Below, piece after piece: positions 1-64,000 of a DNA stretch of 64,000 nt. A model generated the notes under the pieces. That model ran no database searches and was not told where the DNA came from. It worked only from the letters and a program-made list of their open reading frames with translations. A program made the translations under genes and the position numbers. The stretch lies in assembly GCA_965215015.1 (NCBI GenBank), contig OZ244042.1, forward strand, positions 2,496,001-2,560,000, read 5' to 3'. Numbering within the stretch: position 1 is the stretch's first letter; the number at the start of each line of letters is the position of its first letter. This DNA is from Candidatus Poribacteria bacterium. Its GTDB lineage: Bacteria; Poribacteria; WGA-4E; PCPOR2b.

Positions 1-92
1 TTGTACCGCTTCCTCTGAAGGGTTCAGACCTATACTAATTTGACGCTGGTGAAGTGCTACTTCGTAACCTGAAATACGACCCGGTTTGTTGA

Positions 93-881
93 TTATCCGT
101 ATCGTCCTTCGATATAATCCGCTGTTTTTGAGTTCTCAGGTGTCAGGAATAAATCCGCAGTGTAGCTGTGCTCGATAATCTCACCGAGCAGCATGAAGAT
201 ACACTCATCACTCACACGGCGCGCTTGCGCCATATTATGCGTAACAATTAGAATGGTATAATGCCCGGCAAGCTCCAACATCAACTCTTCAACAGCCCGT
301 GTTCCTTTGGCGTCGAGGGCAGAACACGGTTCGTCCATCAAAATTACTCGCGGTTTCAGCGGCAGCAGCCGAGCTATGCACAACTTTTGCTGCTGTTCGA
401 GCTGTAAAGTCGTCGCCTTCACCTTTAGTTGATCTTTCAAATCGTCCCAAAGAAAAACCTCCCTTAACGCTGTTTCAACAATCTCGTCAGTTTCCGCCCT
501 CTTCCTTATACCATATCCGGAGTGGACGCGCAGACCGAAGATAATATTTTCGTAGATAGAGATTGGCAAGGGATTTGGACGCTGAAACACCATACCGACA
601 TTTTTTCGCAGTTCAGGCAGTGAAACATCTGAATCGTAGATATTTTTACCGAGGATTTGAACTTTACCGGTCGTCGTGACGTTGCCGTAGCGTTCGTTCA
701 CACGGTTGAAACAACGCAGCAACGTGGTCTTGCCGCACCCGGAGGGACCAATGAGCCCAGTTATTAAACCATCAACAATATTCACACTCACGTTGATAAG
801 TGCCTGAAAATCACCGTACCACAGGTTAAGTTGATGGGTCTCAATGCTGTAGCTTTTGCTGTGTTTCTTATCTGTCCTCAT
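93..881 (-). CDS. pstB: Phosphate ABC transporter ATPase PstB (degenerate signature motif)
   Basis: Walker A GPSGCGKT, GMVFQRPNP, Walker B ILMDEP, VTHN, C-terminal YIEGRYG typical of PstB; LSGGQ replaced by LQLEQ. Confidence 0.93.
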   Translation of the reverse strand: MRTDKKHSKSYSIETHQLNLWYGDFQALINVSVNIVDGLITGLIGPSGCGKTTLLRCFNRVNERYGNVTTTGKVQILGKNIYDSDVSLPELRKNVGMVFQRPNPLPISIYENIIFGLRVHSGYGIRKRAETDEIVETALREVFLWDDLKDQLKVKATTLQLEQQQKLCIARLLPLKPRVILMDEPCSALDAKGTRAVEELMLELAGHYTILIVTHNMAQARRVSDECIFMLLGEIIEHSYTADLFLTPENSKTADYIEGRYG

Positions 882-1651
882 CCGAAGTTTCCATTCACGT
901 AGTCGTAGGTTAGCCTGTTCGCCGGTGAATCAGAGAAGATAATATCGTTATCATCAATTTCGATTAGCTCGCTCTCAAATATAAAAGCAGTGCGGTCTGC
1001 CAAACGACGCGCCTGTTGAACCAAATTGGTAACGAGAATGATAGTGATTTGGGAGCATAATTCTTTGAGGATGTCCTCGATTCGCATTGTCGTCACCGGA
1101 TCAACGGCAATCGAAAATTCGTCGAGGCAGAGGATTTCGGGTTGGTGTGAGAGAGCGCGGGCGATAGTCAAGCGCTGCTGCTGTCCCCCTGACAGCTTCG
1201 TACCAAGACTATTGAGCCGGTCTTTAACCTCATCCCAAAGTGCTGCCTGTTGCAGACAACGCTCAACAAGTTCATCTAACTCACTTCGTCTGCGGATGCC
1301 CGCCGTCCGGGGAGCGAAAGCAACATTATCGTAAATAGACATGGGTAAGCCGACCGGCAGCGGAAAGACCATCCCAATACGTCGGCGCAGCTGGTTGACG
1401 TTTTTGATGCTCTTCACGTCTGTGCCATCAATTTTCACTGAACCACTGACCTCTGCACTTGGCTCGAATTCAATCGTACGGTTAATTGTTTTCAGCAACG
1501 TTGTTTTGCCTGATTGTGCAGGACCGATAATGCCCAGTATTTCATTCTCGTATATATTGAAAGAAATTCCTTTAAGGGCTTCCATCCCGTTGTATCGAAC
1601 AGTGAGATCAGCGATTTCAATTTTCTTTGTCGAGTTAGATATCTTTGCCAA
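878..1651 (-). CDS. pstB: Phosphate ABC transporter ATPase PstB (degenerate Walker A, Q-loop and H-switch)
   Basis: AALWDEVKDRL, LSGGQQQRL, YVNGNFG; Walker A GPAQSGKT, Q-loop VFP, H-switch VTN; overlaps the next pstB by 4 nt. Confidence 0.92.
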   Translation of the reverse strand: MAKISNSTKKIEIADLTVRYNGMEALKGISFNIYENEILGIIGPAQSGKTTLLKTINRTIEFEPSAEVSGSVKIDGTDVKSIKNVNQLRRRIGMVFPLPVGLPMSIYDNVAFAPRTAGIRRRSELDELVERCLQQAALWDEVKDRLNSLGTKLSGGQQQRLTIARALSHQPEILCLDEFSIAVDPVTTMRIEDILKELCSQITIILVTNLVQQARRLADRTAFIFESELIEIDDNDIIFSDSPANRLTYDYVNGNFG

Positions 1652-1724
1652 TGTCTTAGATTTTACCGTAAATTAAAATTCCCGGAACCAAATTTCACAT
1701 TCCTTTCAGGTCCTAATTGTCAAC

Positions 1725-2666
1725 CTACCACCGCTTCCGAGACCGCAGGTACACGCGCAACACAATCGCTAACGCGTTCACCATCAGCACGGCACCCAAA
1801 AGCACAACGGCTGTGCCATACTCTAAGGCTTCGGGAACGCCCGGAACTTGGGTCGAAAGTTGGTACAGGTGCATCGAAAGTGCCATAAATCGATCAAACA
1901 GACTATAGGCAAAAACATCCCCTTCAGAGATGGCCTTAAAAAATACTGCGCCGGTAAACATAATTGGCGCAGTCTCGCCCGCTGCTCGGGACACCTGTAA
2001 AATTACTCCCGTCAATATACCGCTGATTGAATTCGGCAAGACGATGCCACGAATCGTCTGCCACCGCGTTGCGCCGGTATTCCAACAGGCTTCCCGAAAT
2101 GCCATTGGAACAGCACCAAGTGCTTCTTTCGTGCTTGCGATGATAACCGGCAAGGTCATAATTGCCAACGTGAGCGAAGCGGCCAAAACCGAACGCCCCA
2201 TCTTTGCAAAATACACAAAAGCACCCACGCCAAAAAGGGCGTGAACGATACTCGGCACACCGGCGAGATTGACTACCGCAAGGTTAATTATGCGCGTGAA
2301 CCAACTTTCGCGGGCGTATTCGTTCAGGTAGACCGCAGCTAACACACCGATCGGCGCGGAAACAAGCAGCGAAATGATTACAATGTAAATCGTTCCAAGC
2401 AGCGGTGCCCATATACCACCGGCTCTCATCCCCTTTGCAGGGTTCGTAAAAAGGAACTCCAGAGACAAAATCGGTGACGCCTTAACAAAGAGATATACAA
2501 CGATGAGAACAAGCGGCAATATTATCAACAGCGTCATCACGAAGAAGATGCCCCGTGCGATATTCTCCGTCAGCTGTTTTTTACGACTCCGCTCGGTTGC
2601 GGTAAACATCAATTGAGGTGCGGCGGTTTCTGGAGAGGTGGGGGAGGAATTTATATCTGTTACCAT
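1725..2666 (-). CDS. pstA: Phosphate ABC transporter permease PstA
   Basis: AVYLNEYA, NLAGVPSIV, RAAGETAP motifs; position in the operon. Confidence 0.95.
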   Translation of the reverse strand: MVTDINSSPTSPETAAPQLMFTATERSRKKQLTENIARGIFFVMTLLIILPLVLIVVYLFVKASPILSLEFLFTNPAKGMRAGGIWAPLLGTIYIVIISLLVSAPIGVLAAVYLNEYARESWFTRIINLAVVNLAGVPSIVHALFGVGAFVYFAKMGRSVLAASLTLAIMTLPVIIASTKEALGAVPMAFREACWNTGATRWQTIRGIVLPNSISGILTGVILQVSRAAGETAPIMFTGAVFFKAISEGDVFAYSLFDRFMALSMHLYQLSTQVPGVPEALEYGTAVVLLGAVLMVNALAIVLRVYLRSRKRW

Positions 2667-2685
2667 GTAATCTCTTAAATGAGTG

Positions 2686-3594
2686 CTATGCCTTTTCGCG
2701 GATGCCTTTAATCACAAGGTCAGTGACAAAGTTCACAATAAATGTAATTGAAAACAACAAAACACCGATGATAAACAATACACTATAGTGATCACTTCCC
2801 TCTGCTGCCTCACCTAATTCTGCTGCAATCGTGGCGGTCAGGGTGCGAACAGAATCGAAAGGACTAGTCGGCAGGTTCACCGCATGACCTGTTGTCATCA
2901 GTACTGCCATGGTTTCACCGACAGCACGACCAACGCCCAGTAGCACCGCTGCGAGTAATCCATTCTTCGCTGTGGGCAACAACACACGATAAATTACCTG
3001 CCATCGCGTCGCGCCGAGTGCTTCAGCCGCCTCTCGATACGAATCCGGCACAGCTTTGAGCGCGTCCTCACCGATAGAGACAATAATGGGAACACTCATC
3101 AGGGCCAGAATGAGGCCACCGTTTAGCATCGTCAAGCCAATCGGCACGTTGAATAGCTCGATAATCAGTGCGTTCATCACCGTCAAGCCGATGAACCCCC
3201 ACACGACAGACGGAATCGCCGCGAGTAACTCGATGACGATTTTGAGTATCTCCTTCAGTTTTGGACCACAAAATTCAGACACGAAGATAGCTGCCCCAAG
3301 CCCAAACGGCACAGCAATAATCATCGCCAAGGCAGTCACGCTAAACGTACCTGCGATTAATGCCAATACACCGTAACGTTTGTTATTCAGAGAGGTGGGA
3401 TACCATTCGGGGCTCGTGAGAAACTCAACGATATCCAATCCACCGAAGAAAAAACCCATCCCTTCGCGGAAGACGAAAAAAAATATACCGAAGACAAAGA
3501 TGATTGCGCTGATACCACACAGGCGAATGATTCCTTCGATAACTGGCTCACACCAACGTTCCAGTTGGTAAAAAATGTTCACGATTGTTCGCAT
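2686..3594 (-). CDS. pstC: Phosphate ABC transporter permease PstC
   Basis: ELLAAIPSVV, EAAEALGATRW, RAVGETMAV motifs. Confidence 0.95.
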   Translation of the reverse strand: MRTIVNIFYQLERWCEPVIEGIIRLCGISAIIFVFGIFFFVFREGMGFFFGGLDIVEFLTSPEWYPTSLNNKRYGVLALIAGTFSVTALAMIIAVPFGLGAAIFVSEFCGPKLKEILKIVIELLAAIPSVVWGFIGLTVMNALIIELFNVPIGLTMLNGGLILALMSVPIIVSIGEDALKAVPDSYREAAEALGATRWQVIYRVLLPTAKNGLLAAVLLGVGRAVGETMAVLMTTGHAVNLPTSPFDSVRTLTATIAAELGEAAEGSDHYSVLFIIGVLLFSITFIVNFVTDLVIKGIREKA

Positions 3595-3652
3595 AATTGA
3601 TGGTCATTCATTGGCGTTTCGGCACCGTAATTCAACAAGCCCCTATCGCGAC

Positions 3653-4561
3653 TCATTTCTGTCCGACGGGGACGTAACCCGTTTTCTCAACAATCCCCTG
3701 TCCCGCTGGCGAAAAGATCCAATCTAGGTAAGACTGTTCCTGCGGTTCTGGGGTTCCGAGCGAATACATATACAAGGGCCTTGCGATTGGATACGTGCCA
3801 TCAAGTACGCCTTGGGCAGTAGGACCAGAGGCGGTATCACCGGCGGTTTTGGCAATCTTAAGCATCTTCACCTCTTCCGTGACATACCCCATGCCGCTAT
3901 AACCAATTGCACACGGCGTATGGGCGATGAGTTCAACGACATCCTTGGAGCCGTGTAAATCTCTTGAACCGAGTTTATAATCGCGATTCTTGCCGAGAAT
4001 TGCCGCGCGGAAATAGACGAATGTCCCAGAATTTGATTGGCGGCTCACCCGGATGATCTCGTCACTAGCACACCTGCTATTATCGATGCCGAGCTGCGAC
4101 CATTCAGTTATGTCTCCGCCTTCTCCGTAGATATCAGCAAGTTGCTCTATGGAGATTTCAGCGAGTGGGTTGTCCTTGTGGACGTAAACAGCAAGCGCAT
4201 CGTACCCAACGATAAACTCTTTTGATGCTTCGCCGGTATTCTGTTTCACCCGTTCACTCTCCTCTGGGGTCATTTGACGGCTACAATTTGCGATGTCTAC
4301 CGTGCCGCTAATCAGGGCAGCGATACCGGTTCCTGAACCACCACCGGATACTTCAATGGACACATTCGGCTCGACTGTAGCATACTCCTCTGCCCATGCC
4401 TGTGCAAGATTGACCATCGTATCAGAACCCGCGTTCTGAATCACGGACTTCTCCGTTGTGTTACCCCCACTCTTTTCACCCGCCTCATCTTTCTTTGTAC
4501 ATCCGTTTGAAAATAAACAGAACGCTACCGCAACGATAGCGCACAATACTTTATTAAACAT
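3653..4561 (-). CDS. pstS: Phosphate-binding lipoprotein PstS
   Basis: AGSDTMV, GGGSGTGIAAL, RQSNSGT, YPIARPLYMY; lipobox SNGC; start set at ATG 4561 behind an AAGGAG RBS. Confidence 0.93.
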   Translation of the reverse strand: MFNKVLCAIVAVAFCLFSNGCTKKDEAGEKSGGNTTEKSVIQNAGSDTMVNLAQAWAEEYATVEPNVSIEVSGGGSGTGIAALISGTVDIANCSRQMTPEESERVKQNTGEASKEFIVGYDALAVYVHKDNPLAEISIEQLADIYGEGGDITEWSQLGIDNSRCASDEIIRVSRQSNSGTFVYFRAAILGKNRDYKLGSRDLHGSKDVVELIAHTPCAIGYSGMGYVTEEVKMLKIAKTAGDTASGPTAQGVLDGTYPIARPLYMYSLGTPEPQEQSYLDWIFSPAGQGIVEKTGYVPVGQK

Positions 4562-4568
4562 CAGTTTC

Positions 4569-5681
4569 CTACTCCTTCTCAACATCATCACCGAGAATTG
4601 CTTGAGTCAGTTCTCGGAGGTGTGTTTCTAAAAATTGAAATGTTTTTTGGTATGCAGCTTGAATTTCCGCTGCAGTTCCTTCAAGTTTTGATGGATCGGG
4701 CACTTCCCAGCTAATACGAACTGGTCTCGAGGGCAACGATGGGAGTGCTCTCTCCGCTTCCTCACAGAGCGATACAATGATTGCATAATCTTTGAGATCT
4801 AAAATCTGGTTTAAATATTTGGACCTCTGACCAGAAATATCAATCCCCTTTTCCGCCATGAATTGCACGGTTTTTGGATCCAGCGGCTGGGATGCCACGC
4901 CGGCACTGCTAAACAGTATCCTATCTGATTCGAGCGCATTGCCGATACCGACTGCCATCTGACCTCGGCACGCATCGTGCTCGGCAACGAAAAGCACGCG
5001 CAACACCTGTTGATAGTTATGTCTTAAATCTTCACCGGTACACATATACAAGACTTCTTCGCAAATATTGCTTGCCTGATTTGCCACGCGCTCCAAGCAA
5101 CTGACAATCGTCACCAATGGTGCTAGTGCCTCTGAGGGCAATTCGTTCTTGATATGTAATTGGATTAAATCACGATGAATTTCATAGCGCAGGTTGTCTA
5201 TGGCTCGTTCTTTTTCCCTTTCCCTTGTTGCCTTCGCCAACTCAGCATCGCCTTCAGTGAAGGCTTGCAAAGCATTACGAAAGAACGAAATTGCAAGGTA
5301 GGCAATGTCGCTGAGCCTGGGATAGGAAGCTTGCACCCCCAGATCGCTGACAGTCAAAAATCGCCTAGCAATCGCTTTCGCATAATCACCGACACGCTCC
5401 AATCCGGTGTTGATTTTGATGACCGAATAGACAAAGCGCATTTGACTCGCGACTGGCAGATGCTTAATCAAAAATCTCTGGCAAAGTGATTCTAAGGTCT
5501 CCTCTAATTCATCGATATGCCGATCCCTTAAGATCACCGCATAAGCCAACTGCCGAGCATTATCCTCAATCGCACCCAGACAAGTCTCTAACGCTTTTTC
5601 AACCAATCTGCCCATCTCAATTACATTGCTGCGAATTAAATCAATGTCCTGCTGCATATTTTCTTCTAAGCGAGATTGCAT
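4569..5681 (-). CDS. phoU: PhoU fused to a C-terminal ArsC/LMW-PTP-like domain
   Basis: Two PhoU repeats (LERVGDYA, LERVANQASNICEEV), then VLFVAEHDACRGQMA...SAGV...MAEKGIDISGQRSK...WEVPDP; start at ATG 5681 after GGAGG. Confidence 0.88.
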   Translation of the reverse strand: MQSRLEENMQQDIDLIRSNVIEMGRLVEKALETCLGAIEDNARQLAYAVILRDRHIDELEETLESLCQRFLIKHLPVASQMRFVYSVIKINTGLERVGDYAKAIARRFLTVSDLGVQASYPRLSDIAYLAISFFRNALQAFTEGDAELAKATREREKERAIDNLRYEIHRDLIQLHIKNELPSEALAPLVTIVSCLERVANQASNICEEVLYMCTGEDLRHNYQQVLRVLFVAEHDACRGQMAVGIGNALESDRILFSSAGVASQPLDPKTVQFMAEKGIDISGQRSKYLNQILDLKDYAIIVSLCEEAERALPSLPSRPVRISWEVPDPSKLEGTAAEIQAAYQKTFQFLETHLRELTQAILGDDVEKE

Positions 5682-5778
5682 GGCGTGCCCCCTCCAAATT
5701 TTGTCATATTCCAACGTTCGTCATGATACATGGTAGTAGATCATAACTGAGGGACAAAGATAAATAAGACATCCATTG

Positions 5779-6816
5779 CTAGAACGTAAAGAATGCTGTC
5801 AAACGCGGCATAATCGTTGCGTCAGGTTTGGTGCCGTTATCAGGTTCATCGTAAAAAACAAAGACGAGATTGGGCATGATATGGAACGCCTCAATTGGTG
5901 TCCAATCCAACCCAACAAGAATCATATTCGGTGCTGCTATATCATCAAAAGGGATATAAGAAATGGCCTTCCCAGAGGGATTCGGATCGAACAGTCGATC
6001 AAACCGAGCGAAAGCCCACACCTTCTTCTCGATCAATTGTGCTGCACCGAACACCGAGCCCCCTAAAATATTAAGGTCGCTCTTCTGCCGCGTTTGATTG
6101 ACAAGCTGAACACCGATCCGAAATTGCTCCCGTTGATAGCCGAGAAGCCCTTGTAATGTGTACCATCTGCCCCGATCTACCGCATTTTCCAAATCAGCAT
6201 ATCCTTCAACGATAATGCCTCTAACAGGCTTGGCTGCGAGCGAAAAAGCGACCTTCTTGTTCTTATCGATTTCTGCCTTTGTGCTCATGCCATTTGCGAA
6301 TATCAGATGATAGCTGATTTTCTTTGATTTGTCGACATCGCCTTGTAGTGCTACACCAAAGTCGGAGCCGTTCCCCATTTTATGAAGGGCAACTAGCGTT
6401 TTTGCAATAGAGCGATAGCCCCATACCTTGTCAACATTGTTCCAAGTTGGGTTGTTGGATAACCCCAAATAAATATTCGTCCGCCACTTGGGTCGCTTCC
6501 ACCTCAGATAGCCGTTTTTGAGAAACGGTTCGATTTTTGAGCTTGTCTGGCGGGCTGTGGGAAATGATTGTCCATTCATCTCCAGACGAAATCGCACGGA
6601 AAAATCTTCTGACAGGTCCTTGTCGTAATTAAAGTAGATGCGCCGATACTGAAATCCATTTCGATTCTTAAGTTCAGCGTCATAAGCCTTCAGCACGTGG
6701 TAGTAATCAGTAAAAAAATAACCGCTAATCCTACCCTCATTTCCCCACAAAACAGAAGGGTTACTCAACAATAGACATATAACAAGCAAGATGCTGTGAC
6801 GAAAATATTTTCTCAT
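5779..6816 (-). CDS. Outer-membrane porin, probably phosphate-selective
   Basis: Signal peptide, GFQYRRIYFNY...RFRLE motif, alternating beta-strands, C-terminal Phe; directly upstream of phoU-pst. Confidence 0.7.
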   Translation of the reverse strand: MRKYFRHSILLVICLLLSNPSVLWGNEGRISGYFFTDYYHVLKAYDAELKNRNGFQYRRIYFNYDKDLSEDFSVRFRLEMNGQSFPTARQTSSKIEPFLKNGYLRWKRPKWRTNIYLGLSNNPTWNNVDKVWGYRSIAKTLVALHKMGNGSDFGVALQGDVDKSKKISYHLIFANGMSTKAEIDKNKKVAFSLAAKPVRGIIVEGYADLENAVDRGRWYTLQGLLGYQREQFRIGVQLVNQTRQKSDLNILGGSVFGAAQLIEKKVWAFARFDRLFDPNPSGKAISYIPFDDIAAPNMILVGLDWTPIEAFHIMPNLVFVFYDEPDNGTKPDATIMPRLTAFFTF

Positions 6817-7142
6817 AAAGCCTCCGTTCGTAACATTTTTGTTCAATGACATTTTGGTGAATTACTTAACATCGATCAACTTAAATATACCATAAATGCC
6901 ACAAATTGTCACAAAAAAAGCGCGTTATGAAACATGTCTCTATGAAAAGAGGACACGACTGGGACAAGGCGGCAATTCATAACGCGTCCGATGGAGGTTA
7001 TTGTTTTGCCAGTTTTAGACCCTGATTAGTTCAGAGATGCTCATAAATAGGCCCTGATGGGTGTACCCCTCAACGGGTAGGGGTTGGGCGAGGAGACCTC
7101 AACCGAATCGAGCGATGACACGCATTGAATAATGAGCACCCC

Positions 7143-8102
7143 TCAATTAGTTTTTAACTGAAAAGCGATTGGAATCTCTAGACGAAGCGTTAATCCTTCT
7201 TGACCTTCAGGAAAAGATGGAAAGGGGGCAGCGTCGCGCACAGCGGACAGAGCAGCAGCGTCAAGCGATTTGGAGCCAGAGGAGGTGACGACCTTAACGT
7301 CGACAAGGCTTCCATCACGACGAATTGTAAATTGTAACTGTGCCTCGCTGCCATCAGCTAAATTTCGTACCGATCGCGGATAGCGTTGGGAGCGTCTGAT
7401 TTTGTCCCGGACCAACTGGAGAAACTCCGTAAAGGATTGTGTTGCATCTCTCAGCTCTGCTGTAATCGGTTCAATTGCCGCCGGGTTAAAGTCCATTTGT
7501 GAAAAATTGTTCCCCGTGTCAATCTTACTGGTTATTGATGTACTCATAAATTTTGGGACTTCAAACTGAGGTGTTACAGCAACGACTTGTGCCTGACGGG
7601 CTCCGGAAAATAAACCTCTACCAAGTTGAGTGCTAGGTTCACCGATCAATCCAACAGAAAGACTACTGGCTGGAATCGTGAACCTTTCGCTGCCTATTGG
7701 AAGACGAGCACTAGTTGTAGCAATTTGTTGAAGTTGCGGTTTAGGCGTTGCTATTGCTTTTCGAGGAGTGGTGGTTTTGGCAATGCGTGGGCGGGACCGA
7801 CGCTTAAGTGTCGGTTTGGGAGCGGGTTTCATCAGCACCCCTTGCATCAGCTCCTCATTGACAATCTTTTCTTGTACAACGTATGCTGTGGCAATTAATG
7901 CTCCGGCAAGATGGAGAATAACAGAGGCAAAAAATGCCCCGCTCCTTTTGCCTGCTTGCTTAGGTGAACCTTGATTTCGACTGGGTATAACATGTCCTTT
8001 GGGCATAGCATGTTCTTCGACTTCATTCGTAGGAGTACGACTCACACGAGGTGCAGGGGCTTGTTCACCCCTGAAAGAGGCAGGGAACGAGCCTGTTACC
8101 AT
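7143..8102 (-). CDS. tonB: Energy transducer TonB
   Basis: N-terminal TM helix with SVILH, Pro/Lys-rich linker, C-terminal YP...FTIRRDGS...SSGSKSLDAAAL...PFP; start uncertain (8006/8102/8171). Confidence 0.85.
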   Translation of the reverse strand: MVTGSFPASFRGEQAPAPRVSRTPTNEVEEHAMPKGHVIPSRNQGSPKQAGKRSGAFFASVILHLAGALIATAYVVQEKIVNEELMQGVLMKPAPKPTLKRRSRPRIAKTTTPRKAIATPKPQLQQIATTSARLPIGSERFTIPASSLSVGLIGEPSTQLGRGLFSGARQAQVVAVTPQFEVPKFMSTSITSKIDTGNNFSQMDFNPAAIEPITAELRDATQSFTEFLQLVRDKIRRSQRYPRSVRNLADGSEAQLQFTIRRDGSLVDVKVVTSSGSKSLDAAALSAVRDAAPFPSFPEGQEGLTLRLEIPIAFQLKTN

Positions 8103-8174
8103 CTGCTCTCGACGTTTCTTTTTTTTTATGTAGTTGTTTGCTTTATAATTAGAAATGTAACCACTCATCATTGT

Positions 8175-8699
8175 TCAATCCTCATAACTTAAAAGTTTAT
8201 AATGATTTCCTTTCTTGACCACAGATCCAAGAATCCTCAATTCAATTTTTTTACCGTTCGCTTGCTGTACTGTAAGCACTGTTCCGCGTAGCAGCTTAAA
8301 ACCTTTATATGCCTCGGTTGGACGATCAAATTGGATAGCTGTAAAGACTAAACCCTTGCGTCCGTAACGTTCAATCCAACTGTTAGCACCGAGGACGCAT
8401 TTTTTATCCAAATTTGACCATGCAAAATCAGCGGTAAAGTTATAGGGGGGGCGGCTTGCAGGAAAGGCGGGCCAAATCCATGACAAATATTCATCTTGAT
8501 CCACTCTCAACTGATGTAGCCCATTACTATCCCCACGATTCAACGCATCAACGACAGCTTGACCGAGGGCAGCCGGAGAATCAAAGCTGCCCTCCCATGA
8601 ATTTTTTTTATTCCAACCAATCGATACGATCAGCAGAACGAGAAGAATTATTCCTAATACAATTCGCCATTTCATGTGATGAAAGAAAATGAAATTCAA
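8175..8699 (-). CDS. Hypothetical membrane-anchored protein
   Basis: 174-aa ORF with an N-terminal hydrophobic helix, co-oriented within the TBDR-TonB operon. Confidence 0.7.
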   Translation of the reverse strand: MNFIFFHHMKWRIVLGIILLVLLIVSIGWNKKNSWEGSFDSPAALGQAVVDALNRGDSNGLHQLRVDQDEYLSWIWPAFPASRPPYNFTADFAWSNLDKKCVLGANSWIERYGRKGLVFTAIQFDRPTEAYKGFKLLRGTVLTVQQANGKKIELRILGSVVKKGNHYKLLSYED

Positions 8700-8746
8700 G
8701 GATTGAACAGGATTGTTTTAACATCTTAATCCTGAACATCCTTGAA
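8695..8746. repeat. Palindromic hairpin (ttcaaggat..caggatt..aatcctg..atccttgaa)
   Basis: Interrupted inverted repeat immediately after the lipoprotein stop codon. Confidence 0.55.
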
Positions 8747-8752
8747 TTTTAA

Positions 8753-10084
8753 TTAGTTTTGAGCGGTTGTCGTCCAACCCTCTGTCCAGTTATCGTTAGG
8801 CCCCATTCCACCAATAAAATTCACAGGCTCAAAGAAGCCATCCCCAGGCGGCGAAGCGACTGGAATCGCACCGTTGACCGCTGGAGAATCGGCGGCTGGG
8901 CGAAAGTCTGGACCACTCTGGGCAAATGGGTTGTTCAACTTCGCATCTGCCTCAAGGTTATTAAAGGTTGGATCCATTGCCCATGCAGCTTCATCGAAAT
9001 CCTCGTCCGGTTCGGCGAAGTTACCCGGTTGGTTATTGGAGAAAATGGTGTTTTGGATGGTGAGATTACCGCTGTTGGCTTGAGCAATCGTTGACGCATT
9101 ATCAATATCAAGTCCAGCTTTGTTCTTAAAACCGTGTACAATGATATTGCGATATATGCCCGCTGCGCCTTCACGAATTAACATACCGGTATCACTTGTG
9201 GGTCCCTGCGGGTCACCGATAAGTGTGGCGTTGTAAATTGTCGGGGCAGACCGTGGCGTTGCATCATTGTTCTTGCTGCTGTTGTCATTTTCAAAGCCGT
9301 TATCGGCCTCATCTCCACGTTGCTGTGCAATCCAGAACTGGCCTTTGCCAGTCCAACCATCTGTCCAATCGAAGGAATCATCACGTGCACCTGTGACAAG
9401 CGCGTGTTTGATGTTGACCGTACCACCGAACATCTCAATGCCATCATCCTGATTGAAGTGAACCTGTACATAATTGACTACCGTACCAGAACCAACGCCT
9501 TGGAAGGCGATACCATTTAACTCGTTATCAGGACTAAACTCAATACCTGCAAATTCGACGCGAACATATTTGAGGACGCCGCTGCTATCTGTGGGATTAT
9601 TTCCACCGAAAGCACCCGTATCCCCTTCACCGAATGTAATGCCTTGGTTGCTAGGGGCACGACCATTAATAATCAGACCTCCCCACTGTCCGCGACCACG
9701 CGAACCTTCGAGAGCATCGCTGGTGAAAACAATCGGTGCATCCGGCGTTCCTTCAGCCATAATCCTTGAACCTCGCGCGATAATAAGCGTACCGTTGGAA
9801 ACACCTTCCCCAAAAATAGTAGTGCCCGGTTCAATGGTCAACGTGGCATCATTTTCTACATATACAGCACCCCGTAGCACATGTTCACGGTCTGCTTTGA
9901 GGGTAAGGTTTCCCGTGATTTTCCCCTCAAGGATATTTGGACCACTCGGTTCTTCAGCAGTGGTGACATCACCACCGTCAGTGCTATCAGTGTCGTCGTC
10001 TTCGTCATCACCACAACCCACAAACAGAAGGGCAAGGCAGATGCACAGGACAGGCAACAACCGGAAACACAAAAAGTTACTCAT
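8753..10084 (-). CDS. TBDR-associated surface lipoprotein (probable beta-helix)
   Basis: Lipobox FVGC, acidic linker, GQWGGLIING, YVRVEFAG, DDGIEMFGGTVN, DDSFDW motifs; start ATG 10084 after AAGGAAG. Confidence 0.85.
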   Translation of the reverse strand: MSNFLCFRLLPVLCICLALLFVGCGDDEDDDTDSTDGGDVTTAEEPSGPNILEGKITGNLTLKADREHVLRGAVYVENDATLTIEPGTTIFGEGVSNGTLIIARGSRIMAEGTPDAPIVFTSDALEGSRGRGQWGGLIINGRAPSNQGITFGEGDTGAFGGNNPTDSSGVLKYVRVEFAGIEFSPDNELNGIAFQGVGSGTVVNYVQVHFNQDDGIEMFGGTVNIKHALVTGARDDSFDWTDGWTGKGQFWIAQQRGDEADNGFENDNSSKNNDATPRSAPTIYNATLIGDPQGPTSDTGMLIREGAAGIYRNIIVHGFKNKAGLDIDNASTIAQANSGNLTIQNTIFSNNQPGNFAEPDEDFDEAAWAMDPTFNNLEADAKLNNPFAQSGPDFRPAADSPAVNGAIPVASPPGDGFFEPVNFIGGMGPNDNWTEGWTTTAQN

Positions 10085-10135
10085 TGGATTCAACTTCCTT
10101 TCTTGGTTAGATTTAGCGTAAAATATAAAAAGAAT

Positions 10136-10228
10136 GCTCATGTTAAGAAACCGTGCAACAGACTCCGAGTTTTTTTTTCGGAAAAGTTCGGGGGTTGTTC
10201 GTGTTTCGCACTCTCTTTTTACATGAGC
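10136..10228. repeat. Family-B inverted-repeat element
   Basis: Ends gctcatgttaagaaaccgtgcaac / gtgtttcgcactctctttttacatgagc; related ends at 36072, 39104, 48768, 52422. Confidence 0.7.
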
Positions 10229-10251
10229 CAAAAAGAAATTTTCTTGCTCTT

Positions 10252-10669
10252 TAGGACTTACGCAGTTGAACGTTCAAAGCCAACACCAAAAAAGGTCGCG
10301 CAATGTTTATGGTTGGTTGAGCCAGGATTATGGCGCAATAGTCATGGTATCCTCAGTAATGAATCACCGGATAATACGACTCACGCCGCCCGATGAATTG
10401 GGCAACTACAGTTCAGCTGACAGGAGTAGGCACCGCGTGCGGTCACCCACCTCTAATTCCGAATACCCACCCGGTTCTCTTCCCATGCTTGCGGGGGGAC
10501 TGAGGGGGGTAAGAACCCCACCCCCTGGTTTCAAACCAGAAGGTTATAAATCCCAGACGGACAACCCACCGGGTATTTAGGAGGGAGGTGGGATGGCATA
10601 CGGCGTATGCCTGATACCTTAAAAACGCGCAATGAACGTGCAACTACAAACTCAAGTGCGTAACTCCTA
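10252..10669. mobile_element. Family-A MITE-like element with nested palindromes
   Basis: Terminal inverted repeats taggacttacgca / tgcgtaactccta; related ends at 13795, 30011, 47072. Confidence 0.7.
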
Positions 10670-10672
10670 ACT

Positions 10673-13501
10673 TTACAAGTTGTAACTCAAGCCGAACGAG
10701 AATGTCCGACCCGTGCGATACCGCACGTAGGTTTCGCCACCTTGCTCTAAGGTAACGTCAGGATTCAGCAAATTCTTTGCTGAAAGGTTCAAGCGAAGAA
10801 ATGGAAGCAGTTGTCTCCCAAATGTCACATCCAATTGGGAACGTGGCAGTTCAAAAACATCTGGACTGCCGTGGTTACCCACCTCCGCAATCCGTTTTCC
10901 GAAGACATGATACACAACCGCGGCAGTCATTTCCAAATCGGGATTGTCATATCCTAGGCTGGCGTTTACAACATAAGGCGACTGCCCTTGCAGTGCACGC
11001 TCAGAAGAGGTTTGAATCCCCACATCTGGCAGCTCAACTTTGGACGAGATGAACGCGACGTTGGTGTTGACCGACAGGTATCTCAACCTTGAAGCGAGGA
11101 TACTGAGGTTTTGGCGTATTTCCAATTCTAGCCCGAAGTTATTCGCCGCTTCCGCGTTCTCGTAAGTGATTCGGACTTCAGCTGCGGGTTGGATTATCTG
11201 CTCAATTGGCTTATGGAATTTTTTATAAAAACCGCTGATTGCTACCACGCCTCCCAATTCTGGGAAAACCTCCCAACGGATATCATAGTTATCAATCTGG
11301 GTGTGTTTAAGTTGTGGATTACCGAAAATCGTTCTGCCACCAACGAAATCCGTAAACTCAAAAGGTGCCAACTCCCGAAGGTCAGGCCTCGTCACCGTGC
11401 GAGAAGCGGCCAAACGTAGGTTCATCCGCTCCGTCAAACGATATGTTAGATTCAGACTTGGAAGGATATCCGTAGTATCCAGATTTGCTTCAATCGCTTC
11501 CTGCTCTGCAACGAAGGGATCGAAAGTCGTAACGTTCTGATCTGAAACCTCCAACCGAGCACCGGTGGTAACACGAAATTTCTTTGATATCGGTAGATCG
11601 ATCATGCCATAGCCAGCCCACACGCTATGGGCGGCGAGGTAGTTATCCGTCGCTCGTGTCGATTCCCGAAGCTCAAAGAGACCAGGGGCAATATGTTCTT
11701 CCATAAACAGCTCCTCCGGCGGGGCTGTCCGATCTAAGAATAACTCGATATTATCGGATGGCAAAAATCGAAAACGGCGGGCGTCAAACGTCCTATCGCG
11801 GTCTCTCCACATCCCGCCAACTTTGAACAATCCTGTTGTCAAAATTGGCATTGACCAGTCGAGCCTACCGCTAATTTCATCGTCTGCCAAATCAAAAAAG
11901 AACCGGCTACCGCTCTGAGTGATATCGCGGAAAAGCCAATCATTCTGGCGTTTCTCATAGATGACCTCGCGGGTATCAGGTTCGTTTCGCACCGCACGCG
12001 AGAAGGTCAAACGCCAAGAGAGCGTCGGGATCGGTTCAAACTCAGGGGCACTGATATCGCCTTCTGCCCCTGCTTCCCCATTAAGGTTTTCCGATGCAAA
12101 GCTAAATTCGTGATCGCCGGCAAGCTGGCTGGAAAGGAGACTACGTTCCACGTAGAGCAGGCGAGAACTTCGCATATCTGTGTCGCGGTCTGCGTTGAAA
12201 CCCTCCCAAGTCCGCGTTTCATCTTCGGCGGTATGGCTATATAGCGTCCTCAAACTCATTTTGTGTCCGGGTGAAAAACGTATACTCGTATTCAGCACTC
12301 CACCCCAGCTAACATCGTTGGCACTTCGCTCGACTAGATATTCCGTCACGGGAGTGAGCTCATCCAAACCTAACCGAAACGCATTCTGCTCTTCTGCCGG
12401 CCGATGACTGTGCCCATTACTATATGAGATAACCCCTAAATACCCGAAATCCTTTCCAACAAGTTGAGTGGAATTTCCAATGCTGAACTTATAGCTCTGA
12501 TTAGCCGGGGCAGTGTATCTTTCTGATGCCCACACATTATCAAAGGCTCTGCCGAACTTTTGAATCTCTTCTGGGGTGAATCCGCTTCTGGTAAAACGCC
12601 CACGCTCACGAATTGGAACGTCTGCCGGTTGATTTGCAATAATATCGGGTAGCGCGCGTGTGCCCTTGCCAAACCCAAACTTATCTAAATCACCGCCCGG
12701 ATACTCAAGAAGCTCCTTGCCGGTCGTTTCCGTATTAAAGCTACTGGACATTGATAGCGACATGGTAAACGCATCTGGAAAATCTTTCGTGAAGACCTGT
12801 ACCGATCCGCCAGCGAAGTTACCCGGCTGATCGGGGGAAAAGGTCTTAACAGTTTGGAGGCTTTCCAAAAGATTGGCAGGAAAAATATCCATCGGGACAA
12901 CGCGACGGTTGGGTTCAGGACTTGGAATCTGGACGCTGTTCAGTAAGGTGTTGCTATAGCGCTCTCCGAGACCACGCACAAAAACGTAGCGTCCACCCAC
13001 AATGCTGATGCCGGTGACCCGTTTTAATGCTTCCCCGGCATCCGAGACAGGGAGCTTAGCCATCAACTCTGTGCTGATGCTATCTTCGACGGCAAAACTC
13101 AATCGTCGCTTTTCCAGGAGACCCGTTTCACTAGATTCACTCAGGCGGACAGGTAAGTGTATAGGCCCCAGCTTAATGACTTGAGGGGTGAGGACGACAC
13201 GGAGGGTTTGCTTCGGTTGCGATTCGGGGACTTTAATTCCGGATACGGTCTGTGTGAGATAAAAAGGAAATCGGACGCTGATGTTGTAAGTGCCTAAGGG
13301 GACTTCGAGAATGAATACTCCGTCCTGATCTGTTGATACGCGCTGTTGGGTCGCGCTCAATACGACAGTTACATCTGCTATCGGTGCTTCTGTCGCTTCA
13401 TCGAGGACAATCCCTTCGATACGTCCAGTCTGTTGTGCGACGAGTGTTGACGGAGCCCAGCAGAGGCATACTATCAACACCCACAAGCGTGGTTGTTTCA
13501 T
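10673..13501 (-). CDS. TonB-dependent receptor with N-terminal carboxypeptidase-regulatory-like domain
   Basis: Signal peptide, plug motifs VFVRGLGERY and VKTFSPDQPGNFAGGSV, GNPQL, KNLLN, terminal GRTFSFGLSYNL. Confidence 0.95.
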   Translation of the reverse strand: MKQPRLWVLIVCLCWAPSTLVAQQTGRIEGIVLDEATEAPIADVTVVLSATQQRVSTDQDGVFILEVPLGTYNISVRFPFYLTQTVSGIKVPESQPKQTLRVVLTPQVIKLGPIHLPVRLSESSETGLLEKRRLSFAVEDSISTELMAKLPVSDAGEALKRVTGISIVGGRYVFVRGLGERYSNTLLNSVQIPSPEPNRRVVPMDIFPANLLESLQTVKTFSPDQPGNFAGGSVQVFTKDFPDAFTMSLSMSSSFNTETTGKELLEYPGGDLDKFGFGKGTRALPDIIANQPADVPIRERGRFTRSGFTPEEIQKFGRAFDNVWASERYTAPANQSYKFSIGNSTQLVGKDFGYLGVISYSNGHSHRPAEEQNAFRLGLDELTPVTEYLVERSANDVSWGGVLNTSIRFSPGHKMSLRTLYSHTAEDETRTWEGFNADRDTDMRSSRLLYVERSLLSSQLAGDHEFSFASENLNGEAGAEGDISAPEFEPIPTLSWRLTFSRAVRNEPDTREVIYEKRQNDWLFRDITQSGSRFFFDLADDEISGRLDWSMPILTTGLFKVGGMWRDRDRTFDARRFRFLPSDNIELFLDRTAPPEELFMEEHIAPGLFELRESTRATDNYLAAHSVWAGYGMIDLPISKKFRVTTGARLEVSDQNVTTFDPFVAEQEAIEANLDTTDILPSLNLTYRLTERMNLRLAASRTVTRPDLRELAPFEFTDFVGGRTIFGNPQLKHTQIDNYDIRWEVFPELGGVVAISGFYKKFHKPIEQIIQPAAEVRITYENAEAANNFGLELEIRQNLSILASRLRYLSVNTNVAFISSKVELPDVGIQTSSERALQGQSPYVVNASLGYDNPDLEMTAAVVYHVFGKRIAEVGNHGSPDVFELPRSQLDVTFGRQLLPFLRLNLSAKNLLNPDVTLEQGGETYVRYRTGRTFSFGLSYNL

Positions 13502-13544
13502 CTTTCTCCTGTTCTGATTATATCTGTTCGTTTTGGTGCCCCTA

Positions 13545-13578
13545 AGTATAGTTTAAGAGTGTTACAAAATTTTGACAT
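13545..13578 (-). promoter_or_regulatory. PhoB-dependent promoter of the TBDR operon
   Basis: Minus strand ATGTCAAAATTTTGTAAC (18-bp Pho-box-like), 10 nt, TATACT. Confidence 0.75.
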
Positions 13579-13722
13579 TTCTGTCGATTTTTTGTGGCAA
13601 TCAATCTCCGTAGAAGTTATCCGGTTTAGGGCATTTGCACCTGGGAGCGGTAAAATGAAATTTAGGTTGAAGAGTAAAAACCCTCCAACCCAAATTTCTC
13701 GATTTCCCAACCAATGCCCAGA

Positions 13723-13756
13723 AGTATAGCGTAGAAATGTTACAAAATCTTAGCGT
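13723..13756 (-). promoter_or_regulatory. Second, upstream Pho-box-like promoter
   Basis: Minus strand ACGCTAAGATTTTGTAAC, 10 nt, TATACT; same geometry as 13545 and 17671. Confidence 0.55.
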
Positions 13757-13794
13757 TCCTTTGGCTTTTTTATAAACAGTGTTTTTTTTATTTT

Positions 13795-13960
13795 TAGGAC
13801 TTACGCGCTTTAGCTTATAGTAGTGCAATTCAATCTGCCTCACGATAAACCATAAATCGCATAACTGTCGCTGCTCGATTCAGCGAGCGTTGAGAGGCAC
13901 CTTCACCGGCGATGAATCGATGAACTACAAGGCTTCGAGGGCGCAACTGCGTAAGTCCTA
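13795..13960. mobile_element. Family-A MITE-like element (reverse orientation)
   Basis: taggacttacgc ... caactgcgtaagtccta ends; internal gatgaatc..aactaca REP-like unit. Confidence 0.68.
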
Positions 13961-14147
13961 TTTTCGGTTTTTTTTGCACAATTTCTTAACATGAGCATTT
14001 TTTGCAAAAAAAGAGCTAAACTTTTTCAGATGAACTTGACTTTCAGGTGGAATGCTTCAACGATTATGGAAATGAGTTCACTTTCCTCAAGAATGCACCG
14101 TTCATTTGTAACGCAGATGAAATAGCCTTTCAGAAGGAGGAACAGCC

Positions 14148-14786
14148 ATGACATAACAACGAGGCCCCCATTACTCAAAAAAGTGTCCTTTCCATATTAC
14201 CCCCAATCAACCCTTAAGTGCGGAGCAGTCAATTAACCGATGTGTAAGGTGCGTGACCTATAGTGACCCACGGCTTCAAGGCATGAAAGCCGATTTGCAT
14301 CAAGTCGCGTATCTGACCATCTGTGAAAACTTGCCGGAGTATGATCCAGACCATCAAACCGGCGCGAGTCTGAGCACGTTTATTCGTTCCCGGGTGTGTG
14401 CCAAGCTCTGGAATGAAAGCGAAAAACGCCTTAAATCAATTCCATTTTCTACGATTGAGGCAGTTCAAGAGCCTCAACAATTTGTAGACAATCCATTGGT
14501 CGATGGTCTGACAAGAGAGGCGTGTCAATGTGAAGGCATTGATGAAACTGTGGCGTGGGATGTCGCCGTTGAACAATTCAAGACATTGCTTCCACAGCTT
14601 CTGTCCCGTTTATCTGAGAAGGAAGGTATGGTCTTGAAATTGAAGTTTTTTGAGGAGCACCAAGCCGTAGAGATAGCAAAACAGCTTGGTGTTAGTGAGG
14701 GGCGCGTCAGTCAGCTGACCCGTGCCGCCCTTGCTAAATTGCAGAAAGCCTACATTTCTGGGGCAATCCAGTCATGGGGGCTTTAA
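14148..14786 (+). pseudogene. Sigma-70 family factor with TAA at codon 3
   Basis: AAGGAGG RBS then ATG ACA TAA; frame continues into the 14253-14786 ORF with YDPDHQTGASLSTFI and region-4 HTH EIAKQLGVSEGRVSQL; a shorter product from an internal start is not excluded. Confidence 0.7.
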
Positions 14787-14854
14787 AGGGTTTCCGCTTC
14801 AAGATTATCACTAGGGTAATCTTGATTAACCGATAACTTAAAGGAGGGTTTATC

Positions 14855-15355
14855 ATGTTGACTTTACGGCGTTTCAAAGGAGCGATGCTTACGGTTCTGG
14901 TGGCTCTATTAATTTGCGCGGTGGGGGCTTACACCGTTTCTGCCACAACCGAATCTGGATATAAGAGTAATATCTATTGAGAGTTTAGTTTGGATAATCT
15001 TGAGGCAGCGAATGGGTGGACTTACAGCGATCACTACGTTTATATCATAAATAATCGGCACAGGAGGATTACGGTTGACTGGGAGTTTTCACACAAAATC
15101 CTGGAACGTGGTGCCGTGAATCATGATTTGCCGGATGATACCGTCTTTGGGACCGTCATCATTGATGGGTTGGGACAGCCTGGTGGAGACGTGAGGTTTT
15201 CTCTTTCCGATGTCCGTCAGGCTTATTACGGTCACTTAGACATAGACCTTGAGGACCACGACTATTATCTTGAAGCCTATACACGGATCAATATACATGG
15301 ACTTAGCATCCCAACGGATAAGATCACAGATACGTTGAATCTTCCGGCTGGGTAA
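14855..15355 (+). pseudogene. Secreted protein interrupted by in-frame TGA (14978-14980)
   Basis: AAGGAGG RBS, signal peptide MLTLRRFKG...TVSA, in frame with ORF 14990-15355 across one TGA. Confidence 0.7.
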
Positions 15356-15365
15356 AGGAGGGACT

Positions 15366-16343
15366 ATGCGGCTGGCACTGCTCGTGGCTTGCCTTTGGCT
15401 AGCCACGAGCCCCCTTCAGGGCAAAATTGTCTTTTATTCTAATCGTAAAGGAACCACCGAAGTCCATACGATGGACTCGGACGGGAGCAACCAGACACAG
15501 TTGACATTCAACAAGGTGAGTGATTCTGCACCGGCGTGGTCTCCCAACGGGCGACAGATTGTGTTCCATAGCACACGCGATAAAAATTGGGAGATTTATG
15601 TGATGGATGCAGACGAGAGCAATCCACGCAACCTGACCCGTCACCCGGCAAATGATGCCTTTCCCGAGTGGTCTCCCGATGGTTCACAGATTGCGTTTGA
15701 TAGTGACCGCGGAGACGGCGCAATCAACCTTTACGTGGTGGACGCTTTAGGGAACAACGTGAAGCAGCTCACACACATGCGGATTGAACACTGGGAACTC
15801 GCATCGAAACCGAGGTGGTCGCCGAACGGAGAGTGGATACTCTTTGAGGGCAATATTGTTGAGGGTAATCTGGAGCAGGGCCGACAGATTTATGCGATTC
15901 GTCCCGACGGCACCGACCGATGGCGAGTCTCTAAACCTGTCCCAAAAACCTCCATGTTTTTGGGAGGTTGGTCGCCGGACGGGAGACGGATTTTGTATAA
16001 GGGGAGCATTGGCGGGAATGTGATGAACTCGTTTGCAGTCATTGCCACACTCGACTCGCGCTCGAAGGTCACAACGCGGCAGGAAGTCGCCATGCCCGAA
16101 CTGCCTTTTGCGACCGTTAGTTTTGGTGCAGATGGGAAGTCGATACTCTTTAGGGGAAAGCGGGGTCATGTGTGGAACATCTACCGGTTCCATCTTAGTG
16201 ATAGGCAGCTGATCCAGTTGACTGATATACCGACCAATATACCCGGGAAATATTCTGGTGTCCGGGAATGGAATCCGCGCCTGCCGGTCTCGCCACAGGA
16301 ACTGACCCCCACACTTTTGGGGGAGATAAAGACAACCCAGTAG
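15366..16343 (+). CDS. TolB-like PD40 beta-propeller secreted protein
   Basis: Signal peptide; repeated PAWSPNG/PEWSPDG/PRWSPNG/GWSPDG; C-terminal LPVSPQ...LLGEIK tail. Confidence 0.9.
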   Translation: MRLALLVACLWLATSPLQGKIVFYSNRKGTTEVHTMDSDGSNQTQLTFNKVSDSAPAWSPNGRQIVFHSTRDKNWEIYVMDADESNPRNLTRHPANDAFPEWSPDGSQIAFDSDRGDGAINLYVVDALGNNVKQLTHMRIEHWELASKPRWSPNGEWILFEGNIVEGNLEQGRQIYAIRPDGTDRWRVSKPVPKTSMFLGGWSPDGRRILYKGSIGGNVMNSFAVIATLDSRSKVTTRQEVAMPELPFATVSFGADGKSILFRGKRGHVWNIYRFHLSDRQLIQLTDIPTNIPGKYSGVREWNPRLPVSPQELTPTLLGEIKTTQ

Positions 16344-16359
16344 AAATCAGGTGCAACCG

Positions 16360-16429
16360 ATGCGTATTTTTATCCTCGTGGCTTGCCTTTGGCTAGCCAC
16401 GAGCCCCCCTGAGTGCAAAATGGTGTATA
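16360..16429 (+). pseudogene. Truncated 5' remnant of a second TolB-like paralog
   Basis: ctcgtggcttgcctttggctagccacgagccccc is identical to the 5' end of the 15366 gene; reading frame lost right after. Confidence 0.65.
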
Positions 16430-16442
16430 ACACCTGTTTTGC

Positions 16443-16668
16443 TGACAAGCTCCCGCAGCTCAAACCCTTTAGGGAGAGGAGGTGGTGTTTTCCGTCTCAC
16501 CCGTGGCCCCCGTAGTTCATTGAACTGCTTAAGGAGGGGGCAGGTCGCTGTCCACTGGAGTAGGCATCGTCAGACAGGATTCGGATCGCCAGTGCTGTTG
16601 ATACCACAATTCGACCTCTATTGGGATGGGTCAGAATTCCAACCCTTTAGGGTGTGGGAGTAGGTCAA
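16443..16668 (+). mobile_element. Non-autonomous IS200/IS605-like element, possibly retaining a TnpB-type right-end RNA scaffold
   Basis: Right end gaattccaaccctttagggtgtgggagtaggtcaa; left end tgacaagctcccgc..accctttaggg; no tnpA/tnpB ORF. Confidence 0.6.
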
Positions 16669-16789
16669 CCGAATATGCTCAGAGATTAAGCAAGAGTATA
16701 TCTTTTAAATGTAGCGATTTTATGGAAATCTTGTGGCAAATTGGTGGAGATTCTTTGGCTATTTTGTTACAGACGTTGGAAGGTCCATA

Positions 16790-16823
16790 AAAAAGCCCGG
16801 TGAGCATTTCCCCACCGGGCTTT
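16790..16823 (-). terminator. Intrinsic terminator of phoB
   Basis: aaagcccggtg-loop-caccgggcttt stem with a minus-strand U tract. Confidence 0.8.
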
Positions 16824-16863
16824 ACTATCCTTGATTCAATTAACATTTGATACCTTTGTGCTG

Positions 16864-17550
16864 TTACTCCTTGAGCCGATAACCAACTCCATGCACCGTC
16901 TCAATCCGTTCTCCGAATTGTCCTAACTTGCGCCGCAAACGACTTACATGGGTATCCATCGTGCGTTCAATGCCGTAATACTCTTGTCCCCAAACCGCAT
17001 CCATCAGAATACTGCGCGTGAAAACACGCCCCGGAGAATGAGCAAATAGGGAAAGAATTTTGAACTCTGTGGCAGTCAGATCAATTGCATTTCCCTCGCT
17101 GAATACTTGATGTCTGTCCAAATCAATCTTTAAGCCATCAATCTGGATTTGGTTTGAAGGCTTGTTACATGGGACGTTAGGGGCACGGCGTAGCACGGCA
17201 CGGACTCTCAACAAAACTTCTCGTGGGCTAAATGGTTTGGTGATGTAGTCGTCTGCTCCTAACTCCAACCCGACAATTCGATCGATTGCCTCGCCTTTTG
17301 CTGTTAACATAATAATGGGAATATCTGCAGTCTCGGGATAGCGTTTCAAGGTACGACAAATCTCCAGACCGTCTACCTCTGGAAGCAATAGATCCAAAAG
17401 AACGAGATCGGGTTGCTCGATTTTAACCCGCTCAAGGGCCTCCGACCCGTTAAGGACTGCATCGGTCTTAAAGCCTGCTTGGTGCAAGTTGTACACTAAC
17501 AATTCAACAATATCAGGCTCATCTTCAACAATCAGAATCTTTGGTGCCAT
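16864..17550 (-). CDS. phoB: PhoB/OmpR-family response regulator
   Basis: ILIVEDE, LVLLDLLLP, GADDYITKPFSPRE, wHTH ETVHGVGY; Pho-box promoter and pst context. Confidence 0.85.
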   Translation of the reverse strand: MAPKILIVEDEPDIVELLVYNLHQAGFKTDAVLNGSEALERVKIEQPDLVLLDLLLPEVDGLEICRTLKRYPETADIPIIMLTAKGEAIDRIVGLELGADDYITKPFSPREVLLRVRAVLRRAPNVPCNKPSNQIQIDGLKIDLDRHQVFSEGNAIDLTATEFKILSLFAHSPGRVFTRSILMDAVWGQEYYGIERTMDTHVSRLRRKLGQFGERIETVHGVGYRLKE

Positions 17551-17670
17551 TTGCCTTCTCGAAGATGTTGTGAATCTAGACAGCAAAAGCGTGGTCAAAG
17601 CAAAACGCTAAATTGCGCTGCTGCCAGAATTTGACATGTGTCCCAACTATAATAAACAAAAAGCATAAAA

Positions 17671-17704
17671 ATTATAAATAAGAAATGTTACAAAATTTTG
17701 GCAT
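17671..17704 (-). promoter_or_regulatory. Autoregulatory Pho-box promoter of phoB
   Basis: Minus strand ATGCCAAAATTTTGTAAC, 10 nt, TATAAT; 17687-17710 nearly identical to 13561-13584. Confidence 0.78.
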
Positions 17705-18123
17705 TTCTATGACTTTGTTGTGTGAATTTGTATATCACTGTTCCTGATAGGGATCTCCAAAATTCAAAAAAATTGTCACTTCACAGATGGTTATGAGCTT
17801 CCGAATTATCCTTCCCAAAACGACAGCACCCGTTTAACCTCATCTCTGTAACCGACAATCAAGGGTGTTCGCCCGTGGATAGACTGTGGCTGTTTTTCTA
17901 GGATACGCTGCCTCCCGTCACTAGCAACCCTCCTGCTTACTTTGCCAAGAAAGCAGGAGGATTGGCTTCGTATAACAACCGCAGCTTACCCAATCAATCT
18001 TTCTGCGTTGGCGGATAAAGAAACGCATCGCCGCGGAGGAGTGAGCGGTGGAAGTCAGAAACTAGTGAGCCGCATACCGTGTACATAATGAGGGGCGTGC
18101 TCAAAACATCATTTCAGTCGTTA

Positions 18124-18657
18124 TTACAGTTCCCGAATCCGAATATTACGGAATTGAACAGGTCCATGGTCACCCTGCAACATCAAGGGGCCTTTGGGTG
18201 GATTGTCATCACCGAGTTGCCCGCCTGTCGGTCCCTCAATGATCACATTATCGTGAATCTTGACCCTGTTTAAGAATACCGTCAGACTCATGCCCTTGAG
18301 CGTTGCCTCCACCGTTTGCCATTCCCCTGCTGGCTTGCTCGCTTCGGTATCCACATGTTTTTGATTATAAAGGGCACCATTCTCCGCCGGGTACGAATAG
18401 GTCTTCCCTAGACTGTCTAAAATCTGGATCTCATATCGACCCCGGAGGTAGATGCCACTGTTGCTATCCTTTGGTACTAGATACTCGATATGCAGTTCAA
18501 AATCGGCAAACTCTTGTTCCGTGATGATGTCTACACCCTTATCAGTGTTGTCAAGGATGCCGTCGTGAACAACCCACTTGTGTTCTTGGTCTGGATGCCG
18601 CATTCGCCAACCGGTGAGATCTGTTCCATTAAAAAGTTGAATTGATTCATTTGCCAT
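18124..18657 (-). CDS. DUF1080 (3-keto-disaccharide hydrolase-like) protein
   Basis: LFNGTDLTGW, DSNSGIYLRGRYEIQILD, LQGDHGPVQFRNIRIREL. Confidence 0.9.
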   Translation of the reverse strand: MANESIQLFNGTDLTGWRMRHPDQEHKWVVHDGILDNTDKGVDIITEQEFADFELHIEYLVPKDSNSGIYLRGRYEIQILDSLGKTYSYPAENGALYNQKHVDTEASKPAGEWQTVEATLKGMSLTVFLNRVKIHDNVIIEGPTGGQLGDDNPPKGPLMLQGDHGPVQFRNIRIREL

Positions 18658-18790
18658 AAACGTCGTCTCCTTTGCAGTGAATTGAATTACGCTTATTAGG
18701 GTGCTCCAGTCAGTAGGGTAACCTCCACGCACCCCAAAGAATGAGGGTGAGATAACTCTACCCGTATTATCTACCCGCTAGAATTAGCCA

Positions 18791-19897
18791 TCAACCGCCG
18801 GGGATGTAAAGGGTTCGATCCACGACAGGTAGCCCCACGCGAGCACCGCCTTGCAAGTGCGAGTGCGCGATACCAAACTGTGCCTCCACCGATTGCATCG
18901 TTACGTCAATATTTCCTGCGGTACGTTCGCCCGTTTCAATCTCGCGGATAATGTTGCGAATCGTGCACACCGTAGGGCTTTCGCCGCTCGGTTTAATAAC
19001 TTTTTCATCAACAGCAGCCCCGCCCTTCGCGCTGCGACGGACGCAGAAAACATCGCCGTTGTCCCATGCGTAGGCGTGTCCTTCAGTGCCGTGTACATCA
19101 ACGCTGAATGGGCCAGATATAGGCAGAAAAATTCCCTCTGTATCGTTCTCATACCCGATTCGGAAAAATCCGACCATGGGATCGGCAATTTCTTCTCCAG
19201 GGGGTGGCACAAAGCAATGCCCGTCTGCATCGTAATCCGGGTACGCGCGTGGACGTTGATTCGCGTCTGCAGCCAATGGCTCACCCCGCTGTACAAGGCG
19301 TCCTTCCACCCAAGTTGGCATTGGATCGCCAAGCAACATGGCTACGAGGTCCAGTGTGTGCGGGTGGTGCTTGATTATGTCAGTATAACTTGACATCACC
19401 GCATAGCGTGGTTCACCGATATCCCCCTGAACAATGGCGTCACGCATCCGAATATAACCGTCATGATGCCGGCGCATTGCTCCCCAATTGAAGGCGACGT
19501 TATTTGCCTTACACGCGGCGGTAATGCGGTCGGCTTCCGCCAGCGAGGCACACAGTCCCTTCTCGGAATATACCCCTCGTACCCCATGCTCTGCCGCGAA
19601 AATAATTGGTTCAGCACGGGCGAATGACGGCGTGGTCACGCTCACGATGTCGGGCTTTTCTCGCTCAATCATCTCGCGATAATCGAGATAAGTGTTGGTA
19701 GTACCGAACCGATCGGTGAACCGTTTCAGACGTTCCGCCCCACGATTAGCAACGGCTACCACCTCAGTTTGCTCAATGGCGGCATAGGCACTGAAGTGGC
19801 CATAAGGGCTTGAAAATTGATTGACAGAGAGCTCATCTTCAATTAAACCGCCCATACGACCTGTGCCAATAATAGCAACACGGTATAAATTCGTCAT
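18791..19897 (-). CDS. Gfo/Idh/MocA oxidoreductase
   Basis: IIGTGRMG, KPDIVSVTTP, YSEKG. Confidence 0.88.
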   Translation of the reverse strand: MTNLYRVAIIGTGRMGGLIEDELSVNQFSSPYGHFSAYAAIEQTEVVAVANRGAERLKRFTDRFGTTNTYLDYREMIEREKPDIVSVTTPSFARAEPIIFAAEHGVRGVYSEKGLCASLAEADRITAACKANNVAFNWGAMRRHHDGYIRMRDAIVQGDIGEPRYAVMSSYTDIIKHHPHTLDLVAMLLGDPMPTWVEGRLVQRGEPLAADANQRPRAYPDYDADGHCFVPPPGEEIADPMVGFFRIGYENDTEGIFLPISGPFSVDVHGTEGHAYAWDNGDVFCVRRSAKGGAAVDEKVIKPSGESPTVCTIRNIIREIETGERTAGNIDVTMQSVEAQFGIAHSHLQGGARVGLPVVDRTLYIPGG

Positions 19898-20260
19898 ATT
19901 CTCTCCTTTTGACAGGCATGAAATTTCTAAATCGAGATACAAACGAAGAAGATACCAAGACACACTCTGACACTTGGCTGATTAAAGTGGCAACTTGCGT
20001 TATTATAGCATAATTGTCGCGGGATAATTCAAAAATAGATTGACACTTTCACCGAATTTTGGGTCGCACGAAAACTTTCCAATCTGGCACAATTAGATTG
20101 TTCCCCCGAAACGCTCCCGATTCCCAAGAAAATCTACAACCAATTATCGCTCACAACCCACCGATTTGTCAATTCGTATCACGCTTGCTAATTATTATTG
20201 AGATATGGTATCCTCATGGTGGCATTATAGCATTTTTCAGAAATGGAGATATCTACCATT

Positions 20261-21277
20261 ATGAAACCTGTTCGTTTGGGATTTATTGGTCTCGGCCATA
20301 TCACTACTCGGTCACACCTGCCGGCACTCGCGCCGTTAGTCGAAGCCGGCGAGGTCACTTTACAAGCATTCTGCGATATCAATGAAGATACTGCGAAAAC
20401 ACAAGCGGCAACCTTTGGTGCACAAGCAATCTACACCGACCACCACGAAATGTTGGAGAAAGAAAACCTTGACGCTGTCTATCTCTGCATTCCGCCGACA
20501 TTCCACACAGACGAAATCCTAACTGCTGCGGGCAAGGGGTTTGCTATCTTTGTCGAAAAACCGCAAACGCTGGATATGGCGCAAGCCGTTCGGTTCGATG
20601 CAGCTATCCAAAAAGCGGGCGTTGTCTCCCAAGTTGGCTTTATGAGCCGTTATTATCCGGCGGCGGAGGAAGTGTGTCGGAGGCTACCAGAACGCACGTT
20701 GCGCCACGCCTTGGTGCAACGTCTCTACAGCGGCAATCCGATCCGCTACTGGACTAGCCGCTTTGAGTTATGCGGTGGTTCGTTTGTTGAGAACACCATC
20801 CACACGGTAGATTTATTGCGGTATTTCTTGGGAGATATCGAGGCAGTATCAGCGTTCTACGTCGAGCGGAGGCCCGGCGAAGGTCCTGAGCCGATGAATA
20901 TGCCGCATGTCTACAACGTCAATTACCGCTTCACTAGCGGTGTCACTGCCAATGTAAGTGTTTCACGGGTGCTGACAAATGTGAGCATTTCACGGCAGAG
21001 TGTTATGCTGGTCAGCGATGATTCGCTGATTGAGTGGTCAGGACAAAAAGTTGTGGAGAATGGTGAGACTGTCTGGGAAATGGCGGAAAATGTTAACCCT
21101 TTTGCCTTGCAAGCGCGAGCATTTGTCAAAGCTGTGCGGTCTGGCGATGCCAGTATGATGCGGAGCTCTTATACAACCAGCATGAATAGTCTAGCAGCAG
21201 TTCTCGGTGCGAATGCATCGGCGGCACAAGGCGGCGAGTTGATTCAACTGGAGGATTTTACTGCCGGCCGCATCTGA
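20261..21277 (+). CDS. Gfo/Idh/MocA oxidoreductase
   Basis: FIGLGHI, LDAVYLCIPP, FVEKP, IHTVD. Confidence 0.9.
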   Translation: MKPVRLGFIGLGHITTRSHLPALAPLVEAGEVTLQAFCDINEDTAKTQAATFGAQAIYTDHHEMLEKENLDAVYLCIPPTFHTDEILTAAGKGFAIFVEKPQTLDMAQAVRFDAAIQKAGVVSQVGFMSRYYPAAEEVCRRLPERTLRHALVQRLYSGNPIRYWTSRFELCGGSFVENTIHTVDLLRYFLGDIEAVSAFYVERRPGEGPEPMNMPHVYNVNYRFTSGVTANVSVSRVLTNVSISRQSVMLVSDDSLIEWSGQKVVENGETVWEMAENVNPFALQARAFVKAVRSGDASMMRSSYTTSMNSLAAVLGANASAAQGGELIQLEDFTAGRI

Positions 21278-21316
21278 TAAAGTACTGCTGGCACTTTAGG
21301 TAGTAGCGTGTGTCAA

Positions 21317-22153
21317 TTACATCTTTTGCTTTTTCTGTGAACCAGCGGGGTGATAGTACGGTTCCAGCAATAGGTGTGACTTAGCGGGGTCAGCGGCGGT
21401 ACGTGCTAGTAAACTGGCTGAAGGTTCGCAGCAGGTCCAGTTGACCATGTACGAAGGACCGTACTGATACGACAACCAAGCGTGCGTTTCATGGGTTGGC
21501 GGTTTGAATGCGTGAGACAAGCTCTCGGTGAATAACACACCCGATCCGGCTTGTAATGGAACACTGCACAGCGGTTGAATTACATCCAGATCCGTATTCT
21601 CATAGGGGTGTGGAAGACTCGCTTTGTGGCTGGCAGGGATAACACAGAACGCCCCATCGCCATCGGCAGTGTCAGCCAATGCAATCAGGCAGGTGATCAT
21701 CAGACAACGGAATTGACCATTTCCAAAGCAACGGTAACGGGCATAACGTCTTGGATCCGCATCACCGCCTTGGGTAAGCCGGCTGAGGCTTCCCGATGCT
21801 CTGAGTATTGCCCGTGAGCCGATGAGACGGTACTGGCGTCCCCAGATGAATTCCTGCACATAATCGCGGACACGGGGGAGTGCCATGGCATCCTCAACCG
21901 CGTCCCCTGCTTCAATTATGTTGACCAATTCGCATCCATGGAAACCCTTCGGCAAAAGCGTGATATTTTTCGGTGCTGCTGTCTTAATTCTTGCTAGCGT
22001 ATCCTGTGCCTGCGAAACTTGGTCCGGAGTCAGAAGATCCTTCAACACTAGATAGCCGGCGGTGTCGAAGAAATGCTTATCTTCAACGGAGGTCTCGGAC
22101 TCACCGAGGCCAATCTGCAAGTCAAAAACATCTTCTTCCGTGGCTGGTTTCAT
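21317..22153 (-). CDS. PhyH-family dioxygenase-like protein (proximal His apparently missing)
   Basis: FDTAGYLVL, DGDGAFCVIPASHK, AGSGVLFTESLSH. Confidence 0.82.
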   Translation of the reverse strand: MKPATEEDVFDLQIGLGESETSVEDKHFFDTAGYLVLKDLLTPDQVSQAQDTLARIKTAAPKNITLLPKGFHGCELVNIIEAGDAVEDAMALPRVRDYVQEFIWGRQYRLIGSRAILRASGSLSRLTQGGDADPRRYARYRCFGNGQFRCLMITCLIALADTADGDGAFCVIPASHKASLPHPYENTDLDVIQPLCSVPLQAGSGVLFTESLSHAFKPPTHETHAWLSYQYGPSYMVNWTCCEPSASLLARTAADPAKSHLLLEPYYHPAGSQKKQKM

Positions 22154-22212
22154 GGAATTCACCTTCCGGTTTCTCAGGAATTATGTCCGCTTCCAATTGA
22201 TCTGTCCCAATA

Positions 22213-23037
22213 TTAGCGAACATCAATTTGGGCTGCATCAGCAAACGGGGGAGGTCCTTGGATAAGTTCAAGGCGGCGTGGGGTGGCACGCTGCTCAAAA
22301 CCCTCCGCTGTCATTGCTAGACCGTGCCAGGTACAGTGAAACGCCGGTGCGTAGGAATAAAACAACGTCCGGCGCACTTTCGATCTATGGTTCTCCACCG
22401 CCCCATGGGATAGGTCTTCGGAGAAGATGATGGCATCGCCTGCCTGACACGGCAGCGGCTGTACAAGTGGGTGGCTGGGATCCGGAATCTGTCCCACAAG
22501 TGGATTGGTGAAGTTACTCTTGTGACTACCGGGGATAACGGCAAAACAGCCATCGTCGACATCAACATCTGTCAAGGCATAGCCGATTTTCACACTCACA
22601 CACTTGAATTCTCCGTGCCGAAAAGCATACTCGCTATAAGGTAATAACTCCGCATAACCGTGATGGAACCGAAATGCTCCTCCGCTATTGCGCGACATGA
22701 AGCTGGCTGCATCGAGTCGACTCGGTTCGCCAATCATCTCCTCAATATAGTGAAGCGTCTGCGGCAAATCAATGAGCTCTTCAAAGGGACCGCCATAGCG
22801 GAGCACCTCACAGTCATAATCCCCCAAGGCGCCCTCCGGCGGGGCACCTGTCTGGGCGTAGACGTTATCCGAGTCGCGATATTTCCTTTCAGCCCCCAAG
22901 ACTGCTGTTTGACTATCATTGAGCGTTTCGAGGTAATCTATCGTGTCATTAAGGCGGCGACGCATATCGGGGGACAGCACCTCTCGCACTACCAAGTATC
23001 CGTGCAGGTCAAACAGGTATCTTTCTTCCGGGGTCAT
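22213..23037 (-). CDS. PhyH-family dioxygenase
   Basis: YLFDLHGYLVV, FHHG, GCFAVIPGSHKSN, AGDAIIFSEDLSHG, RRTLFY. Confidence 0.9.
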   Translation of the reverse strand: MTPEERYLFDLHGYLVVREVLSPDMRRRLNDTIDYLETLNDSQTAVLGAERKYRDSDNVYAQTGAPPEGALGDYDCEVLRYGGPFEELIDLPQTLHYIEEMIGEPSRLDAASFMSRNSGGAFRFHHGYAELLPYSEYAFRHGEFKCVSVKIGYALTDVDVDDGCFAVIPGSHKSNFTNPLVGQIPDPSHPLVQPLPCQAGDAIIFSEDLSHGAVENHRSKVRRTLFYSYAPAFHCTWHGLAMTAEGFEQRATPRRLELIQGPPPFADAAQIDVR

Positions 23038-23095
23038 GTAGTATGCTCCTATATTTAGGTTGGCTCCGTTGGAATGTGATAGTATCGGAGACATT

Positions 23096-23365
23096 TTAGT
23101 CTGTCTCATCGAAGCCACTTTCAATTAATTTCGATAGTGCTTCAACAGCCTCTTCTTCATCCGGTCCATCTGCCCTAATCATAAGTTGAGTACCGCGGCT
23201 AGCCGCTAACATCATGATGCCCATGATACTTTTTGCGTTTACTTTCATCAACCCTTTTTGGATATAGATATTGCAAGAGAACTGATTCGCCTCTTGGGAC
23301 AGCACGCCGGCAGGACGGGCGTGCAAACCGAGCGCATTGCGAATTGTTACCAACTGTTCAACCAT
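23096..23365 (-). CDS. ptsH: Phosphocarrier protein HPr
   Basis: GLHARPA and NAKSIMGIMML motifs. Confidence 0.95.
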   Translation of the reverse strand: MVEQLVTIRNALGLHARPAGVLSQEANQFSCNIYIQKGLMKVNAKSIMGIMMLAASRGTQLMIRADGPDEEEAVEALSKLIESGFDETD

Positions 23366-23400
23366 AGCTATCTCCCTTATCAGCTGATGAAAGTTGAACG

Positions 23401-24420
23401 TTAAATTATTCTCGACTTCGTTGGCTTCAAAATTTCGCGATGAAGAGTTGTATGCTGCCATTCGTCGATCACCGCTTCATCGTTCTGCTCTACCATTTCT
23501 GCAATGAGGGTTTCATTTAGCTCTCTCGCCGCGTGAAAGCCCAATTTTCGCCCCCAGAGATTCATTGCTGCAGCTTCGATCAGGTTTGAGATATTTCGCC
23601 CGGGTGCCACAGGGATGACAACGTATGGTATCTTTTCGTTGTGGAAGCTGTAGACCTCCTCATCAAATCCCGTTCGATCGTACACTTTGGCTTCATCCCA
23701 AAGCTCAAGTGTCACGACCAGTTCAACTTGGGTGCGATCACCGACCGCAGTGACTCCAAAGAGGCCAATTACATCAATAATCCCTAATCCCCGGACCTCC
23801 ATATAGTGTTTCAACGGTTGGGCGCGCATCCCGAAAACACGGTGGCCCGATACACGTTTCAAAAGTACAGTATCGTCAGCAATGAGACGATGGCCTCTTT
23901 GCAAGAGCTCCAAGGCGCATTCACTTTTGCCAATTCCACTTTCGCCGAGGATCAAGACGCCGACCCCGAACACATCAACCAAGTTGCCATGAACATGCTC
24001 CGATGGCCCAAATTCATCTTCGAGGAATAGTAACAGTCGCGTTGTGAAAACGGCAGATGATAGCCGAGTCGCCAAGATGGGTATATTTACATGATTGCTA
24101 ATAGCGACAAGTTCTGAAGGGATTGGCAGATTATTTGTAACGACCACGCATGGGAGAGTGTACGAGAAGAATTTCTGTAAGATTTGAGTTCGTTCTGACG
24201 GAGGAAGGTTCTCTATATATGCCATCTCGCCATGCCCTAAAATCTGAATCCGTTCATGCCCAAAGTAATCATAATGTCCACACAAAGCAAGCCCTGGACG
24301 GTTCGACTCCGCTGTTTTAAGCGCACGATCTAGTCCATCATGACCAGCTGTGACCTCAAGTTGTAATTCGTAGCCGGCATATTTGATTAACTGACAAACC
24401 GTCATTATGTGGTCTAGCAT
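23401..24420 (-). CDS. hprK: HPr(Ser) kinase/phosphorylase
   Basis: NRPGLAL, GESGIGKSECALEL, RGHRLIADD, EVRGLGII. Confidence 0.96.
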   Translation of the reverse strand: MLDHIMTVCQLIKYAGYELQLEVTAGHDGLDRALKTAESNRPGLALCGHYDYFGHERIQILGHGEMAYIENLPPSERTQILQKFFSYTLPCVVVTNNLPIPSELVAISNHVNIPILATRLSSAVFTTRLLLFLEDEFGPSEHVHGNLVDVFGVGVLILGESGIGKSECALELLQRGHRLIADDTVLLKRVSGHRVFGMRAQPLKHYMEVRGLGIIDVIGLFGVTAVGDRTQVELVVTLELWDEAKVYDRTGFDEEVYSFHNEKIPYVVIPVAPGRNISNLIEAAAMNLWGRKLGFHAARELNETLIAEMVEQNDEAVIDEWQHTTLHREILKPTKSRII

Positions 24421-24622
24421 TCGACTGTTCCTTTGGTAGATTAGCCTCAGTTTTTCTTATCAGTGTGACAGCTTAGGGTACTATTTACTTGCGATTCAAG
24501 TGAAGGGAAGGAGCACTCAATGGATTGGGACAGGCTATACTCGGAGGAGAATCGGAGCGAACGTATATAGCTTGATAAGATTTGGACCCTCCGTCAACGG
24601 AGAGCATCATCCCTGAAGAACC

Positions 24623-25192
24623 CTAAACAAATTGAGGTTCGACCCATCCATACTCACCGTTATCATCTTCGTATACGAGGTTGACTTGATTCGTCCGCGC
24701 GTTTAAGAAAAGCAACAATACATCTCCAGAGGTCCGAAGCTGCATCACAGCCTCACCCACGCTCATCGGCTTGGAGGCGAATTTTTCGGGGGCCTTGAAG
24801 TGAGGCACCGGCATATTTGATAGATCACCTGTATCCAATTCCACCGGTGCGCCTTCCTTATTACCGCTTAATTGCATCGCAACCTCACGCCGAGGCAGAC
24901 GCTGTCGCCGATCCTTAATTCTCTCTTTATGGCGGCGAATCTGTGTCTCAATTTTGTCTATTACATCGTCTAGCGATGAGAAAACATCGTGCGTTTCACC
25001 TTGGGCATGGAAGGTCGCTTTCCGTGTTGCAAGCATAATTTCCACTTGGTGGCGGTTTTTCTCCACCTCCATAACCACCTGAAAATCGATAACAGGGCTA
25101 AAAATCGTTTCAATCTTCTTAGCACGTTTCTCAATGTAAGTTCGAATATCATCTGTAATTTCAAAGTGACGGCTAGTAAGATGGATATGCAT
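24623..25192 (-). CDS. hpf: Ribosome hibernation promoting factor (long HPF)
   Basis: RHFEITDDIRTY, QIRRHKERI, KPMSVGEAVMQL; downstream of rpoN. Confidence 0.93.
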   Translation of the reverse strand: MHIHLTSRHFEITDDIRTYIEKRAKKIETIFSPVIDFQVVMEVEKNRHQVEIMLATRKATFHAQGETHDVFSSLDDVIDKIETQIRRHKERIKDRRQRLPRREVAMQLSGNKEGAPVELDTGDLSNMPVPHFKAPEKFASKPMSVGEAVMQLRTSGDVLLLFLNARTNQVNLVYEDDNGEYGWVEPQFV

Positions 25193-25270
25193 ACCTTAGA
25201 CTCCCTTTTTTGAATTAATGCTGCATTGGCAACTGCCGATTCATTACCAATCGACAAGTCGTTAATTACC

Positions 25271-26974
25271 CTACCATTTCCTTTTCCTTTTGGGAGAGGG
25301 TAGAATATCAAGCTCCTCACGGTATTTGGCAACAGTTCGTCTTGCCGTATGAATTCCCTGCGCTTCCAGCGCATCAGAGATTGCCTTATCGCTTAACGGT
25401 TTGGCTGTATCCTCATTTTCAATCATATTCTTAATCTTTTCTTTGACTGTGGTTGCAGCCACATTTGATCCGGAATCGGTCGCGAGCTCACCGCTGAAGA
25501 AATATTTCAGTCTATAGATACCTCGGGGCGTTTCGACGTACTTATTCGACGTGACCCGGCTGACGGTTGACTCATGGACATCCACCATCTCTGCTATCTG
25601 CTTCAATACTAAAGGTTTAAGTCCCTCAACACCCTGTTCCAAGAAATCGGACTGTACTTTAAAAATTGCGTCTGTTACCCTTGCAATCGTTTGTCGACGC
25701 TGAACAATACTTTGTAACAAATCTCTTGCCTGAGTTCTATGAACCTCTAGCCACTCCCTCGTTTTGGGTTCTAAGTTCTTGTTCCCATTCATCATCCAAT
25801 CGATATAGACGGGATTCAAACGAAGTCGAGGCATACCGTCCTCATTTGTAGTGATTCGGTATTCTCCATCAATTTTTTCAACGGTGACATCGGGCACAAT
25901 CGTTTCGGGAGCTCTGGGATCTCTTGGATCCGAAAAGTGGCGCCCCGGATAGGGATCCAAAGTCCCAATTAGTTCCCGTGCTTCTACAATCTCACTGATT
26001 GGCACCTCAAGCCCCTGGGCGATACGCTGCAGATGATTGTTCGTTAAATCCGCCCAATGGTGCTTGATAATCTCTTCTGCAAGTGGACAATCAATGTGAG
26101 CAGCTCTCATCTGTGTGAGAAGAGTTTCTGGGATTGTTCGGTAGGCAATACCGATGGGCTCAAAATGGTTTTGAATGAAGTGCAAGGCAGCCTCTACCTC
26201 CTCCACGTCACAACCGACGGAGGCTGCAATATCTTCGAGGGTGATGCTATAGATTTGTAGCTGATCCTCTTCCGCTCTGACTGTGTAGGTCTGTTCATAC
26301 TCCACATCGGTTATCAGCCAACAGCTATTTTCCGATTTCACAGCAACCGTCGCATTTTGAGACACCGAAATTTCGTCATTTTCAAGTGCCTTACGCAGCC
26401 CTTTTTCAATCGCTTTTCGTAGGGTTTCTGAGAGTATCCCATTGTCTAAATCACTTTGGAACGAGAGATATATGCCAAACAGGGGGACAGTCCACAACCG
26501 CCCATTATCATCGAGATTACCAATAATCTGCTCACCAATTCTCCGTTCCATTTCCGAAAAAGGAGCAACACTGAGTTGTTCTATCAGAAAATCATGCAGC
26601 GACTGGAAGTAAGCAATATCCGCGGGACGCCGGTCCTCGTTGTTATCCCAATGTTCAAACTCCCCGCTCTCACCCCGATGGAAAGAATCATCCAGAAAAT
26701 CCTTCCAATCAAAATCTGGTTCCTTATCCTCACGGTCAATAATCTCTTCAGGTTCGTTCCATTGGGTGTCTGGATCGAGGCCTTCTAAATCGGTAATTTC
26801 TTCAATCTCATCATCCTGTATTTCCTCTAAGAGCGGATTTTGCTCCAATTGCTGACTCAAATGTTGTGTCAGATCCAACCGTGACATCAGAAGTACCTGA
26901 ATCGCTTCCTGTAATTTGGGCGTCATGACCAGCCGGTGGCGTAAGTTCGCACTGTATCTCATTCCAACGTTCAT
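25271..26974 (-). CDS. rpoN: RNA polymerase sigma-54 factor with an ~80-aa insertion
   Basis: MTPKLQEAI, IIGNLDDNG, HESTVSRVT, RpoN box ARRTVAKYRE. Confidence 0.96.
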   Translation of the reverse strand: MNVGMRYSANLRHRLVMTPKLQEAIQVLLMSRLDLTQHLSQQLEQNPLLEEIQDDEIEEITDLEGLDPDTQWNEPEEIIDREDKEPDFDWKDFLDDSFHRGESGEFEHWDNNEDRRPADIAYFQSLHDFLIEQLSVAPFSEMERRIGEQIIGNLDDNGRLWTVPLFGIYLSFQSDLDNGILSETLRKAIEKGLRKALENDEISVSQNATVAVKSENSCWLITDVEYEQTYTVRAEEDQLQIYSITLEDIAASVGCDVEEVEAALHFIQNHFEPIGIAYRTIPETLLTQMRAAHIDCPLAEEIIKHHWADLTNNHLQRIAQGLEVPISEIVEARELIGTLDPYPGRHFSDPRDPRAPETIVPDVTVEKIDGEYRITTNEDGMPRLRLNPVYIDWMMNGNKNLEPKTREWLEVHRTQARDLLQSIVQRRQTIARVTDAIFKVQSDFLEQGVEGLKPLVLKQIAEMVDVHESTVSRVTSNKYVETPRGIYRLKYFFSGELATDSGSNVAATTVKEKIKNMIENEDTAKPLSDKAISDALEAQGIHTARRTVAKYREELDILPSPKRKRKW

Positions 26975-27115
26975 GACTTAATCTCCTCAAATAATTGCGT
27001 AGGTTCTGGATTTGCTAAAGCCTCTTCAGGTCCTCACAAAACTTTATTATGATCGCTCGATTTTAGGTGCCCGTAACTAGTGAGCACCATCCGATATCCC
27101 TATTCCAAATAGAGA

Positions 27116-27859
27116 CTATATCCGAGATCGCCACAATTCAAAATTATGCCCCAAATACTGCTCCCTAGCGATTTCACTTTCAACAAGTGTTTCAGGCGTG
27201 CCGCTTAACGTGATTTTCCCATCGGTAATTAAATAAGCACGGTCAACGATTCCTAGCATTTCCGCAGCATTGTGGTCTGTGATTAACACGCCCAGATTTC
27301 GCTCGCGTAAGTGTAGGATGAGCTGCTTAATATCTTGCACCGCAATTGGATCTATGCCCGAAAATGGCTCATCCAACAAAATAAAAGACGGAGATGCTGC
27401 CAAGGCTCTTGCGATTTCAGCGCGACGACATTCCCCACCCGAAAGAGTATATGCCTTACGATTTGCCAATTCAGAAATGCCAAGCTCTTCCATCAGTTGT
27501 TCACTTTGTTGTTCACGCTCGCTTTTCGGAATATCACGCACTTCTAAAATGGCTTCGATGTTTTGCTTGACCGTCAGTTTCCGAAAGATAGAGGTTTCTT
27601 GAGCGAGATAACCGATACCCCGTCGTGCGCGTTTATACATCGGCAAAAATGTGATGTCTTCATTGTCATAAATGATTTGCCCTGCATTGGGGCGAATCAA
27701 CCCGACAACCATATAAAATGTCGTGGACTTTCCCGCACCGTTTGGTCCCAGCAAGCCGACAATCTCACCTGTCTGCACTTCAAGGCTGACTCGGTCTACA
27801 ACAATGGGTCCACGTCTTGTATAACTTTTAACAAGTTCATGGGTTTGAAGGAGTGCCAC
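27116..27859 (-). CDS. lptB: LPS export ABC ATPase LptB
   Basis: GPNGAGKSTTFYM, GIGYLAQETSIFRKL, LITDHN. Confidence 0.96.
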   Translation of the reverse strand: MALLQTHELVKSYTRRGPIVVDRVSLEVQTGEIVGLLGPNGAGKSTTFYMVVGLIRPNAGQIIYDNEDITFLPMYKRARRGIGYLAQETSIFRKLTVKQNIEAILEVRDIPKSEREQQSEQLMEELGISELANRKAYTLSGGECRRAEIARALAASPSFILLDEPFSGIDPIAVQDIKQLILHLRERNLGVLITDHNAAEMLGIVDRAYLITDGKITLSGTPETLVESEIAREQYLGHNFELWRSRI

Positions 27860-28466
27860 TGTTTTCTTCCTCCTCTCCCTCTCCTTCCTGCGAATCTGAT
27901 TCTGGCTCCTCTTTGGATTTTACGCGAAACCGAACCTTTATGTTTCCCTCTCCGGAACGTTCCCCGGTACGACGATTATATGTGAAAGTATCTGCTTCCA
28001 GTCGATCTTCATTTTGGAGAACGATGACATCATCGCGAAATTTTATAATATCAGTGAGGTGGTTCAAGACCGCGTGTGCACAAGTGACAAAAATATCCCC
28101 ATCCCGAAGCTCGACGTTCCCTTCTGCAACGGTTTTGACGGTTTCATTCGTTTTAACATTTTCATGAATAGTCACTTTATCAGCGTTCAGGAAGCCATCA
28201 GGTCTTTCGATTTGAACGCTACCAGTAAAAATAGTCACCCCTTCTTTTTCACGTTGCTCAAAGCGGTCTGCATGTTTGACATCAATCACATCTTCATCTG
28301 CAACCGTTTCATCGCCCATTGCCTCTGGTTGAAAGGAAGCTGCTTCTTGTTCATCGACTGGGAACGCACGACTGTTAAGTAACAAAACGCTAAAGAGTAT
28401 ACAAACTGTGCAAAGCAAAACCACAGGGAGGCTAGGTATTGTTGTAAAATTAATTCTCAGTTGCAT
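27837..28466 (-). CDS. lptA: LptA/OstA family protein
   Basis: Beta-jellyroll pattern (IFTGSVQI, LNADKV, AEGNV); lies between lptC and lptB. Confidence 0.8.
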   Translation of the reverse strand: MQLRINFTTIPSLPVVLLCTVCILFSVLLLNSRAFPVDEQEAASFQPEAMGDETVADEDVIDVKHADRFEQREKEGVTIFTGSVQIERPDGFLNADKVTIHENVKTNETVKTVAEGNVELRDGDIFVTCAHAVLNHLTDIIKFRDDVIVLQNEDRLEADTFTYNRRTGERSGEGNIKVRFRVKSKEEPESDSQEGEGEEEENSGTPSNP

Positions 28467-29037
28467 CAAATTTCTCATCCTTTGGATAAATTTTAGATCG
28501 AACATCTTTCATAATAACAATTTCAAGTGCCGGATCGCCTTCCATTTCTCTGCCGACCATTGTTGAGTCTCCCCGCACAATCGTGGAGATATTCGGTGCG
28601 TACAATTTACCATCACTATCTTGCCAGTGAAGTTCATCGGTGTATAATTGCCCGTCTTGACTCTTTCCAACAACATTCTCAAAAATATGAATATCATTAC
28701 TCGACTCGATGATCTCGCCCCGATCCCCTATTATCGTTATTCCCCACTTGCCATCTTTAAAGAGTTGGACTGTTGGGTTTTGAAGCTCCACAATCTCTTT
28801 CAAAAATGTCGCTTTATTGGCAACAAGCGTCCACCGCACGATACCCCCTTCTGTGTGTTTAGTTGAGAAGGCATACAGTATCTGTTGCGGGTTTTCTTGG
28901 ACCGGTTGTGTCGGTTCTTCGTCTGTCTTATCGCAGCCAATAGTAAACAGGTTCAAAACTACCAAAAGGAGATATGCGTGGAACATGAGACCCAAGCCTA
29001 TATGCCGGTTATTTAGGTTGTGTTTTCCAGCGTTCAT
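28450..29037 (-). CDS. lptC: LPS export protein LptC
   Basis: WTLVANKA, LYTDELHW motifs; lipobox TIGC; operon context. Confidence 0.8.
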   Translation of the reverse strand: MNAGKHNLNNRHIGLGLMFHAYLLLVVLNLFTIGCDKTDEEPTQPVQENPQQILYAFSTKHTEGGIVRWTLVANKATFLKEIVELQNPTVQLFKDGKWGITIIGDRGEIIESSNDIHIFENVVGKSQDGQLYTDELHWQDSDGKLYAPNISTIVRGDSTMVGREMEGDPALEIVIMKDVRSKIYPKDEKFDATEN

Positions 29038-29902
29038 GCATCCAGATCCACTGTTCCGGATAGCGTCGAATGTAAGATTCAATGACCTTGGTGAACCGTT
29101 GTGTGTTGACCAAAAGATCTTTTTCTTTGTCTCCACTCTGTTGTAGAGGTAACGGTGCTTCAACAACGGCACGGTGCGAATCATCAGGTTGGCGGATAAT
29201 AAATGTTGGCAAAATTGCAGCCCCGGTCTTGAGTGCAAGAGCTACCGGGCTATAAGGCGTATAAGCCGGCCTGCCGAAAAAATCAACGAAAATGCCTCGA
29301 GTACGGGTGTCCACATCTGCAAGAATGGCAATCAGTTCGTTTCGCTTTAGACAGCGTAACACTTCGCGCACCGATCGGTCTCGATCTATGCCTTGCCAGC
29401 CTACCTTTTCCCGATAAGTGCTAACAATGGCATCCAAACGCTTCGATCGTAACTGACGCGTAATGCCACGAATTGTATAGCCATTTGCAAGGATGCTGGC
29501 CCCGAGAAGTTCCCAATTACCAAAATGTGCTGTCAGGATGATTGCGCCTCTGCCTTGAGCTAGTGCCCAATCAATATGTTCTCTGCCTTCAAAGTTAACA
29601 AGCTGATGGAGGGTCTCAGGAGACATGCGAGGAAGCTGCATAAATTCCATCAAGTTCTTGCCCATGTTCTGAAAGGAACATCGAACAAGTTGCTCCACCA
29701 CCGGCTGCCCAATCCCAAGGCTCCGTTTGAGATTCTTGCATGCCCTGTCCTTTTGGTGGTGCGAAATCCAAAAGACAGCTGTAGCAAGATAAATGCCAAT
29801 GGATAATGCTGGTTTACGAGGCAGTCGAGCAATACACTGACCTATACATTGTGCCGTGAATGCGTAACAATAATCTTTCAGAATTCGCCACATACTTATC
29901 AC
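29009..29902 (-). CDS. Lipid A lauroyl/myristoyl acyltransferase (LpxL/HtrB family)
   Basis: TAHFGNWE, VDFFGRPA, RRYPEQWIWMHERWK. Confidence 0.92.
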   Translation of the reverse strand: MISMWRILKDYCYAFTAQCIGQCIARLPRKPALSIGIYLATAVFWISHHQKDRACKNLKRSLGIGQPVVEQLVRCSFQNMGKNLMEFMQLPRMSPETLHQLVNFEGREHIDWALAQGRGAIILTAHFGNWELLGASILANGYTIRGITRQLRSKRLDAIVSTYREKVGWQGIDRDRSVREVLRCLKRNELIAILADVDTRTRGIFVDFFGRPAYTPYSPVALALKTGAAILPTFIIRQPDDSHRAVVEAPLPLQQSGDKEKDLLVNTQRFTKVIESYIRRYPEQWIWMHERWKTQPK

Positions 29903-30010
29903 CTATTATAGCAAATCCAACCTGCGATGACAAGGAAATTCATGGGCCCAAAGGGAAATTGAGACTAGTTGGCATAAAAATTGACGGTCGGCATCAATCT
30001 CTGCAATAGA

Positions 30011-30152
30011 TAGGACTGACGCAGTTGAACGCTTGAAGCCAACTCCCGATGCTTTTATCGGGACAGGGAAGAACCAAACCCCCTCTAACTCCCCCGCAAG
30101 CGCGGGAGAACCATACGAACGGGCGACTACGAACTGAAGTGCGTAACTCCTA
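30011..30152. mobile_element. Family-A MITE-like element
   Basis: taggactgacgcagttgaacg ... gaagtgcgtaactccta ends. Confidence 0.68.
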
Positions 30153-30190
30153 AATAGAGTTGAATGTTTGAAAATTGGCTGAAGTTTTAC

Positions 30191-30219
30191 TTGAGTGTAG
30201 GATTTAAGTGTGTTAAAAT
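30191..30219 (+). promoter_or_regulatory. Putative sigma-70 promoter
   Basis: TTGAGT-N17-TAAAAT with TG extension. Confidence 0.5.
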
Positions 30220-30306
30220 AAACCGAGTTGCAATCTTGATTAGAAACGAATCTCTGGAAAATGGGTAGTAACTCAATCAAATCATATCGAAAGGTGGTGC
30301 AAAGTC

Positions 30307-30423
30307 ATGCGAAAAATGCTTAAACAAAATTGCTTCGATAGACAAAACAGTGCATTGGAAAATCTAGGAACTCGTCTTGACTCTGCCCATCTGCATTTCG
30401 GGTCAGTGAAAACGGCTGCTTAA
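30307..30423 (+). CDS. Putative 38-aa small protein or leader peptide
   Basis: AAGGTGG RBS-like; MRKMLKQNCFDRQNSALENLGTRLDSAHLHFGSVKTAA; own promoter and terminator. Confidence 0.45.
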   Translation: MRKMLKQNCFDRQNSALENLGTRLDSAHLHFGSVKTAA

Positions 30424-30443
30424 ATTTCGTTTGGCGTAATCTT

Positions 30444-30483
30444 AAAAAGCCCGTAAGGATGAGTTTCCTTGCGGGCTTTTTTT
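30444..30483 (+). terminator. Intrinsic terminator upstream of rsgA
   Basis: aaaaagcccgtaagga..tccttgcgggcttttttt. Confidence 0.8.
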
Positions 30484-30505
30484 ATTACCTTTGAGGTTAT
30501 ATTTT

Positions 30506-31507
30506 ATGGATGAAGGAATCGTTATCAAGGCATACGGTGGATCATATGATGTCCAAGTCGGCGGACAACCTTACCACTGCTCATTGCGGCATCATATTAT
30601 TGAAGCGGATAGACGCGAACGCGCAGAAACGAAGGAGTTGCCGTACGTAGATCTCGTTTCCGTCGGCGATCGAGTACAAATCTCTCTATCGCAGTCAAAA
30701 GCGGATGTGGGTTATATTGAGGAAATTCTCCCACGTCAGACGCAATTTGGCCGTACGCGCGTGAACAAATTACCACAGATCATTGTAGCCAACCTCGATC
30801 TCCTGCTAATCATCTTTGCGGCACGGGACCCTCAACTTAAACTACGCATGTTGGATCGATTTCTCGTAACCGCAGAGGCGTCGGGGATGTTACCTGTAAT
30901 CTGTATTAACAAGATTGACCTAGCCCGACTGAAAAAGTTAAAAGCACAAATGGCACCGTATGAGGAAATCGGTTATAAAGTGATTTACACAAGTATTGTA
31001 ACGGGTGCCGGAATCGATGAAATGCGTGCGGTGATGAAAGATCAGCTCTCCGCTATCGTCGGATCGTCTGGCGTTGGCAAATCATCGCTGCTCAACGAGA
31101 TTCAGCCGGGCTTGAAGCTACGTGTCGGCGATGTTGATGAGCGGATACACAAGGGGCGGCACACCACAACGGAGGTCTCTCTTTTGCCACTCCATTTCGG
31201 TGGATTCGTTGCAGACACACCGGGCATCCGTACACTCGGCTTGTTTGAGATTGATGATGAACAGGGGCTAGACATCTATTTCCCCGAAATGCGTCTCTAC
31301 ATTCCCGAATGTAAATTTGCAGCGTGCACCCACCAACATGAACCGGGGTGCGCGGTCAAAAGTGCTGTCGATCGTGGAGAAATTAACAGGTTGCGGTACG
31401 ACAGCTACCTACGCATATCGGGGTTTAGCGCAGGACGGTTTGAGCGTGAAGGCCCAAAGAAAGAAACAAAACGATATGAGAGGAGACATAAACGTGCGAA
31501 GCGATAG
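30506..31507 (+). CDS. rsgA: Small ribosomal subunit biogenesis GTPase RsgA
   Basis: NKID, GSSGVGKSSL, GRHTTT, DTPG, CKFAACTHQHEPGC. Confidence 0.96.
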   Translation: MDEGIVIKAYGGSYDVQVGGQPYHCSLRHHIIEADRRERAETKELPYVDLVSVGDRVQISLSQSKADVGYIEEILPRQTQFGRTRVNKLPQIIVANLDLLLIIFAARDPQLKLRMLDRFLVTAEASGMLPVICINKIDLARLKKLKAQMAPYEEIGYKVIYTSIVTGAGIDEMRAVMKDQLSAIVGSSGVGKSSLLNEIQPGLKLRVGDVDERIHKGRHTTTEVSLLPLHFGGFVADTPGIRTLGLFEIDDEQGLDIYFPEMRLYIPECKFAACTHQHEPGCAVKSAVDRGEINRLRYDSYLRISGFSAGRFEREGPKKETKRYERRHKRAKR

Positions 31508-32345
31508 TGGACGTCAAGTGATTCAAAAATTGAGACGAATCATTGAAAAGAATGAACAGAAGCTCACCTATTTTCAGAATCGACTGAAACAAGCTGAGTT
31601 TATTGATTTGCCAAACCAGCGCCTAATTGGTACCGCAGCAGGACAAGCAGATTCATATACGGATCAGCTAGCTGTCCTGCAAATCCAGCTACGCGAGTTA
31701 GAAAAACTTTACGGCGGTAGTGTAAAACTGAGAATAACAGAAGAGCGAGATTTGCGGCGAATTTGGGGTTGGACAAATGAGCCTACGCTTCGCAATCAGT
31801 TGCGTACTGAATTCATGCCATTCCAAACTTACGTTGACAACTGGTATCGTTGGCTCGCTGACGAAGACACGCACCCGTTTTCAATCGATCTGGCAACCGG
31901 TGAACTGGCTGGCTTTATGCTAATCAAATGCACCGATGGGGAGCGGAAAGCTGTGACACTTGAGTTTATCGTTATTCGACCCGATTGCCGTTATCTGGGG
32001 TACGGCACAGAGGCTATGCAGCAGGCAATCAACTTGGCGTTTGAACATCTCGGCGTGGACACCTTTGCGCTTCAAGTTGATGTTGATAACTATGGTGCCT
32101 TTCTCTGTTTCGAGAGGTGTGGGTTGGAGTGCGTTGACCAAGGGACTTACAGGAACTCGGAGTGTTATCTCATGGAGACGCGCCGCGAAGTCTGGGAAGG
32201 TGTTAGATCTGCCGAGTCAATTCCAGAACCCGATGACCGTGAAGCACCGGCTGTTTGGAACCCTGATACAACTGAGGAGGGATCCAGTCCCTATCTCACT
32301 GCGAAGCTGTTGTCACCCTTAAAGGAGCTTGTTTCAAATCGCTGA
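31494..32345 (+). CDS. GNAT (RimJ/RimL-like) acetyltransferase with N-terminal coiled coil
   Basis: RYLGYGTEAM, NYGAFLCFERCG; probable GTG start behind GAGGAG, overlapping the rsgA end. Confidence 0.8.
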   Translation: MRSDSGRQVIQKLRRIIEKNEQKLTYFQNRLKQAEFIDLPNQRLIGTAAGQADSYTDQLAVLQIQLRELEKLYGGSVKLRITEERDLRRIWGWTNEPTLRNQLRTEFMPFQTYVDNWYRWLADEDTHPFSIDLATGELAGFMLIKCTDGERKAVTLEFIVIRPDCRYLGYGTEAMQQAINLAFEHLGVDTFALQVDVDNYGAFLCFERCGLECVDQGTYRNSECYLMETRREVWEGVRSAESIPEPDDREAPAVWNPDTTEEGSSPYLTAKLLSPLKELVSNR

Positions 32346-32354
32346 ATGTGAGAC

Positions 32355-33371
32355 TTATTCCTCCACCAATTCAAAAGATTCTAATTCAAACGTGACATCA
32401 ATGGTAACATCATCGCGTGTCTGAGATTGAGTGAATTTAACAATGCCAACATTGGGGGCAAGCCATTTCTGCGCTACCGTCGTGTCGAGGGGGTGATCGA
32501 AAATACTCCACGTAAACGACTCCTGCACCTGAAATACGTTCTCGAACGTGCCTGCCGGCACTGTCAGGGTCTCCTCTGAAAGCACCTCAAACTCATCAGT
32601 ACCACCACCGACCGAGAAGAACAGTTCGGGGGTCAATTTTACCTGAAAATTTGTTTGCCATTTATTTTTCGGAATCAGCGGAAAATTGTAAAGCGGCAAA
32701 AAAGGATAGAAAACAATTGTATCTTCCGTGCCGGAGGTAACATTCTGAGCGTGCTGCAGGATTCCCTTGACAACGCCATTTTCAATTTTATGACCTAAGT
32801 AAGAAAAATTGATGATGCCTTCTAGCCCTTCATCAGGACTCGATTTCTGCAAGACGTAGCTTTTGACTGTTCGATCGCTGGTGACTTCGATCTCGATCGC
32901 GTCAACGATTTCAAAGATAACCCGATTTCCTTCATCATCGCGATAGTGCCACGTATTGCCAACAGCGAGTGGGTAGTAATCCCCCGGACGAGTCCGCCAC
33001 ACACGGATGTCGATGGTGCTGGTGGTCGATTTCCTTCCATCGCTTACGGTGGTTTCAATCAGGTATTTTCGCTCCTCTTCGGGCGCAGTCCAAATCGCAC
33101 CGAGATCATCGCCACGAATCGTGCCGCCGGTCGCATACCATTCAACGGACAGTTTATCGCCATCAACGTCAACGGCTTTGAGGGTGATACTGACTTGTGC
33201 GCCGGGTTCAACGATATCGGATTCAGTTTTGAAGACAGAAATCCTTGGTGCGAAATTATCGTCACGATCGCCCTCACTACACCCCAGAATTAGGAAAAGA
33301 GAGATTGTTAGAAGCACAGGCAACAGATTCAGTCCCTTAATTAAAAACATAGTAGGGTCCCCTTCATTCAT
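32355..33371 (-). CDS. Lipoprotein, Ig/PKD-like N-domain plus beta-rich (DUF3108-like) C-domain
   Basis: Lipobox ILGC, DVDGDKL, YYPLAVGNTWHY, TVPAGTF, WLAPNVGIVK. Confidence 0.78.
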   Translation of the reverse strand: MNEGDPTMFLIKGLNLLPVLLTISLFLILGCSEGDRDDNFAPRISVFKTESDIVEPGAQVSITLKAVDVDGDKLSVEWYATGGTIRGDDLGAIWTAPEEERKYLIETTVSDGRKSTTSTIDIRVWRTRPGDYYPLAVGNTWHYRDDEGNRVIFEIVDAIEIEVTSDRTVKSYVLQKSSPDEGLEGIINFSYLGHKIENGVVKGILQHAQNVTSGTEDTIVFYPFLPLYNFPLIPKNKWQTNFQVKLTPELFFSVGGGTDEFEVLSEETLTVPAGTFENVFQVQESFTWSIFDHPLDTTVAQKWLAPNVGIVKFTQSQTRDDVTIDVTFELESFELVEE

Positions 33372-33501
33372 AAATATAGAAGAGTTGCCGCCCCGATAAA
33401 ATCGGGACTCAACGCAAACATAAAACGCTGGAGTGGGTGAAAAGATTACAATGTTATACTACAAAATATACTGAAATGTTGCGAGAAAATAGTACTGTTA
33501 A

Positions 33502-34581
33502 TCAGCCCAGCTCCCAACCGTATTCCCTTGCCGGGATGTATGAAAGCTGCCCGCTTTTGAGCATCAACTCAAGCGGAGACGCTTTCTGAGTCAATGGGAA
33601 CGCAATCTTGACTTTGCCAAGCCGTTCCGATTCGTAGGCGGCGAGGCACATCTCCAAAGCAGCACGACCATCGTATCCGCTGGAGACGTTCTCTCTATCC
33701 TCGTCGAGGCAAACCACCATTTCCCACGCGCCTTCGCTCGGTACATTTCCTGTCGAATTCCCGATAATCTCACTGCCTATCGCCTCAATCTGCTCTCCCT
33801 CACGGAAGTCTCCCAAGTCCTCGTCCTTCTTCCAAAGCCGAATCAGTGGTTGCCAACCACGGTGCGGACGAACCTCTATCTTTCCTTCACTTCCCTCAAG
33901 AATGAAACAACCGTCTAATCGGTAATTCCAGTGTCCACCAGTCATGAACAGTGCAGTGACGCCATCATTGAGACCAAAAAAGCTCATAACCCGTTCACGT
34001 CCATCACGCCGATCAACAGTCGCGATAACCCACTCCGGATCTCCGCTGAACCACCGAATGGCGTCGCAAGTGTGCGTCCCGTTGTGCAGCAGCGTACTAG
34101 TATCACCGTAATTCTGAGCCTCGATATGTAACAAGGTCCCAATGTCACCGTCATCCACCATCTGCTTGACACGACGCCAATTCGGTTCATATCTCATAGT
34201 GTGATCAATCGCTAGTTTCGTTCCAGACCGCTCGCACGCTTCGACGACTCGGTCCGCATCTTTCATGTTCAATGCCATCGGCTTTTCGCAGAGGATTGCT
34301 TTAGCTCCTGCTTCTGCTGCTGCAATTGTCGGTTCCACATGCTCCCGGTTGTGCGTTGTCACGCCGACGATATCAAGCCTTTCTTTGCTTAACATTTGTT
34401 GCATGTCGGTGTACGACGATGGAATCTCAAATCTTCCAACGAGCGTGTTTACCTTCTCTTCAAGGATATCGCAGGCGGCAACAACCTCCACGCGGTCATG
34501 CAGTTGCTGAAACGCCGTTGCGTAATATGTCCCAATGCTGCCACAACCGATAATTCCGACGCGATACTTCGTTTTGGGCAT
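33502..34581 (-). CDS. Gfo/Idh/MocA oxidoreductase
   Basis: IIGCGSIG, ILCEKPMA, HNGTHTCD. Confidence 0.92.
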   Translation of the reverse strand: MPKTKYRVGIIGCGSIGTYYATAFQQLHDRVEVVAACDILEEKVNTLVGRFEIPSSYTDMQQMLSKERLDIVGVTTHNREHVEPTIAAAEAGAKAILCEKPMALNMKDADRVVEACERSGTKLAIDHTMRYEPNWRRVKQMVDDGDIGTLLHIEAQNYGDTSTLLHNGTHTCDAIRWFSGDPEWVIATVDRRDGRERVMSFFGLNDGVTALFMTGGHWNYRLDGCFILEGSEGKIEVRPHRGWQPLIRLWKKDEDLGDFREGEQIEAIGSEIIGNSTGNVPSEGAWEMVVCLDEDRENVSSGYDGRAALEMCLAAYESERLGKVKIAFPLTQKASPLELMLKSGQLSYIPAREYGWELG

Positions 34582-34608
34582 ACTTCATCCCCCTGCCTGT
34601 GGTGCTTA

Positions 34609-34842
34609 TCAGTTTAACTTCACCAATACCTGTATCGCCTCAAGCTTTGTTCTCATATACCGATTATCGTCCCCAATAACTTCGATAGGAGTGGATACGG
34701 CACGCTTAGCCCCTAACTTACCTGAGGAGTGCTCATAATAATTGTCCGAATCACGAATTAAACTGATGAAGCGGAGTGCACGGATTCTTGCCCCGAAAAT
34801 ACCCCTGAGGACCGGCGTTGCTGCATTCAAGCGTTTCATCAT
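34609..34842 (-). CDS. Small hypothetical protein or gene remnant
   Basis: 77-aa ORF with AAGGAG RBS filling the gap between co-oriented genes; end weakly resembles one HEAT repeat. Confidence 0.4.
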   Translation of the reverse strand: MMKRLNAATPVLRGIFGARIRALRFISLIRDSDNYYEHSSGKLGAKRAVSTPIEVIGDDNRYMRTKLEAIQVLVKLN

Positions 34843-34887
34843 GACTTTCTCCTTTAAGCCCTCCCAGGAAAACAGCGGAAACCCGGC

Positions 34888-35850
34888 TCAGCGGATCGCA
34901 ATCGGATTGCCCGGAGATCCGGTGGCACCTTTCAGCTTCAGCGGCGCAAAAATAAAGGCGAACTCGTAGACCTTATCTGCTGCAAGCTCTGCGGTGATAA
35001 GATTCTCAATGTTATAAATGCCGTTTTTGGCAATGAACAGTTGATGAACAGGGGCAAAAATTGATTCGTCAGGATTCGGGATCACCTCGATCGCCCAGTT
35101 ATCCGCACCCGCCATAACAATCTGTTTATCAACCAGATATTTGCCCGCCTCCATGCCGATACCGGGCTCCGATCCGTTATAGCGCTCATTGTCCGTCATC
35201 CAAAATTTACCCCAACCGGTATGAGTAATGACCACATCGCCGGCCCTTATCTCCACGCCTTGCTTTTTTAATGCACCTTCTATATCTTCAATAGTGATTT
35301 CGTAGCCGCCCTCCAGATGCTCGACACCTTTATAACCAGCAACGTCAATGAGTACCCCACGGGTGACGAAAACGCCAACATTTTCCACACCCAGTTTCTT
35401 CAATCCATCGGGCTTGGCGAAGTCAAGTCGGTTGTTTCCGTTGTAGTAAAGATCGCCGATACCGATGTGTCCCAATCCATCGAATTGGGTGCCAATCTGT
35501 CCAATTTCGCCACTGACAATCTCATCATGCCACGTGACCTTGTTTTTATGGTCGGTGCTCCCGGTTTGCGGAATCAACAGGCTATAGTGGCGTGTTCCAA
35601 ACAGTGGCATGCCTGCTTCGTAAACCCGACCGAGTTGATAGATTTTTCCTTCCTTAATCAGACTAACAGCTTCTAAAACCTTCGTGGCTGTCAGCAGATT
35701 TGCCGCGCCGCGTTGATCATCTTTTCCCCATTTGGAGGGATACCAGTTGGATTCCTCCGTAAGGGTCCAAGTTGCTGTCAGCGCAATGAGTAACACCGCG
35801 GAACCTAAGATTGCGAAAAATTTGACGACGTTTTTGCGTTTGCGAGACAT
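34888..35850 (-). CDS. Cyclase / kynurenine-formamidase-like family hydrolase, exported
   Basis: WGKDDQRGAAN, GTQFDGLGH, RGVLIDV, IYNIEN, GATGSPGNP. Confidence 0.9.
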   Translation of the reverse strand: MSRKRKNVVKFFAILGSAVLLIALTATWTLTEESNWYPSKWGKDDQRGAANLLTATKVLEAVSLIKEGKIYQLGRVYEAGMPLFGTRHYSLLIPQTGSTDHKNKVTWHDEIVSGEIGQIGTQFDGLGHIGIGDLYYNGNNRLDFAKPDGLKKLGVENVGVFVTRGVLIDVAGYKGVEHLEGGYEITIEDIEGALKKQGVEIRAGDVVITHTGWGKFWMTDNERYNGSEPGIGMEAGKYLVDKQIVMAGADNWAIEVIPNPDESIFAPVHQLFIAKNGIYNIENLITAELAADKVYEFAFIFAPLKLKGATGSPGNPIAIR

Positions 35851-36071
35851 TGTTTTCTCCTTTCATTTGAGGGAATTCTATAACATTCGTCGTAGCGGAA
35901 GCTAATTGGTTCTATACTAGGTTCTGTTGACATTTATGTGAGTCGTATCCGTAATTTGTCGATTGCTCTTTGGCCAATTGAAAGGACACACCTTATATTG
36001 AGAGGAGTTCAGTGTAGCAAAATTCGTAGGTAAAGTCAAACAAATTTCTAAGGAGGAGGGTTTTGGATTGG

Positions 36072-36183
36072 GCTTATGTTAAGAGATTGTGCAAAGACAC
36101 CGAGCTTTTGGCAAGCCTGGGCGGGAACCCAACCCCGCTCCTACAGCTTCTCTTTGCGTTTTGCACTTTCTTTTAATATAAAC
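36072..36183. repeat. Family-B inverted-repeat element
   Basis: gcttatgttaagagattgtgcaa ... gcgttttgcactttcttttaatataaac. Confidence 0.62.
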
Positions 36184-36321
36184 GTCCTTTTTATAAGCCC
36201 CTAGGTCGGTCTTCCTAGCCCGACTGCACTAATGAACCAACCAGGGGCCCTTAGTTGAAATTATTTGGAGGATTCGCCTCGCAGGGCGGTCATTTCCGCA
36301 CGAAGCTGTTCTAATTCAGAT

Positions 36322-36983
36322 TCAAGTTGTTGTCGGCGTTGGGTTGCTTCTTGGGCCATCCGGCAAATAGGGGCGTAACAACCTGACCTGAGTTGCCGGT
36401 TGATACTCCCAGCGGAGCCACATATTCAAAGCATGGCTGAACAACCCTCCTTGTGCATCGGGTTCGATTTCTTCAATTTCACCGGACAGACTTCGACACC
36501 ACCCACGGAACTCCGGAGGCTTGGCACCTTCGGGTTGATGCATAAAATACTCATCAACCTCAATCTCATAAGTATTGTCTGATTTTGTCGCCCCAGTCGT
36601 GAGCCTCTGTAGATTCGGAAAGAAATTCAAACACCACTGCAAGGACTGCCCCTTCCACCCAAGTGTAAAAACTTTGCCTTTCTGGAAACGACTCGGCACC
36701 TAAGACGACGTAGATATCAGGTGCCACAAATTTCCGGTAATCCCCTTCCCGGCAATAAATGAAAGCTGTCAATGCCGATGTAAGCGCGATTATCACTCCC
36801 CAAGTAATGCTTGAGTTGGTCACTGAGTGTAGTAATCTGTACGCCATGAAATCTCGTTGTGGACATGGGTTGGTCGTCCGCCGAGGGTTAGCCTTCAATG
36901 CCAACCGTTGGTTTGCCATTGGCTTTGGGAAAAATTGGCATCTGTTTTCTGCGCTTGAAGTCAAAGTCGGTTCGGGTATCCAT
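36322..36983 (-). pseudogene. Uma2/DUF820 endonuclease-like pseudogene
   Basis: GGAGG RBS and ATG 36983; *PSADDQPM (stop in place of Tyr), VAPDIYVV, VVFEFLSEST, EYFMHQP spread over different frames; 3' end approximate. Confidence 0.8.
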
Positions 36984-37006
36984 GATATTCCCCTCCCAAT
37001 CAGGGT

Positions 37007-39037
37007 TCAAAACTTAACCGTCAATTCACCCACGAACTGTTTTGCCCGATTGCGGCTGCCAAAGACTTCGTAGAGGTTACCAGAAGCATCAAAATAACGA
37101 CGCACAAAGTTACGGCTAGTCTCCGCCGGATTCAGATCGGTGTATTCCAACCACAGATTGACATCTGTGAATATATCCCAATTTCCCCCAACAGCCAGAG
37201 AACTTGCATCACCTTCCCCCTCCTGAGCTTGGCGGTTCAGATCTGGAAAGAGGGCCTGTTGATAGAGGTCTGTTGTACCGTCGATCCGTTCAGCATACAG
37301 ATTAAGTTCCTTGTAGTGGTAGGCATTGGGGTTTGTGATAAATTTCAGATTTGCAACGACAGTGTTCGTCAACGCTTGGGTCTCAAAATCGTAGCTATCT
37401 TCTTCCTTCGGCGGCGTTCTATAGCGTTCATCCTGTTCTCCGTAGGTAAAGACCTCCGCAAGGGTCAGGTTCCAGTTTTCTGAAAGATTATATGTCCAGA
37501 AGAAGGAGTTGTTCAACTGTAACAGATTCAATTGGTCATCAACATCCGCGTCCTCGTCGATATCCTCGTAATCTTCGAGAAAATCACTGTCCCGGTTGAC
37601 TGCCCTCGTATTATAAACCGCGTTCATGTGCGATGGCTTAATCGTAAAACCTTCGATAGAATATTGGCGAATGATTAAATCGCTGCCATCACGGAGGTAG
37701 ACGTGCCCACGGGGATCTAAGGTGAGGAAAGCGAGATCATGGTCTTCTGCACTCCGTCTGTCTATTTCATAAACCACGCGGCCTCTGTATCTTCCTGCAC
37801 TATTAAACCGCTGCACACGCGCAATGACGTTGTGATAAATTGTTTCACGTATCTCTTTAATCTTTAGATCTTCTTCTTCCTCCTTTTTGTTCTCATGTTT
37901 CTCGTCTTGTTCATCAAGATATTCGTTGAGATAACGGCGATATTCCGCTTCCTCAAGCAGACGAATCCGCCGGTGCAGGATCGCCAGATCTGACGCCTGC
38001 GAATTTGGGTTGAGAAAGCCAGAGCGCGGGCGAGCCGTATCAATGACTGAGCTGACAAGTCCTGTACCGGTTGAATAAACATCAGCGAGTCCCTGCCCGG
38101 ACGGTGAAACAACATCCAAGAAATTGGCGAGCGGGCTTCCCAAAAACCGTTTGAACTGGCTCTTATCTTTAACCAAAATCTCACCCGTTGGCAAGGTAAC
38201 AATAGCGATCGGTTTGATAAATTCACCGTCGTCCCGTCCCTTTTTCCCAAAGTCTAACATAAATTTCCCGTTCGCGTTAAACTTGACCAGACGATGGTTG
38301 CCGGTGTCCGCAATTAATACGTTCCCCTCCATGTCAATTTCGATATCTGAAGCATCGCTGTCAAATTCGCCGTTGCCTGCGCCGTACCTGCCAAAGGTGC
38401 TCAGTTTCTCTCCGTCTGCACCAAATTTGTGAACCCTTGCGTTTTTTGCATCCAGTACGTACAGTTGGCTCTGGCTATCCACATCGATGAGAACTGACCT
38501 GTCATAGTTCCTCGGTTGGTAGGCGAATGCCGTTTTGCCCTCCTCGTCAATCATCAAGCGCGTAGGCAGAACCACTTTGGGACGGACGTCAATCGCATCC
38601 ACAACGTAGGTGTGCAGTAATTGGCCATCGCTATTGAACTTGTAAACACAGGGACCAAACCAATAAAGTTTCGGATCCGCAGTTTCCGGGATATGATGGG
38701 GCACAGCCTGATCAACAACGTAGATATTTCCATTTCCATCGACGGCAACGTCACCCGGCTTTCTGAGTATACTGTCCACAGCTTTTTCTTTCGGAATTTG
38801 CATGATGAAACCACCCGTTGGTGACAGTTTCTGGACCAGCCGGTTATCTGCGTCGCTGACGTAAATATTGCCTATGTCATCAAATCCAACACGAATATTT
38901 TTGCTAAAAAATCCGTCCGCCGAGCCTTTTCCACTGAACTCTCGCTCAAACTTCAAAAACCCTACAGCAAATACTTCATCCGCCTGCCATACACACAGGG
39001 CAGCGGCAATAAGCAAAAGAACAATCAATTTTTTCAT
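37007..39037 (-). CDS. Secreted NHL-repeat protein with a beta-strand-rich C-terminal domain
   Basis: Signal peptide; GNIYVSD/GNIYVVD/GNVLIADTGNHR repeats; terminal ELTVKF. Confidence 0.85.
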   Translation of the reverse strand: MKKLIVLLLIAAALCVWQADEVFAVGFLKFEREFSGKGSADGFFSKNIRVGFDDIGNIYVSDADNRLVQKLSPTGGFIMQIPKEKAVDSILRKPGDVAVDGNGNIYVVDQAVPHHIPETADPKLYWFGPCVYKFNSDGQLLHTYVVDAIDVRPKVVLPTRLMIDEEGKTAFAYQPRNYDRSVLIDVDSQSQLYVLDAKNARVHKFGADGEKLSTFGRYGAGNGEFDSDASDIEIDMEGNVLIADTGNHRLVKFNANGKFMLDFGKKGRDDGEFIKPIAIVTLPTGEILVKDKSQFKRFLGSPLANFLDVVSPSGQGLADVYSTGTGLVSSVIDTARPRSGFLNPNSQASDLAILHRRIRLLEEAEYRRYLNEYLDEQDEKHENKKEEEEDLKIKEIRETIYHNVIARVQRFNSAGRYRGRVVYEIDRRSAEDHDLAFLTLDPRGHVYLRDGSDLIIRQYSIEGFTIKPSHMNAVYNTRAVNRDSDFLEDYEDIDEDADVDDQLNLLQLNNSFFWTYNLSENWNLTLAEVFTYGEQDERYRTPPKEEDSYDFETQALTNTVVANLKFITNPNAYHYKELNLYAERIDGTTDLYQQALFPDLNRQAQEGEGDASSLAVGGNWDIFTDVNLWLEYTDLNPAETSRNFVRRYFDASGNLYEVFGSRNRAKQFVGELTVKF

Positions 39038-39103
39038 TAGATAAGGGTCCCTCAAATGATTTAGTTGTATACATTGCACTTGATCTCACTTATATTGATG
39101 TTG

Positions 39104-39286
39104 GTTCATGCTACGGAATCGTGCAACAGAAACCGTAGGAACGAGGTTCCCCCGCCCGTACTTATCAAAAACTCGATTTCTCTAAGCGTTTCGCACTTTT
39201 TCGTTTGCATGAGCCCCATAGGGCGGACACCAATAAACAAATGTTTTTCACGTTGTTAGCGTTTTGCACTTTCTTTTGACGTAAAC
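39104..39286. repeat. Family-B element (39104-39214) plus a second right end (39259-39286)
   Basis: gttcatgctacggaatcgtgcaac ... gcgtttcgcactttttcgtttgcatgagc; then gcgttttgcactttcttttgacgtaaac. Confidence 0.62.
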
Positions 39287-39745
39287 CTTGATGTTTATCT
39301 GGTAAATTCATTCATGTATGTACTCAGTATAGCACGAACTGTCCAAAAATTCAAGTCCATAGAATTTGGAGTTAGGAGCATTTAGCTCCTCTGTAGGTTA
39401 AAAACTTTCCCGGAACGGGATTGGAATGGAGAGGAATCTCCGAATCCTGACACCTCATTGTAAGAGCAATTTCCCGATCACGACTGATCCCACAAAACCG
39501 GCAGAAAGTTGATCGCAGCGAAATCCCAATCTTGTCGGTGCCGAAAACTAAATGAGGGGCACCCCTCAACTAAATAACCCTAATTTGTAGATGAATAGAT
39601 GTGTATGTTTAGAGACACACCCCCTATTCTCCCCCATCCCATATGTCACCCAATTGAGACACTTTTTCCTTTTCCTCCTGACTTGATATTTTCCTTCTGC
39701 GCTTGTAACTGGTCTCCAATCCTGCCTTCGTAAGGAATTGATGTT

Positions 39746-39762
39746 TTGGCATGTATCTTGCT
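39746..39762 (+). promoter_or_regulatory. Sigma-54 (-24/-12) promoter
   Basis: TTGGCATGTATCTTGCT = GG-N10-GC, about 80 nt upstream of the 39841 start. Confidence 0.65.
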
Positions 39763-39840
39763 CAACAATACAACACAGCTTTGAAATTTTTGTAAAATCG
39801 GTAAGCTGAAACGCAATCTGAAGTAAGGAGAGATAAGATT

Positions 39841-40584
39841 ATGCTAGTTCGCATGTCATTCACAATAACGATGTCTATTTTTTGGGCAGGATGGATCTGT
39901 TGCATTATGTTTGGTTGTAATAACCAGTCGGCGGCATCGCCTGCAGGATCTGAAATTCAAATTTTGCAAGTGGGTGTATTTCACGGCGACGAGGTCTCCG
40001 CAGAATCAGGCGAAGCCTGGCTGGGGTTGTATTCGACACCCGATGGGTACGTGCTGATTACTTCGAGGATTACAGTGGAAACCGTTTATGACCCGCTTGT
40101 GGATAATGCCCGGGAGATGACCGGGAAGGTAGTGTCAGTGGAGGAGCAAACGGCCCCGCTTTTCCTTATTAAGGGTTTGGAGGCACCGAAAAGAGAATTT
40201 ATCAAGACACTCTCCGCTGAGCAGACAATTTTGAGTCCGGGTAAGTCCCTCAACCTTAGATTGGAGGGCAAAAATGAATACCATTTGAAGGCTTATGGCG
40301 AAGGAGATATAGGACCGAATGGATTTACTTCACTGGAAAACTACAGCATTGAACTATCGAAGGGACAGTGTTCTCAGGAACTTCTCACATACGACTCAAC
40401 GAATGGTGCTATACCCACCCTGCTCTGGGGGGGAGATCTGGATGGAGATAACCAATTGGATTTGCTCATTAACGCAACCCCACATTACACCATATATTCT
40501 GCACCGGTACTGTTTCTTTCATCGATGGTGAAGGGCGGTAATTTAGTCCAGAGAGTTGCGACATTTATTGCTACCGGCTGCTAG
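39841..40584 (+). CDS. Hypothetical lipoprotein
   Basis: AAGGAG RBS, lipobox MFGC, FHGDEV and LLWGGDLDGDNQLDL motifs. Confidence 0.8.
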   Translation: MLVRMSFTITMSIFWAGWICCIMFGCNNQSAASPAGSEIQILQVGVFHGDEVSAESGEAWLGLYSTPDGYVLITSRITVETVYDPLVDNAREMTGKVVSVEEQTAPLFLIKGLEAPKREFIKTLSAEQTILSPGKSLNLRLEGKNEYHLKAYGEGDIGPNGFTSLENYSIELSKGQCSQELLTYDSTNGAIPTLLWGGDLDGDNQLDLLINATPHYTIYSAPVLFLSSMVKGGNLVQRVATFIATGC

Positions 40585-40819
40585 TACACATCAAGTAAGT
40601 CTATCGGGTAGATTTTCATCCAACCTTCCAACCTATCCGTAACAGCTCGGTTTCTTCCCTTTTTTTGAATCTCCTTCATGTTTTCCTGATTCCTGATGTG
40701 TCGCATCACCCTTCCCTGATTTCCCTTCAACATTTTCTAGATTCCATCGTCCAAAAAGAACCGTGCCAAAATTCGTTGGTACGGTTTTCGTTTTTGTGCT
40801 CCAGCAAGGAGGTTTTCTT

Positions 40820-43186
40820 ATGCACAGTGGGGGATTTTCTAGACGGGACCTGCATCGAATGGCCCGCTCTGCCGGTAGAGGAAACACGACTAGGCGGCCC
40901 GATGTAGAAATGACAATTTTAGAGGAAGTTCCAACAGCACTCCAAGATCAGCTTGAACGTTTGCTAGATGGGGAAGAAGATATTAAAATTGCCGTCTCGA
41001 CTGACCTACAGTTTAACGGTACTTACGGGAAAGATTGGGTGTTAGCGACGGAAAAACGTCTACTCATTTTTAACCAAAACGGTGCACCCACACCCGAAGT
41101 CCAAAACATCGCGCTCGAAACCATTGACAAGATTGAAATACGAGAGCTGTATGGCAATAACTTCATGAAGGTACGAACGTCAGATGGCGCATTTGAAATT
41201 GCGCGCTACTCGAAGCGGTTCGCCCCCAAGTTTGCCGAAGCAACACCAGAAATTGAATCTTTAATTGATAAGGTCAAGCCGGAGGGGACAGACAAATCTA
41301 AGCGGCATCGGAAGTATGTCGATCCTGGAAAAAAGAAAATTCGATGTGAAACCTGTGGACGTCCGATCCCGCGGTGGTCTGATGTCTGTCCGAACTGCGT
41401 TGAAAAAGGGAAGCTAATCTTCCGCCTACTAAAATACGCACTCCCATTTTGGCGTGTTTCTGTGCCGGCACTACTGATCGTGCTAGTTATACGATTGGTA
41501 GACCTCTATCCCCCTATTCTAAGTAAGCAGCTTATTGATGACATCCTTGTTCCTGCAACATTGGCGATAACAGGAGGACAGCCAATTGAACCGGGCGCAT
41601 TTGGCCAACTTGTAACAATTGTGCTTTGGATGGTCGGAGCGCACGTTTTCACGGCAGTTTTCTCAGCAGTTCGAGGGTACATGATGACGTGGGTCGGTCA
41701 GCATATCACCCTGAGATTGCGGAATGATGCCTATCAGCATATGAGTATCCTCTCGCTCGATTTCTATGATGGTCGGGAGACGGGAAATCTGATGTCGCGT
41801 ATTACTCAGGATATAGGGCGGCTGCGAGACTTCATCGCTGAGGGATTACAGGATATCGTCGGCGATTCAATGACGCTAATCTATATGTGCATTATTATGT
41901 TTGTTATTAACTGGCAGCTGGCACTCTGGGTATTGCTTCCGATTCCCTTTATTGTTCTTTTTTCATTTTATTTTGGACACAAGATGCACAAGGTTTTCCA
42001 CGTCCTGTGGAAGCGTTACGCTGGGATTAGCACAATTTTGGCCAGTACGATTCCGGGAATACGGGTTGTTAAGGCGTTTACCCGTGAGAAATACGAAGTT
42101 GAGCGTTTTCAAGAACAGGCCCATCTGGTTTTTGCAGGGGAGATGAGTGCCGCCAAACTATGGACAACTTATCAGCCAATCATGACTTTCATGACCTATT
42201 GCGGAACCATTTTTATCTGGTTAATTGGAGGACGGCAGATTCTCAACGGAAGCTTAACGCTCGGTGAGCTCACGTTATTCATGATCTATATGACGCGGTT
42301 TTTGCAGCCCGTACGAACGCTTGCTCAGATGAACCGTCGATTCCTGAGGGCCGCGACTTCTGCCGAACGGGTCTTTGAAATCCTTGATACGCCTCCTAGT
42401 GTGGCAAGTCGTAAAGATGCTGTTGGCCTTCCGAATATGCGAGGGCAGGTTGAATTTCGTGATGTCTTTTTCTCTTACGATAGTGAGAAAAATGCTATCA
42501 ATGGCATCAGCTTTACCGTCGAGCCGGGAGAGATGATCGGGCTTGTCGGACATAGCGGTGCAGGCAAGAGCACCCTCATCAATTTAGTCACCCGATTCTA
42601 CGATCCCAACGACGGGGACATTCTCATCGACGGGCATGATAGCCGCGATATTGAACTCAAGTCTTTACGAGGACAAATTGGGGTAGTGTTGCAGGATCCA
42701 TTCCTGTTTGAAGGCACCGTCGCCGATAACATCGGCTATGGAAAGCCGGAGGCAACGCGTCAGGAAATTATCGCGGCGGCTAAAGCCGCAAACGCTCACG
42801 ACTTTATTGTTAAATTTCCCGATGGTTACGACACGATGGTCGGTGAAAGGGGGGTGCGCGTCTCTGGCGGAGAACGTCAGCGGATCTCCATCGCTCGCGC
42901 CATCCTTAAAAATCCGCGCATTCTCATCCTCGACGAAGCGACTTCGTCTGTTGATACGGAGACCGAGTCAAGAATCCAAGAGGCGTTGGGACGGTTGATT
43001 CAAGGACGGACGGTCTTCGCAATCGCACACCGCCTCTCGACACTTAAACATGCCAATCGTTTGGTCGTCCTCAAAGAGGGGCAAGTTGATGAGATTGGGA
43101 CACACGAAGAACTCATTGCCAAAGGTGGTACTTATGCCAACCTATGTGAAAAGCAGACAGAGCTCTCGAAGATTCGGGCGTGGTAG
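40820..43186 (+). CDS. ABC exporter (fused TMD-NBD) with N-terminal extension and zinc ribbon
   Basis: CETC..CPNC; GHSGAGKS, VSGGERQR, ILDEATSSVD, IAHRLST; start ATG 40820 after AGGAGG. Confidence 0.93.
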   Translation: MHSGGFSRRDLHRMARSAGRGNTTRRPDVEMTILEEVPTALQDQLERLLDGEEDIKIAVSTDLQFNGTYGKDWVLATEKRLLIFNQNGAPTPEVQNIALETIDKIEIRELYGNNFMKVRTSDGAFEIARYSKRFAPKFAEATPEIESLIDKVKPEGTDKSKRHRKYVDPGKKKIRCETCGRPIPRWSDVCPNCVEKGKLIFRLLKYALPFWRVSVPALLIVLVIRLVDLYPPILSKQLIDDILVPATLAITGGQPIEPGAFGQLVTIVLWMVGAHVFTAVFSAVRGYMMTWVGQHITLRLRNDAYQHMSILSLDFYDGRETGNLMSRITQDIGRLRDFIAEGLQDIVGDSMTLIYMCIIMFVINWQLALWVLLPIPFIVLFSFYFGHKMHKVFHVLWKRYAGISTILASTIPGIRVVKAFTREKYEVERFQEQAHLVFAGEMSAAKLWTTYQPIMTFMTYCGTIFIWLIGGRQILNGSLTLGELTLFMIYMTRFLQPVRTLAQMNRRFLRAATSAERVFEILDTPPSVASRKDAVGLPNMRGQVEFRDVFFSYDSEKNAINGISFTVEPGEMIGLVGHSGAGKSTLINLVTRFYDPNDGDILIDGHDSRDIELKSLRGQIGVVLQDPFLFEGTVADNIGYGKPEATRQEIIAAAKAANAHDFIVKFPDGYDTMVGERGVRVSGGERQRISIARAILKNPRILILDEATSSVDTETESRIQEALGRLIQGRTVFAIAHRLSTLKHANRLVVLKEGQVDEIGTHEELIAKGGTYANLCEKQTELSKIRAW

Positions 43187-43220
43187 AAATGAAGTGTGAA
43201 AGGAGAAAGGAGTAGATACA

Positions 43221-43730
43221 GTGGAACAACCCATTCGGATTGAAGATGAGGTCCAATTTCTTGATTCCAAACGCTTGAAAATTAGTCGCAATCAGTTTGC
43301 AGAGATGGAAGCAGAACTACCAGATGGTTCAGTTCACGCGCCTGTTGAGCCGGTGCGCACGTTTCCACTGACCCAACCGGATCAATATATCAGTTTACTC
43401 GACGCCCACAAAAACGAGCTTGGCTTAATTGAAGACATAAATCAGTTGCAAAAAGCGGATCGGACGGTCCTCGCGGAAGAGTTGGAAAAATGTTACTTTG
43501 TGCCGCAGATTACGAAGATTCACGCCCTTGAGGGGCGGTTCGGTGTCACCCAGTGGGAAGTTGAAACCGGCAGCGGTGCCGTTTCTTTTGATCTACGCTC
43601 TCGACATGACATCACCTCACTCAGTGGCGGACGGGTGCTGATTAGGGATATTGATGGAAATCGTTACGAGATTGTCAACTATCATCAGCTAGATCCAAAG
43701 AGCATAGCCCTCCTTGAAACACAGATTTGA
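43221..43730 (+). CDS. DUF1854 domain protein
   Basis: VRTFPLT..YISL, YFVPQITKI, WEVET, DIDGNRYEI; typical partner of this ABC family. Confidence 0.8.
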   Translation: MEQPIRIEDEVQFLDSKRLKISRNQFAEMEAELPDGSVHAPVEPVRTFPLTQPDQYISLLDAHKNELGLIEDINQLQKADRTVLAEELEKCYFVPQITKIHALEGRFGVTQWEVETGSGAVSFDLRSRHDITSLSGGRVLIRDIDGNRYEIVNYHQLDPKSIALLETQI

Positions 43731-43785
43731 TATGTGAAACGGAAAAGCAACATACGTTTTAGGTAAGGACTACTTTGAATCACCA

Positions 43786-44337
43786 ATGGACCGAGCGACA
43801 ATTGCACTCATTCTCAGTGTCATCGCTGTTATACTTGCTACCTCTAAATGGATCTATGACCTCCATGCGGATCGCGCCGACAGGCGAATTCACGGTCGAA
43901 GGGGACGGGGAAGCCGTCTCAGAGTCGAGCTGCTAACAGAACAGACAAACTGCTTTATTACGCGAGGCGGACATCTGTTGTTTCTCGTTTCATGTCGGAT
44001 CTATAACGCAGGTGATCAAGCCCCTGTTGCAATTCAAACGTGCCAGTTGCAAGCGAAGATTGGGCACAGGTGGCAAAATACGGAGTTATACCAAGTCCCT
44101 CACGCGGTGCTCTTTCCAAGTTTACTCCGCAACAGTCTCCCTATCCTCCTCAAACCAGAGGAACGGCAAGACTTCTATGAAGTTTTTGCACTTGATATGC
44201 TGATTCCAAATACCACAATTAAAATCCGCCTCAAATTCCAAAGCGGCGGCAAAAAAATAACACTGTATCGGGATAAATTCAGCCATCGCGTTGATGAACA
44301 CCCGGTTTTTGATATTCTGTTCCGTGTCTTTGAATAG
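43786..44337 (+). CDS. Hypothetical membrane-anchored protein
   Basis: 183-aa ORF with an N-terminal TM helix. Confidence 0.7.
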   Translation: MDRATIALILSVIAVILATSKWIYDLHADRADRRIHGRRGRGSRLRVELLTEQTNCFITRGGHLLFLVSCRIYNAGDQAPVAIQTCQLQAKIGHRWQNTELYQVPHAVLFPSLLRNSLPILLKPEERQDFYEVFALDMLIPNTTIKIRLKFQSGGKKITLYRDKFSHRVDEHPVFDILFRVFE

Positions 44338-44419
44338 GGGAGATATTGCTATACGTTAGCGGAGAGAACTATCTACTTGGACAAAAAATTATACAAAAAT
44401 ATTTTTTGAGGGTACATTT

Positions 44420-45841
44420 ATGAACCGCAACACGCGCATTGCTATTTGGATTGGAATTGTATCATTGATTTGTGTTTCGGTAACTGATGGGCAGGTTGGG
44501 CAAAGTGAAAATGCAGGCGGACCGGTGCTGTCATACGGGGGACCACCGGATCCAGAAGAAATGTTTTTAAGGAAAGGAGAGCTTTCGGGACTGGGATTCA
44601 CCTTCATCAATGGTGAACCGTTCTTGCGGTTTCAGTTGCAACCGGAGGTAGATCTCGGTAAAGTCGGCTTTGGACTCGGTCTTGTGCTACTTTACAGCTC
44701 CTCTGCTGATGATGAGCACACAATCCTCGCCGAGGATGGGGAGACGTGGGATGATATAAGTACCATCCTGCGGGTCGTGCGCTATGTGCGCTATGGCCAT
44801 CTCAGTGAGTCGTTTTATACCCGTTTCGGTGCGTTAGACTACACCACTATCGGTCACGGGTTCATTATGTCGGGGTATTCAAACTATGATCGCCGAGGCT
44901 TGCGCCTAAACCTCAGTACGGAGACGAAAAAGATTGGGATTGAAACAGTCATCAACAACGTTGGTGCCCCAACCGTTTTCGGCGGGCGGCTGTTTGTTCG
45001 TCCTTTGCAACAAGAGGAGGGGGGTATACCCCTCCTCAACAGTCTTGAATTTGGCACAACCTATCTAACGGACATTGAACCCGATCCGAATCTGATTTCG
45101 GACGGCGATCCGCTTATCGCATTGGGAGTCGATGTGGGTTTCCCGCTTATTCACAACAAGTCGTTGCGCTTGGATATATACGATGATGTAGCTTTCTTGA
45201 ACACGAAACCGGAAACGAAAACGGAGGAAATTGATGAGATAAACGATGTTGCAATGGGAAATGCTATCGGAATCGGTGTGTCACTTTCCCAAGCCCTTTT
45301 TAAAGTGGAGTACCGCACTTTTAGCGAACGATTTTACCCAACCATTTTTGACTACACCTACGATGCTGCTAAAGATGTCGGTCCTGACTTTTTAGGGATG
45401 GATGAGGATGACAATGAAGCTCAGGCGAGACGAGGTTACTTCTCAATGATTGCTGTGAGACCAATTCCACAGGTCAATTTCATAGCGACTTTTGAGGACT
45501 ATACCAACACGGAGCCAAAGTTATACGCCGGTATCACAGAATCCGGTATAGCTCAACGAACATCGTTCCGGGCATTCTATGTCAAGCGCAACATCGGCGA
45601 GCCAGATCCCGATTTTCCTGAAAAAGCAGGCAGTGAAGATCCGGACTTTTTCGAGGACCTCTTCCGTCTCGATAGTAAATCCATGTTCATCGTGCGAATC
45701 GGATATGAGATCTTTCCGAGGTTTGAGGTCGCCATTCTCCGTGAATATCGTTTCCAGCGGGCTGAAGATGCGGCAGGTAAGACACGCTTTGAGCCAATTC
45801 AGAAAACCTCGGTTGAAGCCGGTTTCAGGCTCAATTTCTGA
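44420..45841 (+). CDS. Probable outer-membrane beta-barrel protein
   Basis: Signal peptide, YVRYG and TIGHGFIM motifs, terminal EAGFRLNF. Confidence 0.75.
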   Translation: MNRNTRIAIWIGIVSLICVSVTDGQVGQSENAGGPVLSYGGPPDPEEMFLRKGELSGLGFTFINGEPFLRFQLQPEVDLGKVGFGLGLVLLYSSSADDEHTILAEDGETWDDISTILRVVRYVRYGHLSESFYTRFGALDYTTIGHGFIMSGYSNYDRRGLRLNLSTETKKIGIETVINNVGAPTVFGGRLFVRPLQQEEGGIPLLNSLEFGTTYLTDIEPDPNLISDGDPLIALGVDVGFPLIHNKSLRLDIYDDVAFLNTKPETKTEEIDEINDVAMGNAIGIGVSLSQALFKVEYRTFSERFYPTIFDYTYDAAKDVGPDFLGMDEDDNEAQARRGYFSMIAVRPIPQVNFIATFEDYTNTEPKLYAGITESGIAQRTSFRAFYVKRNIGEPDPDFPEKAGSEDPDFFEDLFRLDSKSMFIVRIGYEIFPRFEVAILREYRFQRAEDAAGKTRFEPIQKTSVEAGFRLNF

Positions 45842-45846
45842 TTAGG

Positions 45847-46944
45847 CTAGTCAATCTCCCGCAAGTCAGGCACTACAGCGGGCTTCCCACCATTCGCAAT
45901 TGACTCCTCAGACACCAGTCCCGGCAACGTGAAATCCATAGCATCATAAACGTCAATTGGCGGCTTGGTGTCGTTGATGATACTATCGACAAAGCCGCGC
46001 ATCTCGAAATACTCCTCGGTTACATCTCCAGCCTTTACCGCTTCCTCCGGCGGATTTCTCCAACTTTCTGGCAGAAAATCATCCTCGAAGTCTGCGAGCG
46101 GTTGCCACGCGCCCTGTCGATGGTAATCTGCCAACCAAACCTTCTCCACATCTCCCAATCCCCGCGTACCTTCGTAACAACCCTTCGTCCCTTGCAAACT
46201 TAAGTATGAATTCGCCGGACGATTAGAGAGCATATCAATCCGGATCTTAATCAGAGCACCACTTTCGGTCTTGCACAACATCATTACTGTGTCTTCCATA
46301 GCGTGTTCCGGGTCGGTATGCACACCAGTTCCAAGACAACACACCGAAACAACCCGTTCATCAAACCAGTGCATCACCGGACCGAGGCTATGCGTTGCAT
46401 AGTTACATCGGTTTATTCCGACCTGCCAATAGTATCGCCAAGTTGGATTGCCCCTGCTGTCATGATGCAACACTTTGATGTCATGGAGATATTCGCCCTC
46501 GCCAAAGTAAATGTCTCCGAACAAGCCTTGACGCACCATGTTTCCAATCAGCATATTTGACCGCGTATAGCACTTATTTTCCGCCATCATATACTTCGCT
46601 TTGCTTTTTCTTACCGCTCTGACTAACTCGTAGCACTGTTCAAGGGAGGTTGCTGCTGTTACCTCACTGATCACATGCTTTCCTGCCCCCAGTGCCGAAA
46701 TAGACTGCGGCACATGCAGATTTTCGGGTGTTCCCAGCACAACGATATCAATATCAGCCGCGAGCATATCTTCGTAGTCTGTGAACCGTTTTGGGATACC
46801 AAATCGCTCTCCGACCTCATGGAGGGTATCTTCGTTCAGATCGCAGATTGCGGTCACCTCTGTTTCTGTTATAGTTGTGAAGGGACGGATATGTCCGGCT
46901 CCTCTGCGGGCTCCAACAATGCCAACTCTTAATCGATCCTTCAT
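45847..46944 (-). CDS. Gfo/Idh/MocA oxidoreductase
   Basis: VGIVGARRG, GKHVISEV, YMMAEN, YATHSLGP. Confidence 0.92.
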   Translation of the reverse strand: MKDRLRVGIVGARRGAGHIRPFTTITETEVTAICDLNEDTLHEVGERFGIPKRFTDYEDMLAADIDIVVLGTPENLHVPQSISALGAGKHVISEVTAATSLEQCYELVRAVRKSKAKYMMAENKCYTRSNMLIGNMVRQGLFGDIYFGEGEYLHDIKVLHHDSRGNPTWRYYWQVGINRCNYATHSLGPVMHWFDERVVSVCCLGTGVHTDPEHAMEDTVMMLCKTESGALIKIRIDMLSNRPANSYLSLQGTKGCYEGTRGLGDVEKVWLADYHRQGAWQPLADFEDDFLPESWRNPPEEAVKAGDVTEEYFEMRGFVDSIINDTKPPIDVYDAMDFTLPGLVSEESIANGGKPAVVPDLREID

Positions 46945-47071
46945 CTGCAGCTCCCTTTTTTCTGTGAGAGTATTTATGGCTCAAGTACTTTGGTACATCA
47001 CACAGAGATTTTACTTCATTTTCAGCAATTGTGCAATCGTATAGTTTTGGAGCCGAGCTGTTTAATTCTTT

Positions 47072-47259
47072 TAGGAGTTATACAGTTGAACGTTCAACCC
47101 CCCGTCCCGAAGGGCTTCAACTTGTAGTCCGGCGATTCATCACTGCTGAACACCGTTGCCAACGCCCGATGAATCGGGCAACTACAGCAAGGACGCCATC
47201 GAGAAGTTCCGTGGGTCACACTAATCGGTGTGACCCACTAATGAAGTGCATAAGTCCTA
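47072..47259. mobile_element. Family-A MITE-like element containing an inverted REP-like pair
   Basis: taggagttatacagttgaacg ... gaagtgcataagtccta; internal tgtagtccggcgattcatc / cgatgaatcgggcaactaca. Confidence 0.68.
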
Positions 47260-47269
47260 CTTTTTAATT

Positions 47270-47306
47270 AGATCTGCCTCCTGACGCTATATCAGAAGGC
47301 AGATCT
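47270..47306. terminator. Hairpin downstream of the HEAT-repeat gene
   Basis: agatctgcctcctga..tcagaaggcagatct; no strong U tract. Confidence 0.5.
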
Positions 47307-47348
47307 CTTCGGTCCCATAAAGCGAAACCTTGTAAATTTCAACAAGCA

Positions 47349-48236
47349 TTACTCTTTTCTGGCTAGCTTGATCACCGTAGGTTGAGAGATGTCATCTATC
47401 GCAGCTAACGCTCGCGCAGCATGCAAACGAGCTCCAGCCACTTTACAACGCAACACCTCCCTCAAGATGCGAATTGCCATGTCTTGTTTAGTGTTGTCAA
47501 TTTGAGCCAGCGCATAAGCGGCATTGGCACGTACCCACGGCGACGCATCACTTAATGCGTTTATCAACGCAGCAGCAACACCTTGAGCCGGTACGCCAAT
47601 CTGCCCCAACGCTTTTGCTGCAACACCCCGAAGGGTCACCTGTTGATGACTCAGTGCTTGTGCCAGTCCAGGAATAGCTGCCTCAGCCGGCTCGCCAATC
47701 TGGCCCAGCATTGAAGCCGCCCAGATACGAACATTGGTATGTTCGTCGCTCAACCCTTGAATTAAGGCAAGCACAACTACTTGAGACGCAGAATCAATCT
47801 TGCCCAATGCCGAAGCAGCGTTTTGACGGACTTCCCATCGCTCATCGCTCAATGCCTGTACCAACGCGGGTACCGCATCAGGCTCACCAATTCGCCCCAA
47901 GGCATAAGCCGCTGTGGAACGAATAACAGCATCGTTGCTCTTCAGTGATTGTACCAGTTTAGGCACAGTGGGGGAACCTATCCGAACTAAAGCGGAGGCA
48001 GCCGCAGCCCGAACCTCGCCGTGCTCATCGTTCAATGCCTGAACCAATACTGTGATAGAAGTTGGATCGCCAATCTGCCCTAACGCATGGGCGGCTTTGC
48101 GACGAACCTCAACTATCTCTTCTTTGTTCTGCAACTGTTCAATAAAAGAGTCTATCTCCTGTCCTTCAGCTGCGACTCCAGTAGTTATCGCGCTGATAAT
48201 TCCCCAAAAAATCAGACTAACCCTACAATATCTCAT
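47349..48236 (-). CDS. Secreted HEAT/PBS-lyase repeat protein
   Basis: Signal peptide; repeats of VRxxAAxALGxIG...LxQALxD. Confidence 0.92.
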   Translation of the reverse strand: MRYCRVSLIFWGIISAITTGVAAEGQEIDSFIEQLQNKEEIVEVRRKAAHALGQIGDPTSITVLVQALNDEHGEVRAAAASALVRIGSPTVPKLVQSLKSNDAVIRSTAAYALGRIGEPDAVPALVQALSDERWEVRQNAASALGKIDSASQVVVLALIQGLSDEHTNVRIWAASMLGQIGEPAEAAIPGLAQALSHQQVTLRGVAAKALGQIGVPAQGVAAALINALSDASPWVRANAAYALAQIDNTKQDMAIRILREVLRCKVAGARLHAARALAAIDDISQPTVIKLARKE

Positions 48237-48767
48237 GATCCATCCTCCTATTCAGATGTACGTTAAAATCAAATGGTAATTCACCGTCGAGGAATAAGAA
48301 TTTAATCGCTCGTACATTTCAACCAATCCCTTCTCACAATTTACCCCCTTACAAGGATGCTTCCCTTTTTCAAGATGAAATCGGAGAGTTAGAAGGATTG
48401 AATGACTGAGATTGAATTACCAATCCCTAAATAACCCCCTGTGCCCATTTTTCTTCAAAGTATCTTCATCTTCAGAGGGTTGTCGAATCGAAATGTTCAC
48501 GGTAAGGAAAATTTTGTTTTCTTTGTCGTGAATTATACCACACAAATATGAAGTGGTCAAGTTAAAATTACGAATCTGTGGGAAAACAAACCTTCCCATC
48601 AAGATTGATAATTGTGATATAATATCAAGGGCGTGGTGTTGTTGGGACGGTAGGAGGCGTAGCTGGTCGGAGGGAAGAGCGGACTATCCTTCCCTCCTTC
48701 CGGCGGTTTCTGCTTGGAGGGATTCTCGCCAAACTTCTGTATTGTGGCAGCGAATAATAAAACCTTT

Positions 48768-49078
48768 GCTCATGTAAAGAAATCGTATAACAGCAATCGT
48801 CGGTGCTTGAATCTCCCGACTCGTCGAGGATTCTCGGCGTTTCTAAGTCCTGATGGGACTTGAAACGTCAGAACCGATTTATCGGGGGCGGGGTTTCCTC
48901 GTCCGAATATTTCGGGGGGTGGGCAGACTAGCGGGACAACCTCCCGATAGGATCGGGATTTAAATTGCTTTGAATCCTCAATGCTTCATCGGGGGCAACT
49001 TATGGTTGCCCGTCTTTAGTCTTGTTCTTTTATTTTGGGAGATTCAGTTAATTCGCGGCTGCTTTGCACTTTCTTTTT
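48768..49078. repeat. Family-B element with an expanded palindromic interior
   Basis: gctcatgtaaagaaatcgtataac ... gctttgcactttctttt (right end truncated). Confidence 0.55.
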
Positions 49079-49093
49079 TTCTGCCCTAAAATC

Positions 49094-50158
49094 TTATTCA
49101 TAAACAGTCGTTTCAGGATGGTAGCGCGCCCAAGCAAACCAGTAGATATTTATCGCCGGTAATCGTTCTAGCGTGTATCCTTTGAGTTTGCCTTCCGCTG
49201 CCATCCCTGTGATAAGGTTCCACGTTGTCCCCGTTGTGGCGTCTTTAACAAAGTAACCCCGCGCTGGGTTAAACCTCAATGTTTGCCCTTCCACAGCGCG
49301 GAGAAAAACAGCGGTCGCATTCGACTCCAAATCATGGAAAGCTAACACCGGCACGTCGCCCACTTTGTCGTTGATAATGGATTGCTTCTTAAAAGCTGTA
49401 AAGGGATAAGCTCGATAGCTTTCATTAATGTGGACGCCAACAACTAGTGCTTTATTCATCAAGCGGTTATCGATATACTGTGTGCCGCTGATACCTGCGT
49501 TGGAACTGGCATGATACGCGGCGTAGTTATTGGTTCTTATATCTTGAATTTGTCTCTCCGGGCGACGAAAATCATTGGGCACAGAGAGCACTTTTGTCAA
49601 TGGATGGTTACGTTTCCAATCCTTCCATGTGATTCGCGGTGTACCGGCTAACATCTTTAACTGTTTCCCCTTGAGTACACCTTGCACTGCTTCACCGGTG
49701 ATATGCGACCAGAGGGTCCGGGTTTGGTGGTCATACATAAGTAGTGCATCGCGAAAGAGTTTGCCGGATACACCAAACGTGTAGATTTTTCCATCAAGTT
49801 CACGACTATACACGATAGCCGTCTTGCAGAGCGGTCACCAAGTCGTCGCAATTTTGAGGCCGCCGATCTCATCGTTGACGATTTCGTGTCCGTTAAGTAG
49901 ATTGATTGAATAGGCGCGGCTTTCGCCGTTGAAATTAACGCCGATGACCGGTGAGTCAGCCGCCAATTTCGCTTTGTCGGCAGAGACAAATTCAGGATTT
50001 AGGATTGCGGGAATCGCATCATAAGGTAGGACTGTTAAGATACGGTCATCTGAATAATCTCTTGCCGATGCTATCGCATTAACCTCTCCCGAATATCGGG
50101 CACAACCGAACGGTATGAACGCTGCTGTTATCAACAGGAGGATTAGATTTTTTTTCAT
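49094..50158 (-). CDS. DUF3179 family selenoprotein (lipoprotein; TGA 49837-49835 read as Sec)
   Basis: The two listed ORFs are in frame across one TGA giving ATTW-U-PLCKTA; DAIPAI, HEIVND, LMYDHQTRTLWS, YWFAW..HPET motifs. Confidence 0.88.
49802..49822 (-). promoter_or_regulatory. Bacterial SECIS-like hairpin
   Basis: Minus strand ACGGCTAT-CGTGT-ATAGTCGT, starting 13 nt after the UGA. Confidence 0.65.
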
Positions 50159-50324
50159 TTTTTTCCCTTTATAATTTTAGCTGTAGGTACACTTTCTGAT
50201 AACATTCTTAAAAGAGATGGGAAGGATTTTAAATTATTGTGTTCAGAAAAGTATACCATATCGCTAGCAAGTATTCGTAATTTAACTCACGAATTGTTTA
50301 AATTCTACCCGGAGGTACAGCGTT

Positions 50325-51185
50325 ATGATATATGGTTCAGGTAGCCACACCTATGAAGTGCAAAAAGATTGGGGACAACTCCCCGAAGGTTGGAAATTTG
50401 GTTGGATCCCCGCAGTCGCGGTGGATTCACAAGACAGGATTTATGTGTACAGCCGAAGCGAACGTCCGATGGTTGTGTTCGATCGCGAAGGTAACTTCCT
50501 TGCATCGTGGGGGGAGGACATCCTCAAGGATTCACACGGCATTTTTATCGATGCCGAGGATCACATCTATTGTGTTGAGCGAGAGGTGCATGTTATGCAC
50601 AAATTTACCTCTGCCGGAGAGCTCCTGATGACGTTGGGGACCCCCGATCAGCCCGGTGCAGAGGGTGAACCTTTCAATTTGCCGACAGACCTCGCGCTCG
50701 GTCCTGACGGCGAGATGTTCATCAGTGATGGATACGGCAATGCACGGATCCACAAATACTCCCCAGATGGTGAGTACATTATGTCTTGGGGAGCACCGGG
50801 AACAGGTCGGGGCGAATTCGATCTACCACACTGTGTCCGGGTAGACCGTCACAACCGTGTACTGGTCGCAGACCGAGCGAACAATCGCATCCAGTTTTTC
50901 ACGCTTGATGGCGAATATATCGACGAGTGGGGCGGATTCCTACATCCAGATACCATCTTTATTGATGACAACGATATTGTTTATGTCGCGGAGTTAGATC
51001 AGCGTGTCACGATTCTGACGCTTGATGGCGAGATTATTACCCAATGGGGCAGCGAGCGCGGCAGCACTGTGCCCGGCGAGTTCTTCGCCTGTCCACACGG
51101 TATCTGGGCGGATTCGCGGGGCGATCTCTATGTCAGCGAAGTGCAGGCGGATGGACGCTTACAGAAGTTTGTCCGACAAAAGTAA
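50325..51185 (+). CDS. NHL-repeat protein (peptidyl-alpha-hydroxyglycine lyase-like)
   Basis: VAVDSQDRIYV, FNLPTD, SDGYGNARIHKY, DLPH, ADRANNRIQ. Confidence 0.9.
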   Translation: MIYGSGSHTYEVQKDWGQLPEGWKFGWIPAVAVDSQDRIYVYSRSERPMVVFDREGNFLASWGEDILKDSHGIFIDAEDHIYCVEREVHVMHKFTSAGELLMTLGTPDQPGAEGEPFNLPTDLALGPDGEMFISDGYGNARIHKYSPDGEYIMSWGAPGTGRGEFDLPHCVRVDRHNRVLVADRANNRIQFFTLDGEYIDEWGGFLHPDTIFIDDNDIVYVAELDQRVTILTLDGEIITQWGSERGSTVPGEFFACPHGIWADSRGDLYVSEVQADGRLQKFVRQK

Positions 51186-51233
51186 CCTGATTTTAGCGCG
51201 TCGTAGGGTAGTTTATACTAAGGAGTCGAGCAA

Positions 51234-52046
51234 ATGTTGGATATGCAAGGTGCCGGGCGTCGTGTGCTCGTCACTGGAGGTGCTAGTGGTTTCGGCTTGG
51301 CTATTGCCCGGACGCTGCTCGCCCAGCGGGCACACGTAGCAATCGGCGATATTGATTCCGAGCAGTTGCAAGAAGCCACCCGAAGCTTGGATAAGGGCGA
51401 CGATGTACTGCCCTTAGTGCTCGACGTCACCTCACCCGTTTCAGTACAGTCGGCGGTAGAAGCTTGTCAAGAAACCTTTGGCGGACTGGATACGCTAATC
51501 AATTCAGCGGGCGTCATCCACTTTGCACCCCTCGCGGAAATTCGTGAGACGGATTGGGACCGCGTGGTAGACATAGATCTGAAGGGGCCGTTTTTGTGTA
51601 GCCAAGCGGCAGCACCGTTGCTGTGCAAAAGCGGACAGCGTGGACGTATCGTCAACATCGGTTCCGATGCGGCAAAGATTGGCTGTCCAATGATTCTCTC
51701 GTACTGTGCAGCCAAGTTTGGCGTCGTCGGCTTGACCAAGGCATTGGCTGCCGAGTTGGCATCTTACGGGGTAACTGTCAACTGTGTTTGTCCGGTGGGT
51801 GTTTCGACAACCGGTATGGGACAAACAGTTCTCGACTGGAAAATTAGCACGACAGGTCAGAAAACCAATGAAATTCTCGCAGAAACCGCGGCGGGCATTC
51901 CACTCAAGCGCAATGCCACCGTGGCGGATGTGGTCAATGCTGTGATGTTCTTTCTGTCCGATGAGTCAGCCTTTTTAACAGGTATTGCACTTGATGTTGA
52001 TGGCGGGTTGCTCAGTACTATGCCGATACCGGGGACTCAAGAATAA
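51234..52046 (+). CDS. SDR family oxidoreductase
   Basis: TGGASGFG, NSAG, YCAAK, VNCVCP, DGG. Confidence 0.93.
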   Translation: MLDMQGAGRRVLVTGGASGFGLAIARTLLAQRAHVAIGDIDSEQLQEATRSLDKGDDVLPLVLDVTSPVSVQSAVEACQETFGGLDTLINSAGVIHFAPLAEIRETDWDRVVDIDLKGPFLCSQAAAPLLCKSGQRGRIVNIGSDAAKIGCPMILSYCAAKFGVVGLTKALAAELASYGVTVNCVCPVGVSTTGMGQTVLDWKISTTGQKTNEILAETAAGIPLKRNATVADVVNAVMFFLSDESAFLTGIALDVDGGLLSTMPIPGTQE

Positions 52047-52068
52047 CCCTCTCAAAGGAGGAATGTCA

Positions 52069-52380
52069 ATGCAGCGGTCGCTTTTGTTATGCGTGTGAAG
52101 GAAGGGCAGCAAGAGAGCAGTTTGGCAAGAAGTGCTGATAGACCTACAACAGGCAGGCGTTCATGAAATGAGCATCTTCATGTTTGGCTTACAACTTTTC
52201 CTTTACATGGAGGTGGAGGATTACGCGGAAGCCGCTCGTATTCTGGCAGATAGAGACGATTCTGTACGTTGGAAAGAATACATGGCACCGATCATGGAAA
52301 GTGCGCCCGGCGAAATTTACGATCCAGCTAAGGCTTATCCGGAAGGTTTACCTGAAGTGTTTTATTGGCAAGCCGATTGA
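52069..52380 (+). pseudogene. L-rhamnose mutarotase-like pseudogene
   Basis: AAGGAGG RBS; MQR / AFVMRVKEGQQE / VWQEVL in different frames; the YxxxH segment is missing; ends LPEVFYW. Confidence 0.75.
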
Positions 52381-52421
52381 GCCGCAATGAGTAATTCGGT
52401 TTGGCACAGCGAACATAATCG

Positions 52422-52533
52422 GCTCATGTCAAAAGGAAGTGCAAAGCACGAATAGAACCCGAGTTTTCCCCGGCCTCGGGATCCTCTCGGACTTGAAAAC
52501 CTGGTTTCTATTGCACCATTTCTTAATATGAGC
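52422..52533. repeat. Family-B inverted-repeat element (reverse orientation)
   Basis: gctcatgtcaaaaggaagtgcaaagc ... ttgcaccatttcttaatatgagc. Confidence 0.7.
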
Positions 52534-52547
52534 AACATGATTTATTT

Positions 52548-53882
52548 CATTTACCCCCATTTTTTTTTGGTTATAGATTTGAGATATTTTTATGATTTAG
52601 GATAGTGAGAATACCTGTCATTAAGGGTGTTTGCATGTATCTCCCCTGCACAGTGGGAGTGTGAACCATGGATTGAGACACCACCCGCTCCACGCCTCAG
52701 CCACCACTCGCTTTATCACGGTAATGAGTGAGTATATTTTAGTCCGTGTGTTGAATGTTTTTGCCCATCGATCGCCTGACTTTTGATAGGTGATAAACAG
52801 TAAGCCATAACTGATACAAGCTAAGAGCCATAACAGGTTGATGCGGGCTTTTGACGGTTTTTTGAGTCTCAAGCTGCCAAAGCCAAAACCGGTCTTGATG
52901 TCCCGAAAGCCGTGTTCAATCTGCATTCTTCGCTTATAATAGTGGTATATTTGACGCCCCGTCAGATGACTTGAAATCAGATACATCGGTTCAGCCAACC
53001 GCGCCTCTCTGACGACATACAGGTTGAGTCGAATCGGCTCGGTTAAGTGATAGAGAATCTGTGGATAGAACCCCGTTTCCTGCAACTGTTCTGCCTTTTT
53101 AACAGTGCCCCAGACGGTCATGCGCGCGTTACGACACACGCGGATGATAAACGGAATCCGTTGTGTCTTGAGAAACTTTATCACATATTTAGCACGCGCG
53201 AAGCCTCTATCGAATATCAACGTGGCTTCACACGGGGGCGGTAAAATCGCTTCTGTCTTTTGATACAGTGTGAGACAAAAGCGTTGGATAATCTCATTAT
53301 GGCTGGTATAGGTCAACTGTTGAATCTCAGCATCGGTGTAGAGGTGCCAGTAGATAGGAACCGCCCGGCGGCGGAACGGCACCGCGGCAACAATCGCTTT
53401 GAAATGGCCAAACACCTGGGTTTCATCCACTAAAATCAACCGGCGTCCGGCGTGACGTTCACAGACCCGGCGGAGCACAAAGCCCAACCAGCACCCCATC
53501 ACCGCGTCAATAGGAAAGCGACGAGCTAAGAATCGAAGCAGGCGTTTCTGTTTCGTCTTTTGATGTTTGACGGCTACTGGCAAGCGTAAAGCAATTTCGT
53601 TTATCCGAAACTTCTGGGCCAACACAATGGCTAGGATCGTGAGTATCAGGTTTTTTAACGCCGGTTTTTTCAATACGGGGTTGAAAATCTCGGTCAGAGT
53701 GGTTATCATAGAACTGGGATTCACCCGCTTATGGCGGTGGGTGCCTTTCATAATACCTCCTTGTTTAAAACAATGGTTATTTTATACAGGGAGGTATTTT
53801 ACCATATTTGATAACCCTTTCTCACATCTAGACCTCGCAAAAACAACCAACATTACAACTCTAAAAAAAATGGGGGTAAGTG
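52548..53882 (-). mobile_element. IS4-family insertion sequence
   Basis: Terminal IRs catttacccccattttttt / aaaaaaatgggggtaagtg (1 mismatch) around one transposase gene; no clear target duplication. Confidence 0.88.
52621..53751 (-). CDS. IS4-family DDE transposase
   Basis: LVDET, IFDRGF, YKRRMQIEHGFRDIK (YREK signature). Confidence 0.92.
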   Translation of the reverse strand: MKGTHRHKRVNPSSMITTLTEIFNPVLKKPALKNLILTILAIVLAQKFRINEIALRLPVAVKHQKTKQKRLLRFLARRFPIDAVMGCWLGFVLRRVCERHAGRRLILVDETQVFGHFKAIVAAVPFRRRAVPIYWHLYTDAEIQQLTYTSHNEIIQRFCLTLYQKTEAILPPPCEATLIFDRGFARAKYVIKFLKTQRIPFIIRVCRNARMTVWGTVKKAEQLQETGFYPQILYHLTEPIRLNLYVVREARLAEPMYLISSHLTGRQIYHYYKRRMQIEHGFRDIKTGFGFGSLRLKKPSKARINLLWLLACISYGLLFITYQKSGDRWAKTFNTRTKIYSLITVIKRVVAEAWSGWCLNPWFTLPLCRGDTCKHP

Positions 53883-53947
53883 AGAATAATGATGTGACGT
53901 GGTTTGAGTAAAGAATTAAATTTGTTGCTTGACATGAGCATAAGCAC

Positions 53948-53976
53948 TTGATCTCTGCATTCTTTTTTGTTATAAT
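53948..53976 (+). promoter_or_regulatory. Sigma-70 promoter of the sulfite reductase gene
   Basis: TTGATC-N17-TATAAT. Confidence 0.6.
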
Positions 53977-54197
53977 ATGATTCTATGAATTTGATCGGAA
54001 AAGGCGCAGAAACCAATTTTTACGACTAAGAGGCAAGACTAGGAAAAATTCGCCCCATTGGACCATAATAATTCGGACGATAACAACTTACCGAAGTATC
54101 AGCATTCAGAACAACGTAATAGATTAGAATATCAAACTCCATCAGCGATAGCGTTGTTCATACGAACCCTTCAACCCCAATTCGGAAGGAGTCAATA

Positions 54198-56636
54198 ATG
54201 GCGACAGAAAATTTAGTACCTTTTAACGCGGAGGCAATAGATCCAGATGATGCCCGTGCAATTGAAATTTATGAGATGCAGCTGGATCGTGTCCAAGCGG
54301 GTCAGATGCCGGAGGAGATTTTCCTCGAATTTAGACTGCGTCACGGTGTTTACGGGCAGCGCGATGAAGGTTCACAAATGATTCGCGTAAAGATTCCATT
54401 CGGCGGTCTAAACGCGGCACAACTGGAAATGTTGGCTGATGTTGCCGAAGAATTTTCGGATAATATCATTCATATCACGACTCGCCAAGATGTGCAGTAT
54501 CACTATGTGGATATTAACAATACGCCGGAGTTAATGCGTCGGTTGGCGTCAGTTGACATAACAACCAAGGAAGCGTGTGGTAATGTGGTTCGGAATGTCA
54601 CCGCTTGCCCGCTTTCTGGCGTGTGTAACGATGAACCGTTTGATGTAACGTCTCACTCCAAGGCACTGTCCGCCTTCCTGTTGGGTCATCAGGATGCACA
54701 AGATTTCGGACGTAAGTTCAAGATCGCGTTTTCCGGCTGCCATGAACATGCTTGCGGCTTAGGATACATGCACGATATCGGTGCAGTTGCGGTGATTAAA
54801 GAGATTGACGGCAAACCGAAGCGTGGATTTAAGTTGCTCGTCGGTGGTGGGCTTGGTGCTGTGCCACATCAGGCAAAAGTTTTTGATGAGTTTGTGCCTG
54901 AGGAGGAATTGTTGCCAATTTCACAGGCGATCTCGAAGGTATTCACCCGTCTCGGGGAACGTAAAAATCGCAATAAGGCGCGGATGAAGTTTGTCGTGGC
55001 AAAACTTGGTATTGAAGAATTTCGTCGCCTTGTGTTGGAAGAGCGTGAACAGTTACGCCATGACCCCGCGTGGACAGCTCATCTCGGCAATCTTGATGTG
55101 TATGACGAAACACCACTGAAGCCACCGACGCAGCTCAATGGCGCGTCAAAACCGGAAGGGTTTGATCCGTGGCATGCCTCAAACGTGCGTCCACAACGAC
55201 AGCCGGGATACGCAGTCGTCAATATCACGTTGCCGCTCGGAGACATCACCGCGGATCAAGCCCGGGCGTTGGCAGATATTTCGCGCAATTATGTGAAGGA
55301 CACCATTCGCACGACCGTTGAGCAGAATCTCGTTTTGCGTTGGGTCAGCATGAGCGATCTACCTGCGCTTTACCAGGAGCTCAAAGAAATAGGCTTGGGC
55401 GCATCGGGTGCTGAGAGTACTGTTGATATTACAGCATGTCCCGGCACCGATTCCTGCAAACTGGGTATCTCATCTTCTCGTGGGTTAGCTGCTTACTTGA
55501 GGAATTACTTCATCGAGACCGGTGTGAAGGAGGAGATTCAAGATCTGCGAATCAAGATCAGCGGTTGCCCCAATTCATGCGGTCAGCACCACATCGCAAA
55601 TATCGGGTTCTTTGGCTCATCACGACGTATGGGTAAACATATCGCCCCATATTATCAAGTCATGTTGGGGGGGCACGCTACCGAGAATGCGGGGGCTTAT
55701 GGACTTGCCGCCGGAAAGATTCACGGCAAGAACATCCCACAATTCATCGAGCACTTGACCGGACGATACCTTGAGGAACGGCAAGAGGACGAACCATTCA
55801 CCGATTATATTGCGAGACTTGGCAAGGTTAAGATTAAGGCAATCCTCCGCGAGTATGATAAGATCCCTACCTTCGAGGAAGATCCCAGCTACTATATCGA
55901 CACCGGCGACACGAAGGAATTTCAACTCAAGACGGGTGTTGGTGAATGTGCAGGGCAGTTGGTAGAGTTGGTATCGTTCATACTTGAGGAAGCGGATCGG
56001 CTAATCTATGAGTCGGGGGTTGATCTGGAGAATGATGAATATGTGGATTCGGCTCAACACGCTTATGAAGCGATGATCAAAGCCGCGGACGCATTGCTGA
56101 CGACCGAAGGGCTGCAACACATTGACGACGAGACGACGGTTCGAGAGTTCCGAAGTCGGTTCTTTGAGCCGGGCATTGTTTTCCCCGGTTTTGGAGCGCA
56201 TCTGTTCAAGGCGGTCGAGGAGGATTCCAGTACCTTTGATAGGGAGCTAACGCACCGCCGCGTCGAGGAAGCGACTCTCTTTGTTGAGGAAGCACATAAC
56301 GTCTACGGGCGGATGCGGATTCGACAGGAGGAGGAATCGAGCACTAAGAAGCGCGAAGCTAGACCGGCACGTATCCCCAAGGCACCGCCGAAAGCAGAGA
56401 AGGTCGAGGAGATTGTTGACAGTCTTGACCTCAAGGGTGTGGCGTGTCCGTTCAACTACGTGCAAGCCAAAATTCGCTTGGAGACGATGAATGTCGGTCA
56501 GCTGCTGGAAATCACGATTGACGATGGCGAACCGATTGAAAATGTCCCTAAGAGCCTCACGAATGATGGGCATAAGATTACTGATACCAAGAAGATTGGT
56601 CAGCACTATCGACTCGTGATTCGTAAAGGTGAATAA
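54198..56636 (+). CDS. Ferredoxin-type sulfite/nitrite reductase fused to HEPN-like and TusA/SirA domains
   Basis: RLRHGVYGQR, TTRQD, CPGTDSC and SGCPNSCG siroheme/4Fe4S ligands; helical domain; LDLKGVACPFNYV. Confidence 0.9.
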   Translation: MATENLVPFNAEAIDPDDARAIEIYEMQLDRVQAGQMPEEIFLEFRLRHGVYGQRDEGSQMIRVKIPFGGLNAAQLEMLADVAEEFSDNIIHITTRQDVQYHYVDINNTPELMRRLASVDITTKEACGNVVRNVTACPLSGVCNDEPFDVTSHSKALSAFLLGHQDAQDFGRKFKIAFSGCHEHACGLGYMHDIGAVAVIKEIDGKPKRGFKLLVGGGLGAVPHQAKVFDEFVPEEELLPISQAISKVFTRLGERKNRNKARMKFVVAKLGIEEFRRLVLEEREQLRHDPAWTAHLGNLDVYDETPLKPPTQLNGASKPEGFDPWHASNVRPQRQPGYAVVNITLPLGDITADQARALADISRNYVKDTIRTTVEQNLVLRWVSMSDLPALYQELKEIGLGASGAESTVDITACPGTDSCKLGISSSRGLAAYLRNYFIETGVKEEIQDLRIKISGCPNSCGQHHIANIGFFGSSRRMGKHIAPYYQVMLGGHATENAGAYGLAAGKIHGKNIPQFIEHLTGRYLEERQEDEPFTDYIARLGKVKIKAILREYDKIPTFEEDPSYYIDTGDTKEFQLKTGVGECAGQLVELVSFILEEADRLIYESGVDLENDEYVDSAQHAYEAMIKAADALLTTEGLQHIDDETTVREFRSRFFEPGIVFPGFGAHLFKAVEEDSSTFDRELTHRRVEEATLFVEEAHNVYGRMRIRQEEESSTKKREARPARIPKAPPKAEKVEEIVDSLDLKGVACPFNYVQAKIRLETMNVGQLLEITIDDGEPIENVPKSLTNDGHKITDTKKIGQHYRLVIRKGE

Positions 56637-56656
56637 CGGATAAGGTGTTGTCAAAG

Positions 56657-56701
56657 TAAAGCGTGATGGACTGAAGCGGGGTTCGTCACGCTTTATTTTT
56701 T
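56657..56701 (+). terminator. Intrinsic terminator
   Basis: taaagcgtga..tcacgcttta followed by a T tract. Confidence 0.7.
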
Positions 56702-56834
56702 GGGATGTTTGATGGCTAAGATTGAGATGCTTTTTGACATGAAGAAAGCAATAGGTGTCGAAAGACTGAAATGATCCCAGAATCGTTCTATTGACTGTCC
56801 TCTAGCAGTCCTCACCGTAACATCACTTTCCTGT

Positions 56835-57671
56835 TTGAAAAGGTATTTAACCATGAATCAGAAATTTAAGATAAATTCAAAACTGAAAAAGTGGCTCAAG
56901 TGGATGGAGATTATTCAAGACGACATACAAATGCTTCTACGGGATACTAACATGTTCTGGGAAGTCCAAGACATCATCCGTGAGAATCCGGGTATCCAAA
57001 GGCCGAGTGCTTTCTATCGCTATCTTGGAAGGACTTATTTGTCTCATGCGCTAGTAGGGCTACGTCGGCAAATCAAACCGCAGAAGGACAGTATATCTTT
57101 TGTGGGATTGCTTGATGATATTGCTAAAAACCCTGAAGAGCTGTCTCGGAACTATTACCGTTCTCTCTATTCTCACCCTGATGGTCCCGACATCAACCAA
57201 ATCGAGATCGAGGGTAGGGAGGAACTTGAAGATATAGGGATTACCGGCAATTCTCAACTGAAAGAGTTGATACAGATGGATGACTTCGCACCATACGCAG
57301 ATGCCAGCGGAGAGCATGTGTGCCCCGATATGGTGAAAGACGATATAGATAAACTCAAGAAGACTGCAACAGCATGTGAGGATTTTGCTGATAAACGCAT
57401 TGCCCATCGGGATAAGAAAGAGCCGGAAGATGTCCCAAAGTTCAATGAATTGGATGATTGCATTAAATTGCTCGACAAGACGTATGTGAAATATCATCTC
57501 CTGTTTTACGCTGAATCAATAGATACGTTGATGCCAACCTATCAATATGAGTGGAAGGCTATTTTTTTGGAACCATGGTTAAAGACTGGTTTTGGAAGTG
57601 CCGAAGGACTTATTCACATCGGTGAAGATTTTGATGACGAACTCCCCGATTTTAAGGACTATATGGAATGA
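56835..57671 (+). CDS. HEPN-like (AbiU2-like) protein with a C-terminal DUF2281-type antitoxin tail
   Basis: LRRQ..DSISF..LL and DKRIAH motifs; tail GFGSAEGLIHIGEDFDDELPDFKDYME; ATGA overlap with the PIN gene; ATG 56853 is a possible start. Confidence 0.65.
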   Translation: MKRYLTMNQKFKINSKLKKWLKWMEIIQDDIQMLLRDTNMFWEVQDIIRENPGIQRPSAFYRYLGRTYLSHALVGLRRQIKPQKDSISFVGLLDDIAKNPEELSRNYYRSLYSHPDGPDINQIEIEGREELEDIGITGNSQLKELIQMDDFAPYADASGEHVCPDMVKDDIDKLKKTATACEDFADKRIAHRDKKEPEDVPKFNELDDCIKLLDKTYVKYHLLFYAESIDTLMPTYQYEWKAIFLEPWLKTGFGSAEGLIHIGEDFDDELPDFKDYME

Positions 57672-58054
57672 AATATCTGCTGGATACATGTACGCTACTT
57701 TGGTTTCTTGCTGGCGACGCAAAACTCAGCCGCAAAGCACGACAGTTGATTGATGATTCAAGTAATGAGAAATTCCTCAGCATCGTCAGTCTATGGGAGA
57801 TAGCAATTAAGGTAGGGTTAGGGAAAATTGATTTAGACAAACCGTTCGAGCAGATATTTCCAGAGAGACTGGATTTCAATCATATTTGGATATTGGATAT
57901 CACAGTTAATAGCCTCGCAAAGTTGACTACGTTACCCTTGCATCACCGAGATCCGTTTGACCGTTTGATAATTGCTCAAGGGCTTACCGAAGGATTTCCA
58001 ATAATTAGCGTAGATGAAACCTTTGATGCTTACGGTGTAAGCAGAGAATGGTAA
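57668..58054 (+). CDS. vapC: VapC/PIN-domain toxin
   Basis: YLLDT, SLWEIAIK, HHRDPFDRLIIAQ, ISVD. Confidence 0.93.
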   Translation: MKYLLDTCTLLWFLAGDAKLSRKARQLIDDSSNEKFLSIVSLWEIAIKVGLGKIDLDKPFEQIFPERLDFNHIWILDITVNSLAKLTTLPLHHRDPFDRLIIAQGLTEGFPIISVDETFDAYGVSREW

Positions 58055-58214
58055 TGATAGGACAAATACGGAACCAATGTTGGATTTCAAGTACAAAGGT
58101 TAGTAAAGAGAGTAAGTGGTTGAAATTACAACTTTCAGCACCCCCCCCCTACTCTTCTTAGAAACCGACAGCTAAGTTTTTTTGGGGGGATTGAAAGGAG
58201 AAACTTATTAAGCA

Positions 58215-59268
58215 ATGACACTTAATGAACACCTTGATGACATACACCACGATTTAACAAGAGGGGTATTTGCAAATGAGGCATCAGTTTCTCAGGGAAT
58301 CATACTTAGGTTACTCGGTGCACTGGGTTGGCCAAAGTATGATACGCAGGTTATCGTTCCTGAATATTCAGTTGAGGGTAGAAGGGTAGATTATGCTCTG
58401 TGCCACCCGCTGTCAAAGCCTCTAGTTTTCATTGAAGTCAAACAGGTTGGCCAAATTGAAGGGGCAGAGAGACAATTATTTGAATACGCTTTTCACACAG
58501 GGGTTCCAATCGCTGTCCTCACTGATGGTCGGGAATGGCACTTTTTTCAACCGGGTGGCCAAGGAGATTACGGAGAACGTCGGGTATGTAAACTGGATCT
58601 GATCGAAACAGACAATGAGGAGATTTTGAAACGTCTTAACCGATACTTGAAATACGAGTCGATACGCACCGGTGAAGCCATTACGGCAATCGAAAACGAC
58701 TATCGGAATATCTCCAAGCAGAGACAGATTGAGAGCAGTTTGCCAGAGGCATGGACTGAATTGGTGGAGGAGGCAGATGAACTTTTGATAGATGGAGTAG
58801 CGGAGAGAACGGAAAGTCTGTGTGGGCATAAACCAACTAGCGAGCAAGTGTTAGCTTTCCTGAAAAGTCTAAATGGGGATAGATCAACCCAGGGAGCCCC
58901 TTCTCCACCAACAGACTCCGGGGATAGGCCCCCCCTCGAGAAAAACCCCTTCTCCACCAACAAACCCCTCGGGTAGAAAGCTACCGACAAACCTTATCGT
59001 AACTATGCCTAATGGAGAAGAGATTGCTCATAATAGCGCAAAGAAAACCTTTGTTGAGGTAATTGAAAGGCTAGGAATAGAGAGGGTGAGAAGTGTTTAT
59101 CCTGATCTCTTCTCTACCTCATCAATTAAATATGGATATCAGGTTGGTCAGTATTATACAAAAGAGAGAGACACAGTGAACAAGAAGCGAATCCTTGAAC
59201 ATATTGCCGCCCGGCTTGGTGTAGGGTTGGAAATAGAGATACGCCTCAAAGGCGCCTCAAAGGATTGA
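58215..59268 (+). pseudogene. HsdR_N-type nuclease, copy 1, frameshifted in a C7 tract (58929-58935)
   Basis: ORFs 58215-58976 and 58873-59268 join into a full paralog of 59775-60824 if one C is removed. Confidence 0.85.
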
Positions 59269-59541
59269 ATTAATCAATCGAGGGTTGCAAGAATATCAAT
59301 AACAGACATGGAGGCACACCGACCCATTGTTACAATCAGCAGCGACGCCTGTGATTTTATTGATGTTCTTAAGTTTTCAGCAGCCTCTGTTCTTAAGAGT
59401 TCTTCGATAAACTGGTTTTACGAAGAACTACACTTGTTCGTTAAGTTTTTAGTAAAGGAGCGAAACTGATTTCGTCTCCTTATGTCCGAAATGGGTGTTA
59501 AAATCATTTATAAAAAAAGGAGTTTCTGATTACAGCAAGCT

Positions 59542-59629
59542 ATGGATTTACAACAGATTAACATCAAGGTCTTCGTCAGAGAAGATAGTCATATCAATTA
59601 CGAAAATTTCATCAGGGTTTTCAACCGAT
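59542..59629 (+). pseudogene. Truncated 5' copy of the 61093 gene
   Basis: MDLQQINIKVFVREDSHINYENFIRVFNR ends at the duplication junction. Confidence 0.85.
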
Positions 59630-59774
59630 ACGGAACCAATGTTGGATTTCAAGTACAAAGGTTAGTAAAGAGAGTAAGTGGTTGACATTACAATTTTCAG
59701 CACCCCCCCTACTCGTCTTAGAAACCGACAGCTGAGTTTTTTTGGGGGGATTGAAAGGAGAAACTTATTAAGCA

Positions 59775-60824
59775 ATGACACTCAATCAACACCTTGATGA
59801 CATACACCACGATTTAACAAGAGGGGTATTTGCAAATGAGGCATCAGTTTCTCAGGGAATCATACTTAGGTTACTCGGTGCACTGGGTTGGCCAAAGTAT
59901 GATACGCAGGTTATCGTTCCTGAATATTCAGTTGAGGGTAGAAGGGTAGATTATGCTCTGTGCCACCCGCCGTCAAAGCCTCTAGTTTTCATTGAAGTCA
60001 AACAGGTTGGCCAAATTGAAGGGGCAGAGAGACAATTATTTGAATACGCTTTTCACACAGGGGTTCCAATCGCTGTCCTCACTGATGGTCGGGAATGGCA
60101 CTTTTTTCAACCGGGTGGCCAAGGAGATTACGGAGAACGTCGGGTATGTAAACTGGATCTGATCGAAACAGACAATGAGGAGATTTTGAAACGTCTTAAC
60201 CGATACTTGAAATACGAGTCGATACGCACCGGTGAAGCCATTACGGCAATCGAAAACGACTATCGGAATATCTCCAAGCAGAGACAGATTGAGAGAAGTT
60301 TGCCAGAGGCATGGACTAAATTGGTGGAGGACGCAGATGAATTTTTGATAGATGTAGTAGCGAAGATAACGGAAAGTCTGTGTGGGCATAAACCAACTAG
60401 CGAGCAAGTATTAGCTTTCCTGAAAAGCCTAAATAGGGATAGACCAACCCAGGGAGCCCCTTCTCCACCAACAGGCTCCGAGGATAGGCCACCCCCGAAA
60501 AAGGATCCTTCTCCACCAACAGACTCCTCGGGTAGAAAGCCATCGACAAACCTTATCGTAACTATGCCCAATAGAGAAAGGATTGCTCATCATAGCGCAA
60601 GGAAAACCTTTACTGAGGTAATTGAAAGGCTAGGAATAGATAGAGTGAGAAGTGTTTATCCTGATCTCTTCTCTACCTCGAAATTACCTTATAGCCATCG
60701 GGTTGGTCAGTATTATATAAAAGATGTGGCAGGCACAAGGACCAGAAAGCGAACCCTTGAACGTATTGCCGCCCGGCTTGGTGTAGAGTTGGAAATAGAG
60801 ATACGCCTCAAAGGATTGAATTAA
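59775..60824 (+). CDS. HsdR N-terminal-like PD-(D/E)xK nuclease with Pro-rich linker and C-terminal domain, copy 2 (intact)
   Basis: NEASV, PEY..RVDYAL..FIEVK..QLFEY..LTDG motifs. Confidence 0.85.
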   Translation: MTLNQHLDDIHHDLTRGVFANEASVSQGIILRLLGALGWPKYDTQVIVPEYSVEGRRVDYALCHPPSKPLVFIEVKQVGQIEGAERQLFEYAFHTGVPIAVLTDGREWHFFQPGGQGDYGERRVCKLDLIETDNEEILKRLNRYLKYESIRTGEAITAIENDYRNISKQRQIERSLPEAWTKLVEDADEFLIDVVAKITESLCGHKPTSEQVLAFLKSLNRDRPTQGAPSPPTGSEDRPPPKKDPSPPTDSSGRKPSTNLIVTMPNRERIAHHSARKTFTEVIERLGIDRVRSVYPDLFSTSKLPYSHRVGQYYIKDVAGTRTRKRTLERIAARLGVELEIEIRLKGLN

Positions 60825-61092
60825 TCAATCGAGGGTTGCAAGAATATCAATAACAGACATGGAGGCACACTGACCCATTGTTACAATCAGCGGCGACGCC
60901 TGTGATTTTATTGATGTTCTTAAGTTTTCAGCAGCCTCTGTTCTTAAGAGTTCTTCGATAAACTGGTTTTACGAAGAACTACACTTGTTCGTTAAGTTTT
61001 TAGTAAAGGAGCGAAACTGATTTCGTCTCCTTATGCCCGAAATGGGTGTTAAAATCATTTATAAAAAAAGGAGTTTCTGATTACAGCAAGCT

Positions 61093-61674
61093 ATGGATTT
61101 ACAACAGATTAACATCAAGGTCTTCGTCACAGAAGACAGTCATATCAATTACGAAAATTTCATCAGGGTTTTCAACCGATGGATGGCGGAAGGCGGCCCC
61201 GATGAATACCTGAACTACGCTGATTACTCGTTTACCTATGCGGGCCCCGGCGTTCTGCTAATTGCCAAAAGCACAAATTATAGCATAGATGCAGCCAGAA
61301 GTCGGCACGGCTTTCTTTATAACCGGAAGCATAAGGTAGACGGGGATAATCGCGAAAAAATTCATCAGGCATTCATCGAGACACTGCAAAGATGTGTCCG
61401 TTTAGAAGAAGCCGAAGAACTGGAGAACGCAGTGCATCTAAACGGGGATGAAATCCTATTTATGATTAATAACCGCCATATCGCGCCGAATACCCAAGAG
61501 ATGTTTGAGGCGATTCAACCGGATTTAACCGCTGTGCTTGAGCAGATGTACAGTGGGAATGACTTTACTGTTGAACGTACATCTGAAGATGTGCGGGAAC
61601 GGTTTGCAGTTCAAATCTCTGCGCGTTCAGGCAAAGGAATTTCGGATCTGCTAGCGAACTTGGAAAATAATTAG
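61093..61674 (+). CDS. Hypothetical protein of the sulfite reductase/moeB cluster
   Basis: AAGGAG upstream, 193 aa, ADYS..GPGVLL motif. Confidence 0.8.
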   Translation: MDLQQINIKVFVTEDSHINYENFIRVFNRWMAEGGPDEYLNYADYSFTYAGPGVLLIAKSTNYSIDAARSRHGFLYNRKHKVDGDNREKIHQAFIETLQRCVRLEEAEELENAVHLNGDEILFMINNRHIAPNTQEMFEAIQPDLTAVLEQMYSGNDFTVERTSEDVRERFAVQISARSGKGISDLLANLENN

Positions 61675-61712
61675 AATCAATTCTTTGCAGTTCACAACGA
61701 GGAAATTTTTAG

Positions 61713-62519
61713 ATGTACAATTTTAGTAATGAACAAATTGAGCGATATAGTCGACACATCATCCTCAAAGAGGTTGGGGGGATGGGGCAAACCAAGCTGC
61801 TTGAATCGAAGGTACTTCTCATCGGTGCAGGCGGGCTTGGATCACCTGCGGGGTTGTATCTAGCCGCAGCTGGTGTTGGAACGCTCGGAATCGTCGACGA
61901 CGATGTTGTAGATATGAGCAATCTCCAACGACAGGTTCTTCACGGAACGAGTGATGTGGGCAAACTGAAAACAGAGTCCGCAAAGGAAACGCTCGCAGAC
62001 ATCAATCCTGATGTTACAGTTATCACACATACTGAGAAGATTGTTTCGGCAAATGCTTTTGAAATCCTTGAGGATTACGACCTCATTGTTGATGGGTGTG
62101 ATAATTTACCGACCCGCTATCTGTTGAATGATGCCAGTGTGATGCTCGGCAAACCGATTGTGCATGGCAGCATCTTCCAGTTTGAAGGGCAGGTCACTGT
62201 GTTTCATCCCGGCGGGGGACCGTGCTACCGCTGCCTCTACCCGTCACCTCCGCCACCTGATATGGTGCCAAGTTGTCAAGAAGCGGGTGTGATTGGTGTG
62301 TTACCGGGCATTGTCGGGAATGTGCAAGCCGTTGAAGCCATCAAAGTTCTACTTGACATTGGGAAGCCGCTAATCGGTCAACTGCTTCTATTCAACGCTT
62401 TATCGATGGAGTTTAAGAAACTCACGCTTCGTCAAGACCCTGGATGTCCCGCCTGTGGTAAAAACCCAACGATTCACGAATTGATTGACTATGAAGAGTT
62501 TTGTCAAGTGCGTTGGTAA
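61713..62519 (+). CDS. moeB: MoeB/ThiF family adenylyltransferase
   Basis: RYSRHI, GAGGLG, SNLQRQ, PCYRC, SCQEAGV, CPAC. Confidence 0.93.
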   Translation: MYNFSNEQIERYSRHIILKEVGGMGQTKLLESKVLLIGAGGLGSPAGLYLAAAGVGTLGIVDDDVVDMSNLQRQVLHGTSDVGKLKTESAKETLADINPDVTVITHTEKIVSANAFEILEDYDLIVDGCDNLPTRYLLNDASVMLGKPIVHGSIFQFEGQVTVFHPGGGPCYRCLYPSPPPPDMVPSCQEAGVIGVLPGIVGNVQAVEAIKVLLDIGKPLIGQLLLFNALSMEFKKLTLRQDPGCPACGKNPTIHELIDYEEFCQVRW

Positions 62520-62542
62520 TCTATCAATCCTACACGCACAAC

Positions 62543-62580
62543 AAGCCCCAAGACAGGAGTATGGAGTCTTGGGGCTTTTT
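62543..62580 (+). terminator. Intrinsic terminator after moeB
   Basis: aagccccaagac..gtcttggggcttttt. Confidence 0.82.
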
Positions 62581-62715
62581 AGGTAACATCCGATTCTTGA
62601 TGCAACCCATCCCTACTTTTGTAGCAATATCTACCGCCGTGTCAAGACCTATAAAAAAGCGGCGTGGAGATTGGGTGCCTCGTCAAAAGCATGTTGTAGA
62701 GTGATATGTTTGTGC

Positions 62716-62744
62716 TTGACAGCACCTATGATGGGTGCTATACT
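62716..62744 (+). promoter_or_regulatory. Near-consensus sigma-70 promoter with a palindromic spacer
   Basis: TTGACA-N17-TATACT; agcacc-N7-ggtgct. Confidence 0.7.
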
Positions 62745-62863
62745 AAAGCCTATTCTAAAAAATAAATTGCACCCGCAATAAAGCCTATCCAATCGTGAGG
62801 CTGCGAAGATCTGGGCCTTTGAGGATAGGTCAATATAAAAACTGTGAAAGGAGCTATTGAATC

Positions 62864-63910
62864 ATGTTGACAAAAAGAGTGGTTTTATTAGGAATGATTG
62901 TATTGGCGGCTGTGTTGGTAACAACCGGACTCCATGCTAGCGGACAGTGGAACATTTTGCAACAAAGTGATCAAGAGGATGTTCGGAATTATAATGGAAT
63001 TGCTTTTGTGAGTCCCGAGGAGGGTTGGGTCGCCGGTGTTTCAGAGTTAGATATGGAGAATCCCGGATATATTGGGCACACCATGGACGGGGGTAAAACG
63101 TGGGAAAAACAAGAAGCGGGAGATCCTATCAATCAGATGCTCACAGATATCTACTTTTTTGATAAGAAACATGGGTGGGCAGTCGGAGAAGCAGGGTTGA
63201 TTGTTGGAACGGCAAACGCTGGCAAACGCTGGGATATCCAAACGAGCAAGGTCGGAAATGCTCTTAAAGGCGTTCACTTTGTGAGTCCCAAAACAGGTTA
63301 TGCGGTTGGAATGAATGAGACAATTGTTCAGACCAGCAACGGTGGAAAACAATGGAACCTGCTTCGCGGCGGTGAGGTTGCCGCTGCTGTGGGCGATGAA
63401 GAAACAATCGTGTTTAATGCTGTTCAATTTATTGATGAGTCTAGCGGCTGGGTGACAGGGGTTAGGATTAGTCCGGAAACCGGGGGCCAAGATGGCTTAG
63501 TTCAGAAAACTACTGATGGCGGACAAACATGGATGGACCAACCCACAAATATCTCGGATATTCTCGAAGACATTTTCTTTATAGATGCCGATAACGGTTG
63601 GACGGTTGGGGAAAACGGAGTCGTCTTACACACCACAAACGGTGGTAATACTTGGGATATTCAAACAAGTGGGACGGAGGAAAAGCTATTGAGTGTCAGC
63701 TTTGCCGATACTGCTGTCGGCTGGGCCACTGGGGGCGATCTCGGCGTCAACGTTATCATTCATACAACCGACGGTGGAACGACATGGGTAACGCAGACCA
63801 TTGAGGACCCCGTTATTAGTAAGATGCCTGTGTATGGTGTTTTTGCGTTAGACGCAAAGAACGTTTGGGCTACAGGTCTGAACGGTTTTGTTTTGTCATC
63901 TTCAAAGTAG
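62864..63910 (+). CDS. YCF48-like / BNR-repeat beta-propeller secreted protein
   Basis: Signal peptide; repeated TxDGGxTW and GWAVG motifs. Confidence 0.9.
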   Translation: MLTKRVVLLGMIVLAAVLVTTGLHASGQWNILQQSDQEDVRNYNGIAFVSPEEGWVAGVSELDMENPGYIGHTMDGGKTWEKQEAGDPINQMLTDIYFFDKKHGWAVGEAGLIVGTANAGKRWDIQTSKVGNALKGVHFVSPKTGYAVGMNETIVQTSNGGKQWNLLRGGEVAAAVGDEETIVFNAVQFIDESSGWVTGVRISPETGGQDGLVQKTTDGGQTWMDQPTNISDILEDIFFIDADNGWTVGENGVVLHTTNGGNTWDIQTSGTEEKLLSVSFADTAVGWATGGDLGVNVIIHTTDGGTTWVTQTIEDPVISKMPVYGVFALDAKNVWATGLNGFVLSSSK

Positions 63911-63973
63911 AACCTATCAGTTTGATTGCAACCCTAAGTTAGGAGAATCTATTTTCAAAAATTGAGGTGATAG

Positions 63974-64000
63974 ATGAATTTTGCAGATCGAATGGACCGT
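63974..64000 (+). CDS. Partial CDS start (MNFADRMDR), product not determinable
   Basis: GAGGTG RBS and ATG; runs off the window. Confidence 0.55.

Follow-up and report, generated by a model that had tools for sequence, protein, structure and literature searches.

The window, that is, the whole stretch of 64,000 nucleotides of a Candidatus Poribacteria genome that was analysed, carries its pst genes in one minus-strand operon, which according to the ORF list reads phoU-fusion, pstS, pstC, pstA, pstB-deg (product B1) and pstB-sig (product B2) (Table 1). In profile searches pstS, pstC and pstA all score above their own cut-offs; they lie on the same strand and directly 5' of the pstB pair. Both PstB proteins contain the ABC transporter ATPase domain PF00005 (89.0 and 97.8 bits versus a gathering threshold of 25), and B1 aligns with the solved E. 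coli PstB chain 9k3x_C at 219 bits (E 5.5e-64, residues 2-257 against 2-257, one gap). Against TIGR00972, the PstB equivalog model, B1 scores 277.9 bits and B2 322.5 bits, both below the cut-off of 343.2. The ATGA overlap of the two genes suggests translational coupling of pstB-deg and pstB-sig. In many related loci (e.g., L014, L017, L055, and L074), the B2 start likewise falls where the B1 match stops, as judged by eye and uncounted. The PhoU fusion, the first gene of the cassette, codes for the only PhoU of the genome detected by profile search, and alignment of its ArsC-like domain with ArsC 1jl3 shows that the nucleophile Cys is missing.

Table 1. Genes of the pst operon and nucleotide-site motifs of its two ATPase subunits, with positions in the window.
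Feature	Position	Strand	Basis
PhoU fused to ArsC/LMW-phosphatase-like domain without nucleophile Cys	4569..5714	(-)	TIGR02135 149.1 bits, residues 19-229; PF01451, residues 240-369
pstS, phosphate-binding protein	3653..4591	(-)	TIGR02136 239.9 bits vs cut-off 206.6
pstC, membrane subunit	2686..3594	(-)	TIGR02138 288.9 bits vs cut-off 196.45
pstA, membrane subunit	1725..2666	(-)	TIGR00974 256.1 bits vs cut-off 193.45
pstB-deg (B1), PstB paralogue, 257 aa, TTG start	878..1651	(-)	ORF, TIGR00972, PF00005
B1 A-loop Y20	1592-1594	(-)	translation
B1 Walker A GPAQSGKT, altered-site side, GxxxxGK[ST] still satisfied	1502..1525	(-)	translation
B1 Q-loop region MVFPLPVGLP	1343..1372	(-)	translation
B1 P97 at the Q-loop Gln position (Q->P)	1361-1363	(-)	translation
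B1 signature LSGGQ, intact	1181..1195	(-)	translation
B1 Walker B and D-loop ILCLDEFSIAVDP	1097-1135	(-)	translation
B1 H-switch LVTNLV, N209 for His (H->N)	1025..1027 (N209)	(-)	translation
ATGA, pstB-deg stop codon overlapping pstB-sig start codon	878..881	(-)	sequence read
pstB-sig (B2), PstB paralogue, 262 aa	93..881	(-)	ORF, TIGR00972, PF00005
B2 Walker A GPSGCGKT, consensus-site side	726..749	(-)	translation
B2 Q-loop Q100	582-584	(-)	translation
B2 signature LQLEQ for LSGGQ, facing the B1 P-loop in the altered site	393..407	(-)	translation
B2 Walker B and D-loop ILMDEPCSALDA, consensus	309-344	(-)	translation
B2 H-switch H215	237..239	(-)	translation

Translation confirms both reading frames, their coordinates and the motif substitutions as described in a first-pass annotation of this DNA. 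B1 retains the Walker A Lys and the Walker B Asp-Glu, including the catalytic Glu; the Pro that follows this Glu is replaced by Phe (DEP to DEF), and the D-loop reads IAVD instead of SALD. The whole Q-loop stretch of B1, which normally contacts the coupling helix of the membrane subunit, is rewritten. The first-pass annotation makes no mention of the retained Walker B Glu, the changed D-loop and the extent of the Q-loop rewriting.

In ABC transporters, one domain contributes Walker A, Walker B, A-loop, Q-loop and H-loop to a nucleotide site and the other domain its signature, as outlined in the pertinent passages of a review on degenerate sites (PMC7756269). In a mixed dimer of B1 and B2, all deviations of the motifs would come to lie on one composite site, while the other would be all-consensus, save for the D-loop of B1. 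The earlier claim that all substitutions fall on the same composite site is correct for the motifs listed there, but not for the altered B1 D-loop, which extends into the consensus site, so that the latter is not strictly canonical. Neither homodimer would have a consensus site, because a B2 homodimer would present LQLEQ at both sites and a B1 homodimer would lack the Gln and the His at both. Judged by these motifs, one all-consensus ATP site is obtainable only from the mixed dimer.

The related genome loci inspected are the best 80 of at least 582 matching stretches and carry labels from 12 phyla; nearly all are from metagenome-assembled genomes, whose taxon labels may be wrong. Both reading frames are open in these best 80 loci, with 67-95% identity across the records labelled with 12 phyla. 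In their B1 proteins, P97, N209, K49, D177-E178 and LSGGQ are each present in 80/80 and Y20 in 79/80; within Walker A, G43, P44, K49 and the Thr/Ser are found in all 80, and A45 and Q46 each in 77. The segment P97-P103 is invariant in 21 sequences. Among the 120 best database homologues of B1 (76-95% identity), the Q-loop Pro, LSGGQ, LDEFSIA[VI]DP and VTNL are uniform wherever the motif is present, and Walker A reads GPAQSGK[TS] in 119 and GPGQSGKT in one. A B2-type ORF follows B1 in 78 of the best 80 of at least 582 loci, and the contigs of the remaining two end within about 0.5 kb. In the 76 near-full-length B2 sequences from these loci, the signature is LQLEQ in 74 and LSLDQ or LQLDQ in the others, Q100, H215 and K51 are each conserved in 76/76, and so is Walker A GPSGCGKT, with T/S varying at the last position. 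Retention of LSGGQ in B1 in 80 of these 80 loci would be explicable only if it completes a site with B2. Taken over the alignments, the motif changes are more than chance would be expected to produce. Aligned as homologous pairs, the orthologues conserve the substitutions and carry them together, in agreement with the heterodimer proposed in the first-pass annotation.

The source genome (98% complete, one contig) has one pstSCA operon; profile search detected a PstA above the cut-off in this operon alone, and no PstB above the TIGR00972 cut-off in the genome, whereas 13 of 14 control genomes have one. A third PstB-like gene 3' of pstB-sig, as seen in many Poribacteria-labelled loci, is absent from the source genome. 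A further PstB candidate, the third-best match of the genome to TIGR00972 (L003, 232.9 bits), adjoins an amino-acid permease gene and was rejected as GlnQ-like. Of 151 sampled genomes of the phylum, 123 contain B1 (at least 72% identity), none of them together with a PstB above the cut-off, another 21 lack B1 but possess a canonical PstB, and 7 have neither at the thresholds used. The observation that the two types never occur together (123 versus 21) supports replacement of the canonical PstB by the B1/B2 pair in this sample. On the gene content of the source genome, PstSCA with B1/B2 is the predicted only high-affinity phosphate importer of the organism.

A B1 search of 50%-identity representatives, which matched mostly canonical PstBs and fragments, provided the first sight of a second, looser PstB family with the same complementary pattern. 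In 80 metagenome loci, the 71 PstBs with unaltered Q-loop, H-switch and signature, which served as control sample, are singletons; the same loci contain five pairs, each consisting of a subunit without the Q-loop Gln and a signature-altered partner. The partner signatures are LTEEQ, LPMDQ, LSGEQ, LAPEQ and LSLGQ, and the H-switch His is replaced by Asn in four pairs and kept in the fifth (L172, IVPHS). An acidic residue at signature position 4 occurs in four of the five pairs, as well as in P0168 and P0189 (LSAEQ and LTEEQ). In a quick-search tree of 89 rows, which has SH-aLRT support only, includes no Firmicute PstBs and leaves the sisterhood of the two clades unresolved, the altered-P-loop-side subunits all fall into one clade (support 99). 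The B1 family of the window has a support of 100 and a stem of 1.0, and the B2 family (support 100, stem 0.91) joins six of the eight signature-altered partners with a support of 92. The tree points to one old duplication behind the pair.

Prediction of a complex of B1, B2, two ATP and two Mg weakly supported the dimer, with a score of 0.51 against 0.00 for the best of three controls; it gave no interface output, and since PstB dimers have already been solved (9k3x), likeness to these may explain the score. The runs share at least 75% of contacts, with a partner pLDDT of at least 85. The mark applied is attained by 116 of 157 solved complexes and by 2 of 215 mismatched pairs, but scores of 0.60 or less at the mark come from only 18 of the 157 solved complexes, plus both passing mismatches.

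The first-pass proposal that the two proteins form an obligate heterodimer, one site being canonical and the other degenerate, gains support from the conservation, the pairing, the sole-PstB status, the replacement of the canonical PstB in the phylum sample and the second family, its biochemistry being read from sequence. We consider it probable that an obligate PstB-deg/PstB-sig heterodimer drives the only PstSCA of the organism, with one hydrolysing site and the other acting as latch or allosteric element. The consensus site would be formed by Walker A, Walker B, the Q-loop Gln and the H-switch His of PstB-sig and LSGGQ of PstB-deg, and ATP hydrolysis at this site would power the transport cycle. 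The altered site would combine the GPAQSGKT P-loop of PstB-deg, which lacks the Q-loop Gln and has Asn for the switch His, with LQLEQ of PstB-sig. As the A-loop Tyr, the Walker A Lys/Thr and the Walker B Asp-Glu are kept, this site most likely still binds nucleotide, hydrolysing it slowly or not at all, and it may keep the dimer together in the manner of the degenerate site of heterodimeric ABC exporters. Since the Q-loop groove of PstB-deg is rewritten, each subunit would presumably sit on a fixed partner, PstA or PstC, which would fix the position of the active site. That a single active site can suffice is reported for the histidine importer HisP2MQJ in the importer part of PMC3971661. Residual hydrolysis at the altered site is possible, because B1 retains the Lys of Walker A as well as the catalytic Glu of Walker B, the latter being replaced in most degenerate exporter sites. 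Replacement of His by Asn is in itself no proof of inactivity, as MRP1 with Asn or Gln for the H-loop His of its consensus site showed wild-type-like transport, according to the section on MRP1 in PMC7756269. The bulky, acidic LQLEQ and the Gly46-to-Gln exchange in the P-loop could instead block nucleotide binding or closure entirely.

A reading compatible with the heterodimer and touched on in the first-pass annotation, but rather unlikely, is that the altered site is a regulatory sensor for a cytoplasmic ligand (ADP, phosphate or another nucleotide) or for the PhoU fusion, gating import or signalling phosphate status. In its favour, the altered residues are near-invariant rather than drifting (Q46 77/80, P97 80/80, N209 80/80 and LQLEQ 74/76 in the best 80 of at least 582 loci), although a structural latch predicts equally strict conservation, and an acidic residue is again seen at position 4 of the signature in the second family and in P0168 and P0189. 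Moreover, the fusion of PhoU to a pseudo-phosphatase domain accompanies the pair, 5' of pstS, in 35/35 informative loci without Poribacteria label among the best 80 of at least 582, compared with 0/80 control loci around mostly canonical PstB, and E. coli PhoU was reported to interact with PstB (Gardner et al. 2014, as cited in PMC12976172). However, 30 Poribacteria-labelled loci, likewise among the best 80, have the pair without the PhoU fusion. In a more specific and still less likely version, the altered pocket and the PhoU fused to a disabled ArsC/phosphatase-like, anion-binding domain would together constitute a cytoplasmic sensor that throttles uptake when phosphate is sufficient; the Glu of LQLEQ and the Gln of the P-loop would reshape the position of the gamma-phosphate and so read ADP, phosphate or another phosphorylated ligand, and one ATP would be used per cycle.

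Quite unlikely, in our view, is an altered site that is free of nucleotide, with protein contacts alone joining the subunits and PstB-deg serving as a structural pseudo-ATPase that lends its LSGGQ. Gly46 to Gln does fall within the P-loop, and Leu and Glu take the place of the two glycines by which the signature usually contacts the gamma-phosphate; but the conservation in PstB-deg of the A-loop Tyr (79/80), the Walker A Lys (80/80) and Thr/Ser (80/80) and the Walker B Asp-Glu (80/80), in the best 80 of at least 582 loci, is unexpected for an empty pocket. It is very improbable that both sites are catalytic despite the substitutions, the pair being divergent but functionally symmetric: both subunits possess the Walker B Glu and the Walker A Lys, and MRP1 tolerates the exchange of His for Asn (PMC7756269, same section), but the Q-loop Gln, the switch His and the signature Ser-Gly-Gly of one site are jointly changed and fixed in 74-80 of 76-80 sequences (best 80 of at least 582 loci), while the second site is held to consensus. 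The idea that the two proteins are not partners, one homodimer driving Pst and the other being a separate regulator or a decaying copy, could draw on the adjacent pstB1 and pstB2 of E. faecalis, reported to have non-overlapping functions in the pertinent part of PMC12096839, but is improbable in the extreme, as neither homodimer has a consensus site, the genes overlap by ATGA, the open frames with 67-95% identity over 12 phylum labels (best 80 of at least 582 loci) speak against decay, and the E. faecalis proteins, both fully canonical according to that paper, are a different case.

The operon has the same parts as E. coli PstSCAB (9k3x, 9k3y, 9k3s; PMC12976172), namely pstS, pstC, pstA, PstB-type ATPases and PhoU, and according to the structural passages of that report, PstA and PstC each carry one PstB. 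In E. coli, however, two identical PstBs form two consensus sites, whereas here two unlike subunits, both below the cut-off, would form one altered site, and, again unlike in E. coli, phoU is the first gene of the operon and its product is fused to another domain. Pst operons with two neighbouring pstB genes are also known from Firmicutes; as far as the relevant parts of the reports go, PstBA and PstBB of B. subtilis have been modelled as a heterodimer (PMC11466899), and PstB1 and PstB2 of E. faecalis (PMC12096839), in contrast to the deviating PstBs of the window, are both canonical. Heterodimeric ABC exporters and channels such as TM287/288, TAP1/2, MRP1, CFTR and Pdr5 share with the pair the unlike ATPase domains, one deviant composite site and an altered signature in the partner, as treated in parts of PMC3971661 and PMC7756269. 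The degenerate signature of Pdr5, given there as LNVEQ (PMC7756269), has Glu at position 4, as does LQLEQ; in Pdr5, consensus motifs have already been restored experimentally in the degenerate site (PMC7756269). In the degenerate exporter sites covered by the same passages, the Walker B Glu is usually the residue replaced (PMC7756269); here, by contrast, that Glu survives, and the substitutions affect three signature residues together with the Gln of the Q-loop and the switch His. Furthermore, the ATPases of exporters are fused to membrane domains, whereas those of this type I importer are separate subunits. In RbsA and NupO, sugar/nucleoside ABC importers of B. subtilis, one of the two ATP sites is likewise degenerate, according to the part of PMC11466899 that deals with them; these belong to another importer class, have both domains in one polypeptide and have lost the Walker A Lys, and are neither Pst systems nor two complementary genes.

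A degenerate or asymmetric PstB pair was not found described in open-access papers and bioRxiv full text, and the importer passages of the degenerate-site review do not mention degenerate sites in importers (PMC7756269). The one-consensus-site design, known from drug exporters, apparently is undescribed for phosphate importers. Current annotation gives each of the two subunits just the name "phosphate ABC transporter ATP-binding protein", and both lie under the PstB equivalog cut-off.

How much ATP binding-protein-dependent ABC importers use per cycle, and whether they need both sites, is an old question that has been addressed mostly with engineered mutants. The pair would represent a natural case of a type I importer, its substrate known and its architecture solved, with one site rebuilt and then held fixed, and the variant is seen in records with labels of 12 bacterial phyla (best 80 of at least 582 loci). 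As the sole Pst system in at least one phylum, it must work. It opens three points to testing: the energisation of transport by a single site, what a non-consensus site does in an importer, and the fixed position that the active site would take with respect to PstA and PstC. The linkage of the pair to the PhoU fusion suggests an undescribed regulation of phosphate uptake in many uncultured lineages.

Translation of both PstB-like ORFs, by which all motif coordinates were verified, bore out the complementary motif changes described in the first-pass annotation. B1 (PstB-deg) combines the Walker A motif GPAQSGKT, the Q-loop MVFPLPVGLP (Gln replaced by Pro), LSGGQ, ILCLDEFSIAVDP and LVTNLV (switch His replaced by Asn), and B2 (PstB-sig) contains GPSGCGKT, MVFQRP, LQLEQ, ILMDEPCSALDA and IVTHN. 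Since B1 aligns with the solved E. coli PstB over residues 2–257 with a single gap (219 bits), its motif positions are homologous to those of the E. coli protein. The changes listed in the annotation stand, but it had omitted that B1 keeps the Lys of Walker A as well as the catalytic Glu of Walker B, that Phe replaces Pro right after this Glu, and that the D-loop reads IAVD instead of the usual SALD. The Glu aligns with E. coli E179, the residue mutated for a cryo-EM study (in the part of PMC12976172 that describes it). The best match of both proteins is TIGR00972, the PstB equivalog, under its cut-off of 343.2 bits; the end of B1 and the start of B2 form an ATGA overlap.

Genes of the Pst region in window coordinates
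Feature	Position	Strand	Family match
Porin-like ORF, no family match	5779-6852	(-)	
PhoU fused to ArsC/low-molecular-weight-phosphatase-like domain	4569-5714	(-)	
pstS	3653-4591	(-)	over NCBIfam cut-off
pstC	2686-3594	(-)	over NCBIfam cut-off
pstA	1725-2666	(-)	over NCBIfam cut-off
B1 (PstB-deg), PstB-like ORF	878-1651	(-)	TIGR00972, 277.9 bits
B2 (PstB-sig), PstB-like ORF	93-881	(-)	TIGR00972, 322.5 bits

In an ABC dimer, one domain contributes Walker A, Walker B and its A-, Q- and H-loops to a nucleotide site, and the other domain contributes the signature (as outlined in a section of PMC7756269). The catalytic side of B2 and the LSGGQ of B1 make up an all-consensus site, and every deviation gathers in the site formed by the P-loop side of B1 and the LQLEQ of B2. 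A B2 homodimer would carry LQLEQ at both sites, and in a B1 homodimer neither site would possess the Q-loop Gln or the switch His. Because the composite-site rule places all deviations on one site and leaves the other all-consensus, a B1–B2 heterodimer is predicted. Complex prediction of B1 and B2 with two ATP and two Mg gave weak support for the pair, with a middling score, the best of three controls scoring zero. Of 157 solved complexes, 116 attain the mark applied, as do 2 of 215 mismatches, but scores as modest as this or slightly higher belong to only 18 of the 157, plus both passing mismatches. At least 75% of the contacts agreed between runs, with a partner pLDDT of at least 85 and no interface given; as PstB dimers have already been solved, the score may reflect mere likeness.

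The substitutions co-occur in homologous pairs, as the heterodimer proposal required. Of the best 120 database homologues of B1 (76–95% identity), 119 contain GPAQSGK[TS]; the Q-loop Pro, LSGGQ, LDEFSIA[VI]DP and VTNL are found in all where the motif is present. Scanning one genome of each prokaryote species for the pattern yielded at least 582 stretches encoding a relative, the best 80 of which were examined. They are labelled Poribacteria (32), Verrucomicrobiota (14), Myxococcota (5), Acidobacteriota (5), Thermodesulfobacteriota (4), Fibrobacterota (4) and six further phyla (9), with 7 unlabelled; these labels may err, since nearly all records are metagenome-assembled genomes. A B2-type ORF directly follows B1 in 78 of these 80 loci, and in the other two the contig ends within about 0.5 kb past B1. 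Identity to the window's copies is at least 67% for both subunits. In B1, P97, N209, K49, D177-E178 and LSGGQ occur in 80/80, Y20 in 79/80 and Q46 in 77/80; in the 76 near-full-length B2 proteins, Q100, H215 and K51 are invariant and LQLEQ occurs in 74, the others having LSLDQ and LQLDQ. Judged by these alignments, the altered residues are a selected state and not decay, because they are conserved as tightly as the consensus ones.

Most likely, ATP would be hydrolyzed solely at the consensus site; a review notes that the histidine importer can manage with a single active site (in the passage of PMC3971661 concerned). By analogy with the degenerate sites of exporters, described in parts of PMC3971661 and PMC7756269 as holding nucleotide and keeping the dimer associated, the altered site most likely would do the same. 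Conservation of the A-loop Tyr, of Lys and Thr/Ser in Walker A and of Asp-Glu in Walker B suggests that it binds nucleotide, although the P-loop Gln together with the Leu and Glu of LQLEQ might block binding entirely. A simple "dead" site fits less well, as B1 retains its catalytic Glu, unlike most exporter cases, and MRP1 with a His-to-Asn exchange in its consensus site still transports (both from sections of PMC7756269).

Asymmetric PstBs are not confined to this family. A search of representatives retrieved more PstBs with GPAGxGKT, Ala or Ser in the Q-loop and VTNN, and separate PstBs with LSAEQ or LTEEQ signatures. Among 80 metagenome loci, 71 PstBs are single and show no alteration of the Q-loop, H-switch or signature, and nine are of the altered P-loop type. 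Beside five of the nine (L098, L110, L159, L171, L172) lies a second pstB whose catalytic motifs follow the consensus and whose signature is altered (LTEEQ, LPMDQ, LSGEQ, LAPEQ or LSLGQ); in the other four (L094, L129, L141, L162) no partner was called, three contigs being too short and L162 ambiguous. These loci represent a second, looser complementary-pair family. In one subgroup, Asp or Ala occupies the Q-loop position and the switch His is retained (VPHN or VPHS); a gene of this type in L094 is directly followed by phoU, and no second pstB was seen on the short contig. The fourth signature position is acidic in LQLEQ (393-407 (-)) and in LTEEQ, LAPEQ, LSGEQ and LPMDQ (L098, L110, L159, L171), as in the degenerate LNVEQ of yeast Pdr5 (quoted in a section of PMC7756269), which hints at a convergent solution.

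In a quick maximum-likelihood tree (89 rows, GlnQ-like outgroup, SH-aLRT support only), one clade holds all altered-P-loop subunits (support 99). The window's B1 family has support 100, and its stem measures 1.0 changes per site. The B2 family (support 100, stem 0.91) joins six of eight signature-altered partners (support 92), and branches within both families are short. From the single clades, long stems and short inner branches, and leaving aside whether the clades are sisters, we read the lineages as probably derived from one old duplication into two specialised lines, with an apparent phase of rapid change in the window's family that gave way to near-stasis. A third PstB-like gene occurs in 27 of the best 80 loci (Poribacteria-labelled, L025–L059), about 1.5–2 kb downstream of pstB-sig, accompanied by a PstA-like gene and a plain phoU. 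It has a GPAN[SC]GK[ST]-like Walker A and an LSxGQQQ[LR]-like signature, and an H-switch motif was not found in these 27 loci; the genes form their own clade (stem 1.21) and are absent from the window's genome.

The PhoU fusion is the sole PhoU of the genome. Its C-terminal domain aligns with the B. subtilis arsenate reductase 1jl3, with Ala at the first P-loop Cys and Leu at the last redox Cys position, which we take to be catalytic cysteines. In all 37 fused homologues the first P-loop position is not Cys but mostly Asp. The domain has probably been disabled as an enzyme but may retain anion binding. Among the best 80 of at least 582 loci, 37 have the fusion upstream of pstS: all 35 informative loci without a Poribacteria label (10 cut contigs, two loci short of upstream DNA and L019, with its pstS match downstream, were left out) and 2 of the 32 with one. 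It was found in none of 80 control loci around mostly canonical PstBs; in 62 of these, PhoU is unfused. On this contrast, the fusion and the PstB pair are a travelling cassette, but the fusion is not obligatory for the pair, which occurs without it in Poribacteria-labelled loci. Across L012–L091, PstC and PstA (1725-3594) share 62–82% identity with the window outside its own genus under differing phylum labels, PstS (49–71%) and PhoU (37–55%) lying lower; the high PstC/PstA identity is suggestive of strong constraint, or else of the cassette having moved as a whole between phyla. The operon's first ORF (357 aa, signal-like N-terminus) had no match in Pfam or NCBIfam; its homologues (43–73% identity) occupy the equivalent position in five Poribacteria-labelled loci, and its product may be a candidate outer-membrane phosphate channel.

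By descent, the closest known system is E. coli PstSCAB, whose PstB is a homodimer, whereas the window encodes two unlike PstBs; by working principle, it is the heterodimeric exporters with a degenerate site. Both copies of the Firmicute tandem PstBs are canonical, in contrast to B1 and B2 (as far as described in part of PMC12096839), and the importers with a degenerate site on record are fused double ATPases such as RbsA and NupO (in a section of PMC11466899). No paper on an asymmetric PstB was found in the open-access literature searched.

The window's genome, one contig of 5.94 Mb at 98% completeness, contains a single pstA over the cut-off, and a profile search of it retrieved no PstB over the TIGR00972 cut-off. 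Its third-best PstB-like match was rejected as a GlnQ-like amino-acid ATPase. B1 (at least 72% identity) is present in 123 of 151 sampled genomes of the phylum, this one included, and a TIGR00972-level PstB is absent from all 123; 21 genomes, all of other genera, have a canonical PstB without B1, and seven have neither at the thresholds used. Within this sample, B1 and canonical PstB are mutually exclusive. Outside Poribacteria, four of five checked pair-carrying genomes also contain a canonical PstB over the cut-off (G151, G152, G154 and G155, with pair loci L083, L068, L090 and L069); G152 has two such copies side by side. The B1/B2 system is the organism's working Pst, and the pair is relevant to the ABC transporter field.
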